A DNA stretch of 64,000 bases from positions 7,496-71,495 of the forward strand of contig JABINC010000075.1 in NCBI GenBank assembly GCA_018697675.1. The letters are read 5' to 3'. The translations under genes were made by a program, and so were the position numbers. Origin of the DNA: Candidatus Peregrinibacteria bacterium (GTDB taxonomy: Bacteria; Patescibacteriota; Gracilibacteria; UBA1369; JABINC01). Numbering within the stretch: the stretch's first letter is position 1; each line of letters opens with the position of its first letter. The notes below the pieces were generated by a model. The model was not told where the DNA came from, did not search any database, and was given only the letters and a program-made list of their open reading frames with translations. Positions 1 to 64,000 of the stretch are shown in pieces.

Positions 1-387
1 ATGATTTTTGTAAATCAAGGTAAGGGGAGTAAAGATAGAATGCTCCCTATGAACGCACGTTTGCATACAATACTTTCTGAGTACATGCGTGATAGGGAAC
101 GATTAGGAGAAGAATCTATACACTTTTTCATCTCACTTACTCGAGGTAAGCCGTTTGGAGAGAGAGGCATCACTAACCTTATTTGCAAGCTCAAGAAGCT
201 TACAGGCGTCTATTTCTCATCTCATATGCTTCGTCATACGTTTGCTACGTTGATGCTTGAAGGTGGATGTGATATCTATACACTCTCAAAACTCATGGGA
301 CATGCAAAAATCACAACGACTACTATTTATCTGAGTTGTTCTAACGCTCAGATGGGTAAATCTATTGAGATGCACGTGTTGAATTAA
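1..387 (+). CDS. Tyrosine recombinase/integrase, C-terminal part (5' end outside window)
   Basis: ORF open at the window edge. Catalytic motifs HMLRHTFAT (HxxR) and LMGHAKITTTTIYL (nucleophile Tyr) of the XerC/D-phage integrase family. Confidence 0.85.
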   Translation: MIFVNQGKGSKDRMLPMNARLHTILSEYMRDRERLGEESIHFFISLTRGKPFGERGITNLICKLKKLTGVYFSSHMLRHTFATLMLEGGCDIYTLSKLMGHAKITTTTIYLSCSNAQMGKSIEMHVLN

Positions 388-388
388 C

Positions 389-781
389 CTAAAGTATAAT
401 AGTTAAACTGCCTCCTCCTGGAGTGGGAGATGTCAATGTCTCTCTTTCGGGTATTTCCACTCCGTGTTCTTCTAAACAGTCTCGTTCTACCCTCATTCCA
501 GCACGAAGTGGAGCGAGATCAATTGATGATGTGCTGATATCAAGTGTAGAAAAAGCTTCTCTTACTTCTGCGACAGCCCTTCTAGCCCTTTCTCTACAAA
601 TTTCTTTTGTATCTGGTGCTGTCGCCATGATTTCTTCAGAAACTTGTTCAGGTTCAGTGCTGTTAGCATCTGCGACTTGTATTTCTTCAGTTCTTGCGTC
701 GTTGGGATTGTCTACGTCAGCTGGTGAGCAGGCTGCTAATCCAAGTGCAAGTGCAAAACCTAATGCTTGCTTTAAAGCCAT
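389..781 (-). CDS. Small hypothetical lipoprotein
   Basis: 130-aa ORF with signal peptide plus lipobox (LALGLAAC). Noticeably GC-richer than its neighbours. A 134-aa ORF on the opposite strand (423..827) overlaps it and cannot be excluded. Confidence 0.45.
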   Translation of the reverse strand: MALKQALGFALALGLAACSPADVDNPNDARTEEIQVADANSTEPEQVSEEIMATAPDTKEICRERARRAVAEVREAFSTLDISTSSIDLAPLRAGMRVERDCLEEHGVEIPERETLTSPTPGGGSLTIIL

Positions 782-883
782 AATAAATTATTATTTGTAT
801 TACTTGCATCTAGATTACTCTCACTGAAATCGCTTTGCAATAAGTTTAGATTGTTGTTTTAACGAAATGGGTTTTTTAAATTG

Positions 884-1816
884 TCAAAGATTAGAATCAT
901 TATCGTTATTTTTCATAAACTCATCCATTGCTCTGCTTGTTGCATCAGTTAAACAACAGCTTCTTTCAATGTAAGTTCTTGTTGTTGATTCTCTTGTATG
1001 ACCAAGATGTCGTCCGATTTCTTTTAGTGATAAGCCTTGTTTATTGAGGTATGTAGCAACAAATCTTCTAAAGCCATATGCCGTTACTCTAAATCCAAGT
1101 TCTTCAGACAACCTTCTAAACAAACCTCTCATTCCTTTCTCAGTCCATTTGGAGGTCTTAGATGATGAGATAAATAAAAAGTTTTCATTCTCACGTAGTT
1201 TCGCTCGATGATCTCTGTATGTTTCAAAAGAATCACGAAGCCATGATGGGCATGGGTAGTAGCGTGGTCTACCTTTTTGTTTTCGACCTTTTATAATTAT
1301 TTTATATGTTCCATCTTTAGCTTTTATGATGTGCTGCATTTCGACATTTAATAATTCACATGGTCGAGCCCCTGTAAAGCGTAGCAAATCGATGAAAAAT
1401 ACGTTTCTATAACGCTGTAGCCTTGTTTGTTGTCTCATGTGTACCTGAGCAATAACCTTCATTACCTGCTCTTCTGAGAGAGTATATTGTTCCTTTTGTT
1501 CTTCGGTACACCTTTGAATGCTGCCAAGATCATTTTCTTTTATATATTTTCTTTTCTTCAGCCATATGAAGTAGGTGTTTAAGTTTTTCAAATATGAATT
1601 TAGGGTTACTCCACTCCAGTTTCGTTCATCTTTCATTTCGTACAGGGTATCCTCTAAGAGGATTGAGTCATTGCAATCCTCAATAGTTTTTATGACGGTG
1701 TTTCTTACTATAAATTTTAATGCATCCTTTACGCTTCTAACAGTCACTTCACTCTTTCCAGAGCGTAGGTATTTCTCTTTGAATTCTTCGAAATGTTCGA
1801 GCAGGGGAGTTGCCAT
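884..1816 (-). CDS. Tyrosine recombinase/integrase
   Basis: 310 aa. N-terminal SAM-like core-binding region, then TGARPCEL (Arg), GFRRFVATYL and HLGHTRESTTRTYIE (His/Tyr) of the phage-integrase catalytic domain. Confidence 0.85.
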   Translation of the reverse strand: MATPLLEHFEEFKEKYLRSGKSEVTVRSVKDALKFIVRNTVIKTIEDCNDSILLEDTLYEMKDERNWSGVTLNSYLKNLNTYFIWLKKRKYIKENDLGSIQRCTEEQKEQYTLSEEQVMKVIAQVHMRQQTRLQRYRNVFFIDLLRFTGARPCELLNVEMQHIIKAKDGTYKIIIKGRKQKGRPRYYPCPSWLRDSFETYRDHRAKLRENENFLFISSSKTSKWTEKGMRGLFRRLSEELGFRVTAYGFRRFVATYLNKQGLSLKEIGRHLGHTRESTTRTYIERSCCLTDATSRAMDEFMKNNDNDSNL

Positions 1817-1906
1817 ATGTTCTTTTACTTTGTTTTACGAAAGCATAAAAACATTTCTATTTTTACCTGTATAATAATTATTCTTTTAAAAGAATAATTT
1901 ATCCCT

Positions 1907-2527
1907 TTATAGAGACTCTATTATCTTTGAGATTTCCTTTATAGATGTGTTAAATCGTACATATTCATATGTTGCACAATTTGGGAATTTTTTTGCTAAT
2001 GACAATTTATCATCAAAAATTTCTTTAGCTTTCTTGCCTTCAATTTTGTTTAATCTATAGAGTTCTAAGTCTAAATCTATATTTGGACTTCCTTTGTAGA
2101 CAAATGCTTCGTTTTTTAAATTATCGAAGCTTTGTATTTTTTTATTGATGGAGCTGTATGCATTATCCCATTCTTTTTTACTCATGTGATCATGGACTAC
2201 AATTACTACGCTTGGCTCAGTAGTTACTATTTCAACTGGTCTTTTTTCAGATGCTATTTCACAGCAGATCATTCTATACTTTTCATCCCCACAACCTATT
2301 AGGTATGCAAATACAAAGGTTTGGTTTTCTTTTGTAACTGGAATGAAAAAGTTTTTCATTAAGCTTTCTATTTCTGTTTGAAAAGTTTCTTGGTTTTTAT
2401 TTCCAGTTCCATGTCGTTTGAGGAAATTCTTTTTCTCTTTTTCAAAGTTTTTTGAAGAACGATCAAGCGTTCTTACGTATTTGATTAGGGCAGGACTCAC
2501 ATTTCCCTTTATTAAAGATGATACCAT
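1907..2527 (-). CDS. Hypothetical protein
   Basis: 206-aa ORF with no recognisable motif. Sits downstream of the 36-bp tandem repeats. Confidence 0.5.
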   Translation of the reverse strand: MVSSLIKGNVSPALIKYVRTLDRSSKNFEKEKKNFLKRHGTGNKNQETFQTEIESLMKNFFIPVTKENQTFVFAYLIGCGDEKYRMICCEIASEKRPVEIVTTEPSVVIVVHDHMSKKEWDNAYSSINKKIQSFDNLKNEAFVYKGSPNIDLDLELYRLNKIEGKKAKEIFDDKLSLAKKFPNCATYEYVRFNTSIKEISKIIESL

Positions 2528-2605
2528 TTGGCTTGTTTAACTTGCCAGCATCATATCATAGTTGACCGAGGGTGTCCCCCTCTAACTCTTGGCTGACCTT
2601 TCCTC

Positions 2606-2702
2606 TTTTTTATCGTGTAAGAAAACCCCTAATTTACTCCCTTTTTTATCGTGTGAGAAAACCCCCAATTTGCCCCCTTTTTTTATCGTGTAACAAAAGT
2701 CC
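2606..2702. repeat. Three tandem 36-bp direct repeats (third copy truncated/diverged)
   Basis: Unit 1 (2606-2641) is TTTTTTATCGTGTAAGAAAACCCCTAATTTACTCCC. Unit 2 (2642-2677) is TTTTTTATCGTGTGAGAAAACCCCCAATTTGCCCCC, 32/36 identical. Unit 3 (2678-2702) is TTTTTTTATCGTGTAACAAAAGTCC. The units are contiguous with no spacers. Confidence 0.85.
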
Positions 2703-2760
2703 TTTTTTGGCTTAAAACAATCTTTTCTTATTGGGTGAAAAAAGCCTTGTTTTTTTAAGA

Positions 2761-3570
2761 CTATTCTAAGATTTCTAAGACCTCTCCAGTTAATGAAACT
2801 TTTGCTTTTATCGTATTCATAATTAATCCTCCAAAAGCATTTTTACCTCTAAATGTTGTTTCAACAACTATGTGACCATTCATGTTCCAGTATGAGGTTT
2901 TTACATGTTCGTAACTTCCAGGGTCATTCATGGACTCTTTTATTGAGCGAGTTAGTTTAATGTGTGACCCATCCCATGCACTAAATTGAGCTTCAATTAA
3001 TTCTTTCCGCTTTTCTTTTTCAGCGATTGCGAGAGTCAAAGTTCTTATCTCAGTATTATTCTCAAGCTTATTTATGAAGCGTTGGTTTAATTCTGTATTT
3101 TGAAAATAAGTTGTTGTTAACTCTTTCTTGTTAAGAAGTTCAAAGTCACTATCTGACATCTCTACTAATGTTCGTTCTAGAAACTCTTCAGATTGGAAGT
3201 TTAAAATTTCATTCTCTAAAGCAAATGCTGGATTGGTGCTTTTAGAAGAATTGAGTATTTCAGATTGATCCAAAGCAGTTAATGCTTCATTGAGCTTGTC
3301 TTCAGAAATATAGCTTTGAGCTTGCGTTACAAGGCTCGTAGCCTCTTCTCTTCTTTCATTTGACCCAATGCTACCTGAAAATAAAATAATGGCACACAAG
3401 AGAGTAATAGCTATTTTTACCCATTTATTCCATTTTGTTTTTGTCCATACGAGATATGGTACGGTGATTGGGAATAAAGATATGACCAAAAGGATTCCCC
3501 ACCATTTTTTATACCAAGGTTTTGAAGTAGTTTGTGTGTGTTCCATATTTTTCAGGTTAAGTTTTAACAA
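2761..3570 (-). CDS. Membrane-anchored protein with coiled-coil region and conserved C-terminal globular domain
   Basis: 269 aa. Two N-terminal hydrophobic helices (WWGILLVISLFPITVPYLVW, VKIAITLLCAIILFSG). C-terminal FSAWDGSH...NDPGSYEH...FRGKNAFGG domain. True start may be the internal ATG (MEHTQ) at 3544-3546. Confidence 0.6.
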   Translation of the reverse strand: MLKLNLKNMEHTQTTSKPWYKKWWGILLVISLFPITVPYLVWTKTKWNKWVKIAITLLCAIILFSGSIGSNERREEATSLVTQAQSYISEDKLNEALTALDQSEILNSSKSTNPAFALENEILNFQSEEFLERTLVEMSDSDFELLNKKELTTTYFQNTELNQRFINKLENNTEIRTLTLAIAEKEKRKELIEAQFSAWDGSHIKLTRSIKESMNDPGSYEHVKTSYWNMNGHIVVETTFRGKNAFGGLIMNTIKAKVSLTGEVLEILE

Positions 3571-3574
3571 AAAG

Positions 3575-3709
3575 GGGCTACGAGGTCGCCCACAATCACT
3601 TGCTCACTAGGAGTAGCCGATATGGCTCGTAGCCCGTCTCTACCCATATCGGGGTACAGAAACGGACAGTTTCCCTAGTGAAAAAAACTATGATTGTGTG
3701 CGACAATCA
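3575..3709 (-). ncRNA. Candidate structured cis-regulatory leader / ncRNA (nested stems plus pseudoknot to the start region of the 2761..3570 gene)
   Basis: Hand pairing gives four stems. S1: 3585-3598 with 3691-3704 (13/14 bp). S2: 3604-3611 with 3674-3681 (8 bp). S3: 3617-3625 with 3644-3652 (9 bp). S4: 3659-3663 with 3669-3673. The S3 loop (3626-3635) is perfectly complementary (10 nt) to 3575-3584, next to the start codon. A competing hairpin exists at 3691-3709. Confidence 0.4.
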
Positions 3710-3743
3710 GATACTACAAAAAAGCCTTTATAACAGCAAGTAA

Positions 3744-4931
3744 TTATCTATTTTCAAGATAAACTTCTAAGTTAAAGTCATCATCTTTAGGTACAAATTC
3801 TTCTAGGATGTATATATTGAGCATAACTCTTGCTAAAATGAATGCTTCTAGAAATGAGCATGGCATGAGATTAGGGTACCAATCTTGGTTAAACCGGTTA
3901 TGTGGATGAACGTAATCAGTTCTTTCATCATAGCATTCTTTTAGCCAAGTTGCGTAAGGGCATCCAAAGTTTTTTATTAACAAGTCGTCCAAATCTGCAA
4001 TTTTTTCTAATTCATATTTTTCCATTAAAAGTTTCGTGACACCATCTAGGCAGAAACACAGTAATGCATTAGCTTCTTCATGTAGAATTAGATGGTTTTT
4101 GAAGGCGCATGCCTTTGTATAGTAATACAGGCACCTCATTAGTACTCCGTTTGAAGTGTCAATTTTCTTCATTAGTTTTTCACATCTATCTTCTTCATCC
4201 TTTGCTAGTTTATTTGTGCAAAACTTTCCTTTTGAACCTTCCGAATGAAAGATCGAAATTTTATTTAGGAGAGTTATAGTTTTTTTAATTTCTTTTACTG
4301 TGTTTTGATCTAGCTCTTTCGAATTAAGATCGTAAAAATCTGCATTAAGGTAGTACTCGTTATCTCCTATGAAAAAGTTGTACTCTCCTTCATCTCTTGC
4401 AAGATTTAGAGCGGAGATCAGCTTTATTGATGACTTTTGCATCCTACAAAGACCTCCATCAGCATCCTCTTCGTCTATCATACCAAAGAATGATCTTTTA
4501 CCAGCTGTAAGTAAGTAGGGCACTCCGTTATTTACAATAAATGCACTTTTTGTTGTTATAAATTCTTTTTGTGGAATCGTGCTAGTGCCAAAGCTTGAGA
4601 ACGATTCTAAGGTATTTATAAGCACTCCCAATTTTTTACTACTCGATAATTTCTTTGATCTTTTTACTTTGATCTTATTCCAAGCTTCGTTAAATTTTTG
4701 ACGTATATCCCCTTGTTTACTTCTATCATTTTCGACATCATCAAGAAAGTTATCAAACATTAATCTTTGAATATTCTTGTCTTTGTTTCGGATAATTTTT
4801 TTCATTATCCCATCTTCTATCTTAAAGTGTTTGCCCGCTAGAATATACCTTTCATCAAGGGCTTTGATAATGTCTTTTTTGTTTTTTAGACTCTCTATTT
4901 TCTCGACTAATTTATAAAGCTCTTCTTTCAT
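3744..4931 (-). CDS. Hypothetical protein with C-terminal Rx4H (HEPN-like) motif
   Basis: 395-aa ORF. Helical C-terminal region contains ERTDYVH (nt 3906-3923), matching the Rx4-6H HEPN signature. No other family motif recognised. Confidence 0.55.
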   Translation of the reverse strand: MKEELYKLVEKIESLKNKKDIIKALDERYILAGKHFKIEDGIMKKIIRNKDKNIQRLMFDNFLDDVENDRSKQGDIRQKFNEAWNKIKVKRSKKLSSSKKLGVLINTLESFSSFGTSTIPQKEFITTKSAFIVNNGVPYLLTAGKRSFFGMIDEEDADGGLCRMQKSSIKLISALNLARDEGEYNFFIGDNEYYLNADFYDLNSKELDQNTVKEIKKTITLLNKISIFHSEGSKGKFCTNKLAKDEEDRCEKLMKKIDTSNGVLMRCLYYYTKACAFKNHLILHEEANALLCFCLDGVTKLLMEKYELEKIADLDDLLIKNFGCPYATWLKECYDERTDYVHPHNRFNQDWYPNLMPCSFLEAFILARVMLNIYILEEFVPKDDDFNLEVYLENR

Positions 4932-4946
4932 TATTGATTGTTACGG

Positions 4947-5735
4947 TTACGGGCAAACCTTTGAACGTTCACACCAACTGTTTTTTGCTTCAGTGTTAAT
5001 TTTTTCCTCAAGACACTGTGTTGTTGGTTGTTCATTTGGACACAAGCTGATAATGCAATTTGAGCCTTCTGCACAAGTATATTCTATTTCTACCGAGTCA
5101 ACCTTTATACCACCGAATTTTCCATCCTTATTGAATGGAGCTACTAGTAGACGTGTGACAGTAGGTGGGTTTAGAGCCATTGCTTGCCAAAATTTTACTA
5201 ACTTTGTTGATTGCTGTGTTGCTTGAAACTCTTTTTTACTTGTTGCTAAGCTCGCACCATTAATTAGGTCAACGCTTATATCAAAGCCTGTATCTTTCGT
5301 GAATACTCCACCATTTTTTCTAGTTGCATCAATATCAAGTTTGTCACTTTGTGCTCTGACGGCGTTTAGTGTTCCACTTTCTGTTCCAAAGTTTATGGAT
5401 ACAAAATGTTCATTATCACTCAGTACGGCACCATGCGCCTTTAGTATTGCGCTACTAAACTCCCCTCCTACTACAACCTTTAATGATTCTTTATTATATA
5501 TTTCAGAGCTGTATACGTTTTGCGATGGTGTATAGCTTTCTGTTAGCAATGTTGTGCTACTAGGCGTTGGCAGTTCTGGTGTTTCTGGTATTGGTGGTAC
5601 TTCCATTTCTGGCACATTTGCTAAATTGAAATCAACCATGATATCGATTGTTTTTAAAAAGCTCCAAGCTATGAAAAGAATTATTCCTATACTTGCTAGT
5701 ATTGCTAAAATTCCTGATAAAGTTTTATTTTTCAT
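4947..5735 (-). CDS. Hypothetical secreted/membrane-anchored protein, Cys-rich C-terminus
   Basis: 262 aa. N-terminal hydrophobic anchor (LSGILAILASIGIILFIAWSF), Pro-rich linker, and several Cys in the last ~60 aa. Confidence 0.55.
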   Translation of the reverse strand: MKNKTLSGILAILASIGIILFIAWSFLKTIDIMVDFNLANVPEMEVPPIPETPELPTPSSTTLLTESYTPSQNVYSSEIYNKESLKVVVGGEFSSAILKAHGAVLSDNEHFVSINFGTESGTLNAVRAQSDKLDIDATRKNGGVFTKDTGFDISVDLINGASLATSKKEFQATQQSTKLVKFWQAMALNPPTVTRLLVAPFNKDGKFGGIKVDSVEIEYTCAEGSNCIISLCPNEQPTTQCLEEKINTEAKNSWCERSKVCP

Positions 5736-6162
5736 TTTCTATTTGTGGGTTAAAGTTTTTAAGTGGACCATACCAAACTAGCCATGTGAGTAATTTACAC
5801 AGTGGCATTGTCAAAAGTGATACCATAACTAGATATCTTGAGAATTTAATATTTTTTTCAAACTCGTTTAAGAACCCTTTGATTATAAAAAAAATAGCAT
5901 TTATTGCTCCAAACAATAGCGTGACCATGAAACCTGCTGTTGTAGCAATACTTTCGTATGATCCGCCAGTTTTCATTATTAGTATTTGGCTTATTATTGG
6001 GAGAAAGACCCAAAATGATAGCCAAATACCAGATACTTCCACTGATATCACAGATAGTATTTTCCAAATCTTAGGTCTTATAGGTTCTTCAAGTAAAAAA
6101 TCATTTGTTGCGGAAAGAAAGGACTTTAGTTTTTCTAAATGTAAAAACATTTTTCTATTCAT
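5725..6162 (-). CDS. Hypothetical integral membrane protein
   Basis: 145 aa with 3-4 hydrophobic helices. Overlaps the downstream gene by 11 nt, suggesting an operon. Shadow ORFs exist on both strands in this AT-rich stretch. Confidence 0.45.
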   Translation of the reverse strand: MNRKMFLHLEKLKSFLSATNDFLLEEPIRPKIWKILSVISVEVSGIWLSFWVFLPIISQILIMKTGGSYESIATTAGFMVTLLFGAINAIFFIIKGFLNEFEKNIKFSRYLVMVSLLTMPLCKLLTWLVWYGPLKNFNPQIENEK

Positions 6163-6216
6163 TTTTTTTAATTTTACATTTTGAACAGTACTATTTTTTT
6201 TACCTCTCGTCTATTA

Positions 6217-6245
6217 TTGATATTTTCATTCGATTGTCTTATATT
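6217..6245 (+). promoter_or_regulatory. Sigma70-like promoter of RNA module copy 1
   Basis: TTGATA (6217-6222), 17-nt spacer, TATATT (6240-6245). The conserved block starts 7 nt downstream, at A6252. Confidence 0.5.
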
Positions 6246-6251
6246 AAATCT

Positions 6252-6380
6252 ACTTCGGGTGTACCCCTCCAGTACTTTTGGGATTTGGAAAGGTGCCCTC
6301 AAAACATCGGCTTTTATAAGCCAAAAGCAGTTACCTTTTTAGCACTTCTAGACATGGTAAATATAGGGGGCAGTTTTTTT
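6252..6380 (+). ncRNA. RNA-like module copy 1 (no tRNA-like end)
   Basis: 6252-6360 is 107/109 identical to 7376-7484. It is followed by ATAGGGGGCAG plus a T-run. ACCCCT at the 5' side can pair with AGGGG(G) near 6364-6369. No credible ORF or SD. Confidence 0.4.
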
Positions 6381-6410
6381 CTCATGTCTAAATTTGTAAA
6401 GCGGTTAGCT

Positions 6411-7277
6411 TTAATAATTATTGACCGCTTCTTTTAACTCTTCTACAAATGATGGATCTTCTAAAAATTTTCTATAGCTGAAGAATTCAAAATTCTTGGG
6501 TTTTAATATTTGTGTAAGGCGAATTGGACTACCCATTATGTGATATCCTCCAGCAAGCATTTCTTCACCAAGTACCGTAGTGGTGAAAGTATCATCCCCT
6601 TGAGTAAAGGGTTCTGATGGTTCCATGCCCCATGGTAAAAACATTGAATCTTGATCATCGTCCATGAGAGCGATTCCCCCCTTCTTTAGTACTCTTTTTG
6701 TAAATTCAATTGCTTCTTTTCTATGTTCCGGGGTCATGTGATCTAATACTTGAAATGACATTACAACGTCTATGCTTTCCGCGGGAACGTCATTATTTGT
6801 TACATCTTCAAACTTCTCAGAAACTACTTGGATTCCATCTTGAGGCATGGCAAAAGGGTCAACGTTGATACATTCCACATACTTTCCAAGCACAGGATGA
6901 TTTTGCAATGTTCTCATGCAGGTTGACTTCACTCCTCCGCCAAGGTCAAGAACTCTTACTTTTTCACTCGGATTTTCTCTGACCTTTGTGAGTATGCTTG
7001 CTGTAAACTTGAGGGAAGAGTAAAGATCAATAAGCCTGAAATCTCTTCCGGTGAGTCGAAATGCTTCGGCTATTTCACCCCTTGTATCTACGCGATAGGC
7101 GTATAGACCTAGTTGTTCAACTTGTGTAAGTGCAAAACCTTCTAAGTCACCATGAGGGGTGGATACATCATCTGGAGTTACGGCATGTTCACCAGTGGCT
7201 GACATTGTAATATCAAGTCCAGAGCAGCTAAAATAAAGAGGATTATCAATTTTCATATTTTCTTTTAAAGATCGCAT
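6411..7277 (-). CDS. Class I SAM-dependent methyltransferase
   Basis: 288 aa. Motif I VLDLGGGVKS, post-I/II acidic residues and GGIALMDD-type motif. N-terminal ~100 aa unassigned. Confidence 0.8.
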   Translation of the reverse strand: MRSLKENMKIDNPLYFSCSGLDITMSATGEHAVTPDDVSTPHGDLEGFALTQVEQLGLYAYRVDTRGEIAEAFRLTGRDFRLIDLYSSLKFTASILTKVRENPSEKVRVLDLGGGVKSTCMRTLQNHPVLGKYVECINVDPFAMPQDGIQVVSEKFEDVTNNDVPAESIDVVMSFQVLDHMTPEHRKEAIEFTKRVLKKGGIALMDDDQDSMFLPWGMEPSEPFTQGDDTFTTTVLGEEMLAGGYHIMGSPIRLTQILKPKNFEFFSYRKFLEDPSFVEELKEAVNNY

Positions 7278-7340
7278 CTTACCATCTTTTTATCGTTTGA
7301 CAAGATTTGTTTATGATTTCGATATCACGCTTTTGAGAAT

Positions 7341-7369
7341 TTGTATAAAAGGTTTTGAATTGGTATACT
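7341..7369 (+). promoter_or_regulatory. Extended -10 promoter of RNA module copy 2
   Basis: TTGTAT (7341-7346), 17-nt spacer including TGG, TATACT (7364-7369), i.e. TGGTATACT. The conserved block starts 7 nt downstream, at A7376. Confidence 0.5.
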
Positions 7370-7375
7370 TTATTT

Positions 7376-7522
7376 ACCTCGGGTGTACCCCTCCAGTACT
7401 TTTGGGATTTGGAAAGGTGCCCTCAAAACATCGGCTTTTATAAGCCAAAAGCAGTTACCTTTTTAGCACTTCTATACATGGTAAGGGTGGGGTCTCGGGT
7501 TCGACTCCCGAAGGTGGCTCCA
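7376..7522 (+). ncRNA. RNA-like module copy 2 ending in a tRNA-like T-arm + CCA (reduced tmRNA-like or tRNA-like RNA; identity unresolved)
   Basis: T-arm TCGGG-TTCGACT-CCCGA (7495-7511), then AGGTGGC-T-CCA (7512-7522). Closing helix ACCCCTCC (7387-7394) with GGGTGGGGT (7485-7493). Internal GGGATTTGG..AAGGTGC recalls the tmRNA helix-2 region. There is no canonical GGGG acceptor and no convincing tag ORF. Confidence 0.4.
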
Positions 7523-7551
7523 GTTTTAGTTCTTTATAAAATGACAAAAAC

Positions 7552-7860
7552 CTAGTCTTTTACCCCCAATTTCTTTAACTCTTCACGAAGAGTTCTCCTA
7601 TCGTCTGCATGTACATTTATGGCTATTTCAGGGTCTAGGCCGTGTGCTTTTAATACGAATTCTTTAATTCTTAGAGACATTATTACGTCAATAGGTGTTC
7701 CTGGTGGAATATCTCCTTGCGTTATAACTGTCTCCCTTACAATTTTACCCTGCTTATCGGTTACTATTATAGCTTTGTATCCATGTTCTGGTAGATCCAA
7801 GAACTGTACTTCCATTCCTTGCGCCTCCATGTTTGGCGTGCCATCCATTAAGAGTCCCAT
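7552..7860 (-). CDS. Hypothetical protein
   Basis: 102-aa ORF with no recognisable motif. Confidence 0.45.
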   Translation of the reverse strand: MGLLMDGTPNMEAQGMEVQFLDLPEHGYKAIIVTDKQGKIVRETVITQGDIPPGTPIDVIMSLRIKEFVLKAHGLDPEIAINVHADDRRTLREELKKLGVKD

Positions 7861-7998
7861 AATATAGTTGTTAACAGGGGTTGAGTCTATTATTTCCTAT
7901 AGCTTTTTGCAAGTCCTGGTAGGATTGGTGACTCCAGATGCCCTTGTATTATTCTGAGCTCACGTTAAACTTTTGCAGCTTTTTAATTATTTGTATTT

Positions 7999-8532
7999 AT
8001 GTCTGAAGTAGCCAGAGACTTGTCGGTAGAAGAGAGAATCCCTTTACGTTTTCTTGTGAAGAAAAGTTTGGGAGATGTTATTTTGGATATTATGAATTCT
8101 GATGCTAGGGAGAGTATGAGTTTGGCGGAATTGGTTTATAAGTTTTCTGATATTAGGGAGATTAATTGTTTGTATATGGGGAGAAGTTATAGAGTGAGAT
8201 TTGATTGTTCTGAAAAAATTCCAAAAGTGGATGTTTGTGATATAGGATCTGGTAGAAGATGGGGTGTTGAACTTAAAGGGTTTATGTTGAAAAGATTGTA
8301 TGGGCAAATCGCTTCGCGTTTATCTCTTGCTGTTGGTGGAGATAAAGTTTGTATCGCCAAAGATGGTGTTCGGGGTAGAATTGGGAGCGCTTTTAGAGGA
8401 CTCACCGCTCTTACACAACATGTTGGGGTTGGACTACACGAAAGTATGACGTCTGAAGAAATGACAGAATTTTTGGGAGAGAGACTTTTTGATCCTCATC
8501 GCGAATCTTCATATTTGAAGTATATTTTTTGA
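7999..8532 (+). CDS. Hypothetical protein (orphan)
   Basis: 177-aa ORF ending in TGA. R/G/V/E-rich, no motif recognised. Confidence 0.5.
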   Translation: MSEVARDLSVEERIPLRFLVKKSLGDVILDIMNSDARESMSLAELVYKFSDIREINCLYMGRSYRVRFDCSEKIPKVDVCDIGSGRRWGVELKGFMLKRLYGQIASRLSLAVGGDKVCIAKDGVRGRIGSAFRGLTALTQHVGVGLHESMTSEEMTEFLGERLFDPHRESSYLKYIF

Positions 8533-8550
8533 GTAGTATTTGGGGGTGCG

Positions 8551-8631
8551 TTCACGAGTTTTGAGGTAAAAGGCGTGAATTTTAGTGAAAAATAGGGGGC
8601 GATTCACGGGTTTTGTTGACAAAGTCGTGAA
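8551..8631. promoter_or_regulatory. Tandemly duplicated palindromic operator TTCACG-N17-CGTGAA
   Basis: Copy 1: TTCACG 8551-8556 / CGTGAA 8574-8579. Copy 2: TTCACG 8603-8608 / CGTGAA 8626-8631. Both lie inside ~52-nt direct repeats (GGGGGTGCGTTCACGAGTTTTG.. vs GGGGGCGATTCACGGGTTTTG..). Copy 2 overlaps the -35 of the Fic promoter. Confidence 0.55.
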
Positions 8632-8644
8632 AAAAGAATAGAAT
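8616..8644 (+). promoter_or_regulatory. Sigma70-like promoter of the Fic gene
   Basis: TTGACA (8616-8621), 17-nt spacer, TAGAAT (8639-8644). ATG at 8655. Confidence 0.55.
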
Positions 8645-8654
8645 CGTTGGTGAT

Positions 8655-9536
8655 ATGACAAAAATAACAACTTTTTACAAACAGGTTCTTGATTTGAGAG
8701 AGCGTTATTATGCGGTCGCCCTTGGAAAGGAGCAGCTTCTGCGGATTATTAGTGAAGCCGAAGTCGCGGAGCAGGTTTATAATTCGAATGCTATTGAGAA
8801 CAGTACTTTGAGCTTGGAGGATACGGAGAAGATTCTTTTGCAAATCGAATTGGATAGGGCGGTCCCTGTAAGAGAGCTTTTTGAAGCTAAAAATTTGGCT
8901 AGGGTGGTTTCCTATATTGATAAAAAAGCAAAGGAAAGTGAATTAACTTTTGATGTAATTTTGTTATTGCATAAGATGTTAATTTCTAACATTAATGATG
9001 ATATAGCGGGTCGATTTAGAAATGATAACGAATGGGTGCGAGTTGGGAATTATATAGCCGTTGATCCAAAATTTATTGAAGATAAGTTGAAGGAAATGTT
9101 GTCAAAATATTATGCTAGTAGTTCAGAACATATCATTAAAAGGATCGCTCGTTTGCACCTTACATTTGAGCATATTCACCCTTTTGTTGACGGCAATGGT
9201 CGTATAGGTAGGGTGATTAATAATTATTTGTTAATTCGTGAAGGATTTGTTCCTATTAATATTAAATTTATTGATAGGCAGCTTTACTATCAGGCATTTA
9301 GAGAATTTGATAAAGATGGCAGTACTGGAATTATGGAAGAAATAGTTGGTAGAGCTCTTACAAATAGTTACCATAAGAGGCTTTCTTATTTAGAAGGATC
9401 GGAGATTGTTACTCTTTCGGATTATGCTAAAAAATTTGGGAAATCTCATTCTAATTTGTTGAATAAAGCAGGTCGTCAGACGATCGAGGCTTTTTTGGAG
9501 AAAGGGACTTGGAAAATTGGGATAAAGAAAGGTTAG
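8655..9536 (+). CDS. Fic family protein (AMPylase type), class II with N-terminal inhibitory helix
   Basis: Active-site HPFVDGNGRIGR (HxFx[D/E]GNGRxxR). N-terminal SNAIEN matches the inhibitory motif [S/T]xxxE[G/N]. C-terminal HTH-like tail. Confidence 0.9.
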   Translation: MTKITTFYKQVLDLRERYYAVALGKEQLLRIISEAEVAEQVYNSNAIENSTLSLEDTEKILLQIELDRAVPVRELFEAKNLARVVSYIDKKAKESELTFDVILLLHKMLISNINDDIAGRFRNDNEWVRVGNYIAVDPKFIEDKLKEMLSKYYASSSEHIIKRIARLHLTFEHIHPFVDGNGRIGRVINNYLLIREGFVPINIKFIDRQLYYQAFREFDKDGSTGIMEEIVGRALTNSYHKRLSYLEGSEIVTLSDYAKKFGKSHSNLLNKAGRQTIEAFLEKGTWKIGIKKG

Positions 9537-9937
9537 CTTAGGTCTGCTGATTTTCTAGTTGCTTTTATTTGGCTTCTGCGGTGTTTGGCTTCGAGTATTT
9601 TTTCTTTGGCTTTCTTGGAACGGTGTCTCTTTTGTTTTTTTAGTTTGTGGATTTTTTTTGCTTTTTCGGATGCTTTCCCTTTGATTTGAAATTCGATTTT
9701 GTCGATCAAAAGTTTGTATGCGGATATGCGATTTTTGGATTGTTCGCGGTGACGTTGGCAGCGAACTTCTGTGCCAGTTGGGTTGTGACGAAGGAGTACG
9801 CAACTTGCAGTTTTATTGATTTTTTGGCCACCAGCGCCGGATCCGAGCACAAAAGATTCTTCAATATCATTTGGGCGGATATTGAGCTCTTTGGCTTTTT
9901 CGAGATGTTTTTCTGGAAGTGTTATTGGGAAATTCAT
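9533..9937 (-). CDS. arfB: Alternative ribosome-rescue factor ArfB (peptidyl-tRNA hydrolase, RF-1 domain)
   Basis: 134 aa. GGQ motif (GAGGQKINKT) and a long basic C-terminal tail, typical of ArfB/YaeJ/ICT1. Confidence 0.85.
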   Translation of the reverse strand: MNFPITLPEKHLEKAKELNIRPNDIEESFVLGSGAGGQKINKTASCVLLRHNPTGTEVRCQRHREQSKNRISAYKLLIDKIEFQIKGKASEKAKKIHKLKKQKRHRSKKAKEKILEAKHRRSQIKATRKSADLS

Positions 9938-9959
9938 GGTTGGTTTTGGGTATTGTTCT

Positions 9960-11339
9960 TTAGGGCCAGATCAAATTTAAGTCTCCGAGGTTTGTTCCGG
10001 TTGGGCCGGTTTGGATCAAGTCCTGCGTTTGTTCGAAAAAATGATAGGAGTCATTGTTGTCGAGATATTCTTTTGCATTCAAGTTGTGAGTTAGTGTTCT
10101 TTGGCTAGTGATAGCTCCGGTGGTGGGCACTGGACATGTGCCATCTATGCCATCTGTACCTATAGACAAAGCTACGAATGTAGATTTGTCTACTTGAGTT
10201 TTGGTTGAGGCAAGGGAAGAAGCTGGGTGATGTGATGTGGGTGATTGAAGGTTTGTTTTTAGTGCTTGTGTGAGGGAGAGTAATAATTCTTGATTTCGGC
10301 CGCCTTTTCCAGATCCTTTTATTGTTACTGTCGTTTCCCCCGTTGCGATGTAGAGAGTGCCCGGAGTGGTGGCGGTTTGTAATAAAGTGTTAGCTTGCTG
10401 CCTGGCTTCGCCTTCTAAGTTTGTGGTGAGAATTTTTGTGGGAATATTGAGGTCTTTTGCTATGTGCTCTGTGGTTTTGGCAGCGGTTTCATGATTTGCG
10501 AGAATGTGAGTTGTGATTTTTTCAAAAATTCCATCCCCTGGTATTGGGGTTTCCACCTTTTCTTCGAGAAGACGTTTTTGGATGCTTTTTGAAGTTTTGT
10601 CCCAGAGATTATATTTTTTTAGAATTTCTATGGCTTGTTCAAATGTCGTCTCATCTGGGGCAAGTGGGCCTGAGGCGATCGTACCGAGATCGTCGCCGAG
10701 TACATCTGAAATTACCAAACAAAGGCAAGTTGCGGGATAAAGAGCCCTGGCGAGCAAGCCCCCTTTGATGCGTGAAAGGTGTTTTCGAACAGCATTTATT
10801 TCTTGAATTTTGGCTCCAGATTTTAGGAGCAGTGAAGTTATATCCACCTTCTCTTGAAGTGTGATTCCTTCCGCTGGAAGAGGAAGGAGAGATGAGCCGC
10901 CGCCGGAGATCAGGGCTATTACGAGGTCTTTCTCAGTCGCTTTATCGGCAATGTTTAGAATTTGTTTCGCACCTTCTACGCCGGCTTCATTTGGGAGTGG
11001 ATGAGAGGCTTTTACTACTTGAACTTTTTCAAGCAACGATGAAGCTGTCGAATCTTCTGGCGCAGTGATAAGCCCTTCCGCAAGTTTGTCTCCGAGAAAA
11101 TCTTCGGTAGCGCAGGCCATTGGGATTGCGCCTTTTCCGGTTCCGATCACGTAAATATTTTCAAATTTGGGAATATCCAAATCTGAAGCGCTGAGTTGTT
11201 GTAGCTTTTTTAAAACTAATTTTTTCGGATTGATTTCATTAAGGACCCTCTCGGTGATTTCCAAAAGTTGCTCACGCTTTGATTTCTCCTCGTGTCCGAG
11301 GTTTTTCAAAAGCCGTTCTTTGTCTTGGATTTTAAGCAT
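9960..11339 (-). CDS. Glycerate 2-kinase / hydroxypyruvate reductase family (DUF4147 + MOFRL)
   Basis: 459 aa. IGTGKGA near the N-terminus and GGETTVTIKGSGKGGRNQEL of the MOFRL family. Confidence 0.8.
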   Translation of the reverse strand: MLKIQDKERLLKNLGHEEKSKREQLLEITERVLNEINPKKLVLKKLQQLSASDLDIPKFENIYVIGTGKGAIPMACATEDFLGDKLAEGLITAPEDSTASSLLEKVQVVKASHPLPNEAGVEGAKQILNIADKATEKDLVIALISGGGSSLLPLPAEGITLQEKVDITSLLLKSGAKIQEINAVRKHLSRIKGGLLARALYPATCLCLVISDVLGDDLGTIASGPLAPDETTFEQAIEILKKYNLWDKTSKSIQKRLLEEKVETPIPGDGIFEKITTHILANHETAAKTTEHIAKDLNIPTKILTTNLEGEARQQANTLLQTATTPGTLYIATGETTVTIKGSGKGGRNQELLLSLTQALKTNLQSPTSHHPASSLASTKTQVDKSTFVALSIGTDGIDGTCPVPTTGAITSQRTLTHNLNAKEYLDNNDSYHFFEQTQDLIQTGPTGTNLGDLNLIWP

Positions 11340-11348
11340 TTACTCGTC

Positions 11349-12317
11349 TTAAGCGAGAGAATCTTTGTTTACTAAGAATTCAGGTGTTTTGTCAGTGAGA
11401 GCATCGATCAGATTCGCCGCTGCCATTATCGACATCTTGGTACGGGCTTCGATAGTTGCCGAGCCTAGATGAGGGATGATTATAGCATTTTTGCAATCTT
11501 TGAGTCCCGGTTTCATAGCTGGTTCATCTTCGAAAACATCCATACCTACGTAGAAATCAGGATTATTTTGAAGGTGTGTTACGAGAGCTGTTTCATCGAT
11601 AATCGCTCCGCGGGCTGTGTTGATCAGAGTTGCGGTTGGTTTCATCATTTGGAATTCTTTTTCTCCAATTAAATGCTGCGTGGCTTCGCATAGATTTGCG
11701 TGAATTGAAATATAATCAGATTCACGACAGAGTGTTTCGAGGTCGACATGAGTTGCGCCCATTGCATCTAATTCTTCATTTGCACTTGGATCTGCGTATA
11801 GGATTTTCATATCAAAAGCAGCCATTTTTTTCGCCATATTCGTACCTATTCGGCCAGCTCCGATAATTCCGAGAGTTGCACCTGTAACCTCTTTTCCAAG
11901 AAGTAGCATTGGAGCCCAGCCTTGGAATTTTTCAGATCTCATGTATTCATCTGATTCGACAATTCTTCGCGCTGCTGAGAACAAAAGTGAAATTGCGCAG
12001 TCCGCGGTAGCATCATCCAATACTCCTGGAGTGTTGGTTACCATTATCCCGCGCTCACTCGCTGCATCCACTCGGACATTGTTGTATCCAACAGCATAGT
12101 TAGAGATAACTTTACACTGCGACCCGATTGCATCCATAGCTTCTGCATCCATGTTGTCAGTGAGTAGAGAAAGTACTCCATCTCGTCCTTTGATTTCGTT
12201 GAGTAATTCTTCACGAGTTAAAACTCGATCATGAGGATTCATATCGAATTCACCGAAAGCCTCTTTTAGCATCTCTAAACCTTCTTTCGGAATACGACGT
12301 GTTACGTATATATTCAT
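11349..12317 (-). CDS. D-isomer-specific 2-hydroxyacid dehydrogenase (glyoxylate/hydroxypyruvate reductase-like)
   Basis: 322 aa. NAD-binding GIIGAGRIG and catalytic R/E/H region (NTARG...IIPHLGSAT). Confidence 0.85.
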   Translation of the reverse strand: MNIYVTRRIPKEGLEMLKEAFGEFDMNPHDRVLTREELLNEIKGRDGVLSLLTDNMDAEAMDAIGSQCKVISNYAVGYNNVRVDAASERGIMVTNTPGVLDDATADCAISLLFSAARRIVESDEYMRSEKFQGWAPMLLLGKEVTGATLGIIGAGRIGTNMAKKMAAFDMKILYADPSANEELDAMGATHVDLETLCRESDYISIHANLCEATQHLIGEKEFQMMKPTATLINTARGAIIDETALVTHLQNNPDFYVGMDVFEDEPAMKPGLKDCKNAIIIPHLGSATIEARTKMSIMAAANLIDALTDKTPEFLVNKDSLA

Positions 12318-12373
12318 ATATTTTGAATTAAAATGTTATTTTTCTTTTATTCATAAGGGACATAGCCTATAGG

Positions 12374-13567
12374 CTATGTCTGGTAAACACTTTCTATGTA
12401 ACTCTTAATTTTTGCAAGCCCATCTCGAATATCTTCTTCACTTGAAACATATGAGAATCGAACTAGGTCTTCTCCGAAATGCCCAAAGACTGTTCCAGGA
12501 AGGATAAGAACGTGTGCTTCACGCATTATGCGATCGCAAAGTTCAGCTGATGTGATGCTGAATTTATCGAGAAGTTCGCGAACATTTACCATCAAGTAGA
12601 AAGCTCCTTTTGGTGAATGACAATTCATTCCAGGAATTTCATTTACAAGCCCAACCATCAGATCTCTGCGGTTCTTGTATTCTTGAAGCATGTATTCTAC
12701 TTGCTCTTGCGGACCTGTCAGCGCCTCTAGTGCGGCATACTGAGTCATTGTGTTTACGCAAGAAGTGTCATTACAAGCCAATTGCTCGATGTACGCGGCC
12801 ATCTCAGCATTTTTTGTAACAGCCCAACCGATTCGGTATCCCGTCATTGCAAATGTTTTCGAACATCCGTTTAGGATCACAGTTCGCTCTGGCATTCCTT
12901 CGAAATTAGTGATTGAAACATGCTCTCCTTCATGAACCATTCGGTCGTAAATTTCGTCCGAAAGTACCCAAAGGTCATGTTTTTTCGCGAGCTCCGCAAT
13001 ACCGGCAAGAAGTTCGCGAGTGTACACTCCACCAGTTGGATTTTGTGGAGAATTCACCATTATAAGTTTTGTATTTGGAGTAATTTTCGCCTCCAATTCT
13101 TCGATTGTGAAATTGAAATCATTCTCTTGCCTAAGTGCGATCGGTACAACAGTTGCTCCTAGATATTCAGTCACTGATCCGTAAATCGGGTAAGAAGGAT
13201 TTGGGACGATAACTTCGTCTCCTGGATCGAGAAGAGCATTCATCATGTAAAACATAACCGGCTTTCCACCGGAAACTACGATTACATCCTTCGCTTCATA
13301 TTCAACGCATGCGTTTTTTGAAGTTTCTGCGGCAATAGCTTCTCGAAGCACTGGAAGTCCCGGAGTTGGAGTGTAGTGAGTTTGGTTGTCTTTCACCGCT
13401 GCGATTGTTGCATTTTTGATGTTTTCTGGAGTGTCAAACCCAGGTTCTCCAATTTGTAGGTAAACCAATTTTACGCCACTTTCTTTCTCAAATTGTTTTG
13501 CTTTTGTAATTACTGCAAAGGCATTTTCCGTACCGAGATTTGGCATTCTTTTTGAAAAGGATTTCAT
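12374..13567 (-). CDS. PLP-dependent aminotransferase, class I/II
   Basis: 397 aa. NSPQNPTGG, and SKTFAMTGYRIGW carrying the PLP lysine. Confidence 0.85.
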   Translation of the reverse strand: MKSFSKRMPNLGTENAFAVITKAKQFEKESGVKLVYLQIGEPGFDTPENIKNATIAAVKDNQTHYTPTPGLPVLREAIAAETSKNACVEYEAKDVIVVSGGKPVMFYMMNALLDPGDEVIVPNPSYPIYGSVTEYLGATVVPIALRQENDFNFTIEELEAKITPNTKLIMVNSPQNPTGGVYTRELLAGIAELAKKHDLWVLSDEIYDRMVHEGEHVSITNFEGMPERTVILNGCSKTFAMTGYRIGWAVTKNAEMAAYIEQLACNDTSCVNTMTQYAALEALTGPQEQVEYMLQEYKNRRDLMVGLVNEIPGMNCHSPKGAFYLMVNVRELLDKFSITSAELCDRIMREAHVLILPGTVFGHFGEDLVRFSYVSSEEDIRDGLAKIKSYIESVYQT

Positions 13568-13650
13568 GTGAGATTTTTTAAATTTTAATTAAATTTGTTT
13601 CAAATGTTTTAGCTCATCCATCTTGAAGTGTGTACTTTCTAGGAAAATTT

Positions 13651-14598
13651 TCAAGAGTTTTTTCTTTGGACAACTTCGCGGGCACGTTCGATAATTTCTT
13701 TTGCAGTTATTCCGTATTTTTCCATCAGTTCTCTCGGTTTTCCGGATTCTCCGAAGGTGTCATCGATACCAACTCTGGCACCTGGGACTGGACAGCTTTC
13801 CATCAAGACTTCGAAGACCGCAGATCCCATTCCTCCGGCCATTTGGTGCTCTTCTGCTGTGACGATTGCACCGGTTTTTCTAACCGAGGTTAGGATTGTT
13901 TCTGAATCAATAGGTTTGATTGTGTGGAGGTTTATAACTTCTGCTGAGATGTTTTCTTCTGCGAGGACATCAGCAGCATCTAGAGCCTCTGCGACCATTG
14001 ATCCGCAAGCGACAATTGTTATGTCAGATCCTTCTCTCATGATGTTTGCTTTTCCGATTTCAAAAGGTGCATCTTTGCTGGTTACTACTGGCGTTTTTTC
14101 ACGTCCAAATCGAATATAGACAGGCCCTTTCATGCTGGCTGCTGCCAGGACGGCTTTGCGAGTTTCATAATAATCCGCAGGTACAAGTACAGTCATTTTT
14201 GGAAGTACACGCATGATAGAGATTTCTTCGAGAGCCTGATGGGTGGCCCCATCAGGTCCCACGGAGATCCCTCCGTGCGCTCCGCCGAATTTTACATTTA
14301 ATTCGCCGTAGCAAATACTTGTGCGGATTTGTTCCCAAGCTCTACCTGAAACAAAAACCCCATAAGTTGCTACGAATGGAGTCAGTCCGGTTAGTGAGAG
14401 TCCGCCGGCTACGTTTACCATGTTTTGTTCTGCGATTCCCATATCAAAAAATCGTTCTGGAAATTTATCCCCGAATTGACAGGTCAGGGTTGATTTTGCA
14501 AGATCGGCATCTAGCACAACCACGCTTGGATCTTTCTCTCCAAGTTCGATAAGTGCATCTGCCCAACCCTGCCGACTTAACATTACTTCTCTAGTCAT
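13651..14598 (-). CDS. Transketolase, C-terminal (pyrimidine-binding) subunit
   Basis: 315 aa. FFDMGIAEQNMV and the C-terminal transketolase domain. Overlaps the N-terminal subunit gene by 8 nt. Confidence 0.9.
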   Translation of the reverse strand: MTREVMLSRQGWADALIELGEKDPSVVVLDADLAKSTLTCQFGDKFPERFFDMGIAEQNMVNVAGGLSLTGLTPFVATYGVFVSGRAWEQIRTSICYGELNVKFGGAHGGISVGPDGATHQALEEISIMRVLPKMTVLVPADYYETRKAVLAAASMKGPVYIRFGREKTPVVTSKDAPFEIGKANIMREGSDITIVACGSMVAEALDAADVLAEENISAEVINLHTIKPIDSETILTSVRKTGAIVTAEEHQMAGGMGSAVFEVLMESCPVPGARVGIDDTFGESGKPRELMEKYGITAKEIIERAREVVQRKNS

Positions 14599-15457
14599 TT
14601 TGTGCAGGGGTTAAAGAATTTTCTAGTGCATCGAGCTCAGTTATAGCTAGCCCGAGATGTTCGTGGTCTGGCGCTTTTCCGTGCCATCCTGCGACATTTT
14701 CCATATAAGAAATACCCTTACCTTTTATAGTGTGGGCGATAATTACTTTTGGCCTTCCTTTCAGTGTTGCCGCCTCATCTAGGGCTGCGCGGATTTGTTC
14801 GAAATCATGTCCATCTTCTACAACCAGCGTGTGCCAGTTAAAAGCTTTGAATTTTTCATCAAGTGGGTGAACACCCATTATATCTTCGCAATGTCCGTCG
14901 ATCTGCAATTTGTTGTAGTCCACAAGTAGAGTTAGATTATCGAGCCCAAAATGAGCTGCTGACATAATTGCTTCCCAGCTTTGCCCTTCTTGCAGGTCTC
15001 CTTCGCTAGAAAGTGCCCAAACCTTATTTGGTTTTCCTTGAGTTTTTAAGCCCAGTGCAACTCCAGTTGCTATCGATAAATTCTGCCCGAGAGAACCTCC
15101 TGACATTTCCATTCCAATTGGGTGAAAACGGCAAGGATGCCCTTGTAAATCTGAGCCGAGTTTTCGGAAAGTTAATAGTGTCGCTGGATCAAAATATCCA
15201 ACTCTTGCGAGGATTGAATAGATCGCCGGGGTTATGTGACATTTACAAAAGATCATGTAATCACGTTCGATCCATGTCGGATTTTCCGGATCATGTTTGA
15301 TGTACTCGTTGTAGAGTGTCACCAGCATTTCCACAGCCGAAAGCGATCCGCCGGGGTGTCCCGACCCCGCCGCGTTTGTCATTTCGACAATATCACGCCG
15401 CATTCGAATAGCCTTCCGCACGCGCTGTTCTGGCGTTAAAGTGAGAGGGTACTTCAT
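14591..15457 (-). CDS. Transketolase, N-terminal (TPP-binding) subunit
   Basis: 288 aa. GSGHPGGSLS, and GDLQEGQSWEA with LLVDYN (GDG..N-type TPP motif). Confidence 0.9.
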   Translation of the reverse strand: MKYPLTLTPEQRVRKAIRMRRDIVEMTNAAGSGHPGGSLSAVEMLVTLYNEYIKHDPENPTWIERDYMIFCKCHITPAIYSILARVGYFDPATLLTFRKLGSDLQGHPCRFHPIGMEMSGGSLGQNLSIATGVALGLKTQGKPNKVWALSSEGDLQEGQSWEAIMSAAHFGLDNLTLLVDYNKLQIDGHCEDIMGVHPLDEKFKAFNWHTLVVEDGHDFEQIRAALDEAATLKGRPKVIIAHTIKGKGISYMENVAGWHGKAPDHEHLGLAITELDALENSLTPAQND

Positions 15458-15597
15458 ACGTTAAAATTAAGTGTAGTTCGAATGTTGTTAGCCAAATCCA
15501 AGCCGCATCATCTTAAATCTTCTTAATTGTCAGAGCAAGCCGTCTTTGGTTAACAGAACATGCTCTGATTATCTTGCAAGTTTTTGTCGTATTTTGC

Positions 15598-15640
15598 ATA
15601 TAAAAAACCAGAGCTCCCCCGTATAAAGGAAGCCCTGGTT
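15598..15640 (-). terminator. Probable rho-independent terminator after the 15662..16312 gene
   Basis: Imperfect stem AACCAGGGCUUCC / GGGGAGCUCUGGUU (plus-strand 15606-15640), followed on the minus strand by a U-run (A-run 15602-15607 on plus). Confidence 0.5.
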
Positions 15641-15661
15641 AACCCTATCAAAATGTGCGTG

Positions 15662-16312
15662 TTATTGTTGTGGTCCTTTTCTCATCATCTTGTGAGGTGG
15701 TTTGAGGCCGAGTTCTTCCATGATATCTTTTGCTCCTTCTTTGTCTCCAGCTTCTCTGAGTTCGTGAGCTTTGATCATTAGTTCGAAGTTTTCTTCAGTG
15801 ACTTTTTCTTGAAGTTTTTCAGGTGCTTTTTCTAGGAATGTATTGTAATCACCTGATTCGAAAATTTGTTTCATTTCTTCTCGATGCTCCTGTCTGTTCT
15901 CTTTCTTTTTCATGTTTTTTTGCATTTTCTTCATGCCTTTGTGAGGTTTCTCTATCCCAAGTTCATCCATAATGCTGCGAGCTCCTTCACGATCTCCCGC
16001 TTCTCTGAGAGAGTGGATCTCCATGAGAGAAGAAAAGTTATCCTCATTTATAGTTGAGAAATGACCTTTGTCGGTTGTGATTTCTGCGAAAGTTGCATAA
16101 TCACCAGATGAGATAGCATCTTTTACGGCTTGATGCTTGGCTTGCATCTCTTCGTGTTTAACTTGCATTTCAGGATTCATTTCGAAGTCGTCGGAATTGT
16201 TGTAACCGACAGCGGCAAATACATTTCCAGCGATCATTGAGACAAGTGCCGCTGAGATCAATATGGCCGGTAGAGCAAACTGACGATTTTTTAGAAGTTT
16301 TTTGGTTTCCAT
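15662..16312 (-). CDS. Secreted two-repeat helical protein (possible envelope-stress output)
   Basis: 216 aa with signal/anchor (ALPAILISAALVSMIAG). Internal duplication LREAGDREGARSIMDELGIEKPHKGMKKM / LREAGDKEGAKDIMEELGLKPPHKMMRKG. Confidence 0.6.
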   Translation of the reverse strand: METKKLLKNRQFALPAILISAALVSMIAGNVFAAVGYNNSDDFEMNPEMQVKHEEMQAKHQAVKDAISSGDYATFAEITTDKGHFSTINEDNFSSLMEIHSLREAGDREGARSIMDELGIEKPHKGMKKMQKNMKKKENRQEHREEMKQIFESGDYNTFLEKAPEKLQEKVTEENFELMIKAHELREAGDKEGAKDIMEELGLKPPHKMMRKGPQQ

Positions 16313-16388
16313 AATTTAAATGGTTAGTAGATTTATAATTTTTGAAATTTAAAATGTTTTTTAAGAATTTCTGCGCGCTTCACCTAGT

Positions 16389-16418
16389 AATACGCAGGGT
16401 ATGAAATTTTTCTTTCAG
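16389..16418 (-). promoter_or_regulatory. ECF-type promoter CTGAAAG-N17-CGTAT upstream of the two-repeat protein gene
   Basis: Minus-strand reading: CTGAAAG AAAAATTTCATACCCTG CGTATT. Shares CTGAAAGAAA-N14-CGTAT with the element upstream of the sigma gene. Confidence 0.5.
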
Positions 16419-16450
16419 TTTTTTATTGCGAGCGCCTATTATGTGTAAAT

Positions 16451-17053
16451 TTAATAGGTAAGTGGCGGCCTAGTCGGAGGTTTTCTATCAAAATCGAGTT
16501 TGTTGAGTTCGTTGAATTTTGGAGGCAGCTTACGATCAGGGTGTAGCTCTTGGAATTTCTCTATTCTTTTTTGCATTCGTTTCATCTTCATATTGTGGAG
16601 TTGTTTGTATGGAGGCATGTGGTTCTGCATTTGTTCTTCTATCTCCTTCGCGGTTCCTGCTCCAAAAAATATCAATCCAGATATGAGAGAGATAATAATT
16701 ATACCCGTTGTTAGATGAGATGTTTTGAGCTTATAACCTTTGCGGGTGTGGCGGACATTGTAGTGAGTGACTACGGTCATGAGGGCGAGCAAGATCATCC
16801 AAAAGTATGGCAATGCATTCAAAATGAGTGAGAAAAAAGATGAGTTGAGTTCGTTGTGGAGGGTCCAATTTGTGGCGGTCAGCAAGAACATGGTGATTCC
16901 GAGTGAAATTGCCCCGAGAATTATTGTCAAAGTTCCGAGTACCCAGAAAACCCAGTTTTTTAACAAAAACCCCCATTTTGGTTTTGGTTTCAAATTTTTA
17001 GATTTGATCTTTTTGAGTACGTCTTGTGATAAGTTTTTATCCGTCATGACCAT
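16451..17053 (-). CDS. Membrane protein, putative anti-sigma factor partner
   Basis: 200 aa with four hydrophobic helices. Overlaps the ECF sigma gene by 17 nt. No ZAS motif, so the role is inferred from position only. Confidence 0.4.
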   Translation of the reverse strand: MVMTDKNLSQDVLKKIKSKNLKPKPKWGFLLKNWVFWVLGTLTIILGAISLGITMFLLTATNWTLHNELNSSFFSLILNALPYFWMILLALMTVVTHYNVRHTRKGYKLKTSHLTTGIIIISLISGLIFFGAGTAKEIEEQMQNHMPPYKQLHNMKMKRMQKRIEKFQELHPDRKLPPKFNELNKLDFDRKPPTRPPLTY

Positions 17054-17618
17054 TTGTAATTAGAATTTTTTTGAAATGAGATTTTGCCCTGTTGAGTAGG
17101 GTTGCAACTGTGCCCATAGGCTTTTTCAAGATGTCTGAAATTTCCGAATAATCTTTTCCTTCTAGGTATCGGAGAATTAGCACTGTGTGGTATTTTTTGT
17201 CGAGTTTTTGAAGAAGTGTAGCGATTTTTTTAGAATTCAATTTTTGGTTTATTTGATTTGGAATGTCGGTGTCATCTCTTAGATTTTCGAAAAAAGTTTG
17301 ACTTTCTCCCGTTGAAAGAGTGGAAGGTTGATTTTTGAATTTCCTGTAAAAACTGATCGTGTGGTTATGAGTGATTCGATAAATCCAAGATGAAAATCTC
17401 AAACTTGTATCAAAGTCATTTAAATTCTCGTAGGTTTTGATAAAAACTTCTTGAAGGATATCTTCGGCGTCTTCGGTCGGTGCATTTATGAGCCTGTGAA
17501 TATAGGCAAGTAGGCGTGTTTCATAACGCTGCATAAGATGCAGAAAATTATCGGAATTCTCCAAGGAGAGTCTTACCAATTCCTCGTCTTTTAGGGCTTT
17601 TGAGTTTGTGTTTTTCAA
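17037..17618 (-). CDS. RNA polymerase ECF (sigma-70 family group 4) sigma factor
   Basis: 193 aa. Region 2 (DILQEVFIKTY...FSSWIYRITHN) and region 4 HTH (YSEISDILKKPMGTVATLLNRAK). Confidence 0.85.
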   Translation of the reverse strand: MKNTNSKALKDEELVRLSLENSDNFLHLMQRYETRLLAYIHRLINAPTEDAEDILQEVFIKTYENLNDFDTSLRFSSWIYRITHNHTISFYRKFKNQPSTLSTGESQTFFENLRDDTDIPNQINQKLNSKKIATLLQKLDKKYHTVLILRYLEGKDYSEISDILKKPMGTVATLLNRAKSHFKKILITNGHDG

Positions 17619-17651
17619 ATTGCAAGAAAATTAAGGCGTACGCATTATATC

Positions 17652-17680
17652 ATACGCTCTTGAAGAGAAGTTTCTTTCAG
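17652..17680 (-). promoter_or_regulatory. ECF-type (autoregulatory) promoter CTGAAAG-N17-CGTAT upstream of the sigma gene
   Basis: Minus-strand reading: CTGAAAG AAACTTCTCTTCAAGAG CGTAT, ending 33 nt before the sigma start codon. Confidence 0.5.
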
Positions 17681-17683
17681 AAT

Positions 17684-18286
17684 TTAAAATTCTATTTCAG
17701 CGAGGGTTTTGTATTTTGCACCTTCTTTTGTGAGCTTGGATTCTATGAGTTGAATTGAATTGCTTTTGTCCTTCCATTCGAGTTTTTCCCGAATTCGTTT
17801 TTGAGGAAATTCTTTGAAATCGTGCGGACTAAATCTTGCGAGTGTTAAATGGAGTTTAAATGGGCGCTTATCTTCTTTTAGGCCGAATACCTTGGTTAGT
17901 TCTTTTTTTAGAGCCGGCAACTCTGCAGTTGCCTTGCCCTCTGCCCATATTAGCCTTGGGCGTTTTGCATCTGGGCCGAATTTGGCAATGTGATAGCTTA
18001 AATTAAGAGTCTTGATGTTTTTCACAGATTCTAGTTTTCCTTCAAGTGCTTTGAATTTTTTCTTTAAATCTTTTGTATCTGATTCTTCCCATGGTGGGAC
18101 GATTGTGATGTGAACATCATTTGGGTCTAGCCAGCGGACTGGAAGGTGTGAATATTGTTTTTGGAATTTTACAACTTTCTTTTTGAGCTTGTCTGAAATT
18201 GGGAGTGCGATAAAAATTCTGTGCATGGATTTTAAAGATTTTAAGAACATTTGTTTATTTATATAGGAAAACTCGTGTTTATGCAA
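17684..18286 (-). CDS. thpR: RNA 2',3'-cyclic phosphodiesterase (2H phosphoesterase, ThpR/LigT)
   Basis: Two HxT motifs (DVHITIVPP and KLHLTLARF). True start is probably the internal MHRIFIALPI (about 18226). Confidence 0.8.
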   Translation of the reverse strand: MHKHEFSYINKQMFLKSLKSMHRIFIALPISDKLKKKVVKFQKQYSHLPVRWLDPNDVHITIVPPWEESDTKDLKKKFKALEGKLESVKNIKTLNLSYHIAKFGPDAKRPRLIWAEGKATAELPALKKELTKVFGLKEDKRPFKLHLTLARFSPHDFKEFPQKRIREKLEWKDKSNSIQLIESKLTKEGAKYKTLAEIEF

Positions 18287-18341
18287 AATTTTGTAAGTGG
18301 TATGATGGTTTGTGATAAAAATAAATTCTAATTATTGAATA

Positions 18342-20099
18342 ATGAAATTTCTAAAATATCTTTTTGTGGTTAGTATTGTGTTGGTGAGCTCTTTGGTTTT
18401 GAGTGCTTGTGATGAGGCTGAGGTGCCAGATGTTTTGTATCTGAACGATGACGGCTATGCGCTAGAGGATTTTATGCCTGAAGAAAGTAATTTTGTGCTT
18501 GCGTATTCAAATTTTGACGAAGGGCAGAAGGTCGCCCTGGAAGCGCTCATGGAGAAATTGGGAGTTGAAGATGATTTGTTTTATTCTGATGATTTGGTAG
18601 GAGTTTTCAATGATTATGGGATTGATTACAACGAAGATATTCGAGCGATGTTTGGTGAAAATTATCGTATGCTTATGGCGGCCAGTGTGGATTTCTCATC
18701 CGATGGGGCTACTTCGGCTGGGGTTATAGAATTGTATGATAATCAGGATGCGGTGGGTATGATTTTGACATTTACTATCGAGGATACGGAAAAAGCGGCT
18801 GATGTTATGAATAAGTTGGCTCTCAATGAAGGATTTGTGAAAAGTGATATAGATGGATATTTGACTTTGGCGGATTCGGAATCAGGGTCTCATATGATGC
18901 TCGTGGATGATGCGCTTGTGATAACTTCTTCTCAGGAGGAGCTCAGTGAGGCTTTGGATCGTTATAATTCGGAAATGCTCGCACTGACTGATAATGAAGG
19001 TTATTTGGAAGCTGTGGGACATTTTGAGGAGCCTCAGCTTGGATATCTTTATTTGAATATGTCGAATTTGGACTTAGGAGATTCGCCAACGCCGATGAGT
19101 TTCAAGGGATACACAGGGTTGTATCAGGTTTATGGAGTGCAGGCTGTAGAAGATGGTTTGGAGCTGAGTGGACTTGCCGAGTTTGATAAAAAGGAGCTCA
19201 AAAAACTTGGTATAAATTTTCAGGATTTCAAAAATGGTGGTGCATATTTGGTGGATAAGTTGAAAAACAGTGATCCATTCGCGTTGTACTCTGAATCATA
19301 TAATATAGCGCAGGGGCTCAGGATGACTCCGCTTCTTCAGGATCCGGGGCTGAATGATTCTTTTCAGGCATTTTTTGGATCGACTCTGGAAGACGGACTT
19401 TTTTCTTGGATGGATCAAGGGTTCTCGATGGCTCTTTATAGAGGGGAGTGGTTGATACCTGGGTTGACTTTGGTCTTTGATGCGAACTCGAACCTGGAAA
19501 AGGCGAGAGAATTTTACTTCAAATTAGATGGTCAGTTGAGCGGCCTTGTCACTCTCGCGCAGGCCCAAGGCCTGCCTATGCTCAGCAAAAAAACTGAGGG
19601 CACTATGACTATTGTTTCTGCTGATCTTTCAGAGCTTCCGCTCGAAGCAGCTGGGGCTGCCTTGCCTTTGCCAGAGGGAACAGTTCTTCCAAATCTGGAC
19701 CTCTCTTATGGAATTACAGAGGATGGTTTCTTTGCGATCAGTTTACAAAAAGATTTCAATGAAAAATATCTTGCCACTAATACTTCTGGGGCAGAAAAAT
19801 ATGACATGGCTATTAAAAAACTTGGAAATACGGATGGAGGAGTTACTTTTATAGATTTTGAACCTATGAATGCTTATTTGAGCGGTCTTTCAGAGGTATT
19901 TACACAAATGTATATGAGCAGATTTGGAGATGCCGATGTGAAAATCGATGGAGAGCCAGTTGTGACAGCCGAACCAGAATTCACAAAAACTATAAACTCT
20001 ATTATGGGAGTTCTCGACTCATTCGATTACTTTATAATTGGAAACAAGATAAAGAGTAATCACCAAGTTGAGAGCAAGGGGTATTTGAAATTTAGGTAG
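18342..20099 (+). CDS. Secreted lipoprotein, function unknown (DUF3352-like by general look)
   Basis: 585 aa. Signal peptide with lipobox (LVLSAC). The family guess is from memory only. Confidence 0.55.
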   Translation: MKFLKYLFVVSIVLVSSLVLSACDEAEVPDVLYLNDDGYALEDFMPEESNFVLAYSNFDEGQKVALEALMEKLGVEDDLFYSDDLVGVFNDYGIDYNEDIRAMFGENYRMLMAASVDFSSDGATSAGVIELYDNQDAVGMILTFTIEDTEKAADVMNKLALNEGFVKSDIDGYLTLADSESGSHMMLVDDALVITSSQEELSEALDRYNSEMLALTDNEGYLEAVGHFEEPQLGYLYLNMSNLDLGDSPTPMSFKGYTGLYQVYGVQAVEDGLELSGLAEFDKKELKKLGINFQDFKNGGAYLVDKLKNSDPFALYSESYNIAQGLRMTPLLQDPGLNDSFQAFFGSTLEDGLFSWMDQGFSMALYRGEWLIPGLTLVFDANSNLEKAREFYFKLDGQLSGLVTLAQAQGLPMLSKKTEGTMTIVSADLSELPLEAAGAALPLPEGTVLPNLDLSYGITEDGFFAISLQKDFNEKYLATNTSGAEKYDMAIKKLGNTDGGVTFIDFEPMNAYLSGLSEVFTQMYMSRFGDADVKIDGEPVVTAEPEFTKTINSIMGVLDSFDYFIIGNKIKSNHQVESKGYLKFR

Positions 20100-20164
20100 C
20101 CGAAAAATGAAAGGGGTTGCGTTCTTCTTGAAAAATGGTATAGTAGTGATCTAATCACATTGCC

Positions 20165-21124
20165 ATGAATAGAAAAAGTTATGGAAGGCCCGCGTTAATA
20201 GCAGGATTATTGCTACTCACGCTTGCAGGTGCGGAACATAAGAAAGAGGCTAATGATGAGCCAGTTGAAGCTGATGTTGTTAAAAAAAAGACTTCTGTGA
20301 AACCAGTGAGCTCTTCACCTTATGAAGGTGCTGGTTGTTTGGGAGGGGTTATTTTACAAACACGTGAGCAAGTAGCGAAAGCTGATGAATTCAAGGTTGA
20401 GCTTGCTCAACAATTTGATGACCTAACTACCGCTTTTGCAGAGTGTGCAAGTGAAGAAGAGCCATTGGTCGATGTTGATTTACTTGAAAGAGATTATCCA
20501 ATTTGGAATGCTGAAGGCGTTTTAGATGAAGAGGATATGATTGGCATAGTTACTGTGAGTGGGCCGTTCCTTACACATTTGAAATGTTCACCTGATTCTA
20601 GATTTGATCGATGCACGTTTCGTTTTTTTCAGAAGGCTACTTATCCTGCCGGTTTTGGAGATGAAGGTTTTGTTAATATAGTTCCTGAAATAGCTTCTTC
20701 TGAATGGACCATAACATGCTCAAGTTTTTCAGATGAGGAGGGAAATCTTTCTGTTACATTTGAATTGGGAGTTAGCAAAGGCGCAGATGGCGTTAGTAAG
20801 TCTGAAACTGCTAATATTGGAGAAGGTTCGTCTTGGGAAATGGATTCTCATTTATTGCCAGAAATAGAGTCTCTTATAGACCTTGAAGATGAAATCCATC
20901 CATTTCATGTTGACGCTAACTTACCACAATTCCTTCTTCCAAATTCAGATGATACTGCAATTCCAGAAGAAGAATTTAGAGTATTTCTTGATGAACTCGG
21001 ATTAATTATTGATGATTCGCGTGAATCTGACGAAGGTGATTACGCTTCGGGTGCTGGAGATTTATGGGATAATTTTGATGCAATGCAATTTAATACTCAT
21101 CCTCGAGCTTGGTTTGGCGAATAG
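20165..21124 (+). CDS. Secreted acidic hypothetical protein (orphan)
   Basis: 319 aa. Signal peptide (ALIAGLLLLTLAGA), D/E-rich. Own extended -10 TGGTATAGT at 20136-20144. Confidence 0.55.
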   Translation: MNRKSYGRPALIAGLLLLTLAGAEHKKEANDEPVEADVVKKKTSVKPVSSSPYEGAGCLGGVILQTREQVAKADEFKVELAQQFDDLTTAFAECASEEEPLVDVDLLERDYPIWNAEGVLDEEDMIGIVTVSGPFLTHLKCSPDSRFDRCTFRFFQKATYPAGFGDEGFVNIVPEIASSEWTITCSSFSDEEGNLSVTFELGVSKGADGVSKSETANIGEGSSWEMDSHLLPEIESLIDLEDEIHPFHVDANLPQFLLPNSDDTAIPEEEFRVFLDELGLIIDDSRESDEGDYASGAGDLWDNFDAMQFNTHPRAWFGE

Positions 21125-21179
21125 TTTTTTGCAATTAAAAACCGGTTGATATGTTTGTAAAACACACCTTTTGAGAAAA

Positions 21180-21254
21180 TGGCAGGGATAAGAGGATTTG
21201 AACCCCTACTAACGGTTTTGGAGACCGCTGTGCTACCATTGACACCATATCCCT
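21180..21254 (-). tRNA. tRNA-Trp (anticodon CCA), CCA end encoded
   Basis: Hand-folded cloverleaf: AGGGATA-TG-GTGT..GCAC-A-GCGGT CTCCAAA ACCGT-TAGT-AGGGG TTCAAAT CCTCT-TATCCCT-G-CCA. 75 nt. Confidence 0.9.
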
Positions 21255-21260
21255 GCAATG

Positions 21261-21337
21261 TGGCGCTCCCGGAGGGATTCGAACCCCCAACCCTCGGTTC
21301 CGAAGACCGATGCTCTATCCAGTTGAGCTACGGAAGC
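21261..21337 (-). tRNA. tRNA-Arg (anticodon UCG), CCA end encoded
   Basis: Hand-folded cloverleaf: GCTTCCG-TA-GCTC AACTGGATA GAGC-A-TCGGT CTTCGGA ACCGA-GGGTT-GGGGG TTCGAAT CCCTC-CGGGAGC-G-CCA. 77 nt. Confidence 0.9.
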
Positions 21338-21413
21338 GCATTGTGAAACAGCTTTATAAAAGCGGAAAGAGTTTAGCGTTTTCTGTATCTTACTTCAATG
21401 TTTTGTTTGGGGT

Positions 21414-21442
21414 TTGACAAGAGGGTAATTATAGGCTATAAA
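21414..21442 (+). promoter_or_regulatory. Sigma70-like promoter of the 21487 gene
   Basis: TTGACA (21414-21419), 17-nt spacer, TATAAA (21437-21442). Confidence 0.45.
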
Positions 21443-21486
21443 TACACTCTAAATGTTAAGGTTAGTATTTATATATTTCTATTTCT

Positions 21487-22938
21487 ATGAGGACAATAGA
21501 GCCAGATAATAGGTTTGATGGGGTGGTTGCTAAGTTGAAAGAGGTGGGAGATGATGAAACTAAAATAGGAATTGTTGTGGGAGAGCTTATAGGGAGGAAA
21601 GGGCGAGACATGCTCTGGCTTGAATCTGCGCCGTGGGCTTTGATCAAAGCTGTTGTGAGAATTATGCGTGAAGATGTAGTTGCTGCTTTGAAAGATAAGC
21701 CTTCTTATGTTCGAGGGCGTTATTTATATGCTATGGAAATGGATCCGGCCCTGGCTTTGGAGGCTTTTATGGAAGACTTGGAGGGAGAAGATCCTTCTGC
21801 GGAGGCCGCTTATAATTGCGCGCTTGTTATACTTCCTACTAATAAAACTGAAGCTCTTGTTTATCTTCAAAAAGCTTCTTTAGAAGGACGGTATTTACCT
21901 GCTCATGTGAAGATTATGGAGTTGCTTCGAGAACGTGAAAAAGAATTTAGAGAGGGGAAAGGCAGGGCTCGACGTAGAGGATTCGGAGAGGTTGGAGAAA
22001 GAGGGATTAATCTTATTTCTTATTTAAAAAGAGCGTGTGAAGTTTTTCCAGAGTTGCTTTTTGATTTGGGCCAGGAGCTGATGAGTTTGGGTGATGCAGT
22101 GGGAGCGGAAGAATATTTTGTTAGAGCTATAGAACATTTTGATGAAAATAGGGCTGATGCGTTTCTGAATTTAGGTATTTTGGCTTTGGAGCAAAGAGAT
22201 TATCACGCCGCTGAAGATTATTTTAAAGAGGCGCAAGCGCTTGGAGGTGAAGAGGCGGATGTGTTTTTGATGCAATGTTGTTGCGAGCAAGATGAAGATA
22301 TGGATCTTGATGAAGCTTTGAGAAAAGTTTGGAGTAATCTTGCACTTATGCGAGAAGGTGGGAAGACGCTGTCTGCTGAAATGGTGATCCCTGACTTGAT
22401 TGCACTTAAGGTGAAAAGAGGGGTTGGAGATGAAAGGCAGGATGAAAGGTTGATGCATCGTGGGACGGATGTTTACAGCGATCTTCTTAAGAAAAATCCT
22501 TCTGTTTGGAATAGATTGAAATATTTTAGGTTTCTTTCTGATATGTGCCAGCTTGTAGCTGCTAATGAGCAGTATGATTTGCTTTTAAATGAACAGGACT
22601 TGCGTGGGATTACGGTTTTGACAGCTGATGATGTTCTTGTTGCAGGGATGAATGTTGTAAATTCACTTGTTATTGGAGAAGGGAATAAAAAGATGGTAAT
22701 TCGTATTTGGCAGGCAGGTGATGTTCTGATTAGGAAATATTATTCTTCGAATGGGCTTTTGCTTATTGCTTGGGAGAAGGCCTTTCAAGATCGTTCTTTT
22801 AAAGCAGGAGAGATGGAAATGATGATTGAAGCTTGTGGTAAAGAAAATGTAGATAGTTTTATTGCTTCTGGAACTAGGGCGCGCGCGCAATTTAGGAGGC
22901 GACCTGATAGCGGTGGGGTGCTTAAACTCATGAATTAG
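21487..22938 (+). CDS. TPR/Sel1-like repeat protein, function unknown (orphan)
   Basis: 483 aa. TPR-like helices (AEEYFVRAIEHF..., AFLNLGILALEQRDYHAAEDYFKEA). Confidence 0.55.
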   Translation: MRTIEPDNRFDGVVAKLKEVGDDETKIGIVVGELIGRKGRDMLWLESAPWALIKAVVRIMREDVVAALKDKPSYVRGRYLYAMEMDPALALEAFMEDLEGEDPSAEAAYNCALVILPTNKTEALVYLQKASLEGRYLPAHVKIMELLREREKEFREGKGRARRRGFGEVGERGINLISYLKRACEVFPELLFDLGQELMSLGDAVGAEEYFVRAIEHFDENRADAFLNLGILALEQRDYHAAEDYFKEAQALGGEEADVFLMQCCCEQDEDMDLDEALRKVWSNLALMREGGKTLSAEMVIPDLIALKVKRGVGDERQDERLMHRGTDVYSDLLKKNPSVWNRLKYFRFLSDMCQLVAANEQYDLLLNEQDLRGITVLTADDVLVAGMNVVNSLVIGEGNKKMVIRIWQAGDVLIRKYYSSNGLLLIAWEKAFQDRSFKAGEMEMMIEACGKENVDSFIASGTRARAQFRRRPDSGGVLKLMN

Positions 22939-23001
22939 AGATAACACTTTAGGGTGGTTAGAAGGGTGTTTTTTTGGTATAATCTAGGGAAGAAATAATA
23001 T

Positions 23002-23730
23002 TTGGATATGAAATTTTTTAGATTTCGGAAAAAAAGAGATAATGGAAGGTTTTCTTGGAAGAACTTGTCGCCGGAGTTCCGGCAGAAGAAAAAAGCTGCG
23101 GAAATTTTGATCGCAGATAGTAGGGATTCAGCGGATTATTATGTGATGTTGATTATTGCGACTTTGATTATTACTTTTGGACTTGTGGAAAATAATGCGG
23201 CGGTGATCATAGGTGGGATGCTTGTGGCTCCGGTACTTTTTCCGATTTTGGCACTTGGGCTTGGTGCGGCTTCGATGAGGCCTTCTTTGTTTATTCGGTC
23301 ATTACGAGTGTTGATTGCTTCGGTAGTGTTGATTTTGACTTTGTCATCTGCAGTTGCGTATTTCATGGATCCGGGGACTTTTGTTAATACTCAGGTTGAG
23401 CTTCGGCTTTCCTTTTCAATTCTTTCTGTAGGAGTTGCGTTTTTGGCTGGGTTTGCTGGTGCGTATGCTTGGGTTCGAGAATCTCTTCGGGCGAATCTTC
23501 CGGGTGTTGCGATTGCGGTCGCTTTGCTCCCGCCACTCTGCGTAACTGGAATTCAACTTGCTCACAACAATGTGGAAGGTGTTGCCAGTTCATTTCTGCT
23601 TTTTGGAATTAATGTGGGAGGAATTTTCATCGCTTCACTTATAGTTTTTGTGTTTTTTGGTTACAAGCAGGTACAGGGGATTGTTGAAAAAACCATGAAA
23701 GAGGAGCAGGCTGAAAGAGCAGATGAGTAA
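23002..23730 (+). CDS. DUF389-like integral membrane protein
   Basis: 242 aa with multiple TM helices. IIGGMLVAPVLFPILALGLG resembles the DUF389/TIGR00341 family. Start may be the ATG at 23008. Confidence 0.6.
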   Translation: MDMKFFRFRKKRDNGRFSWKNLSPEFRQKKKAAEILIADSRDSADYYVMLIIATLIITFGLVENNAAVIIGGMLVAPVLFPILALGLGAASMRPSLFIRSLRVLIASVVLILTLSSAVAYFMDPGTFVNTQVELRLSFSILSVGVAFLAGFAGAYAWVRESLRANLPGVAIAVALLPPLCVTGIQLAHNNVEGVASSFLLFGINVGGIFIASLIVFVFFGYKQVQGIVEKTMKEEQAERADE

Positions 23731-23771
23731 AATTTAGGATGGGCCCTTGATAGCTGTTTAGGGGGAAGTTT

Positions 23772-26267
23772 TTAGTACGCCTTGTCAGGTGGGATGTTGT
23801 AGTAGGTGAAAATGAATGTAGCGATTTCCTTGAAAACTGGGCCGGCTGTGACGGCTCCCCATGGAGATGATTTTGGATGATCCATTTTTACTAGAATCAC
23901 AAATTGTGGGTCATCGATCGGTCCGTATCCAGAAAAAGAAGCAATTGTTGTTCCAACTCCTTTGAGGGCCTTACCCCATTTGTAAGTCTGAGAGGTTCCT
24001 GATTTTCCAGCGACGAAATGTCCATCTACGCGAGCCGTTGGGATTCCGTCTTCTACGACGTAGACCATCATAGAAGTAATGGTTTTTGCGGTGTCTGGTG
24101 AAATCACTTGTTCTATTTTTTTTGGTTCGGTTTCTTTGATATCCCCAGTCATTGGATTTTCAGTTTTTTCTACGAGATAAGGTTTCATGAGAACCCCCTT
24201 GTTAGCTAACGCTGAAATACCTGTGACTACTTGTAGCGGAGTTGCAGAGATACCCTGTCCAAATCCATGAGTTACAAGCTCTGATTCTGCCCACTCGGAA
24301 AAGTATTCTACTCGGCCGTCTTCTTCGTTTTCGAGCTCTATGCCGGTGCGGTCGCCGAAGCCAAATTTTGTAACATATTCGTATAGGAGTTTGCGTTCGA
24401 GCTTACGTGCTACAAAAGCCATTCCAATATTGCAAGAATTTCTGAGTACATTCTTCATGGATTCGCGGCCATGGTAGGTTTCGTTAAATGTTCGGATTAT
24501 AAATTCGTCTACTTCAATAGGTCCGTCACATTGATGGGTTGTGTTGGGAGTGACTTCTCCAGCATCGATGGCTCCTGACATAACAAGTGGTTTGAAAACT
24601 GATCCAGGTTCATAGATTTCTTGTACAAGTTTATTTTTGTAAACTTCGGGGCCAACACGATTTTTGTATGAATAGTAAACTCCGGGGAGCTCCGTGTCTT
24701 CAAAAACCTCTATTCGTTCGTCTGGATCTTTTCGAATATAGAGATATTTCCTTTGGCTTTCGCCGGTGCCCACAACATAAAGATTTTTTATTTGTTCATT
24801 TGAAAGTTCGATTTCTTCTTTGGAAAATGCTTCGCCGTATACGTTTGGATTAAATGTTGGGTGTTGTGCCATTGCAAGAATTCTTCCAGTTTTAGGATCC
24901 ATAACTATAACTTGGCCGGAGTCCGCCTCGGCTGCTTCTACTCCAGTTTTCAGAGCTTTTTCTACTTCCAATTGGATTGCACGGTCGATTGTTAAGTAGA
25001 CATTTAGCCCATCTTCTGCGGGCTTGATCACACTTTCACCAACTGTAATTTGGTTACCAGTTCCATCTTTTTGTGAGGTGAAAAACCCTTTTTTACCTTC
25101 GATTGTTTTTTGGAATCCTCCTTCGATTCCGTATTGCCCAATGTTTGCAGAATTCACATATCCGAGCACCTGGGCTGCTAGTTGTCCTTCTGGATAATAA
25201 CGATAATATTCTTCTTGTAGGCGAATTCCGAGAAAGTTTTCGGAGTCTTCTTTTTGAAGTTCTTTTATGGCTTCGGACGTTTCGAGTGGAAGTTTTTTCT
25301 TGAGAACTGTGTAGCGGTTTCTTCCGAGAAGCAGTCGTTCCAAAACCTCGTCATCAAAACCAATCAGTGGAGCGAGTTTGTTTGCGGCCTTACCTTTGTC
25401 TCCTATCTGTGGAGGGAATGCGTATAGATCTCCACCTTCGGTAATTTCTATTCCGTAGAGGTTCAATTTTAGTATTTTTTCTTTGAGTTCTGGGTCAACT
25501 TTTTGGATTAAAAGAATCTGGGTTCGAATTTTTTCTCCGAGTTTTGTCGCAAGTTCGTGTTTGTATTGGCCAAAGAGTTCTTCATCTGTTTTTGGTTTGA
25601 TTTTGCGGAGAGCTTCTTCCATTGCGGCATCTCTGGCGGCTTGTAGGGCTGCAGCTTCTGCGGCTTTCCGTTCTGTCTCTAATGCCGCCTCCGCTTCCGC
25701 TCTGGCGGCAAGCTCTTCTTCTGTGAGTTCTTTGAGGTCTTCTTTGGACGTTACGGTAGCTTCTTCTGTAGAGGTTTCGGTCTCGGCAGTTTCTTCTTTG
25801 GGGGCCTCTTCCGGTGGCAAATTGGGGTCAATCTCTGTTGGGACATCTGAGGATTCCGCGGTAATAGCTCCTGTTCTGGCAAAGGCCTCTCTTTTTGCTT
25901 TGGCGATTTTTCTCTCTTCGATAGTTCGTTCTTCTTCTAGGTTGAAAAGTAGTGGTGCGAGTTTTTCTGCGACCAAAAAAGGATCTTTTATCAGTGCTGG
26001 ATCCGCATATGCGAGATCTAGAGTTGTATTGGTCGCGAGTTTGAACTCTTCTCCAGAGTGATATTCGGTGATCAAAATCTCTCCGCGGCGGGCTGGGAGC
26101 TCGGCATACCCTAAATGTTCACGAGTTGCAATTTTGTCGTAATGCCCGTGTTTTATAATTTGAAACCAGAATATTTTTAGGCCAACGAGGCTAAAACATA
26201 TTATGAAAAGCACTATTAATATGTGTATTCGATTTAGGTCTAAATTCAATTGGTTCTTTCTGAGCAT
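23772..26267 (-). CDS. Penicillin-binding protein 2 / FtsI-type peptidoglycan D,D-transpeptidase with large acidic insert
   Basis: 831 aa. N-terminal TM, SxxK (GSVFKP), SxN (NSCN) and KSGT. ~130-aa E/A/K/T-rich insert in the N-terminal module. Confidence 0.9.
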   Translation of the reverse strand: MLRKNQLNLDLNRIHILIVLFIICFSLVGLKIFWFQIIKHGHYDKIATREHLGYAELPARRGEILITEYHSGEEFKLATNTTLDLAYADPALIKDPFLVAEKLAPLLFNLEEERTIEERKIAKAKREAFARTGAITAESSDVPTEIDPNLPPEEAPKEETAETETSTEEATVTSKEDLKELTEEELAARAEAEAALETERKAAEAAALQAARDAAMEEALRKIKPKTDEELFGQYKHELATKLGEKIRTQILLIQKVDPELKEKILKLNLYGIEITEGGDLYAFPPQIGDKGKAANKLAPLIGFDDEVLERLLLGRNRYTVLKKKLPLETSEAIKELQKEDSENFLGIRLQEEYYRYYPEGQLAAQVLGYVNSANIGQYGIEGGFQKTIEGKKGFFTSQKDGTGNQITVGESVIKPAEDGLNVYLTIDRAIQLEVEKALKTGVEAAEADSGQVIVMDPKTGRILAMAQHPTFNPNVYGEAFSKEEIELSNEQIKNLYVVGTGESQRKYLYIRKDPDERIEVFEDTELPGVYYSYKNRVGPEVYKNKLVQEIYEPGSVFKPLVMSGAIDAGEVTPNTTHQCDGPIEVDEFIIRTFNETYHGRESMKNVLRNSCNIGMAFVARKLERKLLYEYVTKFGFGDRTGIELENEEDGRVEYFSEWAESELVTHGFGQGISATPLQVVTGISALANKGVLMKPYLVEKTENPMTGDIKETEPKKIEQVISPDTAKTITSMMVYVVEDGIPTARVDGHFVAGKSGTSQTYKWGKALKGVGTTIASFSGYGPIDDPQFVILVKMDHPKSSPWGAVTAGPVFKEIATFIFTYYNIPPDKAY

Positions 26268-26354
26268 AAAGACTTTGTTGATTTTTTAGCGGGGCAACTA
26301 TACCATGCCCATGACCTAAAAATACAAACTAAATTATGAATTAAATTTATTAAA

Positions 26355-27620
26355 ATGATTCAAAAAGCAGTCCTTCCAAATGGACTTAGAGTGGTGACAA
26401 AAAAACTTGAAAGTACGAAAGCCGTTACGGTGCTGATATTTGCTGGAGCGGGTTCTAGATACGAAACAAAAGAAATTAATGGGATTGCCCATTTTCTTGA
26501 GCACATGTTTTTCAAAGGCGGAGAGAGATATTGCAATACAAAAGAAGTCTCTGGTGCAATTGATGGAATCGGCGGCAGTTTCAATGCTTTTACAGGTAAA
26601 GAATATGTCGGTTATTATGTAAAAGTTGCTCGAGACAAGATGGATACAGCGATCGATGTTTTGTCTGACATGATGATGAATGCCACTTTTGATCCGGCTG
26701 AAATTGACAAAGAACGTGGTGTGATTTTGGAAGAATTAAATATGTACCAAGATACTCCGATGTACCAAGTTGGTTGGAATTTTGAGAACCTACTCTATGG
26801 AGATCAGCCACTCGGATGGGATCAAATCGGTACCAAGGAATTAATTCAAAGTGTAACTCATGATGATTTCAAAAAATATCAGGCGGACCTATATACTCCT
26901 GAAAATGTTGTAATTACGATTACTGGAAATGTTGAGCATGAGGATATTGTTGAGAAAATCGGGAAAATGTTTCCTTTCCCAAAAGCGGTCAAAGCTTATA
27001 GTGCACTTCCTATTCACCCTTTGGAAAATCCAGAGAAAATTCATGTTGTAAACAAAAAAACTGAGCAAGCTCATATAGTTTGTGGGTTTGAGGGTTATTC
27101 AAATAGCCATCCCGATAAATATGCCAAGAAATTACTTTCAATTATTCTCGGTGGGAATATGAGTTCGCGCATGTTCTTGAATGTTCGCGAAGCCAAGGGG
27201 CTTTCGTATTACATCCAAACTTCTACAGATTTTTTCAAAGACACAGGTGCGATTTCTACTCGTGCGGGTGTTGATGTGAATCGTATTTCACTTGCAGTTG
27301 AAGCGATTATTGAAGAATACAAACAGATTGCTTCAGAGGATGTCCCAGAGCAGGAACTTCAAAAAGCGAAAGATTATTTGCAAGGTAAAATGACACTTCG
27401 TCTGGAGGACACCGAGGAATATGCGTACTTCATAGCTCAGCAGGAACTTCTTATGGACGAAACAAAAACTATTGAAGAAATTTTCGCCGAGATGGACGAA
27501 GTCACAGTGGCTGATATCAGAAGAGTCGCTGAAGATTTGTTCAAAGAAGATAAATTGAGATTGGCACTTATTGGGCCATGTGGGGATGAAAAAGAACTTG
27601 AAAAAATACTAAAATTTTAA
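26355..27620 (+). CDS. M16 family (pitrilysin/insulinase-like) zinc peptidase
   Basis: 421 aa. Inverted zinc motif HFLEHMFFKG (HxxEH). Confidence 0.85.
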   Translation: MIQKAVLPNGLRVVTKKLESTKAVTVLIFAGAGSRYETKEINGIAHFLEHMFFKGGERYCNTKEVSGAIDGIGGSFNAFTGKEYVGYYVKVARDKMDTAIDVLSDMMMNATFDPAEIDKERGVILEELNMYQDTPMYQVGWNFENLLYGDQPLGWDQIGTKELIQSVTHDDFKKYQADLYTPENVVITITGNVEHEDIVEKIGKMFPFPKAVKAYSALPIHPLENPEKIHVVNKKTEQAHIVCGFEGYSNSHPDKYAKKLLSIILGGNMSSRMFLNVREAKGLSYYIQTSTDFFKDTGAISTRAGVDVNRISLAVEAIIEEYKQIASEDVPEQELQKAKDYLQGKMTLRLEDTEEYAYFIAQQELLMDETKTIEEIFAEMDEVTVADIRRVAEDLFKEDKLRLALIGPCGDEKELEKILKF

Positions 27621-27649
27621 TTGAAAAACATTTTTTAATATAAAAAACT

Positions 27650-28132
27650 ATGCATCCAGAACGAACACTTATTCTTGTTAAGCCTGACGCGATTCAGCGT
27701 GGACTTATTGGAGATATTATTTCTCGATTTGAGAAAAAAGGACTTAAAATTGTTGGAATGAAGATGATGTCTCTAGATGAAGCGGTACTTCGTGAGCACT
27801 ATGCTCATATTTCTGATAAGCCGTTTTTCCCGGGGCTTTCACAATTTATGATGAGCTCGCCGGTGATTGCAATTTGTATCGAAGGACTTGATTGTGTTGA
27901 TGCGGTACGTCGCATAACCGGAATTACAAAGGCGCGTGAAGCGGAGGCGGGGTCTATCCGTGGAGATTTTGCAATGAGCGTATCTTGTAATGTTGTGCAC
28001 GCTTCGGATTCGATTGAAAATGCTGCAAAAGAAGTTCCTAGATTCTTCAAATCAGATGAAACTTACAAATACCAAAAATCGGAGTATGAGCATGTTTACG
28101 CTGAAGAAGAGCTCGAAGCAATGGGTGGCTAA
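27650..28132 (+). CDS. ndk: Nucleoside diphosphate kinase
   Basis: 160 aa. ERTLILVKPDA, and NVVHASDS with the catalytic His. Confidence 0.9.
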   Translation: MHPERTLILVKPDAIQRGLIGDIISRFEKKGLKIVGMKMMSLDEAVLREHYAHISDKPFFPGLSQFMMSSPVIAICIEGLDCVDAVRRITGITKAREAEAGSIRGDFAMSVSCNVVHASDSIENAAKEVPRFFKSDETYKYQKSEYEHVYAEEELEAMGG

Positions 28133-28259
28133 AGTCTTTTAAAAGGTTGTAATTAGCGAGGATTTTTCGGTTAGGAATTTTTATTTTTGACCTTGCTTTT
28201 TATTGTAAAATTTTTAAAATACTGTATAATTTATAGATGAAATAGTAATTATATCAACC

Positions 28260-28682
28260 ATGACCAATACAGGTGGTTCAAATAGTGAGAATAAAATACC
28301 TGAAGATGCTAATTTAGGAGCTGAAGGGCCGTGTGACTATTTTGATTTAAGAAAAAAGGAAAAAGCAAGGATAAAGACTGCTATTGAGGTGGCTGTTTCT
28401 GCACATAGGGAGGCCTTGAAGGTACTGGGAGCAGCAGAGGAATCTGGAGAAGGAGCTGAGGAAGCTGAAGTTGTTGCTGAAGAAACTTTGAGAGTACTTA
28501 GGGAAGTTCTTGGCCTTTCGGATAAAGAGGAGCTCCAAGCTGGAGATACAGATCCTACGGCAGTTCCAGTTGAAGAACCTTTTGCTGTGTCAGATCCGGC
28601 TGCTGAAACGGTTGTAGATGAGCCAGCTCCAACACATGATTTTGATGAAGATGAAGACGAGCCAGTTGCTGCAGTGGGTTAA
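28260..28682 (+). CDS. Acidic hypothetical protein (orphan)
   Basis: 140 aa, E/A/D/V-rich, no motif. TATAAT at 28225-28230 upstream. Confidence 0.45.
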   Translation: MTNTGGSNSENKIPEDANLGAEGPCDYFDLRKKEKARIKTAIEVAVSAHREALKVLGAAEESGEGAEEAEVVAEETLRVLREVLGLSDKEELQAGDTDPTAVPVEEPFAVSDPAAETVVDEPAPTHDFDEDEDEPVAAVG

Positions 28683-28728
28683 TTAACATATTGTCGAAAT
28701 GCTTTGAAAAAAGTAAGATGCAGGCGTT

Positions 28729-30195
28729 TTGATACGTTTTTTTAAAGTATTTGAGATGTTTATTCAGAAATTAGAATTTTTTATAGATCCGGTAAAACTT
28801 TTTGGTTTTTTGGATCAAGGAAAACGTAAAGATAAGCTTTCATTCTTGCATGATCCTACGGTTGTTACCGCTGGGGAAGTTGAAAAAAAGTTTTCGATTA
28901 TTGTGTGTGGTTCCAAAGTTTTGACTGATAAAATTGAAAATCCAAATACTGAAAATTTGAGAGAAGTTTTTGAAGCTTTGGAGGCTGAATTAGATGGGAG
29001 GAAAAAGGTATTGGAAAATTATCTTGAGAATTTTGTACTTAAGGATGAAGTGAAAAACCTGCCATTTTTGAGTGGGCTTGTGGGTTTTTTCTCTTATGAT
29101 CTTGGTCTTGGATTTGAAAATATTGGATCTAGCTGCGCCGACGATCGTGGTTATCCAAGCTATTATTTCACCGTTAGCGAGGAAGTTCTTTTGGTCGATC
29201 ATGTGAAAAAAGAGATGTGGGTTGTTCTTCCGGATGAGTCTGATTTGGAGTTTTTTGAGAGTTTGAAGCATGTGAATTTTAAGGAGCCGATTATTATAAC
29301 AGAGGAAGATGAAGGTGGGGTGAATTCAAATTTAACTGAAGAGCAATATTGTGAAAAAATTCGGTGTGTGAAAGAATATTTGAGGAAAGGTGAGACGTAT
29401 CAGGTGAATTTTTCTCAACGATTTAATTTTCAAAGTTTGAAATCTCCGTGGGAGGTTTATAAAAAAGTTTCGAATATTAATCCTTCTAGGCATCAGGTGT
29501 TTTTGCCCGGAAAATATTCAAATGAGATCAATGCTGAGAATTTTTGGATAGTGTCGAATTCTCCGGAGAGACTTTTTAAGATTGGGGTGGGGGATGATGG
29601 GCGGCGAGTTATTGAGACGCGGCCGATAAAAGGGACTATTGGGGTGAAGGGGTATGAGTCAGAGGATGAATTAAAGGTCTTGGGGCAGGAGCTCAAAGAT
29701 TCTGAAAAAGATAAAGCTGAATTGGAAATGATCGTGGATATGTCTAGAAATGATCTTGGGCGGATTTGTGAATTTGGCACTGTGGAAGTCGTGGAGCACC
29801 GTGCTCTCGAAAAATACTCTCATCTGCTGCACACAGCTTCTACTGTGCAGGGAGTACTTCGAGATGGTCCGGATCTTTATGATATTTTTAGAGCCCTTTT
29901 TCCTGGGGCTTCGATAACCGGTTGTCCAAAAAAGCGCACAATGGAAATAATTGATAGGCTTGAAGAATATTCACGCGGAGTTTATTGTGGCTCGATGGGG
30001 TATTTGGATTGTAGAGGTGGCGCTGATTTTAACATTATGATTCGCACACTTTTCGCCAAAGAAAATCGACGTGCTGGATTTGGATATGTTATGCATTCTG
30101 GCGGAGGGATTGTTTATGATTCAACTCCCGAGCTTGAATTTAAGGAAACTTTTGATAAGGTGAATGCGTTTTTACATGCAATAAAAGAATATTAA
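28729..30195 (+). CDS. pabB: Aminodeoxychorismate synthase component I (chorismate-binding enzyme)
   Basis: SPERLF, RPIKGT and GVYCGSMGY motifs of the anthranilate/ADC synthase family, in folate-gene context. True start is probably MFIQK (about 28756). Confidence 0.75.
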   Translation: MIRFFKVFEMFIQKLEFFIDPVKLFGFLDQGKRKDKLSFLHDPTVVTAGEVEKKFSIIVCGSKVLTDKIENPNTENLREVFEALEAELDGRKKVLENYLENFVLKDEVKNLPFLSGLVGFFSYDLGLGFENIGSSCADDRGYPSYYFTVSEEVLLVDHVKKEMWVVLPDESDLEFFESLKHVNFKEPIIITEEDEGGVNSNLTEEQYCEKIRCVKEYLRKGETYQVNFSQRFNFQSLKSPWEVYKKVSNINPSRHQVFLPGKYSNEINAENFWIVSNSPERLFKIGVGDDGRRVIETRPIKGTIGVKGYESEDELKVLGQELKDSEKDKAELEMIVDMSRNDLGRICEFGTVEVVEHRALEKYSHLLHTASTVQGVLRDGPDLYDIFRALFPGASITGCPKKRTMEIIDRLEEYSRGVYCGSMGYLDCRGGADFNIMIRTLFAKENRRAGFGYVMHSGGGIVYDSTPELEFKETFDKVNAFLHAIKEY

Positions 30196-30204
30196 TTTTT
30201 TGAT

Positions 30205-31023
30205 ATGATAGTTTTTTTGAATGGAAAATTCGTTTCCGAAAATGATGCAGTTGTGGGGGTGAATGACGCCGGGTTTTTGTATGGTCATGGAGTTTATGAG
30301 ACACTTCGAGCTTTTGATGGAAAGCTGAAATTTTTGGATGAACATTTGGATAGGCTGAATGAATCGGCAGCAGCCTTTGGATTAGAAGTGCCTTATTCTA
30401 AAAATGAAATTAAGGGGTTTTTGGAAGAGTTGGTTGGGAAGAATTTAGAAGAAAGAAAAGATTTAAGAATTCGGATTACTTTGACTGCTGGAGAAGGGAG
30501 TTTCTATACTGGAGAATCCGGGCAGCCTACTTTTTTGATAACTACGCGAATAATTTATGAAGAAAATGTAGATCCAGTTTCTGTCGCTACCTTGGAGATT
30601 GAGCGCACATACCCTCAAATCAAATCCACTTCAATGATTTCAAATATCTTGGCCAAAAATCATGCGAGGTCGCAGGGGGCTTTTGAATCAATAATGATTG
30701 ATCGGCGTGGGCGGGCTACAGAGGGAACTTTTACGAATTTATTTATTGTGAAAAATGGAGTTTTGAAAACACCGGGTCAGTGGATGCTTTCTGGTATAAC
30801 TCGAAAAATGATTCTCGAACTTGCCCCTGAGATTATGCCAGTAGAGGAGTGCGATATTTTTCGCGAGGAATTATATGATGCTGATGAAATTCTCCTCACA
30901 AATTCAGTAAAAGGAATTGTCTCTGTACGAGAGGTAGATGGTCGGGTCGTCGGTGACGGGGAGATGGGCAAATTTACTCAGAGGATTCAGAAGAAATATC
31001 TTGAGGTTCTACATCAATTGTAA
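30205..31023 (+). CDS. Class IV aminotransferase fold (aminodeoxychorismate lyase-like)
   Basis: 272 aa. Fold-type IV pattern (YGHGVYETLR, EGTFTNLF, LSGITR). Position after pabB suggests PabC. Confidence 0.7.
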   Translation: MIVFLNGKFVSENDAVVGVNDAGFLYGHGVYETLRAFDGKLKFLDEHLDRLNESAAAFGLEVPYSKNEIKGFLEELVGKNLEERKDLRIRITLTAGEGSFYTGESGQPTFLITTRIIYEENVDPVSVATLEIERTYPQIKSTSMISNILAKNHARSQGAFESIMIDRRGRATEGTFTNLFIVKNGVLKTPGQWMLSGITRKMILELAPEIMPVEECDIFREELYDADEILLTNSVKGIVSVREVDGRVVGDGEMGKFTQRIQKKYLEVLHQL

Positions 31024-31432
31024 GAAGTTCGAAAAGATATTTGTAGACAGGGAACTCATTGTTATCTGAATGGGAGATTCTTCGAATCCTTTTGTCCCAA
31101 TTTGTTAATGGGAATTTCCCGTAAAATTCTCTTACAAATTTCCTTGTGAAATGAATTATTGCCTCTTTCTCATTTTGAAGATCCCCCTTCTCAACATATT
31201 TGTCTTGGATTCTGAGGCGGGCTAGAAGTTTCCTAGCATTTTCTGTAGTTGAGCAGAAAATGTGTGCACTCAGCCATATTCGATCCGGTCCTCGTGTGGC
31301 ACATATCAACATTCCGTTTTCAGTTTTATCGCCTCTAACCCTAACCTTTTCTAGGCCTATCAGTTTTTGGCATTGATCAATTATTCTATTTTGATCTTCT
31401 TCTGGGGGACGTTTTGGAGTGGTCAATGCCAT
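30974..31432 (-). CDS. Hypothetical protein (orphan, antisense-oriented inside the folate cluster)
   Basis: 152-aa ORF. Its 3' end overlaps the pabC-like gene by 50 nt. No motif. Confidence 0.4.
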   Translation of the reverse strand: MALTTPKRPPEEDQNRIIDQCQKLIGLEKVRVRGDKTENGMLICATRGPDRIWLSAHIFCSTTENARKLLARLRIQDKYVEKGDLQNEKEAIIHFTRKFVREFYGKFPLTNWDKRIRRISHSDNNEFPVYKYLFELLTIDVEPQDISSESSE

Positions 31433-31495
31433 TTGAAACTTGATTAAGAAGGGTGAATTCTATACCTTTTGAAGCGTTTTTAAAAGAGTATTTAT

Positions 31496-32293
31496 ATGAA
31501 ACGTGAAATTCAACTTATGGCAATCTTGAATGTTACTCCTGACAGTTTGTTCGGCAGTCGCGTTGGCGACTTTGGAATGTGTATTCGAAAAATGCTTGAT
31601 GAAGGTGCGGATATTGTTGATGTCGGAGGTGAGAGTACGGGGCCGGGGAGCTCGGATGTGTCGCCCGAGGAAGAATGGGCTCGTATTGAGCCAGCTTTGA
31701 AAATTTTACAGAATTTGAAAAAAGAAAGAGATTTTCAGATCTCTGTGGATACTTACAAGGCGGATGTTTTTGAAAGAGCTCTGCAATATGGAGTTGATAT
31801 TTTAAATGATGTTACGGCGCTCTGCGGAGATCCAAAAATGGTTAAATTAGTAGCTGAAAATGATGCTAAAGTTTGCCTTATGTATGCGGTTCAGAGACTT
31901 AGTGCCAAAGGCAATGAAATACGCACAAACACAGAAGAAATTCAATACGATGATGTGATAAAAACTATCGGAGATGCCCTGGAAGAACGTATGAATTTTT
32001 GCACTCAAAATGGGATCGATCGAAGTAAAATTATCCTCGATCCAGGTATGGGGGCCTTCGTCTCTGGTGACCATAAATATAGCTGGGAAATCCTCGATAG
32101 ACTTCAAGAATTAAAAGAAAGATTTCCAGATTTACCACTTCTGATTGGTGCTTCTAGAAAGGGTTTTACAGGTCCAGGACTTCCTCCGGAAGAGAGGCTT
32201 CCAGGCTCCCTCAAAGCTGCAGAACTTGCTGTTCGAAATGGCGCTGATATTCTCCGAGTGCATGACATCGCTCCTACCAAAGCCTTATTATAA
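31496..32293 (+). CDS. folP: Dihydropteroate synthase
   Basis: 265 aa. DVGGESTGPG, ILNDV and GASRKGF motifs. Confidence 0.9.
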   Translation: MKREIQLMAILNVTPDSLFGSRVGDFGMCIRKMLDEGADIVDVGGESTGPGSSDVSPEEEWARIEPALKILQNLKKERDFQISVDTYKADVFERALQYGVDILNDVTALCGDPKMVKLVAENDAKVCLMYAVQRLSAKGNEIRTNTEEIQYDDVIKTIGDALEERMNFCTQNGIDRSKIILDPGMGAFVSGDHKYSWEILDRLQELKERFPDLPLLIGASRKGFTGPGLPPEERLPGSLKAAELAVRNGADILRVHDIAPTKALL

Positions 32294-32303
32294 CAGGAAA
32301 AGC

Positions 32304-32331
32304 TTTACTTGATACGTATTTTTGGTATAAT
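32304..32331 (+). promoter_or_regulatory. Extended -10 promoter of the 32355 orphan gene
   Basis: TTTACT (32304-32309), 16-nt spacer, TGGTATAAT (32323-32331). Confidence 0.45.
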
Positions 32332-32354
32332 ACCCTCTTGTAATTTTTTTATTT

Positions 32355-33413
32355 ATGGATGATTTCCTAGAAAAGGGGTTGGAAGTTGATGATGATTTGG
32401 CCCATGGTCACGTTTCTGATTGGGGCTTGAATGGTGGCGCTTGCGAAACAGCAGTGTCTATTAGAGGACTTGTAGCTGGACAATGCTCAGAAGTGGATCA
32501 TGATGAAGGGGATGGTGAGACATTTGAGGATAAAGTTGAACAAGAAGTCCCATGGAAAGATAGAGAGTATGTTGTTAATTGTACGGGGGATTATGAATTT
32601 GAGCTTGTCAGATTAATTAATCGATTTGGAGGAAGTGTAACTTCCAAGAATTTTGCCACTTTATCTGATCCAAAAAAACGATGCCTAGAGACTTTAGCCA
32701 GTGTTAAACAGCCTATGTATAAGCGCCTCAAAAAGGCTCTTGGGATAGATGTTGATTTTTTCAGTCTTGATAAAAGTTGCTATCCGCCTAGGTGGATTAT
32801 CAATGTTGATGAATTGAAAATTGCTTTTAGAAGCTCTCCAGTTATTGATGTGCCTGAAGGAGATTTTGATCTCGAATTTAGAGCGGGAGAAGTTGAGGGT
32901 TGGTCTTCTATAATAATTGCAGTTAAGAATGTTAGTGAAGGCATTACGGATAGTGACCTGCTTTCGAGGGTGTCCTTTTATGATATAAATAATCTAAATA
33001 GACAAAGGGTTCAGGGAACTAGTAGAATTGAAAGTGGAGGGGCGAATTCTTCTACGGTTTTACGTGTATTTAAGGATTTGATTGTAGATGGTTATGTTAA
33101 GAAAACTGCAGATTTTGCTGATGGACTTGTAAGCCTAGGAAGTGGTGTTTTGGGGGCTTTGAAGAATATACTTTCTAGATTGGGAATGGATGATATTACT
33201 ATTATTGGTGGTGGATTTGGACCAAATCTCTTTGAAATACAAGGTAATCTAGATGATTATGAATTTGTTTTTCATAACGGTACGATGATGTTTGTTTTGG
33301 ACAGAAGGAAGTTTGTTGGGGAGGATGGCGAAGTTGATGAGGCATTGTTGGAGAGGGCTAAGCGCTTGGCAACTGAACGTTGTAAAAATATTGCTGTAGC
33401 GCGAAAGGTTTAG
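32355..33413 (+). CDS. Hypothetical protein (orphan)
   Basis: 352 aa, D/E/G/V-rich, no motif recognised. Confidence 0.5.
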   Translation: MDDFLEKGLEVDDDLAHGHVSDWGLNGGACETAVSIRGLVAGQCSEVDHDEGDGETFEDKVEQEVPWKDREYVVNCTGDYEFELVRLINRFGGSVTSKNFATLSDPKKRCLETLASVKQPMYKRLKKALGIDVDFFSLDKSCYPPRWIINVDELKIAFRSSPVIDVPEGDFDLEFRAGEVEGWSSIIIAVKNVSEGITDSDLLSRVSFYDINNLNRQRVQGTSRIESGGANSSTVLRVFKDLIVDGYVKKTADFADGLVSLGSGVLGALKNILSRLGMDDITIIGGGFGPNLFEIQGNLDDYEFVFHNGTMMFVLDRRKFVGEDGEVDEALLERAKRLATERCKNIAVARKV

Positions 33414-33482
33414 CTAAATCACATTGCTTGCAGATCTTATTATGCTAAAGTTTTTTTGGTGTTAATTTTTAATTTTTGAATT

Positions 33483-33902
33483 ATGAAAAAGTTAATTGTT
33501 GTTTTTTCTGTTTTTTGTTTGGTGCTTGTGGGCTGTGGAGGGGGTGATCTTGAGGTTATAGATGAATTTTATGATTATGATTTTCCTGATCATGTGACCA
33601 TCGAAGGGGTTGATTATCCGCTTCATCCTGAGGCTGTGCCCAATAGGTCTGTTGGAACTTTTAGGGTTTATATTATAGATGGAGAAGCAGAGGCTGTTTT
33701 TGATTGGTATACAACTGAGATGGCCGCTGAAGGGTGGGGGATTTCTTTGGATGGAAGCAATGGCAAGACAGGGCAGAGGACTTTTCACAGAGGTGACACT
33801 TCTGATAAGCCAAGTCTGGAATTTGTGATTGTAAATGTTTTTGAGCAAGAGGACATGGCCGCTCTTAATATCGCTCCTCAGCCAAATCGATATAGAAAAT
33901 AA
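33483..33902 (+). CDS. Small lipoprotein, function unknown
   Basis: 139 aa. Signal peptide with lipobox (LVLVGCGGG). Confidence 0.55.
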   Translation: MKKLIVVFSVFCLVLVGCGGGDLEVIDEFYDYDFPDHVTIEGVDYPLHPEAVPNRSVGTFRVYIIDGEAEAVFDWYTTEMAAEGWGISLDGSNGKTGQRTFHRGDTSDKPSLEFVIVNVFEQEDMAALNIAPQPNRYRK

Positions 33903-34463
33903 TTGAGGTATAATAAATTTTTCATGAAAGAGCTTGAATTGAAATTTTTGGAGATTGATAAAGCCTCTTTGGTGGAAAAGTTGCAGGAGCGGGGTGCGCG
34001 GTTGACTGTAGATTCGGTGCTCAGAACAGTTTATTTTGACACTGTGAATGGTGATTTCAAGCGCAAAAATGAGCTTTTTCGATTACGCACTTTTGGGGAT
34101 AAAATTGAGCTTTGCCGGAAGGTGAACATGAGGCTTGAAGATGGCTGCAAGGTGCATGATGAGCTTGAAGTTCATGTGTCTGATTTTGATAAAATCGTTG
34201 AATTGCTCGAGACACTTGGATATGTTCAGGCAATTTATTTTGAGAAACGCCGCACTGAGTACGTGCTTGAAGATGGTACGAAATTTGAGATCGATGAGTT
34301 TCCTGGCGTGCCAGTTTTTTTGGAAATCGAGGCTCTAGATGCGGCTCGGATAGAAGAATTGGTCTTAGAATTTGACTTGAGCCAATACGAAACTACCCCT
34401 GCGACAGGTCAGGAAGTTTTGAAAGAAAAGTATGGGGTAGATATGGTGGGGCTTAAGTTTTAA
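33903..34463 (+). CDS. CYTH domain protein (triphosphate tunnel metalloenzyme / class IV adenylate cyclase-like)
   Basis: EXEXK signature (KELELKF) at the N-terminus, ~180 aa. Likely start is MKELE (about 33924). Confidence 0.7.
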   Translation: MRYNKFFMKELELKFLEIDKASLVEKLQERGARLTVDSVLRTVYFDTVNGDFKRKNELFRLRTFGDKIELCRKVNMRLEDGCKVHDELEVHVSDFDKIVELLETLGYVQAIYFEKRRTEYVLEDGTKFEIDEFPGVPVFLEIEALDAARIEELVLEFDLSQYETTPATGQEVLKEKYGVDMVGLKF

Positions 34464-34483
34464 TAGTTTTTAATTTTCAGGAT

Positions 34484-35029
34484 ATGTTTTTCAAATTTTG
34501 TCCGATGTGTGGAAGTGATATGGAGATGCGGATGGCAGAGTTCGATCATGTGGAGAGGAATGCGTGTAGCAAATGTAAATATGTGAATTATAATAATTCG
34601 CGGCCGACTGGGACGGCGCTTATATTTAATGAGCAAGGGCAGATTTTACTTGTGAAGCGGGCTTGGCATCCTTTTCAAGGGTTTTGGGATACTCCGGGAG
34701 GATTTTTGGAAGGAGGTGAGCATCCGGAAGTTGGGACCAAGAGAGAAATGATGGAGGAGCTCGGAGTGGAGGTGGAGCTTGAGGGGATATTTGATATTGT
34801 GATGGATGAATACAAAGACGGTGAATTAGAATCTGAGGAAAATGTTTCGGGCTATGGTGTTCCCACTATGAATATTTTTTATAAAGCTCGTATCGTGGGT
34901 GGTGAATTAAAAAAGACCGAAGAAATTGCGGGTTATCAGTGGTTCTCTTTGGAGGAAGTTGCGGGAATGGTTGATCAAATTGCGTTCAGTGCCAACAGAC
35001 AAGTTATTCAGAAGTTGGCTCAGGGTTAA
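34484..35029 (+). CDS. NUDIX hydrolase with N-terminal zinc ribbon
   Basis: CPMCG...CSKCK zinc ribbon. Nudix box GGFLEGGEHPEVGTKREMMEELGV. Confidence 0.85.
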   Translation: MFFKFCPMCGSDMEMRMAEFDHVERNACSKCKYVNYNNSRPTGTALIFNEQGQILLVKRAWHPFQGFWDTPGGFLEGGEHPEVGTKREMMEELGVEVELEGIFDIVMDEYKDGELESEENVSGYGVPTMNIFYKARIVGGELKKTEEIAGYQWFSLEEVAGMVDQIAFSANRQVIQKLAQG

Positions 35030-35372
35030 CTGAGTCTTTCATCAGGCCGAATTTGAAATCCGAACGACTGTCTTCTGGACCTGGTGCATGGAGGATTATT
35101 GCCCTTACGTTTATACGGAGCTCTGCGGCTACTGCAAGTACAATTCTATCTGCATCTAAGCTTCCGGTTTTGTCTCTAAATTCATGCCTTCTTAATTTTG
35201 TATTTATTGCTTCGACTATAATTCTTGCTCCTGGCTTTGCGTCCTTTAATAAATTTTCAGCCGCAGACCATGTGCGTACAGTTGGCACTCCTTCAAATAA
35301 TTCTGGAGTTAATTCTTGCGTATGTTCGTCTGTATCGATTTCACCTGTATCGTCAGGGTGTCTTGTTATCAT
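35004..35372 (-). CDS. Hypothetical protein (orphan)
   Basis: 122-aa ORF. Overlaps the NUDIX gene 3' end by 26 nt. A 127-aa shadow ORF lies on the plus strand. Confidence 0.35.
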   Translation of the reverse strand: MITRHPDDTGEIDTDEHTQELTPELFEGVPTVRTWSAAENLLKDAKPGARIIVEAINTKLRRHEFRDKTGSLDADRIVLAVAAELRINVRAIILHAPGPEDSRSDFKFGLMKDSVNPEPTSE

Positions 35373-35442
35373 ACTTTATAGTTTATTAATTGTGCTTGGT
35401 GAGGTAAAATCCAGGAAGGAAATGATTTTATCATAAAATACT

Positions 35443-36360
35443 ATGGACAAGAAATATAAAAACACTATAGCTCCTGGGTTGCTTGGTTTTTTGAAGGTTA
35501 ATACTAAAAAATACATTGAATCTAAGGGGATTTCTCCTGAGCATTATTTGCTGTATATCTATTTTCGAGAGATTCAAAAAGGGCAGAAGGTTGCTAAAGT
35601 TGGGACTTTGATTTTGACTTTGATTTTTGGTGTGCCGGTATATTTTTTGGCTTTTGTAGAAGGTGGTGAGGTAGAAGAATTAAGTATGATTTTTAGATGG
35701 TTTATGGTGCTTTTGTTTGCGGGGATAGGATTTTTAATTGGGTTTCTCGCTACTCGTCAGATGCGTGGGAAGGGGAGTAAAAATATAGATATTCCTGGAC
35801 CTGGATCATCTGGAGATTTTGTTCTTATTGGAGTTGGGTATAGGACGAGTCTTAAGTATGTTAAAAAATTGAAAGATAAACATTGGGAAAGAATTAGGAA
35901 TTTTGAGCCAGATTTGGAGGATTCGATTTATCAGGAAGTTGCTGGGATGCCGAAATCTGAAAAGGAGAAAGAGAAGCTTATGAAAATGACTCCTGAAAAG
36001 GAGGCCAAAGTGAAGCGGATTGCGAAAATGGAGAGATTTTTCTGGTGGATGATTCTTCCTGGGCTTATTTTATTTCCATTTTTTGAAGATCCTATCAGTA
36101 TGACACTTCTTATGTTTGCTTGGCTTATGATTGGAATGGCTCTTTCAACGCTTTGTTATAAAGGTTTTGTTGAAGGGAATTTTGGAGCTTTTGTGGCTGC
36201 AAATACCGTTGAATTTTATGGTTGGCCTGCGAAAGCGATGGCACTTTTTGTCATGGGAATTGCGATTTTGATTTTTGTACTTCCTGGGTTGGCTGGGATT
36301 TTGGAAGGCTTTGGTTTTAATTTAATTGATTGGATTTATAATCTGTTACTTTCTGTGTAA
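35443..36360 (+). CDS. Integral membrane protein, function unknown
   Basis: 305 aa with several TM helices. C-terminal module is paralogous to the next gene (GAFVAANTVEFYGWP...). Confidence 0.55.
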   Translation: MDKKYKNTIAPGLLGFLKVNTKKYIESKGISPEHYLLYIYFREIQKGQKVAKVGTLILTLIFGVPVYFLAFVEGGEVEELSMIFRWFMVLLFAGIGFLIGFLATRQMRGKGSKNIDIPGPGSSGDFVLIGVGYRTSLKYVKKLKDKHWERIRNFEPDLEDSIYQEVAGMPKSEKEKEKLMKMTPEKEAKVKRIAKMERFFWWMILPGLILFPFFEDPISMTLLMFAWLMIGMALSTLCYKGFVEGNFGAFVAANTVEFYGWPAKAMALFVMGIAILIFVLPGLAGILEGFGFNLIDWIYNLLLSV

Positions 36361-36704
36361 TGGGCTTTATGGAAATTATATTCTGGATACTTGGATTGGG
36401 GCTTGGTTGGTGGGCTTTGATTTCTTTTGTGGTTGCGATTTTTGTGCCGGATAAGTATTCGATGTTTTTTATGATGGTTGCATGGGCACTTCTTGGAATT
36501 TGGTTTTTGGAGATGGGTATCGAAGGATATAGGGAGAAGCATGTAGGAGCTTTTGTAGCTGCAAATGATGTAGATATTTATGGTAATTGGGCGGTTGTTA
36601 TTGCGATTTTTGAAATGTTTCTGGCGACTCTGATTTTTATTCTGCCGGGAGTTGGAATTGCATATCAAGAGATACGGGGCTGGAGTAAAAAATCTTCTAA
36701 ATAA
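36360..36704 (+). CDS. Integral membrane protein, paralog of the C-terminus of the preceding gene
   Basis: 114 aa. GAFVAANDVDIYGNW... matches the upstream protein. Its start overlaps the upstream stop (TAATG). Confidence 0.55.
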   Translation: MGFMEIIFWILGLGLGWWALISFVVAIFVPDKYSMFFMMVAWALLGIWFLEMGIEGYREKHVGAFVAANDVDIYGNWAVVIAIFEMFLATLIFILPGVGIAYQEIRGWSKKSSK

Positions 36705-36739
36705 ATTTTCTTTAAAATTATTTCTTAAAAAATTCTCTT

Positions 36740-37513
36740 ATGGCACTTACATCTTGTAAAGAACAACTTTCGGACGGGTATCATTTAATGTGGCGTTTTG
36801 CTCCACTTTACATTCGTCTTATGCTTCGGTGTTTGCTTTGGTTTTTGCCAGCTATCTTTGTTTTTGCATTGTTTGCAATTTTCAATACTAGGGTGGGAAT
36901 TGGCGTGGATGGTTCTTTTTATTTGTTTCTTAGTGTTGTCAATTATGTTCTTATGGTATTGGGGTTTGTATGTATGATTGTTGCTATGATAAAAGGTATG
37001 CAATTCTATGCCAGTGTCTTTAAAGCCGTGGAAGCTGCACACAAAGCTGGAGATAAAAAAGTGAGTTCAAAGGAAGTATGGGCGAGTTCTAAGGGATATT
37101 TTTGGAGATTGGGTTTTGTTTATTTGCTTTTTTCTCTGTGTATTATGGCGGGGATTCTAGCTTTTGTGGTGCCGGCAGTTATCTTGGGGATTTGGTTTTG
37201 TTTTGCATACTTCTTTGCAGTTCTGCGTGATAAGCCAGTTATTGAATCTTTCAAATATAGTAAAGGAATTGCAAAAGGGAATTTTTGGTATATTTTTTGG
37301 CGTTGGATAGTTGTGTTTTTGGTTTCGCTTGCAGCTGTAATTGTCATAACTTTGCCGCAGCCCATGCTTGATAATCCAGATTTGCCCCTTCTGATTGTGA
37401 TTTTATACATGATTCTTGCATTTGCAGTTGAGGTTTTACTTACCTCATTTACATTTTCTTTTTGGTATATTTTCTTCTTAGATTTGGAAAAAGAGCTACC
37501 GAAGTCGTCTTAG
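36740..37513 (+). CDS. Integral membrane protein, function unknown
   Basis: 257 aa with 5-6 TM helices. Confidence 0.55.
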   Translation: MALTSCKEQLSDGYHLMWRFAPLYIRLMLRCLLWFLPAIFVFALFAIFNTRVGIGVDGSFYLFLSVVNYVLMVLGFVCMIVAMIKGMQFYASVFKAVEAAHKAGDKKVSSKEVWASSKGYFWRLGFVYLLFSLCIMAGILAFVVPAVILGIWFCFAYFFAVLRDKPVIESFKYSKGIAKGNFWYIFWRWIVVFLVSLAAVIVITLPQPMLDNPDLPLLIVILYMILAFAVEVLLTSFTFSFWYIFFLDLEKELPKSS

Positions 37514-37531
37514 TTTTTAATCTTATTTTTT

Positions 37532-38083
37532 ATGGCACTTTTATATTCAGAAATGGTTCCACTGGGAGTTCAAGCTCATGATTTTTCTTTAAAAGGAATT
37601 GATGATGAGATGCACTCTTTGGCGGATTATTCGAAAAAGAGCGTTCTTGTAATTGTTTTTATGTGTAATCATTGCCCTTATGTGCAGGCTGTGTGGCAGC
37701 GGTTAAATGAAATTCAGTCTGATTATGAGGATAGAAGGGTGCAACTAATTGGAATTAATCCTAATGCGGTAAATCCGAATTATCCGGAGGATAATTTTGA
37801 AGAAATGAAAAAAGCCCCAGAGGAATTTGAGATGAATTTTCCTTATTTGATAGATGAAGATCAGAGTGTTGCGCGGGCATATGGGGCTGTGTGCACTCCA
37901 GACATTTTCGTATATGATTCTGATCGAGAATTGGCTTACAGAGGCCGAATCGATGACAATTGGCAGGATGAAGGAAGTGTTTCAAAATGGGATTTAAGGG
38001 AAGCTTTGGATGTGATTTTGGACGGAGAAGAAGTGTCGTCAGACCAATATCCTTGTATGGGATGTAGTATTAAGTGGTTGTAG
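37532..38083 (+). CDS. Thioredoxin-fold thiol-disulfide oxidoreductase (redoxin/AhpC-TSA-like)
   Basis: 183 aa. CxxC motif CNHCPYV in a thioredoxin-fold context. Confidence 0.8.
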   Translation: MALLYSEMVPLGVQAHDFSLKGIDDEMHSLADYSKKSVLVIVFMCNHCPYVQAVWQRLNEIQSDYEDRRVQLIGINPNAVNPNYPEDNFEEMKKAPEEFEMNFPYLIDEDQSVARAYGAVCTPDIFVYDSDRELAYRGRIDDNWQDEGSVSKWDLREALDVILDGEEVSSDQYPCMGCSIKWL

Positions 38084-38135
38084 GATTTTGGATGCTGAAG
38101 TTGTTAAAAAAATGGCTTGTAGAAGGCTTGGAACT

Positions 38136-38164
38136 TTGATAAAAAGTAATCTCTGTGGTATAAT
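38136..38164 (+). promoter_or_regulatory. Near-consensus extended -10 promoter of the 38196 orphan gene
   Basis: TTGATA (38136-38141), 17-nt spacer, TATAAT (38159-38164) preceded by TGG (TGGTATAAT 38156-38164). Confidence 0.5.
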
Positions 38165-38195
38165 TTAATGAATATTTAGTAAATCTTCTTAAAAG

Positions 38196-39143
38196 ATGGC
38201 ACCAAGCACAAGCGAATCTTTGAATACTCCGCATGATGATCCAAGATTGATTCTAGATTATTATTCTAGAGAAGCGATAAGGGGTTTGGCTATTCGTATT
38301 GATGGAAAACTCCTTGAAGTTGAAGATGATGCGGATCATTGGTTTGCAGATGTAAGGGGGCAAGTTATAGAAGCTGTTAGGGCAGGGGAAGAGGTTACTT
38401 TTGTTCCAGAAGGAATGGATGAGGCTGCTGATAGGAATTCTCGCACCTTACTCCCGAGTTGTGAAATGTCTGATGAGAATGCAGAAGCTGAAGTAATTGC
38501 GCTTTTATTGGCTAAAGCTTTTTCTGTAGAGGATGAAGTTCGTGAGCCTGGTAAAGTTGAAGCTGGTTCTGATACTACTGATCGTCGAGATCCAGATAGG
38601 CGTACTGATACGAGGCTTTCTGTGAAACCAGTTCGTGTGGCTGTTGGGGGAGTTGTGTTGGATGAGGTGGTGAGCGGGAAATATGAATTGGAGGGGGATG
38701 AATTGCCTAGTTGCGAGGTGGTTTTGGATAGATTGAATAAGCTTGGCAAAAAGCATTCAGTTTTGAGAGAGTCTTTACCTATTGCGTTTCCTGAGCTATT
38801 TGCTGGGTCGGGAAATTTAGACAGGCTTAAAGCTATGATTAATAAGATTTTGTTTGGTAATGCTGCTCAAGTTGCTACCACTGAAGATGGAGCTGCGTTG
38901 CCAGATACGGTATCATTTCCTGCTATGTCTTTTGATGATGATAAGCCAGGAAGTACTGGAGGGGCGCATTTCCGAGCAGAAGAGGATGAAGATGTGGGTT
39001 CGGAATTAGATGGTGATTTTGAATTACCTGACTTTGTAGAGCCATCTTCGGGTCCGTATAGATCCGGTCAGGATTTAACAGGAGTTATTGAGGATGATGA
39101 AGGCGATGAAGATGGAACGGAGACTGTTCGTAATGAGGAGTAA
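38196..39143 (+). CDS. Acidic hypothetical protein (orphan)
   Basis: 315 aa, strongly D/E-rich C-terminus, no motif. Confidence 0.5.
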   Translation: MAPSTSESLNTPHDDPRLILDYYSREAIRGLAIRIDGKLLEVEDDADHWFADVRGQVIEAVRAGEEVTFVPEGMDEAADRNSRTLLPSCEMSDENAEAEVIALLLAKAFSVEDEVREPGKVEAGSDTTDRRDPDRRTDTRLSVKPVRVAVGGVVLDEVVSGKYELEGDELPSCEVVLDRLNKLGKKHSVLRESLPIAFPELFAGSGNLDRLKAMINKILFGNAAQVATTEDGAALPDTVSFPAMSFDDDKPGSTGGAHFRAEEDEDVGSELDGDFELPDFVEPSSGPYRSGQDLTGVIEDDEGDEDGTETVRNEE

Positions 39144-39207
39144 AGAGATTGCCTTTAACTTGGAATTAAAATCATTTATATTGGGGGCGAGATTTAAATA
39201 AAATATT

Positions 39208-40182
39208 ATGGGAAACGCAAATTATCATCATCCGTTAAAACTTGTGTCGACTGGGTCACACCCGGAGTTGGCAGAGGAGGTAGCACGTTATCTTGGTGTG
39301 GAACTTGTACCTACAGATGATCGAGTTTTTGCATGTGGAGAGTTGTATAATAAACCGATGGAAACCGTGCGTGGATGTGATGTTTATGTGATTACAACTG
39401 CGACTGAGAATGTGAATCATGATATGATGGAGCTTTTTATTCTGCTAGATGCTCTGAAGAGGTCTTTTGCTTATACGATTCATGTTGTGATGCCGCATTT
39501 TGCATATTCGCGGCAAGATCGTGTGGCGTCGCCGAGGGAGCCGATTTCGGCGAAGTTGATGGCAGATTTAATTGAAACTGCTGGAGCGGATCATGTGGTT
39601 ACGTTGCGGTTGCACTCAGATCAAATTCAAGGATTTTTCAATTTTCCTGTAGATAATTTGGCAGCAGAAAGACTTTTTATAAATTATTTCAAAGCAAAAG
39701 AATTGGAAAATATGGTTGTAGTATCTCCTGATGCCGGTGGGGCGAAGGCGGCCAAAAAATTTGCAGATAGCCTTGGTGCTGAGCTGGCAATAGTTCATAA
39801 ACATAGACCTGGGCACAACGTTTCGGAGGTGATGAATATTGTTGGAGAGGTTGAGGGTAAGACATGTATTCTGTATGATGATATGATTGATACGGCGGGT
39901 TCTGTGACTGCGGCAAAGAAGGCGCTGGATAGCGCCGGGGCAAATTCTGATGTTTATCTTGTGGCTACTCATCCGGTGTTTTCTGGGTCAGCAGTTGAGA
40001 GATTGACAGAAGCTAAATTAAAAGAAGTCGTTGTGACAAATTCAATTCCAATCCCAGAAGAGAAGAAATTCCCAGGACTGAAAGTAATATCTGTTGGAGA
40101 GCTGCTCGCTGATGTGATTACGAATGTGCATGATGCGAGGTCTTTGACTGAAGTAATGCGCGGAGAAAATAAGAGAAAATAA
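39208..40182 (+). CDS. prs: Ribose-phosphate pyrophosphokinase
   Basis: 324 aa. YSRQDR and the PRPP-binding loop ILYDDMIDTAGS. Confidence 0.9.
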   Translation: MGNANYHHPLKLVSTGSHPELAEEVARYLGVELVPTDDRVFACGELYNKPMETVRGCDVYVITTATENVNHDMMELFILLDALKRSFAYTIHVVMPHFAYSRQDRVASPREPISAKLMADLIETAGADHVVTLRLHSDQIQGFFNFPVDNLAAERLFINYFKAKELENMVVVSPDAGGAKAAKKFADSLGAELAIVHKHRPGHNVSEVMNIVGEVEGKTCILYDDMIDTAGSVTAAKKALDSAGANSDVYLVATHPVFSGSAVERLTEAKLKEVVVTNSIPIPEEKKFPGLKVISVGELLADVITNVHDARSLTEVMRGENKRK

Positions 40183-40273
40183 TTTACAGTCTACAAGTGA
40201 GATTATTTATGTAATGTGGAGACAAGTAAATTAGATCCTTTAAGTAAAACATTAAAATTTAATTACTCGACTT

Positions 40274-40717
40274 ATGCGAATTTATATAGGGGCTGATCAT
40301 GCTGGATATGAAATGAAAGAAGCTTTGCAGGTTTTTTTGAAAGAGACTGGACATGAAGTTACGGATCTTGGAACTTTTAGTGAAGAGGCTATGGATTATC
40401 CGCTGATTGCTCGGGAAGTTGCTGAGAAAGTTTTTGAAAATGAAGGATCTATGGGAGTACTTGTGTGTGGTTCTGGAGAAGGGGTTTGTATGACTGCGAA
40501 CAAAACTCGCGGAGTGCGTGCAGCTCTTGCAGATACTCCTGAGCGTGCTGCGTCGAGCCGTGAACACAATAATGCAAATGTCCTGTGCCTGGGTGCTCGT
40601 TTCACAGAACTTGAAGTTGCAAAACAGATTGTTACTACATTCTTGGAAACAGAATTCTCTGATGCAGAACGTCATCAACGTAGAGTTACAATGATCGAAG
40701 GCGGCGAGAAGCTTTAA
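40274..40717 (+). CDS. rpiB: Ribose-5-phosphate isomerase B
   Basis: 147 aa. IGADHAGYEMK and CGSGEGVCMTANK. Confidence 0.9.
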   Translation: MRIYIGADHAGYEMKEALQVFLKETGHEVTDLGTFSEEAMDYPLIAREVAEKVFENEGSMGVLVCGSGEGVCMTANKTRGVRAALADTPERAASSREHNNANVLCLGARFTELEVAKQIVTTFLETEFSDAERHQRRVTMIEGGEKL

Positions 40718-40806
40718 GTTGTAAAGTTGATTTTAAGAATCCGTCTTGGCAAATAAGCTGTCTGTAGTGTAAGTTTTTTCGGTAGGAATAATTTAGTTTT
40801 ATTTTT

Positions 40807-41247
40807 ATGGATGAAGGAGGATCTGAGGCTCGAGATTTATTTCCTGATGGAGGGGCTTTTGATGGTGCCAATAATATCCATGAGGTTCGAGAAATAAGGC
40901 CTGTTTTAGCTGAATTTAGTCATGAAGGGCTAACCTTTGATTATTATAGAGCTCGTTTAGAAAGCAGAGAGGATCGTCGCGTTGAAATCCAAGAGAGGAG
41001 AGACGGGACGGGAGCTCAGTGTTGGATTGGACTTTGGGGGGATGAAAGAGGAAGGAAATTGGGGTTGATGAAAATAGTTGCTTCTTCGAGAGAGGGTCTT
41101 TTGCAAGTTCTTGGGATTATTGATTTTTTTGAGCTTCAGGAGAATTTTATTCCGGTTAGAGATTTTGATGAATTTGTTGATAGGCTTAGAGCAAAAATGG
41201 GAGAAATTATGGGGTCATGTGCTGATCAAGTGAAAATAGTTTCTTAG
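40807..41247 (+). CDS. Hypothetical protein (orphan between rpiB and rpe)
   Basis: 146 aa, D/E/R/G-rich, no motif. Confidence 0.45.
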   Translation: MDEGGSEARDLFPDGGAFDGANNIHEVREIRPVLAEFSHEGLTFDYYRARLESREDRRVEIQERRDGTGAQCWIGLWGDERGRKLGLMKIVASSREGLLQVLGIIDFFELQENFIPVRDFDEFVDRLRAKMGEIMGSCADQVKIVS

Positions 41248-41287
41248 TAGAGTTTGTGAATTTTAGACCTCTTGTGTAATATAAGTC

Positions 41288-41941
41288 GTGATTATTTATA
41301 TTAAATTTTTTGTTATGGAAATAAAAATTGCACCGTCGATATTGTCTGCGGATTTTGGGAAATTAAATGAGGAGATTGCGGGAATTGAGTCGTATGTTGA
41401 ATATATTCATGTAGATGTGATGGATGGACATTTTGTGCCAAATATTACGATCGGGCCGGTTGTTGTAAAAGGCATTAAATCTAGTTTGCCGCTTGATGTG
41501 CACTTGATGATTGAGAATCCGGAAAAATATATTGAGGCTTTTGTGAAGGCGGGGGCAGATATTATTTCTGTGCAGGTTGAAGCTTGTGCGGACCTTCTGG
41601 GAACTGTGCGTATGATCAAAGAGTTGGGTGCTAAGGCATCGATTGTTTACAATCCTGATACGCCTTTGGATGGAATTGAGGAAGTTTTGTCGGAGCTTGA
41701 TCAGGTACTTCTGATGACTGTTTTCCCTGGGTTTGGTGGGCAAAAATTTATAGAAACAGTTGTGCCGAAAATTCGTCAACTTCGGGAGATGGCGCCGGAG
41801 CTTGATATTGAAGTCGATGGTGGAATTAATGCAGAAACCATAAAAATTGCACGTGAAGCTGGGGCGAATGTGTTTGTGGCGGGGAGTTATATTTTCAACG
41901 CTGAAGATAGAGTTGCCGCTATCGAGAGTCTTCGAGTTTAG
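41288..41941 (+). CDS. rpe: Ribulose-phosphate 3-epimerase
   Basis: PSILSADF, HVDVMDGHFVPN and VDGGI. Likely start is MEIKIAPS (about 41315). Confidence 0.9.
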   Translation: MIIYIKFFVMEIKIAPSILSADFGKLNEEIAGIESYVEYIHVDVMDGHFVPNITIGPVVVKGIKSSLPLDVHLMIENPEKYIEAFVKAGADIISVQVEACADLLGTVRMIKELGAKASIVYNPDTPLDGIEEVLSELDQVLLMTVFPGFGGQKFIETVVPKIRQLREMAPELDIEVDGGINAETIKIAREAGANVFVAGSYIFNAEDRVAAIESLRV

Positions 41942-42738
41942 CTGTTTAGCTGGGTGACCATCTCATCGTGGATCAGGTTGTTTGACGCGAGAATACTGTC
42001 TCCATAGATTGAATACTGTGAACCATCCATTTGGGTTACGTGGCCGCCGGCTTCTTGGATGAGGAGTAATCCTGCTGCGACATCCCAGGGGTAAAGTTTG
42101 AATTCCCAAAATGCGTCGAAGTATCCCGCCGCAGTGTATGCTAGATCTAGCGAAGCTGCTCCGAGTCTGCGAGCCGTGTGGGAAGCTATCATTAATTTTT
42201 TGAAAAGTATGATATTTTTCTCAAAAAGTTCTGGATGCCCAGGGTGGAACCCTGTACAGAGTAAGCATTTTTTTAAATTTGAATTTTTTGAAACGTGGAG
42301 GCGTCGCGGCTCTGTATTTATTCCATTTGCACCGATGATTTCGAGGTATGAGCCTTCCCCTTTTTCTGCTGAAAACATCTCTCCAGTTATTGGGTTGTAT
42401 ACAATCCCGAGAATGACTTCCCCGTCTTTTTCGAGTCCAATGGAAATGGCAAAAATAGGAAGCTTATGCGCAAAATTTGTAGTTCCGTCTATCGGATCGA
42501 TGATCCATTTGCAGCTGTTTTGCGCATCGGTTTCAGTGCTCCCACTCTCTTCTCCGAGGATTTTATGATCTGGGAATTCTGCTTTAATTTTTTCAACTAA
42601 GAATTTTTCACAAGCTTTGTCAGCTTCTGTGACTAGGTCTTTTTCTGATTTATTTTCGATTTTTAAATTCTCTGAATAGTAATATTTTTTCACTATCTCT
42701 CCGGCCTCTAAAATGATTTTTTTTGTGAAATTAAGCAT
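41938..42738 (-). CDS. Inositol monophosphatase family protein
   Basis: 266 aa. GEESG and WIIDPIDGTTNF motifs. Confidence 0.85.
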   Translation of the reverse strand: MLNFTKKIILEAGEIVKKYYYSENLKIENKSEKDLVTEADKACEKFLVEKIKAEFPDHKILGEESGSTETDAQNSCKWIIDPIDGTTNFAHKLPIFAISIGLEKDGEVILGIVYNPITGEMFSAEKGEGSYLEIIGANGINTEPRRLHVSKNSNLKKCLLCTGFHPGHPELFEKNIILFKKLMIASHTARRLGAASLDLAYTAAGYFDAFWEFKLYPWDVAAGLLLIQEAGGHVTQMDGSQYSIYGDSILASNNLIHDEMVTQLNS

Positions 42739-42794
42739 GTTTTTGCATTATATCTTTGTGTATACTTTATATAGTGAAGTAGTTTTTTACAACC

Positions 42795-43127
42795 GTGAAT
42801 ATTATGATAATCAGTCCGTTTGTATTTTATATATCACTTGCAATTATTCTTGATGTGATTGCTGTGATAGTGGCGCGCTATTGGACTTTAACAGGTAATC
42901 AATGGCTTCTTTATGTAGTCGTTGCATTGTATGCAGGTGTTGGTTATTCCTTTGCTAAATCTTTGAAGTATGAAGGGATGTCAGTATCATATATCGTATG
43001 GGTAACTGTCGTTGCCGTTGTTATAACTCTACTGGGTCATTTTATATTTAAGGAACGATTAGAGCTTACTCAGCTTGTAGGGGTATTTTTAGCGGTTATT
43101 GCTGTGTTTTTGGTTAATGGAAAATAA
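42795..43127 (+). CDS. Small 4-TM membrane protein (SMR/DMT-like)
   Basis: 110 aa with four hydrophobic helices. Size and topology resemble SMR, but helix 1 has D rather than the usual E. Confidence 0.5.
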   Translation: MNIMIISPFVFYISLAIILDVIAVIVARYWTLTGNQWLLYVVVALYAGVGYSFAKSLKYEGMSVSYIVWVTVVAVVITLLGHFIFKERLELTQLVGVFLAVIAVFLVNGK

Positions 43128-43193
43128 ATCTTCGTTGCCCTCTTTTTTTGTCTGTGGTATTATTCCTTGGCTATTTTTATTTAAATTTTTTAG

Positions 43194-45248
43194 ATGACGA
43201 AAGACGATAATTGCAAAGGTGAAACAGAGAAATTATTCAAACTTGTGAGTCCATTTGAGCCGGCGGGTGACCAACCGCAGGCTATTGAGCAGCTGACGAG
43301 GGGGCTCAATAAAGGGGTGAAGGATCAGATTCTACTTGGAGTTACTGGAAGTGGAAAAACTTTCACAATGGCGCAGGTTATTAATAAAATCCAGAAGCCA
43401 ACTCTGATTTTGGCGCACAATAAAACTTTGGCGGCGCAGCTTTGCTCTGAGTTTCAAGAATTTTTCCCTGAAAATGCGGTGAGTTATTTTGTATCTTATT
43501 ATGATTATTATCAGCCGGAGGCTTATCTTCCGGTGAGTGATACATATATTGCGAAAGACGCTTCGATAAATGATGAAATTAACAAATATCGACATACTGC
43601 GACGATGAATCTCCTTACTCGAAAAGATGTAATTATCATTGCTTCGGTCTCTTGTATTTATGGGCTGGGATCTGTTCAGGATTATAAGGCTCTGGCGATT
43701 ACTTTGAAAGTAGGTGAGATGATGAAACGAGACACACTTCTTCGTCGACTTACTGATATTCAATACACTCGCTCGGGGAACGACTTCAAGCCGGGCATGT
43801 TTCATGTACTTGGTGATGTTGTCGAGATTTTTCCGCCGAGTAGTGATGACTATGTTTATAGGCTCGAATTCTTTGGAGATGAGATCGAAAATATTGTAGA
43901 AGCAGATAGTTTTACAGGAGAGGTTAGAGCAGAACTTTCTGAGACGACTATTTTTCCGGCGAAGCATTCTGTAACCACAGAAGAAAAAGTCAAAGGTGCG
44001 ATAGAAGGAATTCAGGCTGAATTATTTGAACGTCATGCGCAGCTTCTTGAAATTGGAAAGGCTTTAGAAGCGGAAAGGCTCAAAACTCGTACCGAATATG
44101 ATATCGATATGCTTCGTGAAACTGGATATGTGACTGGGATTGAAAATTACGTTCGATATTTTGATTACAATGGAGAAGAGGGTAGGCGGCCGACAACTTT
44201 GATGGATTATTTTTCTGATGATTTTTTACTTTTTATAGATGAGTCTCATATCACGGTTCCGCAAATTGGTGGAATGCATGGTGGGAATTATTCTCGGAAA
44301 AAAACTTTGGTGGAGCATGGATTTAGGATGCCATCATCTTTTGATAATCGTCCGTTGAATTTTCCAGAATTTGAAAAATTTATGAATAGGGCGGTTTATG
44401 TTTCGGCGACTCCTAGCAAATATGAATATGCACATACTTTGCAGGAAAATATTGCCGAGCAGATTGTTCGGCCGACTGGACTTATAGATCCGGAGGTAAA
44501 AGTAAAATCTTCGAATGGACAGATAGATGATATAAAAAAAGAGATCTCTGAGACGATTTCTCGAGGCGAGCGGGTACTTATTACCACTTTGACCAAAAAA
44601 TCTGCTGAGAGGCTCACTGAATATCTCGTTGAAGGAGGGATCAAGGTTCGTTATCTACATTCGGATATTGATACGATGGAGCGAATTGAAATTCTGCGCG
44701 ATCTTCGTCTTGGAAAATTTGACGTACTAGTTGGGATCAATCTTCTGCGTGAAGGACTGGATCTTCCTGAGGTTTCGTTCATTGCGATTTTGGATGCCGA
44801 TAAGCAAGGATTTTTGCGTTCGACATCAGCTCTTATTCAAACTATTGGACGGTGTGCTCGTAATGTGAGTGGTCATGTGACGATGTACTCTTCCGAAGTT
44901 GAAGAAGATGGAAAGACTCATCTCAAAATTACCCCTGCGATGCGAGAAGCTCTGGATGAAACTGATCGTCGTCGTATGATTCAGGTAGCTCATAATACCA
45001 AGCATAATATAACCCCGGAGACGATCAAAAAGGCCGTTAGGGATATTACAATCGGTGGAGCTACGAAGCTTCGTACCAAGAAACGTGATAAACAAAAAAT
45101 TCCAAAAGAAGAAATCGCTCGTTACATCACATCTCTCGAAGCGGAGATGGATATCGCTTCTCTAAACATGCAGTTCGAAAAAGCAGCCGACCTCCGTGAT
45201 GAGATTGACACTTTGAAACAGGAGAATGGGATGCTTGGGGTGCTTTAA
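43194..45248 (+). CDS. uvrB: Excinuclease ABC subunit B
   Basis: 684 aa. Walker A GVTGSGKTF, beta-hairpin region YYDYYQPEAY, and a C-terminal UVR domain. Confidence 0.95.
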   Translation: MTKDDNCKGETEKLFKLVSPFEPAGDQPQAIEQLTRGLNKGVKDQILLGVTGSGKTFTMAQVINKIQKPTLILAHNKTLAAQLCSEFQEFFPENAVSYFVSYYDYYQPEAYLPVSDTYIAKDASINDEINKYRHTATMNLLTRKDVIIIASVSCIYGLGSVQDYKALAITLKVGEMMKRDTLLRRLTDIQYTRSGNDFKPGMFHVLGDVVEIFPPSSDDYVYRLEFFGDEIENIVEADSFTGEVRAELSETTIFPAKHSVTTEEKVKGAIEGIQAELFERHAQLLEIGKALEAERLKTRTEYDIDMLRETGYVTGIENYVRYFDYNGEEGRRPTTLMDYFSDDFLLFIDESHITVPQIGGMHGGNYSRKKTLVEHGFRMPSSFDNRPLNFPEFEKFMNRAVYVSATPSKYEYAHTLQENIAEQIVRPTGLIDPEVKVKSSNGQIDDIKKEISETISRGERVLITTLTKKSAERLTEYLVEGGIKVRYLHSDIDTMERIEILRDLRLGKFDVLVGINLLREGLDLPEVSFIAILDADKQGFLRSTSALIQTIGRCARNVSGHVTMYSSEVEEDGKTHLKITPAMREALDETDRRRMIQVAHNTKHNITPETIKKAVRDITIGGATKLRTKKRDKQKIPKEEIARYITSLEAEMDIASLNMQFEKAADLRDEIDTLKQENGMLGVL

Positions 45249-45868
45249 GCAGTCTTCGCTTTCACAATCATAGAGACGATTTTTTCCATTCGGGATTTTT
45301 CGTTGAGGGCTTGTTCAATGAATTTCATTGTGTCCTCTAGGTTTGGAATCATTACATGTTCTAGAGCGTTTACTCTTCGGCGGGTTTTTTCGAGCTCTGC
45401 GGCCATGCGTTCTGCCTTCTTTTCAATTGCTGCGAGTTTGACTAGCGTTGGAAGAAATTCTTTTAATTTTGCGAGTCCTGTATCGAGGTCTCCAGTTGTA
45501 TGTAGAAATCCGTAGGTTCCTTTGTCTTCAGAAAACTTAGCTTCCATCTCAGCAATTTTTACACTCATAATGTTTTTCACTTCAACAGCTAGAGATGCTG
45601 TCATAGTTGGTTTGAGTAGAGCTGCTTCTATGAATTCTGGGTGGGAAGTAGATGCCGAAGCGAGTAGAAGACGTGTGAAAACTTCTCCAAGATTAGCTTC
45701 CGCTTCTTCTCTGAGACGCTTTGCTTCACGGATTATTTCCATGAAAGCCTGCATCAAACCCTCTTGTTTGTCGTTTAGGAGCTTGTGACCTTTTTTGGCA
45801 CGCTTAGCTTTATTTTTAAGCTCTAGTAGCGCCATTTTGGTCGGACTGTATCCTGCGAGTATAGCCAC
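45245..45868 (-). CDS. atpD: V/A-type ATP synthase subunit D
   Basis: 207-aa coiled-coil central-stalk protein, last gene of the operon. GTG start. Overlaps the uvrB stop by 4 nt. Confidence 0.85.
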   Translation of the reverse strand: MAILAGYSPTKMALLELKNKAKRAKKGHKLLNDKQEGLMQAFMEIIREAKRLREEAEANLGEVFTRLLLASASTSHPEFIEAALLKPTMTASLAVEVKNIMSVKIAEMEAKFSEDKGTYGFLHTTGDLDTGLAKLKEFLPTLVKLAAIEKKAERMAAELEKTRRRVNALEHVMIPNLEDTMKFIEQALNEKSRMEKIVSMIVKAKTA

Positions 45869-45901
45869 TGTGATTAAAGTTAAATATATTTATTTTTTAG
45901 A

Positions 45902-45984
45902 GTTGACTCGTGTTCGTCTGTAATTTCTTTTACGCTTGTCGTCTGTCGCTCGCGTAGAAATTACGACTTAACAGCTTCGTCAAC
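45902..45984 (-). other. Intercistronic long stem-loop (B-D junction), 5' arm inside the end of the B gene
   Basis: On the mRNA, GUUGAC...UCGUAAUUUCU ACGC..GCGU AGAAAUUAC..GACGA..GUCAAC. There is a 9-bp perfect inner stem, and the outer GUUGAC/GUCAAC pairing is shared with the other two elements. Confidence 0.45.
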
Positions 45985-47364
45985 GGGTAGATACTTGTCA
46001 ATTAACTCATCCTTAATACGTTTCAATTCTGAACGTGGGAAGATAGATAGAAGCTTCCAACCATGATCTAGTGAGTCGGATACCATTCGGTCTGTTTCAC
46101 CTTGAGAAACGTAAATTTCTTCAAATTTGTCAGCGAATTTTAGGTATTTTCGGTCGATGTCTGAAAGTGAACTTTCACCCAAGATTACTGCTAGCTCACG
46201 CATTTCTAAACCGTATGCATATGCTGCAAATAGCTGTGCTATCACACCTTTGTGATCCTCACGAGTCTTACCTTCACCTTGTCCATTACCCATCAAACGA
46301 GATAGAGATGGAAGAACTGAAACCGGTGGATATAGCCCCTTTTTGTGAAGGTCACGTCCAAGTACAATTTGTCCCTCGGTGATGTATCCTGTTAGGTCAA
46401 TAATCGGATGAGTAATATCGTCATTTGGCATGGTCATTACTGGGATCTGAGTTACAGTTCCTTTTTTGCCACGTAGACGTCCTGCTCGTTCGTATAGTGT
46501 AGATAGGTCAGTGTACATGTAACCTGGGAAACCTGCACGACCTGGCACCTCTTTACGAGCCGCAGAGATCTCACGAAGGGCCTCACAGTAGTTTGTTACA
46601 TCAGTGTAAATTACAAGTACGTGCATACCTTTTTCAAATGCCAAGTACTCAGCGGTTGTCAGAGCAAGTCGCGGAGTCGCGATACGCTCAACCACTGGAT
46701 TGTCTGCGGTGTTGATGAATAGAACTGAATTTTCGATCGCTCCAGTTCGTTTAAATTCTTCGATAAAGTACTGAGCTTCTTCGAATGGAACTCCCATCGC
46801 TGCAAATACGATTGCGAAGTTTCCACCTCCTTCTCCATCTGCGCTGATAACCGTTGCCTGACGTGCAATCTGTGCAGCTAGCTTGTTATGTGGTAAACCT
46901 GATCCTGAGAAAATAGGAAGTTTTTGTCCACGTACAAGTGTGTTTAGTGCATCGATTGTAGAAATACCAGTTTGAATAAAGTCATCTGGCATCTCACGAG
47001 AAGCTGGATTCATAGGTGCACCGTTGATGTCGATTTTTTTCTCTGGAATGATATCTGGACCACCATCGATAGGTACTCCACGTCCGCTGAACGTGCGTCC
47101 AAGCAGATCTTCTGATACTCCAAATTGGAAAGTTTCTCCTAGGAATTTTGCTTTTGCATTTAGTGTTGCAGCCCCTTGAGGAGATTCGAAAAGCTGTACT
47201 ACAGCTAACCCCTCTTGAGATTCCAATACTTTTCCTAAACGAACTTTCCCATCATCTGTCCGGATTTCTACGAGTTCTTCGTAGCTTACCGGCTCATCAT
47301 TTGGAAGCTCTACGAATGCGAGAGGTCCAACGATGTCTCTTACAGTTTTATATTCTTTTTGCAT
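45961..47364 (-). CDS. atpB: V/A-type ATP synthase subunit B
   Basis: 467 aa, non-catalytic nucleotide-binding subunit (SGSGLPHN...). Strong C-ending codon preference (TAC, TTC, ATC, CGT). Confidence 0.95.
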
Positions 47365-47414
47365 AGGTTGTAAATAAAATTATATTGTTATATTTTTAAT
47401 TTTTTTCATTTTCG

Positions 47415-47464
47415 GTTGACTCGTTCTCGTCTCTGACACAGTCATGACTCGAACTTCCCCAACT
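47415..47464 (-). other. Intercistronic stem-loop (A-B junction)
   Basis: Begins 1 nt after the A stop codon. Helices GUUG/CAAC, GUUC/GAAC, GUC/GAC, UGAC/GUCA. Covaries with the K-E element. Confidence 0.5.
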
Positions 47465-47465
47465 G

Positions 47466-49226
47466 TTAAGCCAAGCTTGTGATTCCGCTTTGTAGTCTGT
47501 TTTGCAGATCTTCGAATTGCTCATCCTCGTCCAAGTCTTTTACCTTTGGAATTTCTTTTACTGCATCTAGGTTTTTCAATGCTTCCATATCAAACTCTTC
47601 ATTTTCAACTAATTCTTGAGCCGCTTTGTATACGGTTAGAATTGTTTTTAACATTTGATATTGTTTCTTGAGCGGAGTTCTAGCATCTTTTGCATCAAAT
47701 GAGTTTTGATACAGGTAGTCCTCACGAAGCATCTTTGAAACCATCAAAATAAGCTGCTCTTTTCCTGAGAGTGAATCAGCTCCAACAAGACGTACAAGCT
47801 CTTCTAGTTTTGCTTCTTGTTGTAGAAGGTCCATAGCAAGATTTCTGTATTCTGGCTGGTCCTCTGCGACTTCACGCCTCATGTAGCCTTCAACATTGTC
47901 TTGATAAAGAGAGTAGGAAGTTAGCCAGTTGATCGCAGGGTAGTGACGAGAGTATGCGAGCTTAGAATCAAGTCCCCAGAATACTTTCACTACACGAAGT
48001 GTGTTTTGTGTAACCGGCTCAGAGAAGTCTCCACCTGGAGGTGATACCGCTCCGATAACTGTTAGTGATCCTTTTCGATCTTCTGCCCCGAGACAATCAA
48101 CGTAACCTGCACGTTCGTAGAATGCTGCAATACGAGAAGCGAGGTAAGCAGGGTAACCTTCCTCACCAGGCATTTCTTCTAGACGTCCTGACATCTCACG
48201 CATCGCCTCTGCCCAACGAGAAGTTGAGTCGGCCATGAGTGCAACATCGTAACCCATGTCTCGGTAGTACTCTGCAATTGTGATACCTGTATATACAGAT
48301 GCCTCACGAGCTGCTACCGGCATGTTAGAAGTATTTGCAATTAGGATTGTTCGTTTCATAAGTGGTTCTCCCGTGTTCGGATCTTCAAGATGCGGGAATT
48401 CAACAAGCACCTCAGTCATCTCGTTACCACGCTCTCCACATCCGATGTAGACGATGATTTGCGCATCACAGTACTTAGCAAGTGTTTGCTGAGTCACTGT
48501 TTTACCTGCACCAAATGGTCCAGGAATTGCTGCCGCTCCACCTTTTGTAAGAGTGAAGAATGTATCGATTGATCGTCCTCCAGATACTAGAGGAATTGAT
48601 GGAATGTTTTTCTTCTTAATTGGTCTTGGAATACGAATTGGCCATTTTTGTACCATTGTTACTTTATGTTTTTCCCCGTCTTCGTCTTTTAGAACAGCAA
48701 CTACTTCATCAATTGTCATTGAACCTGAGTTAACTTCTTCTACTGTAGCTTTTGAGATTCCTGCTGGAACCATGATTTTGTGCTCGATAAGAGTTGTTTC
48801 TTGAACAGTTCCAAGTACGTCACCAGCCTCTACAGCTTGCCCTTTTGAAGCCACCGCTTTGTAATCCCATTTTTTATCATGATCTAGTCCAGGTACTTCA
48901 ACTCCACGTGTGATAAATGGCCCTACCTTTGCCTCAATAGCCGAAAGAGGACGTTGAATACCGTCATAAATACTTTGAAGCAGTCCAGGTCCGAGTTCCA
49001 CAGAAAGAGTATTTCCAGTTCGTTCTACCGGCTCACCTGGGGCAACCCCACTAGTTTCTTCGTAAACCTGTATTGAAGCTGAGTCGCCTTCAAGTCGGAT
49101 AACCTCTCCAACGAGATGCTCCCTCCCAACTCTAACTACCTCGTACATTTTTGCGCCTTCCATACCTTTGGCAACGACCAGAGGTCCAGAGACTTTAATA
49201 ATTTTTCCTGTTTTGAGCTTTTCCAT
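47466..49226 (-). CDS. atpA: V/A-type ATP synthase catalytic subunit A
   Basis: 586 aa. Walker [10 protein letters not shown] and the non-homologous insert typical of A subunits. Confidence 0.95.
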
Positions 49227-49247
49227 ATTTTTGAATTAAGTTGTTTT

Positions 49248-49598
49248 TTATAAAATGTTACTTCCAATAGCTTTCTCTACTATTTTTCCGAGTTTCTTCA
49301 TTCCAAGTCCTGTAGATCCTTGTACTCCTGGGATAGTCAGAATTGCTGGAAGCATTCCTTCCGAAAGACGTTTCATGTCATCTTCTGGGAAGTGAGTAGC
49401 TAGGTCTTCGGTTACCATGATGATTGCGTAACGTGGAATATCTTCATTGTCAGAATCTTTTACAGTTTCGTTTTTTAGTTCTTTTATGGCAGTTAAGGCT
49501 TCTTCGCTTGTGGTAGCACTTACTGCTGTTATGCCGATTGCTTTGAATCCTAGAATTACATCTTTTTGACCGATGATGGCGATTGAATAATTGTTCAT
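49248..49598 (-). CDS. atpF: V/A-type ATP synthase subunit F
   Basis: 116 aa. Size, position and IAIIGQKD...GFKAIGI pattern. Confidence 0.75.
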   Translation of the reverse strand: MNNYSIAIIGQKDVILGFKAIGITAVSATTSEEALTAIKELKNETVKDSDNEDIPRYAIIMVTEDLATHFPEDDMKRLSEGMLPAILTIPGVQGSTGLGMKKLGKIVEKAIGSNIL

Positions 49599-49599
49599 A

Positions 49600-50634
49600 T
49601 TAATACAATTTTCTTATATGTTTTCTAATAATTTCAGGGTCTATCTTTGAGATTTTTGATAGAAGGATTAGTCGGATAATCTGAGCTGTGTTATTTTTTG
49701 CCCAGAAAAATGCGATCAATGGAGCGATTCCATAAGTAACCGATTTGGCAGTTCGAATAAAATCTGTAACGTGATTTTTTGTAAGTTCTTCTAGAGTTGC
49801 AATTGTTTTTGAAGTCTCACATTCTTCGGCGATGCGTTGACCGATTGCTTTGTAATGAGTTTCTTTCAGACCATTTGGAATTTCTGTAATACTTTTTCCT
49901 GCAAGTACTGAAAGCTCAAATTTATCGAGAAGACCTCCTGCAGCAAAAACTTTTTTGATTTCTTCTGGCTCGGTGTTTTTCAACTTCATGCGGAACAAAG
50001 AACCAATGTTGAATAGGTCGATGTTTTTGACGGCAAATTCGGTCAGGAATTGATCTCTGGATCGAATGGCTATATCGAGAGCAAGCTCCAAGTATAATTT
50101 ATCTAAAATTAAATCAATGATTTGAAAATCTTCATCTTTTGCATAGGTCGTTTCAACAAGGCGGATTGTTTCTACAAAACGCTCTGTGTGTCCCTCGAAT
50201 TCAGTATCTGGAAAGCTAGTTCCTTCTGTTCGGAAGTAGGCTTTTAACTTCTCTAAATCAAGACTTCCAAGCGAACTCAAAAGTTTATCTAGATCTTCTT
50301 CCCATATTTTCTCCACCTTACCCTTTAAAAGGGTTTTTATATTGTGAATGTCATAAAAATACCAAAGGATATTTAGGAATTCCGACTGTGGTGAGATTTT
50401 TTTCAACATCACCGCTGTCTCGAGGAGTTCTGCATCAATTACTTCTTGGAACTGATCCATTTTATCGATGTCGAGAGTATGATTTGAATATCCTGTTTCA
50501 TTTAGAATTTTGAATGCTTCTTTTACATCTGAAACACCAATCATACGTTCTATTTCATTTTCATTGAGCATTCTTGCTTCTTGAGAACGAATTCTTCCGA
50601 GCGCGTGCGCGAATTGTGTGTCGTTTAAGGTCAT
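49600..50634 (-). CDS. atpC: V/A-type ATP synthase subunit C (d)
   Basis: 344-aa helical protein, called by operon position between E and F. Confidence 0.7.
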   Translation of the reverse strand: MTLNDTQFAHALGRIRSQEARMLNENEIERMIGVSDVKEAFKILNETGYSNHTLDIDKMDQFQEVIDAELLETAVMLKKISPQSEFLNILWYFYDIHNIKTLLKGKVEKIWEEDLDKLLSSLGSLDLEKLKAYFRTEGTSFPDTEFEGHTERFVETIRLVETTYAKDEDFQIIDLILDKLYLELALDIAIRSRDQFLTEFAVKNIDLFNIGSLFRMKLKNTEPEEIKKVFAAGGLLDKFELSVLAGKSITEIPNGLKETHYKAIGQRIAEECETSKTIATLEELTKNHVTDFIRTAKSVTYGIAPLIAFFWAKNNTAQIIRLILLSKISKIDPEIIRKHIRKLY

Positions 50635-51188
50635 TAGTTGAATAACTTATATGCTACGTCTGTCTCGAGTTTTCCTCGAAGTGAAGAAACTAAAGTTTCG
50701 AAAGAGAGATCAATTTCTACGTCATCTGTTATGATGATACATCCTCCTGTGAAGGTTCCTTCAGATACTACTTTGTAGTCTTTTTTTGTTTTTTTAAGAG
50801 CGTCTGTAGTTTCCGAAGTCTTACCTTTGGCTGCGATTACAGTCGCTTTTGACAGGTCGATATTTTTCAGGAGTTTTGCCAAAACATCTACGTAATCTTT
50901 TGAAGATGCCAATTTAGCAATCGCTTCTTCAAATGCAATATTTAACGCCTCTCTTTTTGCTCTGAGAATCATGGTTTTACGCTCCATGTTCTTGTGAGCT
51001 TCTGTTTTTTTCTCAATGCTTTTCCCTTTTTCTTCAACTCTTACCTTGTAGTTTTCTTTTAGATTCTCTTTTCTTTTTTCATGCTCTTCGGAAAGTTTCG
51101 TAAGAGCCTTTCCTAGCGCAGCTTCCAATTCTTGGATAGCCTTGTTCTTTTCAGCATCGATATCATTTATGATGTCTTGAATTGTCAT
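50634..51188 (-). CDS. atpE: V/A-type ATP synthase subunit E
   Basis: 184 aa. N-terminal coiled coil plus C-terminal globular part. Called by operon position. Confidence 0.7.
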   Translation of the reverse strand: MTIQDIINDIDAEKNKAIQELEAALGKALTKLSEEHEKRKENLKENYKVRVEEKGKSIEKKTEAHKNMERKTMILRAKREALNIAFEEAIAKLASSKDYVDVLAKLLKNIDLSKATVIAAKGKTSETTDALKKTKKDYKVVSEGTFTGGCIIITDDVEIDLSFETLVSSLRGKLETDVAYKLFN

Positions 51189-51271
51189 TTTTGTAGAAAT
51201 TTAATGATAATTTTTCACTGTAATTCGTGATTGTACTAATTTGTACTTTGATTCGGCATACTCTCCTTTCG

Positions 51272-51318
51272 GTTGATTTGATCTTATCTCTGACAAGTCA
51301 GGATTCGATCTTCGTCAA

Positions 51319-51319
<1 letters not shown>
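51272..51319 (-). other. Intercistronic stem-loop (K-E junction), overlapping the K stop codon
   Basis: Helices GUUGA/UCAAC, GAUC/GAUC, GAU/AUC, CUGAC/GUCAG. Same architecture as the A-B element, with compensatory base changes. Confidence 0.5.
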
Positions 51320-51852
<533 letters not shown>

Positions 51853-51885
51853 TTATATGTTAATTGATTTGATAATTAGAATTGA

Positions 51886-53859
51886 TTATTTTTCTTGTTC
51901 TTCTAAGAGAATATAATTGCTTTCTTTTCGGAGGGGCCTAAACGGCTTTCCGCCTCCGACTAGGAATTTCGAGAAGAATTCTACGAATTGGAGACGAGCT
52001 GCGTGAATAAATGCTCCAAGTGCATTAACCACAAGGTTGAATAAATGTCCTCCGATTAAAACTATGATAACTAGGATCCATCCTATGAATGGAATACCAC
52101 TTACAAGTCCTGCAACTACGTTTACGGCAAGTCCGATAATGGCTGTTGCGAGTCCGAGTGCGAGTAGACGAGAGTAAGATAAGACGTCTCCGAAGTATCC
52201 GACTAATCCATAAAGGCTGAGGATTCCGGAAATTGCTTTTCCAGCGATACTTGGCTTGTCGCGACCTTGAGTAAGGACTAATGAGATCAGTCCTCCGTAG
52301 AGAAAGTACAATCCCAATGTTCCAATTCCAGCAGCGAGCACCCCCGCTTTCCCCATAATAACTACTGCCAATGCTATCAAAGTTGCAAACCATGTTAAAT
52401 GGTCGAGTACGGCATTCTTTTTTGAGCCATGATTATATTCACTTATAAATGCGATAAATACTCCAAATGCAACCTGCGTATAACCAACTACTAGAGAAAG
52501 TATTAGTACGGTCATTGGGTCTTCGATTGGATTGAAAATCTGCCCTATAAATTTCAAGCTTTCACCTTCACCAGTTAATAAAAATGCTGGAGCTTGGTCC
52601 GCTGTCATTCCGAACCATCCTCCATATAGAAGTCCCATTATAAAGGTGAGGATTCCTGCGTACATCAATAATTTCACAAAACTTTTAATTTGCTTTGAAA
52701 GGTTCAAATATTTGAGAACAAGTAACATAGTTATCATCATCACAAGTCCATAACCAGCATCTGTAACTGCCATTCCAAAGAATGCAATAAAGAAAATAGA
52801 GATAAATGCAGTTGGATCGTATTCACTTGGAATAGGTAGTCCATACAGAGTTGTCACGTTTTCGATTGGTTGGAGGAGTGCGTGATTTTTTAGAGCTACC
52901 GGAGATGGTTCATCAGTTTCTATTGGTATAATTGCAATCTTATTATTCGTCTTATCTCTTAGGATGTTTTCTATTTCAACAGTCTCTGCAATTGGTATCC
53001 ATCCCGAAAATGCAAAAGTCATTGCTGAATCCAAGCTGCTCTCGCATACTCCAGTTAGGTCTTTTTGCCATTTGAAATAGTCGTGAATTATCTGAACCGT
53101 TTCATAGTTTGCAGCCAGTTTTTTAAGCTCTTTTTCCATGTCTGCCAAAGTTCTTAGAGCTTCTTTTTTCTGAGTTTCAATGTTTCTGAGAGCCTCCTTA
53201 ATATTAGTTTCAACTTTTGGAAGCATTACTTCTTTTACTTTCACTTTTGTGAAAATCTCCTTAATGCGTTTTGAATATTCTTTATGATGTATCATCGACA
53301 CATAATTAGTGCTCTTTGATGAATTCACAGTCTGTATATCGATTAATGGACCAACTTCTGCCAATTCTTTTTCGAGAGTTTCCAAGTCTTTGTCACCAAT
53401 TAACAAATATGTAGCTAGGTAGCCATTGCTTTCTAAAACCTCTTTTGGAGAAATATTAGCTTTTGCCCATGGTTTTAATTCAGTCTCTGCCTGTTCGAGT
53501 AATTCAAGTGTGGTTTTTGCGTTTGAATAATTTGTTTCTAGATCTTTACAAGTCTTTGCTAGTTCTTCGTATTCGAAATTCTCAGCAACAGCTTTCGCCT
53601 TTTTCTCGTTTACCGTTATTGGCCCTTCTAGTGCGCCTCTTTTTTTCGCGAAAGGGGAGAGAAGCTTGATCACGAATTCGAGATTTGCAACCAATAAATC
53701 TAAGTCATGATTTTCTGCTGGATTTTTCCTCCAATGATCTGAGTCCAATAAAACCTCTTCTATTTGCAAAACTTCGAGATCTTGAAGCGCTTTTAACACT
53801 TTCTTTTTATCGCGTTGCATTCCTATCAGATTGACTTTTTGTAGTTTGATTACTGCCAT
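51886..53859 (-). CDS. atpI: V/A-type ATP synthase subunit I (a)
   Basis: 657 aa. Cytoplasmic coiled-coil N-half and a multi-TM C-half with the conserved Arg region (LSYSRLLALGLA). Confidence 0.85.
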   Translation of the reverse strand: MAVIKLQKVNLIGMQRDKKKVLKALQDLEVLQIEEVLLDSDHWRKNPAENHDLDLLVANLEFVIKLLSPFAKKRGALEGPITVNEKKAKAVAENFEYEELAKTCKDLETNYSNAKTTLELLEQAETELKPWAKANISPKEVLESNGYLATYLLIGDKDLETLEKELAEVGPLIDIQTVNSSKSTNYVSMIHHKEYSKRIKEIFTKVKVKEVMLPKVETNIKEALRNIETQKKEALRTLADMEKELKKLAANYETVQIIHDYFKWQKDLTGVCESSLDSAMTFAFSGWIPIAETVEIENILRDKTNNKIAIIPIETDEPSPVALKNHALLQPIENVTTLYGLPIPSEYDPTAFISIFFIAFFGMAVTDAGYGLVMMITMLLVLKYLNLSKQIKSFVKLLMYAGILTFIMGLLYGGWFGMTADQAPAFLLTGEGESLKFIGQIFNPIEDPMTVLILSLVVGYTQVAFGVFIAFISEYNHGSKKNAVLDHLTWFATLIALAVVIMGKAGVLAAGIGTLGLYFLYGGLISLVLTQGRDKPSIAGKAISGILSLYGLVGYFGDVLSYSRLLALGLATAIIGLAVNVVAGLVSGIPFIGWILVIIVLIGGHLFNLVVNALGAFIHAARLQFVEFFSKFLVGGGKPFRPLRKESNYILLEEQEK

Positions 53860-53888
53860 TTAAGAAAAGATAAAATTTTGATTGTTTT

Positions 53889-54227
53889 TTAAGATGCGAA
53901 TTCCGTTTCAAATGTTTCCAATATGATTTTTACAGCTTCGTCGGTTTGTTTTGAGGCATTGTTTTTTAGAGCCTCTGCCTCTGACATTGCCGCTTTTAAT
54001 TCACTATTTGCTTTTTCGGTAGCTTTCGCTTTGATTTCTCGAAGCTGTCCCATTCCTTCAGCTTTAAGTCCTTCTTCATATTCTTTCAACTCGGTTTCTT
54101 TCGCTAATTTGGCTTCAGCAAGAGCTTCAGCGTTTTTGTGAGCTTTGCGTTCAATATCTTTTTCTGCCGACCCCTCAGTGTTCTGAATCTGAGCAAATGG
54201 ATCTGAATGTGTACTTGTGTCGTTCAT
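53889..54227 (-). CDS. Small coiled-coil protein, probable peripheral-stalk subunit (G/H-like)
   Basis: 112 aa, A/E/K-rich helix. First gene of the ATPase operon. Confidence 0.45.
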   Translation of the reverse strand: MNDTSTHSDPFAQIQNTEGSAEKDIERKAHKNAEALAEAKLAKETELKEYEEGLKAEGMGQLREIKAKATEKANSELKAAMSEAEALKNNASKQTDEAVKIILETFETEFAS

Positions 54228-54313
54228 AGTGTGTAATTATTGAAAAGTGTTTTATTTATGCCGTTTTTTGTACTTTTTATCTTAAAAAAGTGATCTTGAT
54301 TTTGACCGGCGAA

Positions 54314-54342
54314 ATTTTAGTGACGGCAAGTTTAAATGTCAA
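54314..54342 (-). promoter_or_regulatory. Near-consensus sigma70 promoter of the V/A-ATPase operon
   Basis: Minus-strand TTGACA (54337-54342), 17-nt spacer, TAAAAT (54314-54319). About 85 nt upstream of the first ATG. Confidence 0.5.
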
Positions 54343-54395
54343 TGGTAAAAAAATAGAATTCATTGTATAGTAATGCCCCTTAACATAGCCAAATT

Positions 54396-54824
54396 ATGAA
54401 TAAAATCTACCTCTGCCTGGGGTCAAATTTGGGTGACAAATCCGGGAATCTTGGTAAAGCTCGTTTTCTACTCGAAGAAAATGGTTTAAAAATCGTAAAA
54501 GACTCTTCTATTCTTGAAACCGAACCTTGGGGGATTGAGTCTCAGCCAAATTTTCTAAATCAAGTTTTGAAAGTTGAATTTTCCGCTAGTTTTAGAGGGG
54601 AAAGGTCATCTTATGCCCTGCTCTACATATGCCAACAGGTAGAAAAAACTATGGGAAAAACCATGAAAGGAGATGAAAATTATACGCAATGGGGAGAAAG
54701 AATTATAGATATCGATATTTTGCAGTATGAGGACACTATAAGCTGGGATCCAGACCTGATTTTACCTCACCACACTTTCGAAAAAGAGTATGTAAAAGCT
54801 CTAATTAAAGAGCTCTCGAGCTGA
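54396..54824 (+). CDS. folK: 2-amino-4-hydroxy-6-hydroxymethyldihydropteridine diphosphokinase (HPPK)
   Basis: 142 aa. YLCLGSNLGD, ETEPWG, IDIDIL and LPHH motifs. Confidence 0.85.
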   Translation: MNKIYLCLGSNLGDKSGNLGKARFLLEENGLKIVKDSSILETEPWGIESQPNFLNQVLKVEFSASFRGERSSYALLYICQQVEKTMGKTMKGDENYTQWGERIIDIDILQYEDTISWDPDLILPHHTFEKEYVKALIKELSS

Positions 54825-54832
54825 TTTTTAAT

Positions 54833-54860
54833 TTGACATGTTCGCTCAGAATGGTATTAT
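54833..54860 (+). promoter_or_regulatory. Extended -10 promoter of the 54901 orphan gene
   Basis: TTGACA (54833-54838), 16-nt spacer, TATTAT (54855-54860) preceded by TGG. Confidence 0.5.
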
Positions 54861-54900
54861 CCCCTCTCGATTATATTAATTATTTTTAACTTATTTTTTT

Positions 54901-55938
54901 ATGAGATCAGGTGAATCATTACAATCTTTAAGAGACGCTACTCGTGTTCAGCAAGAAGTTCGTAGTTTAGATTTTAAAACTCAAGCAGATGAGGTTGCGG
55001 CTCGTAAGGCGGCTATGGCTGAAGCTTTGGAAGAGCATCCAAATGCAACATTTCCAGATGACCATCTTGATGTGCCCCTTGAAGTTACTGATCTATTTGG
55101 TTATATGCCTTCTTCTGATCCAGAAGCTCCTACCGAAGGGAATAAGGTATTATTTTTATTGGAGCAAAGGTTTCCTGGATGGAAAGAACGGCGTGGAGCT
55201 CATGCTTCTTTCAAAGGGGATTCGTTTTCTGTGAGAAGGTCTGATAGGGATGGTTTTCAGTATCGTTGTGAGTTTAAAGGTCAAGTTTTCCATTTTAATA
55301 TTGAACATGGGCAGATAATTACAGCTGCAATTTCTTTGATAAATAAACTGCATAATTACTTGATCGAAATGTTGGCAGATGAATTGCGATATGGTGATGT
55401 AGATGAAAGGCTTGAATGGCATGCTGTTGGGCGAGCAGCTGGTATTCAAGAAATGACAAGAGAGTCTTTGCGGCAACCATTTGGAGAACATAGATGGCCA
55501 ATAGTTGATGAAGGTGGACGTGTCATGGTGAGGCCAGAGCTTCCATATAAGGCTAGAGTTACTGATGGTAGAATTCTTGAAGGATATGAGGCGCAGGTAG
55601 TTTTGACGGATTTAGCTAAGCCTGAGATTGAAATTCTTCGTAGAGAAAGAGCGGTTAGGCCTTTGAGAGTTGCAGATGGTAATAGTTTAACTGGTTTTCA
55701 TTTCATCTCTCGTGGAAGGCCCTTTGAAATATCTGTTGATATGGTAAGACCTGGAGCTCCTATGTGTTGGGGAAATTTGAAAATAGTTGGTGAAGATTGT
55801 GGTGAAATAATTATTCCTGCAGCTCATGTTGTTGCAGTTGGAGGTACGCATGTACCATCGATGAGACCGTTATCTAGATCGGCTAAACCGCAATCTGGAG
55901 ATGAAGTTCATTGGGTGAATCGGACATATTTTCAGTAG
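54901..55938 (+). CDS. Hypothetical protein (orphan)
   Basis: 345 aa, R/E/G/V-rich, no motif. Confidence 0.5.
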   Translation: MRSGESLQSLRDATRVQQEVRSLDFKTQADEVAARKAAMAEALEEHPNATFPDDHLDVPLEVTDLFGYMPSSDPEAPTEGNKVLFLLEQRFPGWKERRGAHASFKGDSFSVRRSDRDGFQYRCEFKGQVFHFNIEHGQIITAAISLINKLHNYLIEMLADELRYGDVDERLEWHAVGRAAGIQEMTRESLRQPFGEHRWPIVDEGGRVMVRPELPYKARVTDGRILEGYEAQVVLTDLAKPEIEILRRERAVRPLRVADGNSLTGFHFISRGRPFEISVDMVRPGAPMCWGNLKIVGEDCGEIIIPAAHVVAVGGTHVPSMRPLSRSAKPQSGDEVHWVNRTYFQ

Positions 55939-55946
55939 TTTGAAAA

Positions 55947-58115
55947 TTAGCCCATCCGAGAGTCCAGAATAAAGTTGGCTGTGTCGTCGAATGTGTGGGC
56001 GTAGCGGGATGCGAGTTTTAATGTGCGGCAGCGGGCTTTTGGCATAGAGTACTGTTTGTATGCCGTGTATCCATCTTTGTAAAAAGTTTCGATATATTTC
56101 ATGTATGGGTTTTCTGGATGCATGAATGGAAGACGTGGAAAAATGAGTGCGAAGTCATTGAAGTCGCGGTCTTTGAAGATTTCTATGAGTTCTAATGCGA
56201 ATTCGAAATTTATGAAAAGTATGTTGCCGGTGTTTGAGATTTTGCTGATAATTTTTCCGCTTGAGCCGGACACTCCTTGGCCAAGTATTGGTTTTTCATT
56301 TTCTTCTAAATGTGGAGTTAGCTTGTTTATGAAATGTGAGATTGATCCGTTTGATGGAAATATCACAAGTGTGTGAGTGTGGTCTTTTGCGATTGTTGCA
56401 ATTTTTTTGACTGCATTTTCTGTGAATGATCGGTCTTTTACCGGTGGAAGGTCGGGGAAGCTTTTGAAAGTTGGAGGTATGGCAGTTGTAATTTTTTTGA
56501 TCTCAAATTCTGCGAGGTCGAGTGCGCGTTTGAGGAATGCGTCGGAGCCTGATTCTATTATGTCGTCGTTGACTATGATGTTTTCGAATTTGTTCCAAAG
56601 TCTTTTTTCAAGTAGGCCGCGGATATCTTTTGGAGTTATGCGAAGGAGTAAGTCGCCTACGTTCATATGGAGCAAGAAAAGTTTGAATTTTTCTGGAGCG
56701 GTCAGAACTTCTTCCAATAATTTTAGTTTTGGAGATAGGTCTTCTTTAAAAGTTTCGAGCATGCTTTTTGCTGTGGCGGTGCATCGCGCCCAGTCTTCAC
56801 TTGTTTGGATTTCTTCGGTGATTTCTATTTCTGGGAACGAGAGATTTGCTGGTGCGAATTTTTCAAATAGGATTCCGAGTAATCCAAATAGCATCTCTCC
56901 TTCATCATCTGTGTCGCCAACTCCGATTGAAGTTGTCATGTTTCTGGCGAGTGATTTTTCGAAATCAAGAGCGTCTAGGATGAGTAGATTTTTTACATCG
57001 ATGTTGAGTGGTAGGTCGAGGTTGATGATTTTGAGAAGATTAGTATGGCTTATGTAGATCTTGTTTCCTTTTTCTAATTCTTGGAGTTTTCTGTCGTAAA
57101 TTTCATGGCTTTCATTTTCTTTTAGATTTATGCGATTTAGGATTCGGAACTCTTTGTTGTAGATGCTAAGTTCGCTGATTTCGCAGGTTTTGGTTTTCGA
57201 AAACCATATTATCAGCTTGATAATTGTTGCGATGTCTTCTTCTTTCCATTTGATGTTTTTTTCGAGAAGAGCTTCGAAACGCTCTGGAAGTAGATAGTTG
57301 TATTTGAGTTTGAAGGACTTTTTTGGGAAATAATATGTACGATTTCCTGGAAGGGCGACCAGTGTTTTTTCTGGGAAATTATATTTTTCCGGATCTATGA
57401 ATCCTTCTGTAATTTTCTTGCCTTTGAGTGGAACTTCGTGAGTAGAGAAGTCCAATTCTTCATGTGGAGCTCCGTGCTCTGACTCTGGGATTGATGAGAT
57501 CGAGAGTTTGGAGAGATCGTCTTTGTACTTGTCCTTTTCTTCAATGCTCTGAAGAAGAAATTCGCGCCATGACCAAGTTTGAGTTCCCAAGAAATTTGTT
57601 ATGGGGGTGAGAACTTCGCTATTTTCTTTTAAGAGTAGTAGGCGGAGTTTCTCCATCAGTTTCACACTGGCGAGTGCGTCGTCATAAGCTCGATGGGCAG
57701 ATGAATGATCAATTTCTAGATTTTTCGTGAGGACTTCTAGACTATAGCTTTCCGCATTTGGAATAATTGCTCGGGCGAGCACAAATGTGTCGAGCTCAAG
57801 GTTTTCTAATTTGATACCTGCATTTCTTAGGAAACTTATGTCAAATTGGATGTTTTGTCCGAGAATTGGCAGGTCGCCTATGAATTCTTCGACACTTTTT
57901 TTGTGAATTTCAAAAGCTTCGGCATCTACAACCATCTCATCTGTGATGTTTGTGATTTGAGTGACTATTGTTGGGATTCGTCGCCCGGGATTTATCAAGG
58001 TTTGAAAAGAGTCGATAATTTCGCCATCTTCGAATTTTATTGCGGCGATTTCAATTATTGCATCTGTCTCGGGATCAAGTCCCGTCGTTTCTAAGTCTAG
58101 TGCTATGAACTTCAT
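55947..58115 (-). CDS. DnaQ-type 3'-5' exonuclease fused to a DinG-like (apparently Walker A-less) helicase-like region
   Basis: N-terminal ExoI FIALDLETTGL and ExoIII HRAYDDALA. C-terminal ...FPRLPFMHPENPY... resembles the DinG helicase C-terminal domain. I could not find a GxGKS/T P-loop. Confidence 0.7.
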   Translation of the reverse strand: MKFIALDLETTGLDPETDAIIEIAAIKFEDGEIIDSFQTLINPGRRIPTIVTQITNITDEMVVDAEAFEIHKKSVEEFIGDLPILGQNIQFDISFLRNAGIKLENLELDTFVLARAIIPNAESYSLEVLTKNLEIDHSSAHRAYDDALASVKLMEKLRLLLLKENSEVLTPITNFLGTQTWSWREFLLQSIEEKDKYKDDLSKLSISSIPESEHGAPHEELDFSTHEVPLKGKKITEGFIDPEKYNFPEKTLVALPGNRTYYFPKKSFKLKYNYLLPERFEALLEKNIKWKEEDIATIIKLIIWFSKTKTCEISELSIYNKEFRILNRINLKENESHEIYDRKLQELEKGNKIYISHTNLLKIINLDLPLNIDVKNLLILDALDFEKSLARNMTTSIGVGDTDDEGEMLFGLLGILFEKFAPANLSFPEIEITEEIQTSEDWARCTATAKSMLETFKEDLSPKLKLLEEVLTAPEKFKLFLLHMNVGDLLLRITPKDIRGLLEKRLWNKFENIIVNDDIIESGSDAFLKRALDLAEFEIKKITTAIPPTFKSFPDLPPVKDRSFTENAVKKIATIAKDHTHTLVIFPSNGSISHFINKLTPHLEENEKPILGQGVSGSSGKIISKISNTGNILFINFEFALELIEIFKDRDFNDFALIFPRLPFMHPENPYMKYIETFYKDGYTAYKQYSMPKARCRTLKLASRYAHTFDDTANFILDSRMG

Positions 58116-59380
58116 TTATTTTCTATAAAATATTGTAATTTTACGATTATCTCTGCCAGGTCTCCACGTGTCATGGAATCGTTGAGTCGAATCGTCCCAT
58201 CACTGTGGGCTGAGATTATATGGTTTTGTCGGAGAAAGTAAACATAAGGATAATACCAGTTGTTGACCGCGTTTTCCCGTACGTCTGAAAACAGATATTC
58301 TGCTTCTGGGAATTCATTGTATGGAGTTCCCGCAGATTCTAGGATTATTTTTAGGGCTTCGGCGCGGTTGACTGTTTGCTCTGGCCTGAATGATCCATCT
58401 GGATATCCTGAGATCACGCCTTCCTCTTTTCCGGTCTCAACGAAGCGTGCGAACCAGGTAAATCTAGGTACGTCGATGAATGGTGAATTACTTGCTTCAT
58501 TGAGCACATTTAGTTGAAATGAAAGCATTGCCATTTTCAAAAGTTCCGCTCTGTTGACGAATGAATCTGGGCGGACAGTTCCATCTGGGTAGCCGTGTAG
58601 TACTCCCTGCAACCTTAGTGCTTCTACATAATTTTGTTTTGGATGTCCTGCAATGTCAGAGAATGGATCTGCAACTTCTACCACAAATGATTGTTCTCCG
58701 GTCGTTTCATCTATCACTACTCGTACGTCTTCCTCTTCATTTGTTTCTCCTCGTTCTGTGATTGTGAAAAGCGTCTTTGGGCTTACGTTGTCATCTGAAT
58801 CTTTTGCCTCTAGGTAAAATGTATTTTTCTTGTTTTGTTCCAATCGGACCTTTGCGACAAATCGTCCGCTGGTGGCAACTACCGCTTCTACCTCATCACT
58901 TCCTGTTACAAAAATTCTAGTGCCTGGTTCGGCATCCCCTTTGATGTCGTAATAATAAGTGTCTACAGTTTGATTTACTGCTTCAACCACTGGGGCTTCT
59001 GGCGCAGATAAGTCTTGTCCGGTCGATGCAGCATGGGCGGCCGCCTGAGCCTCACTTTCCACTATAGTTATAGTTATTTGATCACTCACATCCTCATCAT
59101 CTGCAACCCAAACTTGAAAAATATTTGTATTATTTTGACTGAGAGAAAGTGTCACTGAAAACCTTCCATCATTCCCCACTGTTACCGGTGGAATTTGGTA
59201 TGGTCCCCCTGTCACCGTAACCCTTGCTCCTGGCATAGTAGTCCCATTTATCACTTGTTTTGTTCCATCAAAAGGACTTTTGACTGGATCTAGAGTTGGC
59301 GGGGCTATTGCATAAGCAATTCCCGAAAACATAAATAGGAATATAGCTCCTAAAGTTATTCTGAAGAGTGTGTGTTTCAT
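58112..59380 (-). CDS. SLH-domain cell-surface protein with two Ig-like repeats
   Basis: 422 aa with signal peptide. Repeats GARVTVTG..GRFSVTLSL / GTRIFVTG..GRFVAKVRL. Three C-terminal SLH-like units (F.D......Y...L...G...GYPDG.FRP...V.RAE). Confidence 0.8.
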   Translation of the reverse strand: MKHTLFRITLGAIFLFMFSGIAYAIAPPTLDPVKSPFDGTKQVINGTTMPGARVTVTGGPYQIPPVTVGNDGRFSVTLSLSQNNTNIFQVWVADDEDVSDQITITIVESEAQAAAHAASTGQDLSAPEAPVVEAVNQTVDTYYYDIKGDAEPGTRIFVTGSDEVEAVVATSGRFVAKVRLEQNKKNTFYLEAKDSDDNVSPKTLFTITERGETNEEEDVRVVIDETTGEQSFVVEVADPFSDIAGHPKQNYVEALRLQGVLHGYPDGTVRPDSFVNRAELLKMAMLSFQLNVLNEASNSPFIDVPRFTWFARFVETGKEEGVISGYPDGSFRPEQTVNRAEALKIILESAGTPYNEFPEAEYLFSDVRENAVNNWYYPYVYFLRQNHIISAHSDGTIRLNDSMTRGDLAEIIVKLQYFIENK

Positions 59381-59511
59381 GATGAGTAAGATTAAAGTTT
59401 AATGATCCTTCGGATTCTAGCTTTTTTTGCTTTTTATTACAAATACTCAAATAGTCTTGCCATTTGGTTGAATCCAGGTATAATTCTCTCCTGATTTTTA
59501 ACTAAAATATT

Positions 59512-60168
59512 ATGGTAGAAGCACTTACTGTTGTGGATAGAGGGACTGATAGTTTGAGAAAACTTGCAGCCAACGTTGCTGCAGAAGTTTTAGTGCAAAT
59601 TTCGGACTGTATTGGTGATGAAGTCATGAAAGGCTTTGATATAGATAGCACCAATATGCAGGATGCATTGATTGCTTATTTAGCTGAGTGTGAAGTTGAG
59701 ACCGAGAGTGTTGCGCAAGTTGGTTTACGAGTGAATGATTATAGAGGTCAATTTGGGGTGGCACTTGCAAGTGTTCAGATTACTCCTGCTAACGAAGACG
59801 GCGAAGAGCTTCTCGGCCGATTTGACTTGGAATCTCCTACAGTTGGATTTATTTTTCCTGGAGAAAATCTCTCAGAGGTTCATTTTGATACTGGGAATAG
59901 TGGTGAGCGATTGACAGCTTTGTCTGGACAAGTTCCCGCTTTTGACGCAACTCATGTCAAAACACCTGCTGCAACTTGGGAGACTCCTGTCATTGCTGCA
60001 GATATGGATGAGGTGCCTGATTCTTTCGAAGCGGCTCACAAAGTTGGGGTAGTTGTTCCAGTTTTGGATCAGTCTGTTTTGGACGATTCAAAGTTACCTA
60101 ACAAAGCCTACGAAAGTGACTTAGCATTGCCTGGTACTGTCTACATGTGTAGATACACTTTTCGTTAA
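59512..60168 (+). CDS. Acidic hypothetical protein (orphan)
   Basis: 218 aa, no motif. TATAAT at 59479-59484 upstream. Confidence 0.45.
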   Translation: MVEALTVVDRGTDSLRKLAANVAAEVLVQISDCIGDEVMKGFDIDSTNMQDALIAYLAECEVETESVAQVGLRVNDYRGQFGVALASVQITPANEDGEELLGRFDLESPTVGFIFPGENLSEVHFDTGNSGERLTALSGQVPAFDATHVKTPAATWETPVIAADMDEVPDSFEAAHKVGVVVPVLDQSVLDDSKLPNKAYESDLALPGTVYMCRYTFR

Positions 60169-60234
60169 TCAACCATTTCCAAACAAAATGTATTTTGCTA
60201 AGTTTCGCGTATAGGTTATTTAGCAATTGGTTTT

Positions 60235-61806
60235 ATGAATTTCGTAAATGCTATCCTTTCTCGGAAAATATATGTTTTTATTTGCTTCCTGTTTTTGGTG
60301 TTAATTGCTTTTGGGAGCGCTATATCTGGGGATTTTTTCTTTGATGATAAATCTTTGATTGTTGATAATGAATTTATACGTTCTTTTTCACATTTTTTCG
60401 ATTGGTTTACGACGAATTCTAGGAGTGGGGCGGGGCTTGAGGTAGGGAATCTATATCGGCCGCTTCAGACTATGGTGAATGCCATAATGTTTCATGTTTT
60501 TGGCTTGAATGCAGAGTTTTATCACCTGCTGAATATATTGATTCATGCTGTAAATGGCCTTCTGGTTTATACTCTTTTTTCTCGGTTTTCTTTTTCAAAA
60601 ATCGTGAGTGCGTTGATGGCTGTGGTGTTTCTTATCCATCCAGTTCAAGTTGAGTCGGTCGCTTATATTGCGGGGCTTCCCGACTTGCTTGTGGCCCTTT
60701 TTGTTTTGCTGGGATTGAGTTTGTATGTAAGTGAAATAGGAGGATGGAAAAGAATTTTAACTTTGTTAATTGTTGTTGTTCTAGGATTCCTTTCGAAGGA
60801 GAGTATGGTTGTTTTCTTTCCATTGGCACTGCTTATAGATATTTTTAGGTGGAAAGAATATGGTGCGGGGGAAAAGAGTGTCAGAAAAAAAATACTCGGT
60901 GTTTTTGCGGGGATGACTTTTCTTTTTGTCATTTTGAAATTTACGGCTTTGAGCTTCACTGGGAATCTAGGACTCTCTTATGAATCGAATATCTATACCG
61001 ACAATCTTCATGTGCGAATTTTTACGTTTATCAGTGTGCTTGTGGAGTATGTGAAGTTAATTTTTTGGCCGCTTGAGTTGTATTTTGAAAAAGGAAAGGG
61101 GCTTTTTGGATCGCTTGCGACTTTGCAGGGATTTTTGGGAGTTATAATTGTCGTTGGTGGGCTTGTGGCTGCGGCTTTGTCATTTAGGAAAAAGAAGGTG
61201 TTTTTCTTGGCTTATCTATGGTTTTTTATAAATTTGGCACCTGTTTCGGGGCTTGTGCCTCAAAATGCAATGTATGCGGAGCACTGGTTGTATCTAACCA
61301 TTATTGGGGTTCTTATTCTCTTTGCAGCACTTTATGATTCTTTAGAATCCGGCTTTTGGAAGAAGGTTTTTGTTGTTGGGCTTTGTGTTATTTCGGTGCT
61401 ATTTATCATTCGTGATGTAGATCGTAGTCGGCAGTGGGCAGATCCTTTCGCGTTTTTTGAGAACGAACTTCAGTACAGTGAAGCTCCGCATGAAATACAT
61501 AACAAAGTGGGAACGCTCTATTTTGAACAGGAGGACTATGCGTCTGCGATGGTTGAGTTTGAGAAGGGGATTAACTTAAGTGATACAAATGCTGAGGCGA
61601 GATTTAATATGTGTCTGAGTTATTATCTCACAGGAAAATTGGGAGCAGCACTTTCAAATTGTGAACGCGCAGTCCAAATCGACCCCGAGCTCTCGAATTC
61701 ATACATGCTTCTCTATAATATTTATGTGATGACAGAAAATCTCGAGCGCGCTGAAAACGTCATGAAGATTCTGAATTCGATGGAGGTTACGCTTCCTAAT
61801 CAGTAG
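60235..61806 (+). CDS. Multi-TM protein with C-terminal TPR repeats (PMT/ArnT-like glycosyltransferase architecture)
   Basis: 523 aa. About 10 TM helices, followed by TPR-like helices (GTLYFEQEDYASAMVEFEKGI...). Confidence 0.6.
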   Translation: MNFVNAILSRKIYVFICFLFLVLIAFGSAISGDFFFDDKSLIVDNEFIRSFSHFFDWFTTNSRSGAGLEVGNLYRPLQTMVNAIMFHVFGLNAEFYHLLNILIHAVNGLLVYTLFSRFSFSKIVSALMAVVFLIHPVQVESVAYIAGLPDLLVALFVLLGLSLYVSEIGGWKRILTLLIVVVLGFLSKESMVVFFPLALLIDIFRWKEYGAGEKSVRKKILGVFAGMTFLFVILKFTALSFTGNLGLSYESNIYTDNLHVRIFTFISVLVEYVKLIFWPLELYFEKGKGLFGSLATLQGFLGVIIVVGGLVAAALSFRKKKVFFLAYLWFFINLAPVSGLVPQNAMYAEHWLYLTIIGVLILFAALYDSLESGFWKKVFVVGLCVISVLFIIRDVDRSRQWADPFAFFENELQYSEAPHEIHNKVGTLYFEQEDYASAMVEFEKGINLSDTNAEARFNMCLSYYLTGKLGAALSNCERAVQIDPELSNSYMLLYNIYVMTENLERAENVMKILNSMEVTLPNQ

Positions 61807-63442
61807 TTTCCAAATAACACTTTTCACAATATACAGTTTCTGGGCGGTCCGGTGCGTATGATGTGGAGATTTTCGCTTGGCATTTCTGGCAATTCCTATC
61901 CCAAAGTTTTCGGGGGTTCCGGAGTTTGAGCCTCTCTGCGTGTCTTTCCAAAAAATGTGTTTTTGGTAATGGGATTCCGTATCTTTTATAGAATCGCAGT
62001 TCCTCTTTTGTAATCTTATAATTTCGGCCGCTTAGAGTTGATGCGAGGATTTCTTCTGTTATAGAATCTGGTACGTCTTTTATGTCATCCGGAACTTCAG
62101 CGGTTGCTGGTTTGAATTCTTGTGGCTCAGGCTCTTTCCATTTGTAGTCGCGGGACAAAGCTTCTTCTTTTGTAAGTGGAAAATATTCTCCAGCGACAGA
62201 TTCGTTGTAGCAGTAGGTAGATATTTTTGGATGGAAATATTGTCCCCACTCCCCGGTGTGTTTCATATGCTCGATTATTTTGTCTCGGAGTGCGAAGTAT
62301 TCTTCTTTTGAATATTGTTTGTTGAGAATGCAGTACTGTTTTTTCTTCAAGGAAATGCATCCAAAACAATTCGCGCAGTTGTTGGCTATGTACATCGAAT
62401 AGTCAATATCATTAGAACCATATACCGCAAAACTGAATCGAATATTTGTGGCGCGTGAAATTGAAACAATGTTGTATGCCAGTTCTGCGTAATACACAAA
62501 ATCGCAGTCGTACATATCTTTTGCGTGTTCGGTTCCCCAGCAGTATCGTATGTCTTCGACATTTTCTAGATCAAATGAGCAATGAACATTTTTTGAATCA
62601 GTGATGTAATTTCCTGTGGAATTTTCTGAATTCAGAATAATTGCGCTCTTTTTGGGACGTGAAGTGAGGTTTTTTCTAAAGTCTTTTTTTATGCTTTGTG
62701 CAACTTGGTAGTTCCCAAGATTGTATTTTGAAACTTTTTCTTTGTATCCTTCTTCAGTGCAGCATTGGTTGAAGAAATAGAATTTTTTGTTTCGAATCCC
62801 CGTGCATCCAAAGCAGTCTGAACATCCGATACAGTCATAACAAAACCAGGAATTATTGGTGTTTTTGCAATTTTGGGAGAAGAAGCATTCATAGCAGCTC
62901 CAACAGTCTACGCATTCGTAACAGTAGTTGCAGTGGGAGACGTTATAGCAGTCAATTATGCCAGTTGAGCTGAGAGCCAGGTAGGTGTACATAATGTCTT
63001 CTGCATGGCCCATCCGTGCCGAGTAGTAGCAGTTTTTTGAATCAGCTGAGAATGCAGTATATTCACAATTTATTGAATTTAATACTACATTGGGTGGAAG
63101 TGGAACTTTTAAGCTGAGTTCTTCAAATTGTTCGAAAAATGGTCTCTCGAAGTCAAATTCCCGACCATAATCCGTGCCGTCCCAGGAGTCTCCCCACCAT
63201 GCTTCATTAGAATAAACAGTATATGGTTTATCAGTGGAGTAGCTTGCAATGATCGGTTTTCCTGTTAAGTCGCAGGTTCTGTTATAGAGGTTTAATTCAT
63301 TGCGAAAAGCCGTTCTTTTTCGGTGTCGCTCATCTGGGCAGAGGGTTGGAAGTGGCACATTAAATCTTTTGCAGACCTTGATATCTTCATCTGTGATTGT
63401 GAAGGTTTGTCCGGAAACTTGGCATGTCTTTTGTACTGGCAT
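61796..63442 (-). CDS. Cys-rich protein with homologous N- and C-terminal zinc-ribbon-like modules and central Cx2C repeats
   Basis: 548 aa. The central segment CYNVSHCNYCYECVDCWSCYECFFSQNCKNTNNSWFCYDCIGCSDCFGCTG is dense in Cys pairs. The terminal modules share PLP..CP/F.ERH..R...RN...L..R.C......I..SY....P..VY. Confidence 0.6.
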   Translation of the reverse strand: MPVQKTCQVSGQTFTITDEDIKVCKRFNVPLPTLCPDERHRKRTAFRNELNLYNRTCDLTGKPIIASYSTDKPYTVYSNEAWWGDSWDGTDYGREFDFERPFFEQFEELSLKVPLPPNVVLNSINCEYTAFSADSKNCYYSARMGHAEDIMYTYLALSSTGIIDCYNVSHCNYCYECVDCWSCYECFFSQNCKNTNNSWFCYDCIGCSDCFGCTGIRNKKFYFFNQCCTEEGYKEKVSKYNLGNYQVAQSIKKDFRKNLTSRPKKSAIILNSENSTGNYITDSKNVHCSFDLENVEDIRYCWGTEHAKDMYDCDFVYYAELAYNIVSISRATNIRFSFAVYGSNDIDYSMYIANNCANCFGCISLKKKQYCILNKQYSKEEYFALRDKIIEHMKHTGEWGQYFHPKISTYCYNESVAGEYFPLTKEEALSRDYKWKEPEPQEFKPATAEVPDDIKDVPDSITEEILASTLSGRNYKITKEELRFYKRYGIPLPKTHFLERHAERLKLRNPRKLWDRNCQKCQAKISTSYAPDRPETVYCEKCYLETTD

Positions 63443-63477
63443 CTAGTAAGTTATTAGGTGCCTTATTGTACTACATT

Positions 63478-64000
63478 TTAAAGCAATCCCACAAACTCAT
63501 CGAAGATAAATTCTGTATCAGTTGGGCCAGAGCAGGCTTCTGGATGGAATTGGACTGCTGCGAATGGTTTTGAGTTGTGCTTGATACCCTCAACCGTGCC
63601 ATCATTTGCATTTTCAAACCAAACTTCCCAACCTTCTGGAAGTGAGGTCCCATCTACTGCGTATCCGTGATTTTGTGTCGTGATGTAGCACCGCCCAGTC
63701 TCGAGATTTATGCATGGTTGATTATGTGAGCGATGTCCGTATTTCATTTTGTAAGTTTTTCCTCCTGCAGCGATAGCCATGATTTGGCTTCCCATACAGA
63801 TTCCGTAAGTCGGTTTTTCAGTTCTGAATGCATGACGCATAGCTTCGTGTGTTTTGGGTACCGACATTGGATCTCCAGGGCCATTTGAGAAAAAGTAGCC
63901 ATCGTACTCAGTTGAATCTTTTGAGAAATCATGATTCCAAGGCACTAGAGTTACGCCGATATCTCTTTTTAGAAATGAGCGGATTATGTTGTTTTTGATT
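63478..64000 (-). CDS. carA: Carbamoyl-phosphate synthase small (glutaminase) subunit, C-terminal part (5' end outside window)
   Basis: GATase class I triad context (GICMGSQIM, VQFHPEA). The reading frame stays open from 63945 to the window edge (…IKNNIIRSFLKRDIGVTLVPW…). Confidence 0.85.
   Translation of the reverse strand, partial: IKNNIIRSFLKRDIGVTLVPWNHDFSKDSTEYDGYFFSNGPGDPMSVPKTHEAMRHAFRTEKPTYGICMGSQIMAIAAGGKTYKMKYGHRSHNQPCINLETGRCYITTQNHGYAVDGTSLPEGWEVWFENANDGTVEGIKHNSKPFAAVQFHPEACSGPTDTEFIFDEFVGLL

Follow-up and report, generated by a model that had tools for sequence, protein, structure and literature searches.

Purine riboswitches are terminator-type leaders built on a three-way junction with a loop-loop contact. 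The lambdoid PR'-tR' short transcript and the put RNA of HK022 are promoter-proximal RNAs of mobile elements that govern termination; leaders of this kind are simple hairpins or depend on the Q or N protein, and put suppresses terminators located downstream of it, while containing none itself. Members of the candidate phyla radiation are not culturable and make little or no use of Shine-Dalgarno pairing; to our knowledge, almost no regulatory RNAs have been described in them.

The stretch of DNA analyzed here (the window, 64,000 nt) contains a gap of 173 nt between the minus-strand ORFs 3744-4931 and 2761-3570, which had been predicted to fold as a densely paired, switch-like leader. The minus strand from 3704 to 3569 is one copy of a family of structured leader RNAs of approximately 135 nt, found in Peregrinibacteria/Gracilibacteria. 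In its main outline the original prediction was sound: this is a genuine pseudoknotted, densely paired 5' leader on the minus strand, with the stems S1, S2 and S3 and the pseudoknot (PK) backed by covariation or by permutation of partners. The parts of the RNA and its surroundings, in the direction of transcription, are as follows.

3734-3739, minus strand: -35 box TTGCTG (in the homologue profile T, T, and G or T are enriched at -35 to -33 from the first nucleotide of P0; spacer of 17 nt)
3711-3716, minus strand: -10 box TAGTAT (TAnnnT at -12 to -7 from the first nucleotide of P0 in 38 of 40 members)
3704, minus strand: predicted transcription start, a G, first nucleotide of P0 (from promoter geometry)
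3691-3704, minus strand: 5' strand of P0 (S1), pairing with 3585-3598
3683-3690, minus strand: J0/1, U-rich strand of an asymmetric internal loop, UAGUUUUU (in every member, 6-23 nt)
3673-3682, minus strand: 5' strand of P1 (S2 lengthened to 10 bp), pairing with 3603-3612
3658-3667, minus strand: 5' strand of Pa, GUCCGUUUCU, pairing with 3632-3641; its first 4 nt are the base of the putative antiterminator
3644-3652, minus strand: 5' strand of S3, CCGAUAUGG, at the tip of hairpin Pa; complement of the Pb loop region in 33 of 33 sequences
3632-3641, minus strand: 3' strand of Pa, AGAGACGGGC; its last 4 nt are common to PK and show three-way covariation
3626-3635, minus strand: 5' strand of PK, GGGCUACGAG, spanning the 3'-terminal 4 nt of Pa, the whole of Jab (a 4-nt junction) and 2 nt at the start of Pb
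3615-3627, minus strand: hairpin Pb, AGCC-AUAUC-GGCU, the most sequence-invariant block (GCC and GGC nearly invariant)
3617-3625, minus strand: 3' strand of S3, consisting of the Pb loop and its flanks
3603-3612, minus strand: 3' strand of P1 (from alignment covariation)
3585-3598, minus strand: 3' strand of P0, preceded by a conserved CAA(G) at 3599-3602
3575-3584, minus strand: 3' strand of PK, CUCGUAGCCC, predicted terminator stem, pairing with 3626-3635
3569-3573, minus strand: U-tract UUUUU, directly 3' of PK (at least 4 U in the tail of 33 of 33 aligned members)
3547-3568, minus strand: short A/U-rich 5' UTR with TTAACC at 3555-3560 (TAAC is the ordinary initiation motif of this lineage)
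2761-3546, minus strand: downstream gene, encoding a 261-aa membrane protein from ATG 3546 (from homologue N-termini)

Like the purine riboswitches, this RNA lies in a 5' UTR, its helix P1 closes a three-way junction whose arms touch through complementary loops, one of its pairings is exclusive with a predicted intrinsic terminator, and it would act on the gene immediately downstream. It differs from them in having no match in Rfam, in carrying an extra outer helix, P0, that would extend from the transcription start, and in drawing the 5' strand of the putative terminator from within the junction (Pa base, Jab and Pb) and not from the 3' strand of P1, so that the terminator would be a pseudoknot; furthermore, its junction nucleotides are unconserved, its downstream genes are diverse and its loop-loop contact is 8-10 bp long. 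With the lambdoid PR'-tR' unit it would share a layout in which a constitutive promoter leads into a short RNA and a decision on termination, upstream of accessory or late genes that belong to an integrative element; about a third of the copies studied here are near integrases, whereas many others are not. Flavivirus exoribonuclease-resistant RNAs likewise combine a three-way junction with a pseudoknot to the 3' flank and are compact around a 5' end, but their strand topology is different; the present RNA is bacterial, its 5' end is defined by a promoter, and a U-tract comes next.

Fold and conservation of the leader

The minus strand has a minimum free energy of -61.3 kcal/mol, as compared with -44.6 ± 4.1 kcal/mol for shuffled sequences (z = -4.1, with 0 of 200 shuffles as good); thus, the dense pairing first recognized by hand goes beyond chance. 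Since the plus strand also folds well, folding energy alone cannot tell the strand. The helices contain 135 G.U against 15 A.C combinations, and therefore the structure exists as RNA, on the strand of the gene. All the pairings initially described are present in the window: S1 (3691-3704/3585-3598), S2 (3674-3681/3604-3611), S3 (3644-3652/3617-3625), S4 (3669-3673/3659-3663), the 10-nt complement 3626-3635/3575-3584 and the GATTGT/ACAATC hairpin. The homologues each fold individually to one common plan, which consists of an outer P0, an asymmetric A/U-rich internal loop, P1, and a three-way junction with a long Pa and a short Pb. The element is single-copy in its host genome (1.46 Mb), which rules out a genomic repeat or MITE.

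Conservation was studied with an Infernal alignment of 33 sequences, started from a hand-segmented, N-padded seed (MAFFT alone misaligned the 5' half). For P0, P1 and Pa 90.8% of the paired cells hold pairs (69.5% when shuffled) and the covariation score is 0.621 (0.24 when shuffled, 0.09-0.13 with slid partners), figures that lean towards these helices because the alignment was fitted to them. Over the 33 sequences the outer 10 pairs of P0 are 95.4% paired, with compensatory changes in 9 of 10, and P1 is 96.4% paired, with compensatory changes in 9 of 9 pairs. Compensatory changes are found in 7 of the 10 pairs of Pa, whose lower 7 pairs are conserved (for example, columns 81/117 are AU in 15 and GC in 15 sequences). 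PK is not part of the covariance model behind the alignment; all 10 of its pairs are 97-100% paired in the 33 sequences, and 8 of them show compensatory changes (one column pair is AU in 10, GC in 10, CG in 9 and UA in 2). Overall, S1, S2 and PK are 95-100% paired in the relatives and show covariation, a check that had been called for.

The tip of Pa and the loop region of Pb can form 8-10 bp in 33 of 33 sequences, with a mean duplex energy of -12.0 kcal/mol, as compared with -7.1 ± 0.4 kcal/mol for permuted partners (0 of 2000), across 22 distinct loop sequences. S4 fared differently: no conservation of this stem was found in the alignment (47% paired, as compared with 42.6% in shuffles), and its place is taken by the conserved 10-bp stem Pa (3658-3667/3632-3641), which overlaps it. 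The junction strands J1a and Jab vary in sequence; J0/1 is A/U-rich in the members and its sequence is not conserved. Most of the conserved bases belong to Pb, to the GGG/CCC runs, to CAA or to UGGG. Pa is much reduced in the distant variants L167 and L175. These two divergent members (L175:910-1031 and L167:1720-1843, in metagenome contigs) precede genes for large serine recombinases by 4-6 nt.

Promoter, predicted terminator and start codon

A -10 box is located exactly 6 nt before P0 in 38 of 40 copies, a pyrimidine occupies position -1 in all 40, and a TTG/TTT -35 element appears in the homologue profile 17 nt upstream of the -10 box. Because a box of the sigma-70 type sits exactly at this distance, the RNA probably starts at P0, near G3704. 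At the other end of the RNA, the 3' strand of PK abuts the 3' strand of P0 without a gap in 30 of 33 scored copies (the exceptions being one copy with a 1-nt gap and two copies that were placed by hand), and PK is always followed by 4-6 U. The duplex energy of PK is -18.4 kcal/mol in the window copy (family mean -17.4 kcal/mol). Since it abuts P0 and always precedes a U-tract, PK is best read as a terminator stem and not as a mask over the start codon, and together with the U-tract it is shaped like an intrinsic terminator in 33 of 33 aligned copies. Like a canonical intrinsic terminator, it is a stable, G+C-rich helix of 10 bp and about -17 kcal/mol with the U-tract directly after it; unlike one, it is not a simple short-loop hairpin, as about 40 nt separate its strands and it crosses both P0 and P1. 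A standard terminator scan (loop of 3-8 nt) does not report it.

The annotated start of the downstream gene, TTG at 3568-3570, is inside the U-tract. Homologous proteins start with M..T..KPWYKKWW, in line with ATG 3546, and across the family the ATG ORF begins at a nearly constant distance, mostly 16-20 nt past the U-tract. In this genome GGAGG is found upstream of only 0.6% of 668 long ORFs; before the same ORFs TAAC/TTAAC peaks at -16 to -12, a position that TTAACC (3560-3555) fits. TTAACC was considered as a component of the element and rejected, as it is a genome-wide initiation motif. Judging from these sequence comparisons (homologue N-termini, spacing and the TAAC motif), the true start is ATG 3546 rather than TTG 3570, and the protein has 261 rather than 269 residues. 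The original prediction took TTG 3570 as the start and proposed that the pseudoknot could mask the initiation region; because the start appears to be ATG 3546, with TTG 3570 within the U-tract and PK resembling a terminator, PK would not mask initiation. The missing Shine-Dalgarno sites would explain why every member might use termination and not the masking of a ribosome-binding site.

Family membership and downstream genes

A BLASTN search of 60 related genomes returned three homologues belonging to other families. With a small covariance model covering the 3' half, 33 copies were then identified in 29 of the 205 genomes of the order, in 11 families; the full-length model, R2, recovered all 33 at full length (30-110 bits) and added three from the order and four from different orders of the same class. 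When 401 genomes sampled from the phylum were searched with R2, no match fell outside the class; the genomes of other classes covered number about 380. Among the matches listed in a metagenome scan, 4 of 80 loci were real, which added at least four members; phage-borne copies were sought in IMG/VR with one pattern, and of its 23 hits 0 passed the model. In total, more than 40 copies are distributed patchily in about 35 Peregrinibacteria/Gracilibacteria genomes. With Rfam 15 at gathering scores the window gives only two tRNAs; the region 3450-3850 at E ≤ 10 gives only two chance hits elsewhere, and twenty homologue loci at E ≤ 1 give nothing. The initial impression that the architecture belongs to no recognized riboswitch or ribozyme class therefore holds in Rfam for the window and for the 20 homologue loci, and a description of the element was not found in the literature. 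It is well supported that this is a previously uncatalogued family of RNAs; in function it would belong to a known kind, and the geometry of its predicted terminator is unusual.

At 43 of 43 loci a same-strand ORF begins 4-45 nt past the U-tract. Its product has an N-terminal hydrophobic segment, indicative of a membrane or secreted protein, in 32 of the 43 cases, as compared with a background of 29% among the ORFs of at least 150 aa in this genome (p about 1e-9, calculated for loci that are not independent). SLH-domain proteins are directly downstream in 6 loci and Zn-ribbon/TM/OB-fold proteins in 7; the other products include lipoproteins, small membrane proteins, four DNA methylases, two large serine recombinases and an Ogg-like protein. 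These genes are functionally diverse, the cell envelope being their sole common theme, and no coherent regulon pointing to a ligand was found among the downstream genes. The 261-aa protein of the window has a hydrophobic segment near residue 44 and matches no Pfam family. A search for the element upstream of homologues of this protein (the FSAWDGSH family) had been suggested; the RNA is present at only 2 of 20 loci that encode them, and the closest homologues have a plain promoter upstream.

A tyrosine recombinase is found within 5 kb of 13 of 41 copies, as compared with about 2.5% expected, and is usually paired, as in the window; many copies are far from any integrase. Where one complete genome carries two copies, their identity reaches 90% or more only over the stretch between about -40 and the start codon, so that promoter, leader and short UTR behave as a portable cassette. 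The leader probably sets the amount of transcription that reaches genes mostly of the cell envelope, often on mobile islands.

Some features of these islands recur. Two adjacent tyrosine recombinase genes 1-5 kb from the RNA (1-1816 in the window) form a mobile-element layout also seen at G166:C11, G067:C11, G076:C1, G129:C56, G063:C1, G072:C15, G036:C1, G052:C40 and G079:C2, and the 206-aa protein encoded at 1907-2527 of the window is also beside the RNA in G052 and G129. In G134, G198 and G079 (loci L037, L039 and L040) the gene that follows the RNA encodes a type III-like DNA methylase (PF01555), and a conserved divergent gene lies about 150 nt upstream of the RNA. In the interval that separates the membrane-protein gene from the 206-aa ORF, the window also carries three tandem direct repeats of 36-37 nt (2605-2713). 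Further along is a direct repeat of 121 nt, 95% identical (6240-6360 and 7364-7484), on both sides of a methyltransferase gene.

As in riboswitches, a conserved structured domain in the 5' UTR is combined with mutually exclusive pairings. A c-di-GMP riboswitch (I/II) is excluded because many complete carrier genomes are without GGDEF enzymes: this genome has no GGDEF, and neither have 18 further carriers, four of them single-contig. The presence of GGDEF in 16 of 35 RNA carriers and in 18 of 30 non-carriers shows no correlation, and GEMM has no Rfam match in the window or in 20 homologues. A T-box leader was rejected as well, as there is no Rfam T-box match in the window region or the 20 homologue loci and no aminoacyl-tRNA-related gene downstream.

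Competing pairings and alternative readings

PK has six nucleotides in common with Pa and Pb, and because of this PK on one side, and the Pa base with Pb on the other, are mutually exclusive. Though conserved, the Pa base is weak and has many G.U pairs (-2.6 kcal/mol); the energies of Pb and PK are -4.0 and -17.4 kcal/mol. In a few lineages the shared nucleotides covary with both partners (C-G-C, A-U-A and U-A-U triplets), the three-way covariation amounting to few events only. Such a pattern is characteristic of a bistable element with PK as its thermodynamic default; on pairing energies alone, the default state would be 'terminate'. Mutually exclusive pairings had been foreseen, and they exist; the contest that is conserved, though, is between PK and the Pa base with Pb, not between S1 and a local hairpin. 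The latter is specific to the window, with no counterpart in the homologues, and its arm 3705-3708 is upstream of the predicted transcription start.

On balance, we think it more likely than not that the element is a cis-acting, default-off transcription attenuator. It would be a self-contained unit of sigma-70-type promoter, structured leader of about 135 nt and terminator, with the gene starting about 20 nt after. The RNA would begin at the first base of P0, and P0 and P1 would close the three-way junction bearing Pa and Pb, with the complementary tips of the two arms paired in S3. The last 10 nt, once made, would pair with GGGN, with Jab and with the 2 nt that begin Pb; the resulting 10-bp, G+C-rich PK would stack end-to-end on P0, the U-tract would follow, and RNA polymerase would stop. 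To form, PK would have to displace the weak, G.U-rich Pa base together with some of Pb. As PK crosses both P0 and P1, the P0-P1 rod would also have to fold back at a U-rich hinge; J0/1, a long variable strand opposite the conserved CAA, fits the role of hinge or spacer. Given this displacement and folding back, anything that stabilizes the junction state would allow read-through, candidates being a protein, an ion, a metabolite or temperature. A classical metabolite pocket is made less likely by the variable junction strands and by the diversity of the genes. The invariance of the Pb hairpin is a hint of a protein or tertiary partner.

Speaking against an attenuator are the structured 'loop' of about 40 nt within the terminator helix, which crosses P0 and P1 and is missed by a standard scan, the variable sequence of J1a and Jab, which offers no obvious pocket for a small molecule, the diversity of the downstream genes, unlike the situation in classical metabolite riboswitches, the small number of three-way covariation events, the much reduced Pa of L167 and L175, and the fact that the terminator is as conserved as the remaining RNA, which fits a stand-alone RNA too. 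We advance more tentatively, as a possibility that we would not expect to hold, that the family is a new class of sensory leaders (orphan riboswitch or protein-responsive attenuator) restricted to Peregrinibacteria/Gracilibacteria, in which a long-range pseudoknot terminator stacked on its own 5'-terminal helix holds envelope, restriction-modification and recombinase island cargo off until a signal locks the junction. If so, the signal might have to do with the host, or with the cell envelope, of these bacteria with their small genomes.

It is unlikely, in our estimate, that the RNA of about 135 nt instead works alone in trans, as a small RNA that binds a protein or another RNA, possibly on behalf of a mobile element, with PK as a constitutive terminator and the downstream gene served by leakage or unlinked. 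Promoter and terminator are complete in every copy, the terminator helix is conserved like the core, the invariant Pb sequence suggests sequence-specific recognition, PK is far stabler than its competitors, and the distribution is patchy with an enrichment near integrases, all as such an RNA would have it; however, the same-strand ORF that follows within 45 nt at every locus leaves no room for a second promoter, the conserved cassette reaches the start codon, and the Pa-base pairing that competes with PK is conserved too. Next in order, and also improbable, is a constitutive, non-switching 5' UTR module, whose 5' end, buried in the P0/PK stack, would stabilize or insulate the mRNA, or which would fix a low level of read-through for portable cassettes. 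A 5' nucleotide at the P0/PK junction, a portable cassette before unrelated genes and the apparent lack of a conserved ligand pocket are in its favor. A stabilizer, however, needs no U-tract, and the U-tract is there in all 33 aligned copies; the conserved alternative pairing and the many G.U pairs of the Pa base are signs of a built-in metastability, and 135 nt with five covarying helices seem elaborate for a fixed attenuator. A feature at the DNA level or of chance origin (a recombination site, a single-strand origin, a fortuitous palindrome) would suit the mobile-island location and the good folding of both strands in isolation, but is effectively refuted by the strand-specific G.U excess (which also speaks against an attC-like site), the fixed promoter and U-tract, the covariation over 33 sequences and the many copies distant from integrases.

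The cis-acting attenuator is thus the reading that we carry forward. The new family, with its five covarying helices, more than 40 members, promoter-defined 5' end and a predicted pseudoknot terminator stem abutting the 5' helix, provides a handle on the control of surface proteins and mobile-island cargo in Peregrinibacteria/Gracilibacteria, and offers a new terminator/antiterminator geometry for study in vitro; its covariance model is ready for use in genome annotation. If the RNA does sense a ligand, it would constitute a new riboswitch class.

As a separate observation, the GATTGT/ACAATC hairpin at 3692-3708, with seven U at 3681-3687, is located 36 nt past the stop codon of the gene upstream (395 aa), and for the upstream operon it could act as a weak terminator that overlaps the promoter and the start of the leader.

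Follow-up and report, generated by a model that had tools for sequence, protein, structure and literature searches.

Paralogous stem-loops at the K-E, A-B and B-D junctions of a Peregrinibacteria V/A-type ATPase operon

Results

The operon and its three long spacers

The window analysed here is a stretch of 64,000 nt from Candidatus Peregrinibacteria bacterium (assembly GCA_018697675.1, contig JABINC010000075.1, positions 7,496–71,495). It contains a V/A-type ATPase operon of nine genes, all on the same strand and with a single promoter-like site upstream. In gene order, these features are:

54314–54342, minus strand: promoter-like site TTGACA-17-TAAAAT, upstream of the 112-aa gene that starts the operon
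53889–54227, minus strand: 112-aa gene, first of the nine-gene cluster
51886–53859, minus strand: I
51319–51840, minus strand: K, proteolipid c, 173 aa (PF00137)
50634–51188, minus strand: E
49600–50634, minus strand: C
49248–49598, minus strand: F
47466–49226, minus strand: A subunit gene, 586 aa
45961–47364, minus strand: B subunit gene, 467 aa
45245–45868, minus strand: D, final operon gene

The spacers are, in the same order, 29, 45, 130, −1, 1, 21, 101 and 92 nt, and the gene map thus agrees with the initial annotation in limiting long spacers to the K-E (130 nt), A-B (101 nt) and B-D (92 nt) junctions. At the far end, D overlaps a convergent uvrB-like gene by 4 nt, and the operon therefore has no terminator hairpin 3′ of D.

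Each long spacer opens with an interrupted hairpin that lies at the upstream stop codon (of K, A or B), within 2 nt of it, or across it, as had been noticed from the sequence, and the three copies point the same way along the mRNA. From these elements we built a covariance model, R1, which was searched against the window, 85 related loci and additional contigs of the same species. The elements and their tails are:

51272–51319, minus strand: K-E hairpin copy (R1 score 83 bits)
51267–51271, minus strand: 3′ tail CGAAA of the K-E copy
47415–47463, minus strand: A-B hairpin copy (R1 score 87 bits)
47410–47414, minus strand: 3′ tail CGAAA of the A-B copy
45902–45984, minus strand: B-D hairpin copy, with the perfect outer stem GUUGAC/GUCAAC

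The K-E hairpin consists of four stems (GUUGA/UCAAC, GAUC/GAUC, AUC/GAU and UGAC/GUCA) with purine-rich internal loops between them, and its first pair uses the G of K’s TAG, the final base of the stop codon. The A-B hairpin begins 2 nt 3′ of A’s TAA and has the same four stems, with two compensatory pairs, one G-U pair and a tandem GA/GA internal loop. The CGAAA tail common to these two copies perhaps belongs to the element or provides a context for cleavage. The B-D copy is built differently at its tip: the outer GUUGAC/GUCAAC, the GUC/GAC and the 9-bp inner stem were each recovered as annotated, the last within an expanded apical part. Comparison of the element with the coordinates of B likewise places its 5′ arm within the last codons of that gene, so that GTTGACGAAG... 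codes for the final seven residues, the element supplies the protein’s C-terminal tail VDEAVKS, and B’s TAA sits in the 9-bp inner stem.

The folding energies are −14.4 (K-E), −16.5 (A-B) and −28.5 kcal/mol (B-D). Judged singly, neither K-E nor A-B stands out in thermodynamic stability (z = −1.6 for both), and B-D does (z = −4.4). Two of the three copies fold better on the sense strand, and K-E folds better on the antisense strand; with DNA parameters the hairpins of K-E and A-B are weak (−6 to −7 kcal/mol). The 3′-flanking tails of the three copies (CGAAAGG, CGAAAAUG and UCUAAAAAA) contain no U-run. Canonical T-run terminators are present elsewhere in the window, and none is called at the three hairpins.

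Kinship of the copies

Sequence identity between the K-E and A-B hairpins is 87%, and 16 of 16 base pairs are retained, which upholds the shared architecture and the compensatory changes first proposed. Two pairs are doubly changed (A-U to U-A and A-U to G-C) and one has gone from A-U to G-U; in a random-substitution simulation, such retention of pairing has P ~7e-4. Differences fall in 6 of 17 unpaired columns versus 5 of 32 paired ones. As for B-D, its 5′ arm is identical to that of K-E, and its 3′ arm matches that of A-B at 15 of 17 positions. The window contains two instances of the pattern GTTG..TCAACCGAAA, where 0.03 would be expected, and two of TGAC..GTCAGAGA, where 0.04 would be. All three are paralogues of a single imperfect palindrome of ~50 nt. 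The copies appear to have spread by local duplication or recombination, and B-D is the youngest; its outer stem is the most perfect, and it is still polymorphic.

This polymorphism is seen in a sister strain (locus L093) that has no B-D copy and whose 18 nt at this point are replaced in the window by the 85 nt at 45900–45984. Six synonymous differences cluster next to the element at 45985–46006, and no other difference was found over ~9 kb; the cluster looks like a short recombination patch. The A-B hairpin is identical in the two strains. Comparison of the filled and empty sites reveals no target-site duplication and shows that the insertion rewrote the C-terminus of B; in the element-less allele, the end of B is still covered by a small hairpin. 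Samples dominated by the allele with B-D are JGI 3300072015 and ERZ4200997, and ERZ27237597 represents the other allele; related contigs bear sample names from Saanich Inlet.

Distribution in the species and its relatives

Further copies of the GTTGAC..GTCAAC type, which the initial annotation suggested looking for genome-wide, did not turn up: in ~78 kb of the species (the window plus L088–L090), R1 found none beyond the three known. These are confined to one operon among 67 gene junctions, and the chance that a random choice of junctions would place all three there is C(8,3)/C(67,3) ~1e-3. There was no R1 match in the 85 related loci; the sequence family is species-specific. A degenerate-pattern scan of metagenomes gave two chance matches and is uninformative on dispersal, as the source genome is evidently absent there; a scan of viral contigs gave 17 chance-level matches, none of which (0) was confirmed by the model.

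The expectation that related operons would keep the hairpins fails. Relatives whose B is 82–88% identical have short, unstructured spacers with no A-B and no B-D hairpin, and two of them also lack K-E. Across 31 related loci, 14% of spacers inside the operon are structured versus 10% outside, with no enrichment of hairpins after K, A and B or within the operon, and with no overall sense-strand bias in folding energy. In another Peregrinibacteria clade, hairpins stand at almost every operon junction, low-copy subunits included, and related genomes have hairpin repeat families of their own, both inside and outside the ATPase operon. The elements are not conserved, and are gained and lost rapidly between relatives and strains. 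The suggested link between hairpins and subunit stoichiometry is accordingly not conserved either: the closest relatives do without A-B and B-D, the sister strain does without B-D, and the other clade has hairpins after low-copy subunits too.

Among the three positions, K-E alone is older, as judged from related sequences. Six sister lineages (L001–L005 and L007) have a hairpin directly after the K stop, unlike the window’s K-E in sequence. In the four alignable lineages (L001, L002, L005 and L007), 6 of 19 pairs covary, with G-U pairs on the sense strand, and the sister hairpins fold better on the sense strand in six of six cases.

Codon preference

The high-expression codon signature is most pronounced in K, whose preference for C-ending codons reaches 0.78, the window maximum. 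The preference ascribed at first to A and B is indeed raised (0.54 and 0.58); it is not special to these two, since most operon genes are raised (D 0.54, E 0.56, F 0.56), compared with an average of 0.29 for other genes.

Discussion

Relation to known structured elements

It had been proposed that no element of this kind was described, which is wrong for the kind: protective intercistronic stem-loops without a U-run are known (PMC4423207, PMC8219983, PMC5927463). Among the closest are those of operons subject to selective RNA processing and stabilisation (SRPS), reported for example from the cip-cel and F-type ATPase operons of Clostridium cellulolyticum (PMC4423207) and now covered by a predictor, SLOFE (PMC8219983). 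These lie 3′ of the most abundant cistrons, the c-subunit gene of the F-ATPase included, have folding energies of −6.6 to −31.8 kcal/mol and mostly no U-run, and are gained and lost between species (PMC4423207). The window elements resemble them in being stem-loops in the spacers of a polycistronic operon, directly 3′ of a cistron and of the highest-demand subunit, with energies in the reported range and no U-run, and in varying in position and number between related species. However, processing sites and transcript ratios were measured for the SRPS cases, whereas ours are predicted from sequence; the window copies are paralogues of one sequence, which is unreported for SRPS stem-loops; and they occur in an uncultured Peregrinibacteria bacterium whose ATPase is of the V/A type.

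Protective structures are also known in Escherichia coli, where consecutive hairpins in differentially decaying operons such as menBCE give a stepwise drop in mRNA stability (PMC5927463). Some of them reach into coding sequence, as B-D does, but they are conserved across E. coli, Salmonella and Enterobacter, whereas A-B and B-D are not conserved even among close relatives. REP elements offer another comparison: the malE-malF REP stabilises malE mRNA (PMC5927463), and a REP–nuclease structure is available (PMC3479197). Like REPs, which can act as barriers to 3′ exonucleases, the window elements are short imperfect palindromes, repeated in operon spacers and variable between strains. Unlike REPs, which number hundreds of dispersed copies, they are three in one operon within ~78 kb. 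REPs furthermore carry a conserved 5′ GT(A/G)G and have a partner Y1 transposase, whereas the window copies share no tetranucleotide: K-E is preceded by GTAG (merely the codons TGG-TAG), A-B by ACAG and B-D by CCCG. Among the Pfam labels seen for part of the proteins there is no Y1 transposase, and tyrosine recombinases are present.

In ATP synthase operons themselves, the ATPC RNA motif of cyanobacteria is a junction of three stems that lies between genes a and c (PMC1950547). It too is a structured RNA adjoining the c-subunit gene, but it lies upstream of c, and the window region has no Rfam match: a scan of the whole window at the gathering threshold returned two tRNAs only, and 45800–51400 gave nothing relevant at E values up to 10. 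The window hairpins also bear a likeness to the RNase III sites of phage T7. In T7 early and late mRNAs, RNase III hairpins with two ~10-bp stems around one internal loop stand between cistrons, and after cleavage the upstream RNA retains a protective 3′ hairpin. Both sets comprise several paralogous, irregular hairpins of ~50–60 nt between cistrons; K-E and A-B differ in having four stems of 3–5 bp.

A decay barrier as the preferred reading

We tentatively favour the reading (probability about 0.45) that these are fast-evolving intercistronic stem-loops, lacking a U-run, whose role is to hold up 3′ exonucleases. Once the operon is transcribed into a polycistronic mRNA, each copy would fold into an interrupted stem-loop directly after K, A or B and block 3′-to-5′ exonucleases, perhaps with endonucleolytic processing nearby, which would amount to selective RNA processing and stabilisation. 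Because there is no terminator after D, the mRNA would decay stepwise from its unprotected 3′ end, and segments ending in K, A and B would outlast the downstream RNA. A role as 3′ stabiliser or processing site would fit the kept pairing, the common orientation, the adjacency to stop codons, the lack of a T-run and the covariation and better sense-strand folding of the sister K-E hairpins. Also in its favour are the clustering of all copies in one operon, the lack of sense-strand promoter-like sites in the spacers, the small hairpin at the end of B in the element-less allele, the codon signature of K and the SRPS and REP precedents. Any effect on RNA 3′ ends, half-lives or subunit ratios is inferred.

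Several observations weigh against a barrier. The stability of K-E and A-B is only moderate (−14 and −16.5 kcal/mol), and given how near the stop codon they start, their 5′ arm would be unwound by a ribosome as it terminates. Relatives manage without A-B and B-D, and B-D is dispensable in the sister strain. The low-copy genes H, I, E, C and F share the protected segments, and this is left unexplained by hairpins that follow K, A and B. Finally, the 14% versus 10% of structured spacers, the lack of an overall sense bias and the better antisense folding of the window’s K-E copy also count against it.

Weighing the alternatives

The main rival, which we hold to be less likely, is that the family is a small selfish or neutral palindromic repeat, REP-like or of the miniature inverted-repeat type, that copies itself into intergenic sites where it is tolerated and has no dedicated role in the operon; any effect on the mRNA would be incidental. 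A species-specific family missing from all relatives, present or absent between otherwise identical strains, would be natural for such a repeat, as would an insertion that rewrote the C-terminus of B, the relatives’ own hairpin families inside and outside the operon, and folding energies without an overall strand bias; that the outer stem is most perfect in B-D, the youngest copy, would be expected if older copies decayed from a master. But a repeat of this sort has to be reconciled with just three copies in ~78 kb, all in a single operon (~1e-3 under random choice of junctions) and in one orientation, with pairing preserved through compensatory change and with no conserved GTAG-type tetranucleotide on the 5′ side. 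A miniature inverted-repeat transposable element in the strict sense was rejected, given that 85 nt replace 18 nt with no duplication and with a patch of six flanking substitutions. The copies could instead be sequence-specific recognition sites on the mRNA, either RNase III-type processing hairpins or a shared operator through which an RNA-binding protein co-regulates K, A and B. The conserved unpaired purines (GAA, GA and GA) and the UGAC/GUCA apical stem of these irregular paralogous hairpins invite that thought, together with the CGAAA tail of K-E and A-B and the tandem GA/GA loop of A-B, a type of internal loop that keeps a helix stacked. We consider it quite unlikely all the same: RNase III calls for about two turns of near-regular helix, and in K-E and A-B, whose 16 pairs are spread over four short stems, the longest uninterrupted helix is 4–5 bp, which is short for this enzyme; B-D, with a 9-bp stem plus flanking pairs, lacks both the apical stem and the tail; and recent duplication can explain the similarity of the copies, whose unpaired columns vary more than the paired ones. 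There is no Rfam family to point to, and by inspection no kink-turn geometry; a kink-turn was rejected, the GA/GA loop of A-B being a symmetric 2×2 with no bulge and K-E having GA/AA and CGAA/AAA.

Very unlikely, in our estimate, is a self-copying “operon-tuning” RNA module that spreads by recombination within and between Peregrinibacteria ATPase operons and is selected after high-copy subunit genes, perhaps with one RNA-binding protein or nuclease reading the purine loops; gain or loss of a copy between strains, as at B-D, would then retune subunit ratios in natural populations. We see a slim chance that the hairpins are partial transcription terminators or translational uncouplers, lowering the flow of polymerase or ribosomes into E, B and D. 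They do sit at junctions where expression should fall (K to E, B to D) and the remaining junctions are tightly coupled (−1, 1 and 21 nt); the genes lack Shine-Dalgarno sequences and their leaders are G-poor, and re-initiation may therefore depend on spacing. Yet no U-run follows any copy in a genome that has canonical T-run terminators, A and B are required equally although one copy separates them, and short spacers suffice in relatives. An intrinsic terminator proper was rejected, there being no U-run and no scan call at the three sites. To act as DNA, as palindromes bound by a dimeric regulator or forming cruciforms, seems highly improbable. The nested palindrome does contain TGAC..GTCA, and folding energy is similar on both strands with RNA and DNA parameters; four nested arm segments with compensatory changes, however, describe a hairpin and not two half-sites, the DNA hairpins of K-E and A-B are weak, the elements lie within the transcription unit and distant from the promoter, and the sister K-E hairpins use G-U pairs, which exist on the sense strand only. 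An internal promoter with TTGAC as its −35 box was also rejected, as no −10 box is suitably spaced from it and none of the three long spacers contains a promoter-like site on the sense strand.

Meaning for the ATPase operon

The feature is real but fairly ordinary, and it resembles stem-loops already known to shield segments of polycistronic mRNAs from decay. It leaves current understanding unchanged; a known class gains one more example, here from a lineage that is unstudied. The case of B illustrates how such a hairpin can change the C-terminal sequence of a conserved protein, and the natural alleles with and without the B-D copy are a ready-made test for environmental transcriptomes. If the elements are decay barriers, the range of a mechanism familiar from Clostridium and E. 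coli would widen, and a very-small-genome bacterium of the candidate phyla radiation would set its ATPase ratios partly through cheap, fast-evolving RNA structures.

The operon and its host

The source contig is a JGI metagenome contig of 64.6 kb from an uncultured bacterium, and ENA assemblies hold near-identical contigs. Its nearest A subunits in species-representative genomes share 74–80% identity and are all labelled as Peregrinibacteria/Peribacteria, within the candidate phyla radiation. Its V/A-ATPase operon is encoded on the minus strand and has these features:

Operon, minus strand: gene order (112-aa gene)-I-K-E-C-F-A-B-D, from the gene map
54342-54314: strong promoter-like site upstream of the operon, TTGACA-17-TAAAAT
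51272-51319: K-E hairpin
47415-47463: A-B hairpin
45902-45984: B-D hairpin

The spacers, in gene order, measure 29, 45, 130, -1, 1, 21, 101, and 92 nt, which bears out the initial annotation in confining long spacers to K-E, A-B, and B-D; the hairpins also lie where it had placed them. D and a convergent uvrB-like gene share 4 nt, and the operon therefore has no terminator after it. Shine-Dalgarno sequences are absent at the operon gene starts, where leaders are G-poor and A/C/T-rich in both the window and relatives. The strong C-ending codon preference reported for A and B is present, but most of the operon's genes show an elevated preference, with the maximum in K, and A and B are not special.

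A paralogous family of hairpins

The three elements are a real, paralogous, and rapidly evolving hairpin family. The observation is real because of paralogy and compensatory changes, not stability: folded singly, K-E and A-B are not exceptional (both z = -1.6), while B-D is (z = -4.4). K-E and A-B are 87% identical over 60 alignment columns, and the proposed covariation holds, with 16 of 16 pairs of a four-stem structure kept in both copies through two double compensatory changes and one A-U to G-U change. Pairing was lost when partners were slid as a control, and all pairs survived in 7 of 10,000 simulations placing ten random substitutions in the K-E copy. Motifs common to the copies occur twice in the window (0.03–0.04 expected). 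The B-D copy shares the outer stem, here perfectly paired; its 5' arm equals K-E over 10 nt, its 3' arm matches A-B at 15 of 17 positions, and it has the GUC/GAC stem in common with the others, with an expanded apical part carrying a 9-bp stem. The seven C-terminal residues of B are encoded within this element. Downstream of two hairpins come very short reading frames, one directly after K-E (AAAGGAGAGTATG..TAG, MPNQSTN; 51228-51262, minus strand) and one directly after A-B (ATG..TAA, MKKIKNITI; 47381-47410, minus strand), probably by chance.

A covariance model derived from the K-E and A-B copies found nothing beyond the known copies in the 64-kb window with filters off (next best match 14 bits), only same-species copies among 85 related loci, and none in ~14 kb of extra same-species DNA past both window ends. 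Copy number is thus three in ~78 kb of the species, all within one operon. A viral scan returned chance matches only; a pattern scan of a metagenome collection returned two, failed to recover the source itself, and is uninformative.

Relatives and strains

In L083, the nearest B homologue (88%), B and D overlap and the B tail differs; in L084 (B 83%), the A-B spacer is 26 nt long and the B-D spacer, of 64 nt, is unstructured; L085 (B 82%) has K-E and A-B spacers of 13 and 24 nt. In L085, whose contig measures 1.43 Mb, a further 103-aa gene with no Pfam match (11408-11719) separates B from D. A hairpin at the K-E position goes back further: L001–L005 and L007, six sister lineages, have a two-tier G+C-rich hairpin, different in sequence, right behind the K stop codon. 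Aligning four of them revealed double compensatory changes in 6 of 19 predicted pairs, with several pairs being G-U on the sense strand, and the sense strand folds better than the antisense in all six, by 1.2–5.1 kcal/mol. The hairpin is absent in L006 and L085 of the same clade. As predicted structures, these sister-lineage hairpins give the strongest support in this analysis for a role at the RNA level, on the mRNA.

Our junction survey covered 31 loci in which the I-K-E-C-F-A-B-D chain was clean. In one clade (L012, L013, L016, L017, L020, L021, L025, and L030), nearly every operon junction has a structured spacer, often a long hairpin with arms built of tandem 7-8-nt units and their complements. 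Paralogous copies occur within one operon and a few lie outside it; in L021, I-K matches B-D and K-E matches A-B. In many other genomes all spacers are short and unstructured, and the suggested tie to high-stoichiometry subunits is not general. Among co-directional junctions, 14% inside the operon and 10% outside have structured spacers, which show no overall sense-strand energy advantage.

The sister strain L093 is identical to the window over 7,003 nt downstream and ~2,065 nt upstream, including the A-B element, yet lacks the B-D element, and the B-D copy is therefore a strain-level polymorphism. The window has 85 nt in place of 18 nt, no target-site duplication is found between filled and empty sites, and six synonymous differences fall together within the 22 nt immediately upstream, so the replacement looks like a short recombination patch. 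The element-less allele retains a small hairpin spanning the end of B; a second sample also carries the element-bearing allele.

Other features of the window

A weak tmRNA match (7430-7512, plus strand; 14.8 bits, E = 0.005, under the Rfam cut-off), where ARAGORN found nothing, sits in a 274-nt spacer, 113 nt of which is repeated at 97% identity ~1.1 kb away (copies ~6248-6360 and 7372-7484). It could be a divergent tmRNA gene, part duplicated by an integrating element. At the left end, a few kb away, are two genes for tyrosine recombinases of the Phage_integrase family (884-1816, minus strand, and a neighbour past the end, at 11430-12326 of the same-species contig L089). The 173-nt spacer at 3558-3756 (minus strand; fold -64 kcal/mol, z = -3.7; no Rfam match) is a candidate structured non-coding RNA.

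Proposed function of the hairpins

Several readings were ruled out. The elements are not canonical terminators: no T-run follows any of them, although T-run terminators occur elsewhere in this genome. A promoter-site scan excluded a sense-strand promoter, inspection a kink-turn, and the filled and empty B-D sites a clean transposon-like insertion; no Rfam family matched, including the ATPC motif of cyanobacterial ATP synthase operons (PMC1950547). Two other hairpins in the window contrast with those of the operon: a canonical one with a T-run behind it (15445-15674) and one that resembles a terminator but has no T-run (12305-12386, minus strand).

The initial annotation knew of no such element, but elements of this class have been reported before. 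The most abundant cistrons of Clostridium cellulolyticum are followed on their 3' side by intergenic stem-loops (dG -6.6 to -31.8 kcal/mol), the majority of which lack a U-run. These stem-loops fix transcript ratios after processing and are gained and lost between species; one reported case is the c-subunit gene of an F-type ATPase operon (PMC4423207). A predictor exists (PMC8219983). Stepwise decay in E. coli is shaped by protective 3' structures, examples being the malE-malF REP and the successive hairpins of menBCE (PMC5927463). Because our elements resemble these in position, shape, and energy, we favour exonuclease barriers as their most likely role. Each hairpin would block exonucleases on the ATPase mRNA, decay would proceed stepwise from its unprotected 3' end, and the longest-lived segments would be those containing K, followed by A, B, and D in that order. 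The family is best filed, with putative function, under protective intercistronic stem-loops.

The main rival, a neutral palindromic repeat, would explain the elements' turnover, the strain polymorphism, and the repeat families in relatives, but sits poorly with clustering in one operon, uniform orientation, and compensatory changes. The two readings are compatible, as REP sequences do both. The natural alleles with and without the B-D element are the most useful lead.
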